A DNA stretch of 6,035 bases, taken from Octopus sinensis (Eukaryota). A program made the position numbers and the translations under genes. The notes beneath the pieces were generated by a model. The model did not search any database and was not told where the DNA came from. It saw only the letters and a list, made by a program, of their open reading frames with translations. Below are positions 1-6,035 of this stretch, in pieces. Within the stretch, counting starts at the first letter, position 1. Every line of letters begins with the position of its first letter. The stretch spans positions 1 through 6,035 of the forward strand of contig NW_021829391.1 in assembly GCF_006345805.1 (NCBI RefSeq), in the 5' to 3' direction.

Positions 1-702
1 ATTATTCAATCATGTGAATTCCATAGGATTATGACCGTTTCTTCATGTAATATTAATTTCAGAATGCAGGAAATTCTATGTGCATGTTTGTATTTATATG
101 CATGCTCGGTATTATACAATACAATTGTATATTCACAAATGAATGCAAAAAAAAAAGAAGAAGACTAACTCATCAGAGCACCCCGAACATCACAGTTACA
201 TCGACAGTTCTACTTAATGTAAACAGGATGTTCAGGTGGTCTAATGAGCCAGGATTCTTTATTTACATCAATTTGTGAATATGTAATTGTATGGCATTAA
301 TGTGAACACTGAGCATAAGTATTAATGCAATCGTGTACGCATAATTTCATTGATGCTGAAAGTAACGCTACATGAAGTTTCGAAATGGCTATAATCCAAT
401 TGGCGCCATACTGTTAAATAGATAAATATTCACTCGTTGTCCCTCGTGAATTTATTTTTTTATATACACATCACAGAATAATATTTGCACAGGGATTTTC
501 TGTATTTTCAATTATATGCACACATTGCATAAGAGTATTTTGTAATTAATATCTATTTAGACTGATGACCGAATTCGTAAGCGGACCTTCCTGTCATAAT
601 GTGCTAATCGCACGATGCTCAAAATCCATGGCATATACTATTCATTTATATTCAGATATGTGCGTATGCGTGTGTATAGACACCTCACAGACATACAAAC
701 AT

Positions 703-704
<2 letters not shown>

Positions 705-748
<44 letters not shown>
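705..748. repeat. (GT)22 microsatellite
   Basis: Perfect GT dinucleotide run, read directly. Confidence 0.97.
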
Positions 749-750
<2 letters not shown>

Positions 751-760
751 TGTGTGGTCT

Positions 761-839
761 GGTCTGGGAATCGAAACTGCGACCCTCCAACGAGGAAGAA
801 ACGGTTATAATCCTAGTCACTGGGCCATTGTGCCTCCAC
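761..839 (-). mobile_element. Truncated, diverged tRNA-derived SINE head, same family as the element at 5244-5561
   Basis: Aligns to 5489-5561: about 5 mismatches in the first 30 nt and 5 in the last 28 nt, with a diverged middle 6 nt longer. Minus strand has an A-box-like TGGCCCAGTGA (827-817) and a B-box-like AGTTTCGATTCC (778-767). No body or tail follows. Confidence 0.88.
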
Positions 840-840
840 T

Positions 841-921
841 TATATATATGTGTGTGTGTGTGTGTGTAAGTATGTATGTATATATGCATATATATCCATA
901 TGTATATACATACACACATAC
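841..921. repeat. Mixed (TA)/(TG)/(TATG)/(CA) low-complexity tract
   Basis: Alternating purine-pyrimidine simple repeats, read directly. Confidence 0.9.
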
Positions 922-1132
922 GTACCTTTGTTAAAACTACTCTAGTCAGTAACACGACGTGATGATTGCAACGTGATAAAAACAGAAATATTCACCGTTG
1001 CACCTGACAGCCTAAGTCGATACTTTCCATTGACTGGTTGGTTGGCAGCAATATAATTAATCTAAGAAATTAGTCAGACACTACATCCACTCGATTCATT
1101 ATACCAAATATCAGTATTGGTTAGCTTTAATT

Positions 1133-1233
1133 TCAATGCTCTTCCTCTGAAGAACTTTTTTTTTTCCACTTTGCGTTTTCTTTTTTGTGCGTCTGCGATA
1201 AAGCGAATTCTTTCTCATCATCCAAAATATCAC
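1133..1233 (-). CDS. Candidate terminal coding exon of an unidentified gene: (G)DILDDEKEFALSQTHKKENAKWKKKSSSEEEH*
   Basis: Minus-strand acceptor ttttcaatattttctatgcag| (AG at 1235-1234). Phase-1 frame is open for 32 full codons to TGA at 1135-1133. The phase-0 frame (VIFWMMRK...QY*) is also open, so the frame rests on the upstream candidate exons. ATTAAA at 1131-1126 and AATAAA at 456-451 are possible poly(A) signals. No homology recognised. Confidence 0.4.
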
Positions 1234-1268
1234 CTGCATAGAAAATATTGAAAATGAATTTTGGTAGC

Positions 1269-1300
<32 letters not shown>

Positions 1301-1399
1301 TAATAATAATAATGATAATAATAAAAATAATAATGATTAATAATGATAATAATGATAATAATAATAATAAAAATAATAATGATAATAATAATAATAATA
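1269..1399. repeat. Imperfect (AAT)n trinucleotide repeat with GAT/AAA interruptions
   Basis: Read directly. Confidence 0.95.
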
Positions 1400-1508
1400 C
1401 AGTTGTCTGCATCAACAACGTCAACAACAAATGACTTTTGTGTCGGTAAAAAGATTGTACAGCGACTGCATAGACAGAGCCTGGGTCGTTGGTAGTAATC
1501 AAAGTAAA

Positions 1509-1918
1509 GTATATGTATATATGTGTGTGTGTGTGTGTGTGTGCACGTATGTACGTCTGTATGTATGTATGTATGTATGTATGTATGTATGAGTGTATAT
1601 ATGTATATGTGTGTATGCATATGTATGTGTATGTATATCTATACATACATATGCATACATACATATATGTATCATTTATGGACATATATATGTATGTATA
1701 TATGCATACGCATATACATGTATAAATGCACACACATACAAATACAAACACACACATATATGTATACATATATACATATATATGCGTATATACATATGCA
1801 TATCTCTATGTAGATATAGATATAGATATAATCTATATATTCACATGCAAGTGTGTACCTATATATATATAGATACATAGATAGATATATATGTGTTCAT
1901 ATATACATATATACACGT
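1509..1918. repeat. Compound microsatellite: (TG)n, (TATG)n, (CA)n, (TA)n, (TAGATA)n
   Basis: About 400 bp of mostly alternating purine-pyrimidine sequence. Confidence 0.93.
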
Positions 1919-2223
1919 AATATGAACCTATGTTTTATAGTTTTGAGCGAAACGTAGTTAGATAAGTAAAGCGAAGATTTCAATGGCTTTTAACTGAAGG
2001 AAATCTATTCAGGTTTTATGTTAAAAAATAAAATGATAAAAAGCTAAATCCGTATTGTCAGAATATTCACTTTTTCACCCTTCCACCTTCTACACGAACA
2101 CGCGCGCACACACAGACAGATGCACACATGCATACACACCTACAAGCAGAATATGTCGACTTCAAAAATGAATGGCTAGATGAAGTATATCTCTCTATAT
2201 TGACTAATACACATTGCACGTAC

Positions 2224-2241
2224 CTATATGAATGAGTGTCG
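2224..2241 (-). CDS. Candidate 18-nt microexon CGACACTCATTCATATAG (phase 1-1, adds TLIHI plus junction codons)
   Basis: Long T-rich tract ending ttacctcacccattcctcag| (AG at 2243-2242) and donor AG|gtacgt (GT at 2223-2222). Phase 0 contains TAG and phase 2 gives a stop on joining to 1233. Only phase 1 stays open into the 1233-1133 exon. Confidence 0.4.
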   Translation of the reverse strand, partial: RHSFI

Positions 2242-2399
2242 CTGAGGAATGGGTGAGGTAAATAATAATGATTTAAAGAAAAAAAATATATGAAAGGAAA
2301 AAATAATAAAAATATACTTTGAAGAGAAAAAAAAACCAAACTTTAGAGAATAAATAAAAGCGAAAAGAAAATGGAAGTATATTAATGAATTAAGGAAAG

Positions 2400-2740
2400 G
2401 AGTAGGTGGAAGGGGCTGTGGAGGAGGGGAGGAAGAAAAGGATATGGTGGTGATGGTGGTGGCGGAGGAGGAAGAGAAGGAGGAGGTTGTAGAGGAGGTT
2501 GTAGAGGAGGTTGTAGAGGAGGTTGTAGAGGAGGAGGAGGGGAGGAGGAAGAGGGGAGGGAGGGGCGGTGGGAAAATGAAGAAAGAAGGAACGAACGAAA
2601 AAGGAAATGATAAGGGTGAGGAGGAAAAATTGGGAGGGAAAAGGAAGAGGAGGAGGAGGAGGAGGAGAAGAAGAAGAAGAAGAAGAAGAAGAAGAAGAAG
2701 AAGAAGAAGAAGAAGAAGAAGAAGAAGAAGAAGAAGAAAG
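2400..2740 (+). repeat. Purine-rich block: (GAGGAGGTTGTA)4 at 2480-2527, (GAG)7 at 2647-2667, (AAG)23 at 2668-2736
   Basis: Units counted directly from the sequence. Confidence 0.95.
2553..2572 (+). other. Canonical G-quadruplex motif GGGGAGGGAGGGGCGGTGGG
   Basis: Four runs of at least 3 G with loops of 1, 1 and 4 nt. Motif only; folding not shown. Confidence 0.6.
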
Positions 2741-3063
2741 ACGCCATTTTTTGTTAATTAGTAATCACAATTAACAATATATTAAAAAGATCAAAAAGAA
2801 AAAAAGATCAAAAAAGAAAAGAAAAGTATTTTTAGATTAACAATAATTTTTAGAAATCTTTTGGAGATAAAATTGCGAGGAAATTATTAAAAGAAAAGGG
2901 AAGAGAAAAAAATAATAAAAAAATAAACGAAGCAAAAATGAAAGAGAGAGAGAGGCAGAAGGTAAGCAATATAAAACCTATGACATTCATTGTTCATTCG
3001 AGAAATATTAATATTTATATTTTTGGCTAGTAGTTTTTCTTTTCCTTTATATTACTTTATCTT

Positions 3064-3113
3064 ATTTATTATTATCATCATCATTATTATTATCATCATG
3101 ATCATCGTTGTTG

Positions 3114-3154
<41 letters not shown>

Positions 3155-3253
3155 TTATTATTCTTATTATTATTATTATATTATTATATCATCATGATCA
3201 TCTTGTTATTGTTTTATTATTATTATTTTATTATTATTATTATCATTATTATC

Positions 3254-3286
<33 letters not shown>

Positions 3287-3315
3287 GTATATATTATATT
3301 ATTTTATTATTATCA
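3064..3315. repeat. Imperfect (ATT)n/(ATC)n trinucleotide tract
   Basis: Read directly. TATCATCATGATCATC occurs at both 3091-3106 and 3187-3202. Confidence 0.94.
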
Positions 3316-3400
3316 CTTTCTCGTTTTGATTAGTTTCTTCCAACAACGTTTTACTTTTCAACGACATTTTCATCATTGCCAACCTCTTTCCTCTCTCCTT

Positions 3401-3470
3401 CCCCTCTTTCTCTCTCTCTCTCCCCCTCTTTCTCTCTCTCTCTCCCCCTCTTTCTCTCTCTCTCTCTCTC
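3401..3470. repeat. (CT)n-based tandem repeat with 22-bp period, CCCCTCTTT(CT)nC, about 3 copies
   Basis: Copies at 3401-3422, 3423-3444 and 3445-3470. Confidence 0.9.
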
Positions 3471-3508
3471 CATATGATTCCACCTCTCTTCTCAATTGCT
3501 TTTCTTAC

Positions 3509-3601
3509 TGTAATTATTTACTGAATATCCTTCAATATAATTATGCATGAAGATTTTCTTGCTAACTCTAAATTTCATGCTATTTTCTTTTTTTTTTTCC
3601 C
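3509..3601 (-). CDS. Candidate 93-nt internal exon (phase 1-1): EKKKENSMKFRVSKKIFMHNYIEGYSVNNY
   Basis: Branch-point-like CTAAC (3640-3636), C/T tract, acceptor cacacag| (AG at 3603-3602) and donor CA|gtaaga (GT at 3508-3507). Only the phase-1 frame is open. An upstream CAG (AG at 3625-3624) is an alternative acceptor. The frame depends on an 11-nt A run. Confidence 0.33.
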
Positions 3602-3654
3602 CTGTGTGGCGGTAGGGGAAGAGCTGGAAGGATGGGTTAGCTTTCATTGATATC

Positions 3655-3851
3655 GTCTTCATCATCATCAACAATATTTTCGTCGTTGTCTTTCTCTTCT
3701 TGCTCCTACTCCACCTCCTCTTCCTTTTCATCATCATCATCATCTTTTTCTTTTTCCTTTTCTTCTTCTTCTTCGTCTTCTTCTTCTTCTTCTTCTTCTT
3801 CTTCTTCTTCTTCTTCTTCTTCGTTTTCCTCTTCTTCTTCTTTCTTCTTCT

Positions 3852-3883
<32 letters not shown>

Positions 3884-3950
3884 GTCTTCCTCTTCTTCTT
3901 CTCTTACTTCTTCTTTTCTTCGTCTTCATCATTTTCTTTATCCTCGTCAT
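3655..3950. repeat. Pyrimidine-rich (CTT)n/(CAT)n/(CCT)n tract with perfect (CTT)15 at 3777-3821
   Basis: Read directly. Confidence 0.95.
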
Positions 3951-3991
3951 AATCATTACCAGGACCGCAATCATTCAGCAACAATGTCAGC

Positions 3992-4395
3992 GTCATCATC
4001 ATCATTAGTATCCTCATCATCCCCATCATCATCATCATTGTCATCGTTGTCGTCGTCGTCATCACCATCATCATATCCATCATCGACTTCACCACCACCA
4101 TCATCATCATCCCCATCATCATCATCCCCATCATCATCATCCCCATCATCATCATCCCCATCATCATCGTCGACGTCGTCGTCATCATCGCCATCATTAT
4201 ATCCATCATCGACTTCACACCACCATCATCAGCATCACTATTATCACCATCATCATCATCATCATCATCTTCATATGCATCATCATCTTCATCATCTTCA
4301 TCATCATCACCAGCATTGTAGTCATCATAATACTCATCTTTATCATCATCATCGTCATCATCATCATCATTATCATCAACAACAAAATCATCATC
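3992..4395. repeat. Imperfect (CAT)n tract containing (CATCATCATCATCCC)4 at 4099-4158 and an internal duplication offset by 126 bp
   Basis: ATATCCATCATCGACTTCAC is identical at 4073-4092 and 4199-4218. Confidence 0.93.
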
Positions 4396-4558
4396 TTTCA
4401 TATTGTGTTATTTTGTTTGTACTTTTGTTTCTTTTTTTAGCGGGTCGGGTGGTATTTCCTTTATTTTTTATACTTAGTAATTTATTACACATATATTCGT
4501 TATATCTAGCAGTTTAGGCAGCGGAGCTGTTGCTGCTGCAGCTATTCCACCTACTACA

Positions 4559-4561
<3 letters not shown>

Positions 4562-4611
<50 letters not shown>

Positions 4612-4648
4612 GACTACTGTTGCTGCTACATCGACGACGACGACGACG
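4562..4648. repeat. (ACT)16 at 4562-4609 and (GAC)5 at 4633-4647
   Basis: Counted directly. Confidence 0.95.
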
Positions 4649-4751
4649 GGAAATCCAAGAATATCGAAGTGGCTGCAATCATCTCCTGCTGACAGTAAAC
4701 ATATTCTAATATATTAATAAGCATATATACACACGTAGAATTGTGCGTCAG

Positions 4752-4952
4752 TGTATATATATATATATATATATAATATATATATAATGACTCATACGTA
4801 GCCAGACTGACATAACATTTAGAAACATCATTGGAACCAGTTAGATGTATACATATCTACACACATACATTCATACATAGATACGTGTGTGTATATATAT
4901 TTATATATATGTGTGTGCATGTGTGTTGTATATACACACATGCATATGTACA

Positions 4953-4984
<32 letters not shown>

Positions 4985-5150
4985 ATACACGCATGCGTAA
5001 TTACGTAAACACATGCTTATATAATGTGCCTGTATATATACATACACACACATTGCAACCATACTCATACATGCATCTGCATTTATTCATGTACATGTGT
5101 GCGTGTGTATGTCTTGTATACGTATGCGTGCCTATATGCTTCTACGTACT
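4752..5150. repeat. Compound TA/CA/TG microsatellite mosaic, including (TA)11 at 4754-4775 and (AT)12 at 4953-4976
   Basis: Read directly. Confidence 0.9.
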
Positions 5151-5233
5151 GTCTTAATGTCCGTCTTATTGAAGTGGGTTTCACAAAACCTGGAATGACA
5201 AATCTGATCAAATGATGACAGCTATAACCTATC

Positions 5234-5243
5234 ATAGGTACTA
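5234..5243 (+). repeat. Left copy of putative target-site duplication ATAGGTACTA
   Basis: Identical to 5801-5810. Lies 7 nt outside the T10 run that marks the SINE A-tail. Confidence 0.8.
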
Positions 5244-5561
5244 CATTTCATTTTTTTTTTGCCCTTTTCAAGCCTAGCCAGGCTCATGGACTCGGTTTCC
5301 CGGTTTCTATGGCGTATGTATTCCCCCCAGCTGGACGGGACGCCAGTCCATCGCAGCCTTACTCAAGAAACAGGAAGAGAGAGTGAGTGAAAGTTGAAGC
5401 GAAAAAGTACAACAGGAGTCGCCACCACCCACTGCCGGAGCCTCATGGAGCTTTAGGTGTTTTCGCTCAATAAACACACACAACGCTCGGTCTGGGAATT
5501 GAAAACGCGATCCTCCGACCGCGTGTCTGCTGCCCTAACCACTGGGTCATTGCGTCTCCAC
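5244..5561 (-). mobile_element. Full-length tRNA-derived SINE (element 1, about 318 bp), octopus-type; family name not confirmed
   Basis: Minus strand: tRNA-like head starting GTGGAGACGCAATG with A and B boxes, a 124-nt middle, a 103-nt 3' domain shared with element 2, then an A10 tail and TGAAATG. Confidence 0.9.
5495..5549 (-). promoter_or_regulatory. Internal Pol III promoter of element 1: A box TGACCCAGTGG (5549-5539) and degenerate B box GTTTTCAATTCC (5506-5495)
   Basis: Resembles type-2 Pol III consensus (TRGCNNAGYGG, GGTTCGANNCC) with tRNA-like spacing. Confidence 0.7.
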
Positions 5562-5800
5562 AAAATGCACCCTTTTTAAAGCCTAGCCAGGCTCATGTGC
5601 CCGGTTTCCCTGTTTCTATGGCGTATGTGTTCCCCCGGCTGGACGGGACGCCAGTCCATCGCAGCGTTACTCGTTTTTGCCAGCTTAGTGGACTGGAGCA
5701 ACGTGAAATGAAGTGTTTTGCGTCTCCCCGTCCAGGAATCGAAACCACAATCTTACGATCATGACGCTGACACCCTAACCACTAAGTCACGCGCCTCCAT
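5562..5800 (-). mobile_element. Second tRNA-derived SINE (element 2, about 239 bp), related subfamily with a different middle
   Basis: Head ATGGAGGCGCGTGACTTAGTGG...GATCGTAAGATTGTGGTTTCGATTCCTGG resembles the 3' half of eukaryotic tRNA-Arg as I recall it. The 3' domain 5570-5672 is about 91% identical to 5262-5364. Ends GGGTGCATTTT directly against the 5' base of element 1. Confidence 0.9.
5735..5789 (-). promoter_or_regulatory. Internal Pol III promoter of element 2: A box TGACTTAGTGG (5789-5779) and B box GGTTTCGATTCC (5746-5735)
   Basis: Close to A/B box consensus with tRNA-like spacing. Confidence 0.75.
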
Positions 5801-5810
5801 ATAGGTACTA
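5801..5810 (+). repeat. Right copy of putative target-site duplication ATAGGTACTA
   Basis: Immediately abuts the 5' end of element 2 and is identical to 5234-5243. Confidence 0.8.
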
Positions 5811-6035
5811 TGAAAATATATAAAATCCCTAGTAAGTTTAGCATGTTACATGACGCACATATACAAATGAAATCCATGCCTGCATATGTATATGTTTATC
5901 TAAGCTTCTGTGCATACATATGTAGGATGGATATCGATGCTTGGGTCAAATAAAAAAAGTATGCACCGTCGTAGAGACCATTTGCCTGTTGATGTAAACA
6001 TCTCTTCGAAAATCCAAGAAAGAAATGAAAACTAA

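Follow-up and report, generated by a model that had tools for sequence, protein, structure and literature searches.

The tandem pair of SINE-like elements at positions 5244 to 5800 most probably entered the genome as one unit, in one event of target-primed reverse transcription that yielded a fused cDNA; we put the probability of this reading at roughly 0.85 to 0.9. A single integration is favored because one duplication surrounds the pair, neither element has a duplication of its own, and the upstream element is without a tail. The window, meaning the whole 6,035-base stretch of AT-rich eukaryotic DNA that was analyzed, consists of microsatellite arrays over about one-third of its length, and its GC content climbs to ~52% at 5244 to 5800. 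Both elements lie on the minus strand in the same orientation, with A upstream and B downstream in the sense (5′-to-3′) order. The pair and its flanking repeats are laid out as follows.

5562 to 5800, minus strand: element A ("element 2" of the first-pass annotation), 239 nt, made up of a head that carries polymerase III (pol III) boxes, then a short body, then the shared 3′ module
5244 to 5561, minus strand: element B ("element 1" of the first-pass annotation), 318 nt, in which a head and a longer, unrelated body are followed by the shared 3′ module and C-A10-TGAAATG
5801 to 5810: target site duplication (TSD) copy on the 5′ side of the pair (sense), ATAGGTACTA on the plus strand and TAGTACCTAT on the minus strand, flush with the 5′ end of A
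5234 to 5243: TSD copy on the 3′ side of the pair (sense), exact ATAGGTACTA, flush with the 3′ end of B

Elements A and B are noncoding, with stops in all frames, and their lengths fall within the SINE size range of ~100 to 600 nt.

The repeat ATAGGTACTA occurs exactly twice in the whole window. The bases adjoining the two copies differ (C or T before, C or T after), so that the repeat cannot be lengthened, as the first-pass annotation had claimed in describing it as flanking the entire pair exactly and without extension. The repeat is perfect, is not microsatellite sequence, and is the longest string common to the 30-nt flanks of the pair. When A or B was considered alone, its 30-nt flanks shared at most 4 nt, which is the chance level; the earlier statement that element 1 has no separate duplication was thus borne out for B, and the same is true of A. 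As a background, the window holds ~13 unrelated, nonmicrosatellite 10-mer direct-repeat pairs at spacings of 150 to 1500 among ~8 million position pairs, which corresponds to a chance rate of ~1.6e-6 per position pair. At that rate, the probability of a repeat falling within a couple of bases of both element ends, each defined independently, is ~1e-4 or less. The pre-insertion empty site would carry one ATAGGTACTA and would read ...ctatcATAGGTACTAtgaaaat.... The sequences beside the two copies have a certain likeness: CATTTCA, next to the left copy on the plus strand, matches ATTTTCA (the reverse complement of the plus-strand TGAAAAT beyond the right copy, 5811 to 5817) at 5 of 7 positions, which may be chance.

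The point at which the two elements meet, and the ends that they present there and at the far side of B, are the following.

5561 to 5562, minus strand: the A-B junction, with A ending in T (5562) and B beginning with G (5561)
5562 to 5565, minus strand: T4 in the sense direction at the extreme 3′ end of A, a candidate pol III termination run or a 4-nt linker
5244 to 5260, minus strand: 3′ terminus of B, A10 (5260 to 5251) followed by TGAAATG (5250 to 5244), the putative start point of first-strand cDNA

In the sense direction, the junction at 5562/5561 reads ...AAAAAGGGTGCATTTT followed directly by GTGGAGACGC..., and the surrounding 28- to 30-nt junction sequence is GGGTGCATTTTGTGGAGACGCAATGACC. 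There is no A-run, no flanking sequence and no duplicated target between A and B. A ends in ...GGGTGCATTTT (GCATTTT), that is, in the last base of the shared module (TGCA) followed only by T4 and then by the first base of B. The elements had been described as abutting without a spacer; the junction is indeed direct, but it would be equally correct to regard the four T's as a 4-nt spacer. B is 5′ complete at the junction, where it starts with GTGGAG. The A10 of B is subterminal, the last 10 nt of the element being two AAATG units, and the terminus is A7(AAATG)2 rather than plain poly(A). No A-run, AAATG or terminal TGAAATG was found in A. Two earlier observations, that only element 1 has an A-tail and that element 2 ends in GCATTTT on its sense strand, were confirmed, with T4 forming the very last bases of A and the A10 of B preceding TGAAATG.

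The first-pass annotation noted that the end of A is as expected of a pol III-terminated RNA. A does end in T4, which is its one sense T-run of at least T4 and makes up its final four bases, and this run may be the pol III termination run of the A RNA. The argument is weak, however, because B's own RNA must have read through an internal T4 (within 5505 to 5495, in its box B) and an internal T5 (5406 to 5402, in its body). The T5 had already been recorded at these positions; the T4 is additional. Three T-runs of at least 4 therefore lie between A's promoter and B's tail (the junction T4 and the T4 and T5 of B); two of these are in B, which was evidently mobilized all the same. The T4 argument does not discriminate between a template jump at this locus and an existing dimer, since the T4 and T5 of B were read through either way.

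To describe the 5′ portions of the elements, we list the promoter-like boxes of A and B together with a third head found elsewhere in the window.

5779 to 5789, minus strand: box A-like motif of A, TGACTTAGTGG, with one mismatch to TRGCNNAGTGG
5735 to 5745, minus strand: box B-like motif of A, GTTTCGATTCC, 44 nt downstream of A's box A
5539 to 5549, minus strand: box A-like motif of B, TGACCCAGTGG, from the motif scan
5495 to 5505, minus strand: box B-like motif of B, TTTTCAATTCC, which holds the sense T4 and lies 44 nt downstream of B's box A
760 to 838, minus strand: a third, solitary head of the same type, which starts with GTGGAGG and has box A at 827 to 817 and box B at 777 to 767

Both A and B thus have the layout of a type 2 pol III promoter (box A and box B, ~30 to 60 nt apart) with a 44-nt spacing. 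In the window, the box A pattern had 5 matches versus 0.88 expected from shuffles, and the box B pattern had 3 versus 0.23 expected. The heads of A and B are 66% identical to each other, and the third head is 59 to 62% identical to them. The third head is without the shared 104-nt tail and runs straight into (CA)n, part of the (CA)n/(GT)n sequence at 705 to 756; the head of B is likewise followed by a short GT-rich run (GTTGTGTGTGT). The third head indicates that this head type, starting with GTGGAG, is probably repeated in the genome; within the 6 kb there are three copies of the head and two of the tail module. All three heads begin with (G/A)TGGAG (ATGGAGG in A and GTGGAGG in the third head), and this common start fixes the 5′ end of B at 5561. 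We regard A and B as putative pol III SINEs on the basis of the box motifs, the repeated modules and the duplication. A tRNA-derived head was rejected as a shown identity: ARAGORN found no tRNA and Rfam returned nothing, even at an E value of ≤10, in the 651-nt region from 5200 to 5850, and the heads are tRNA-like only in their promoter boxes.

The 3′ portions of the two elements are more closely alike than their heads, with a common module at these positions.

5570 to 5672, minus strand: shared 3′ module in A, a presumed LINE-derived tail, identical to that of B at 94 of 104 positions (90%; E value of 9e-37)
5262 to 5364, minus strand: shared 3′ module in B, 90% identical over ~104 nt to that of A

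The bodies of A and B are unrelated save for a short motif, AAAACAC...GCTCC. The first-pass annotation spoke of two different SINEs; this holds for the central bodies, but the elements are related in their heads and 3′ modules. From their sequences, A and B appear to belong to a single SINE group, representing two of its families or subfamilies and having a 3′ module in common. In-situ tandem duplication was ruled out, because the heads are only 66% identical and the bodies are unrelated while the tails are 90% identical; the same contrast points to two distinct source RNAs that fit the same reverse transcriptase (RT). The module is presumably the LINE-derived part recognized by the RT of one partner LINE, as suggested by its being common to A and B, and the two elements probably use the same LINE partner. 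With a common head type and tail, both RNAs would be templates of the same LINE RT, which makes their co-mobilization easier to understand. When the shared module and the heads were folded as RNA, no structure common to A and B emerged, and z-scores were unremarkable except for that of B's tail (−2.85).

One further similarity links the two elements. The 10-mer GGAGACGCAA occurs exactly on the minus strand at 5550 to 5559 and at 5718 to 5727, such that the first bases of B, G-T-GGAGACGCAA, recur in A. The copy in A sits just downstream of A's box B, and the probability of such a recurrence by chance is ~0.07 for these two elements. It could be a coincidence, or else a trace left by a previous fusion of head and body as A evolved.

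Taken as a fused integration, the locus can be accounted for by four steps. A LINE endonuclease would first nick the plus strand of the window at ...GGTACTA^TGAAAAT. The cDNA would then start at the 3′ end of the B RNA (...A10-UGAAAUG) and reach the true 5′ end of B (GUGGAG...). At that point the enzyme would keep its cDNA, move onto the 3′ end of an A RNA ending in ...GGGUGCAUUUU, and copy it to the 5′ end of A. A second nick, 10 bp off, would leave the single ATAGGTACTA duplication. We infer that a template jump joined the two elements at the level of RNA and cDNA. If the RT jumped on reaching the 5′ end of its first template, B should start, as it does, where A and the third head start, at (G/A)TGGAG. 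That A carries the whole module and then only T4, with no A-run or AAATG, indicates that A was not primed from a tail of its own. Unlike an L1-type site, the nick site ACTA^TGAA is not T-rich; together with the TGAAATG terminus, this suggests that the partner LINE is of the "stringent" type, which recognizes the 3′ module rather than a poly(A) tail.

These steps are held with differing confidence. As the origin of the junction, we lean toward a template jump, either here or in an ancestor, in which the RT left the B RNA at its 5′ end for the U-ended 3′ end of the A RNA. That the jump occurred in the very event that made this locus is a tentative proposal with somewhat less than an even chance. 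The fuller proposal, held a little more loosely still, is that the locus arose directly from an end-to-end jump between two SINE RNAs, both of them full length and with a LINE-recognition module in common, carried out by a non-L1-like ("stringent") LINE RT. The pair had earlier been called a likely single chimeric retrotransposition. The fused single integration is supported by the one 10-bp TSD, the 5′-complete B and the absence of a priming tail from A; a one-off event at this locus is one candidate, beside a copy of an A-B dimer that already existed.

The alternative that survives best is that the locus is an ordinary retrocopy of a pre-existing A-B dimeric SINE, either a master gene or a composite family, so that the junction is old and present at many loci. 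Such a dimer would have been transcribed from A's promoter through T4 into B and mobilized via B's tail; this differs from the preferred reading in timing and not necessarily in how the junction first arose. We consider it quite conceivable, at slightly under even odds. A single duplication, a full-length A and a full-length B are equally expected from it. A pol III transcript of the dimer must pass all three T-runs of at least 4, but the internal T4 and T5 of B show that short T-runs do not block a retrotransposition-competent RNA, and the junction T4 need not do so either. No second dimer or junction was found in the window despite the presence of the third solitary head, although this is a very small sample, and a random window meets a genome-wide family more often than any one-off event. 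Dimeric SINE families formed from two monomers are common, examples being Alu (FLAM plus FRAM) and Urop (PMC13023118), and mollusc SINEs often exchange modules (PMC4758252).

The join could also have been made at the DNA level at a source locus, if B had inserted in or after the tail of a resident A and a read-through transcript had then been retrotransposed from B's tail, with no jump at all. SINEs do land in the tails of other SINEs, and the GCATTTT upstream of B could belong to B's target. The missing B-specific repeat does not exclude this course of events, because the 3′ copy of B's duplication would be lost if reverse transcription started at B's tail. Against it, B must have landed 0 to 4 nt from the end of A's module and in the same orientation, the composite locus must have been an active source, and read-through of the extra T4 is needed; moreover, the predicted nick site ACTA^TGAA has no preference for SINE tails. 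By rough rates, we would expect this route to be several-fold rarer than a direct jump, and we consider it improbable.

Two independent insertions are a still poorer account of the locus. The first would have made the ATAGGTACTA duplication, and the second would have arrived at the boundary between element and duplication, or between A and B, without a duplication of its own. Duplication-less or endonuclease-independent insertions exist, and an extra A (5800) lies between the duplication and the TGGAGG of A. The second event, however, must have been blunt, with neither duplication nor deletion, and placed with single-nucleotide precision beside the earlier insertion. Both elements have the same 3′ module and presumably the same LINE, whose machinery made a 10-bp duplication here. 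The flanks of either element alone share no more than the 4 nt noted above, and A is without a priming tail of its own. We regard this course of events as very improbable. That there is no retrotransposition signature at all, the 10-mer being a chance match in a repeat-rich window with ~13 unrelated 10-mer pairs at comparable spacings or the pair having been moved by a DNA transposon or a segmental event, is scarcely credible given the rate of ~1.6e-6 per position pair, the flush fit of a nonmicrosatellite repeat to both independently defined ends, and the absence of terminal inverted repeats at the ends of the pair (longest common string, 4 nt), which argues against a DNA transposon.

The proposed fused cDNA has parallels in several known systems. 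Buzdin et al. reportedly described, in 2002 and 2003, chimeric retrocopies that arise from template switching by a LINE RT. Chimeric retrocopies within one duplication are established for U6/L1, U6atac/Alu and Alu/L1 (PMC4476161; 10.1101/2025.02.02.635956), and the Alu/L1 chimeras are a precedent for several transcripts in one duplication (10.1101/2025.02.02.635956). Template switching has been reported for the L1, L2 and RTE clades, and stringent LINEs (L2 and RTE) give rise to U6 pseudogenes only via template switching (PMC4476161). Like these LINE-RT chimeras, the A-B locus has two transcripts in the same orientation, a direct join and one surrounding TSD. Also as in these chimeras, only its 3′ component has a priming tail, and its 5′ component, if T4 is the RNA terminus, is a full-length small pol III transcript with a U-run at its end. 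It differs from them in being made up of two SINEs, with a SINE in place of a LINE as first template; in the copying of that template all the way to its 5′ end, without 5′ truncation; and in a nick site and a terminal TGAAATG that suggest a non-L1-like partner. Human chimeras with a SINE as the first template (U6/Alu) are very rare and have not been reproduced experimentally (PMC4476161), which is a point against the jump reading here.

SINE-containing chimeras are also found in Magnaporthe grisea, where WEIRD-MgSINE (with 12-bp repeats) and WEIRD-MgSINE-MGL (with 14-bp repeats) are explained by one or two template jumps of the LINE RT, and where MINE (WEIRD-MGL) is present in 31 copies (PMC2104539). 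In those elements, as in the A-B pair, a SINE forms part of a multi-transcript chimera with a single direct repeat around it. The SINE in those chimeras is 5′ truncated, however, and its 5′ partner is a nonmobile noncoding RNA, whereas A and B are both full-length SINEs with the same tail.

Dimeric SINEs offer a second set of parallels: Alu (FLAM plus FRAM), Urop (PMC13023118) and the Twin SINE of Culex (cited in PMC3272025). They resemble the A-B pair in consisting of tandem, head-bearing monomers in which a 3′ remnant of the left monomer serves as a linker. The left monomer of the A-B pair, in contrast, keeps a complete LINE-type 3′ module and T4, and the three T-runs of the A-B unit would be unfavorable for a pol III master, unlike those families. 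Dimeric SINE families move as one unit with one duplication; membership in such a family needs a junction that recurs at many loci, and the window has a single A-B junction. Families that share tails are known as well. SmaI, HpaI and OS-SINE1 share a tail with RSg-1, HaSE1 and HaSE3 are likewise tail sharing, and both cases have been explained by RT template switching (PMC3272025), as has the "jigsaw" exchange of modules in mollusc SINEs (PMC4758252). Like the members of tail-sharing families, A and B differ in body and have the same ~104-nt 3′ module (90%) and related heads; unlike those families, which are known from comparisons of family consensus sequences, A and B are joined to each other within a single insertion.

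End-to-end template jumping by the R2 RT was reportedly seen by Bibillo and Eickbush in in-vitro biochemistry of a site-specific LINE. A jump from the 5′ end of one RNA to the 3′ end of another without homology has the geometry of the 5561/5562 junction. The R2 system is an in-vitro one with a site-specific LINE, whereas the enzyme proposed for the A-B locus is a putative LINE RT.

Searches for further copies of the pair or its parts were made in several collections. The junction 18-mer TCTCCACAAAATGCACCC had 24 and 18 matches in metagenome and prokaryote genome contigs, respectively, all of them chance matches and none with SINE homology by blastn; an 18-mer pattern is too short for metagenome and prokaryote genome collections of such size. 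Shared-tail 19-, 20- and 25-mers had 0 matches in viral contigs. Among 5.8 billion proteins, nothing scored with a 96-amino-acid open frame that crosses the junction on the plus strand, and nothing scored with the other five frames of the pair, concatenated. None of 20 ORFs of the window had an exact match in the protein collection. A full-text search with SINE 17- and 18-mers returned 0 papers. The same was true of a teleost-like motif, GGACTGGCG.CC.GTCCAG, and a likeness to it was dropped.

Elsewhere in the window, very large simple-repeat arrays occupy ~1269 to 4618, with a strand switch near 3000. Arrays to the left of 3000 include (AAT)43, (TATG)n, (GAGGAGGTTGTA)4.6 and (AGA)24, and those to the right include (TTA)85, (CT)n, (TCT)65, (TCA)135 and (CTA)23; across the switch, GC skew goes from +0.9 to −0.7. 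The AAT and AGA arrays are mirrored by TTA and TCT arrays, which accounts for many long imperfect inverted-repeat pairs, and the mirrored arrays could be an old inverted duplication or merely independent microsatellites. Dozens of Rfam "miRNA" matches (mir-297, mir-466, mir-3149 and others) at 660 to 930, 1510 to 1920 and 4730 to 5115 were rejected as low-complexity artifacts and not genes, because every one of them falls within a TG/TA microsatellite and comes far short of the gathering score. On the minus strand at 3904 to 4401, a 165-amino-acid open frame made up almost entirely of Asp/Glu and Met runs derives from a (TCA)n/(ATC)n array; it had no exact match in the protein collection and very probably does not represent a gene.

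Chimeric retrocopies and dimeric SINEs are already well documented, and entry as a fused unit is a known route to composite SINEs; either outcome, a jump at this locus or a pre-existing dimer, leaves current understanding unchanged. What is slightly unusual here is that a SINE is the first template, that both partners are full length and that the same 3′ module is present in both. RT template switching is the usual explanation for composite and dimeric SINEs, and for tails and bodies that SINE families have in common; it has mostly been drawn from family consensus sequences. Should the junction prove recurrent, the locus would document one more dimeric SINE family in a repeat-rich genome. If the jump took place at this locus, the end-to-end joining of two full-length SINE RNAs within one duplication would be a direct natural snapshot of the template-switch step. 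It would be all the more telling for having a SINE as its first template and a 5′ partner with a pol III-type U-run at its end. A dimeric SINE would then have been recorded at its birth, in one insertion that still shows, at the junction, the pol III U-run of the second template.
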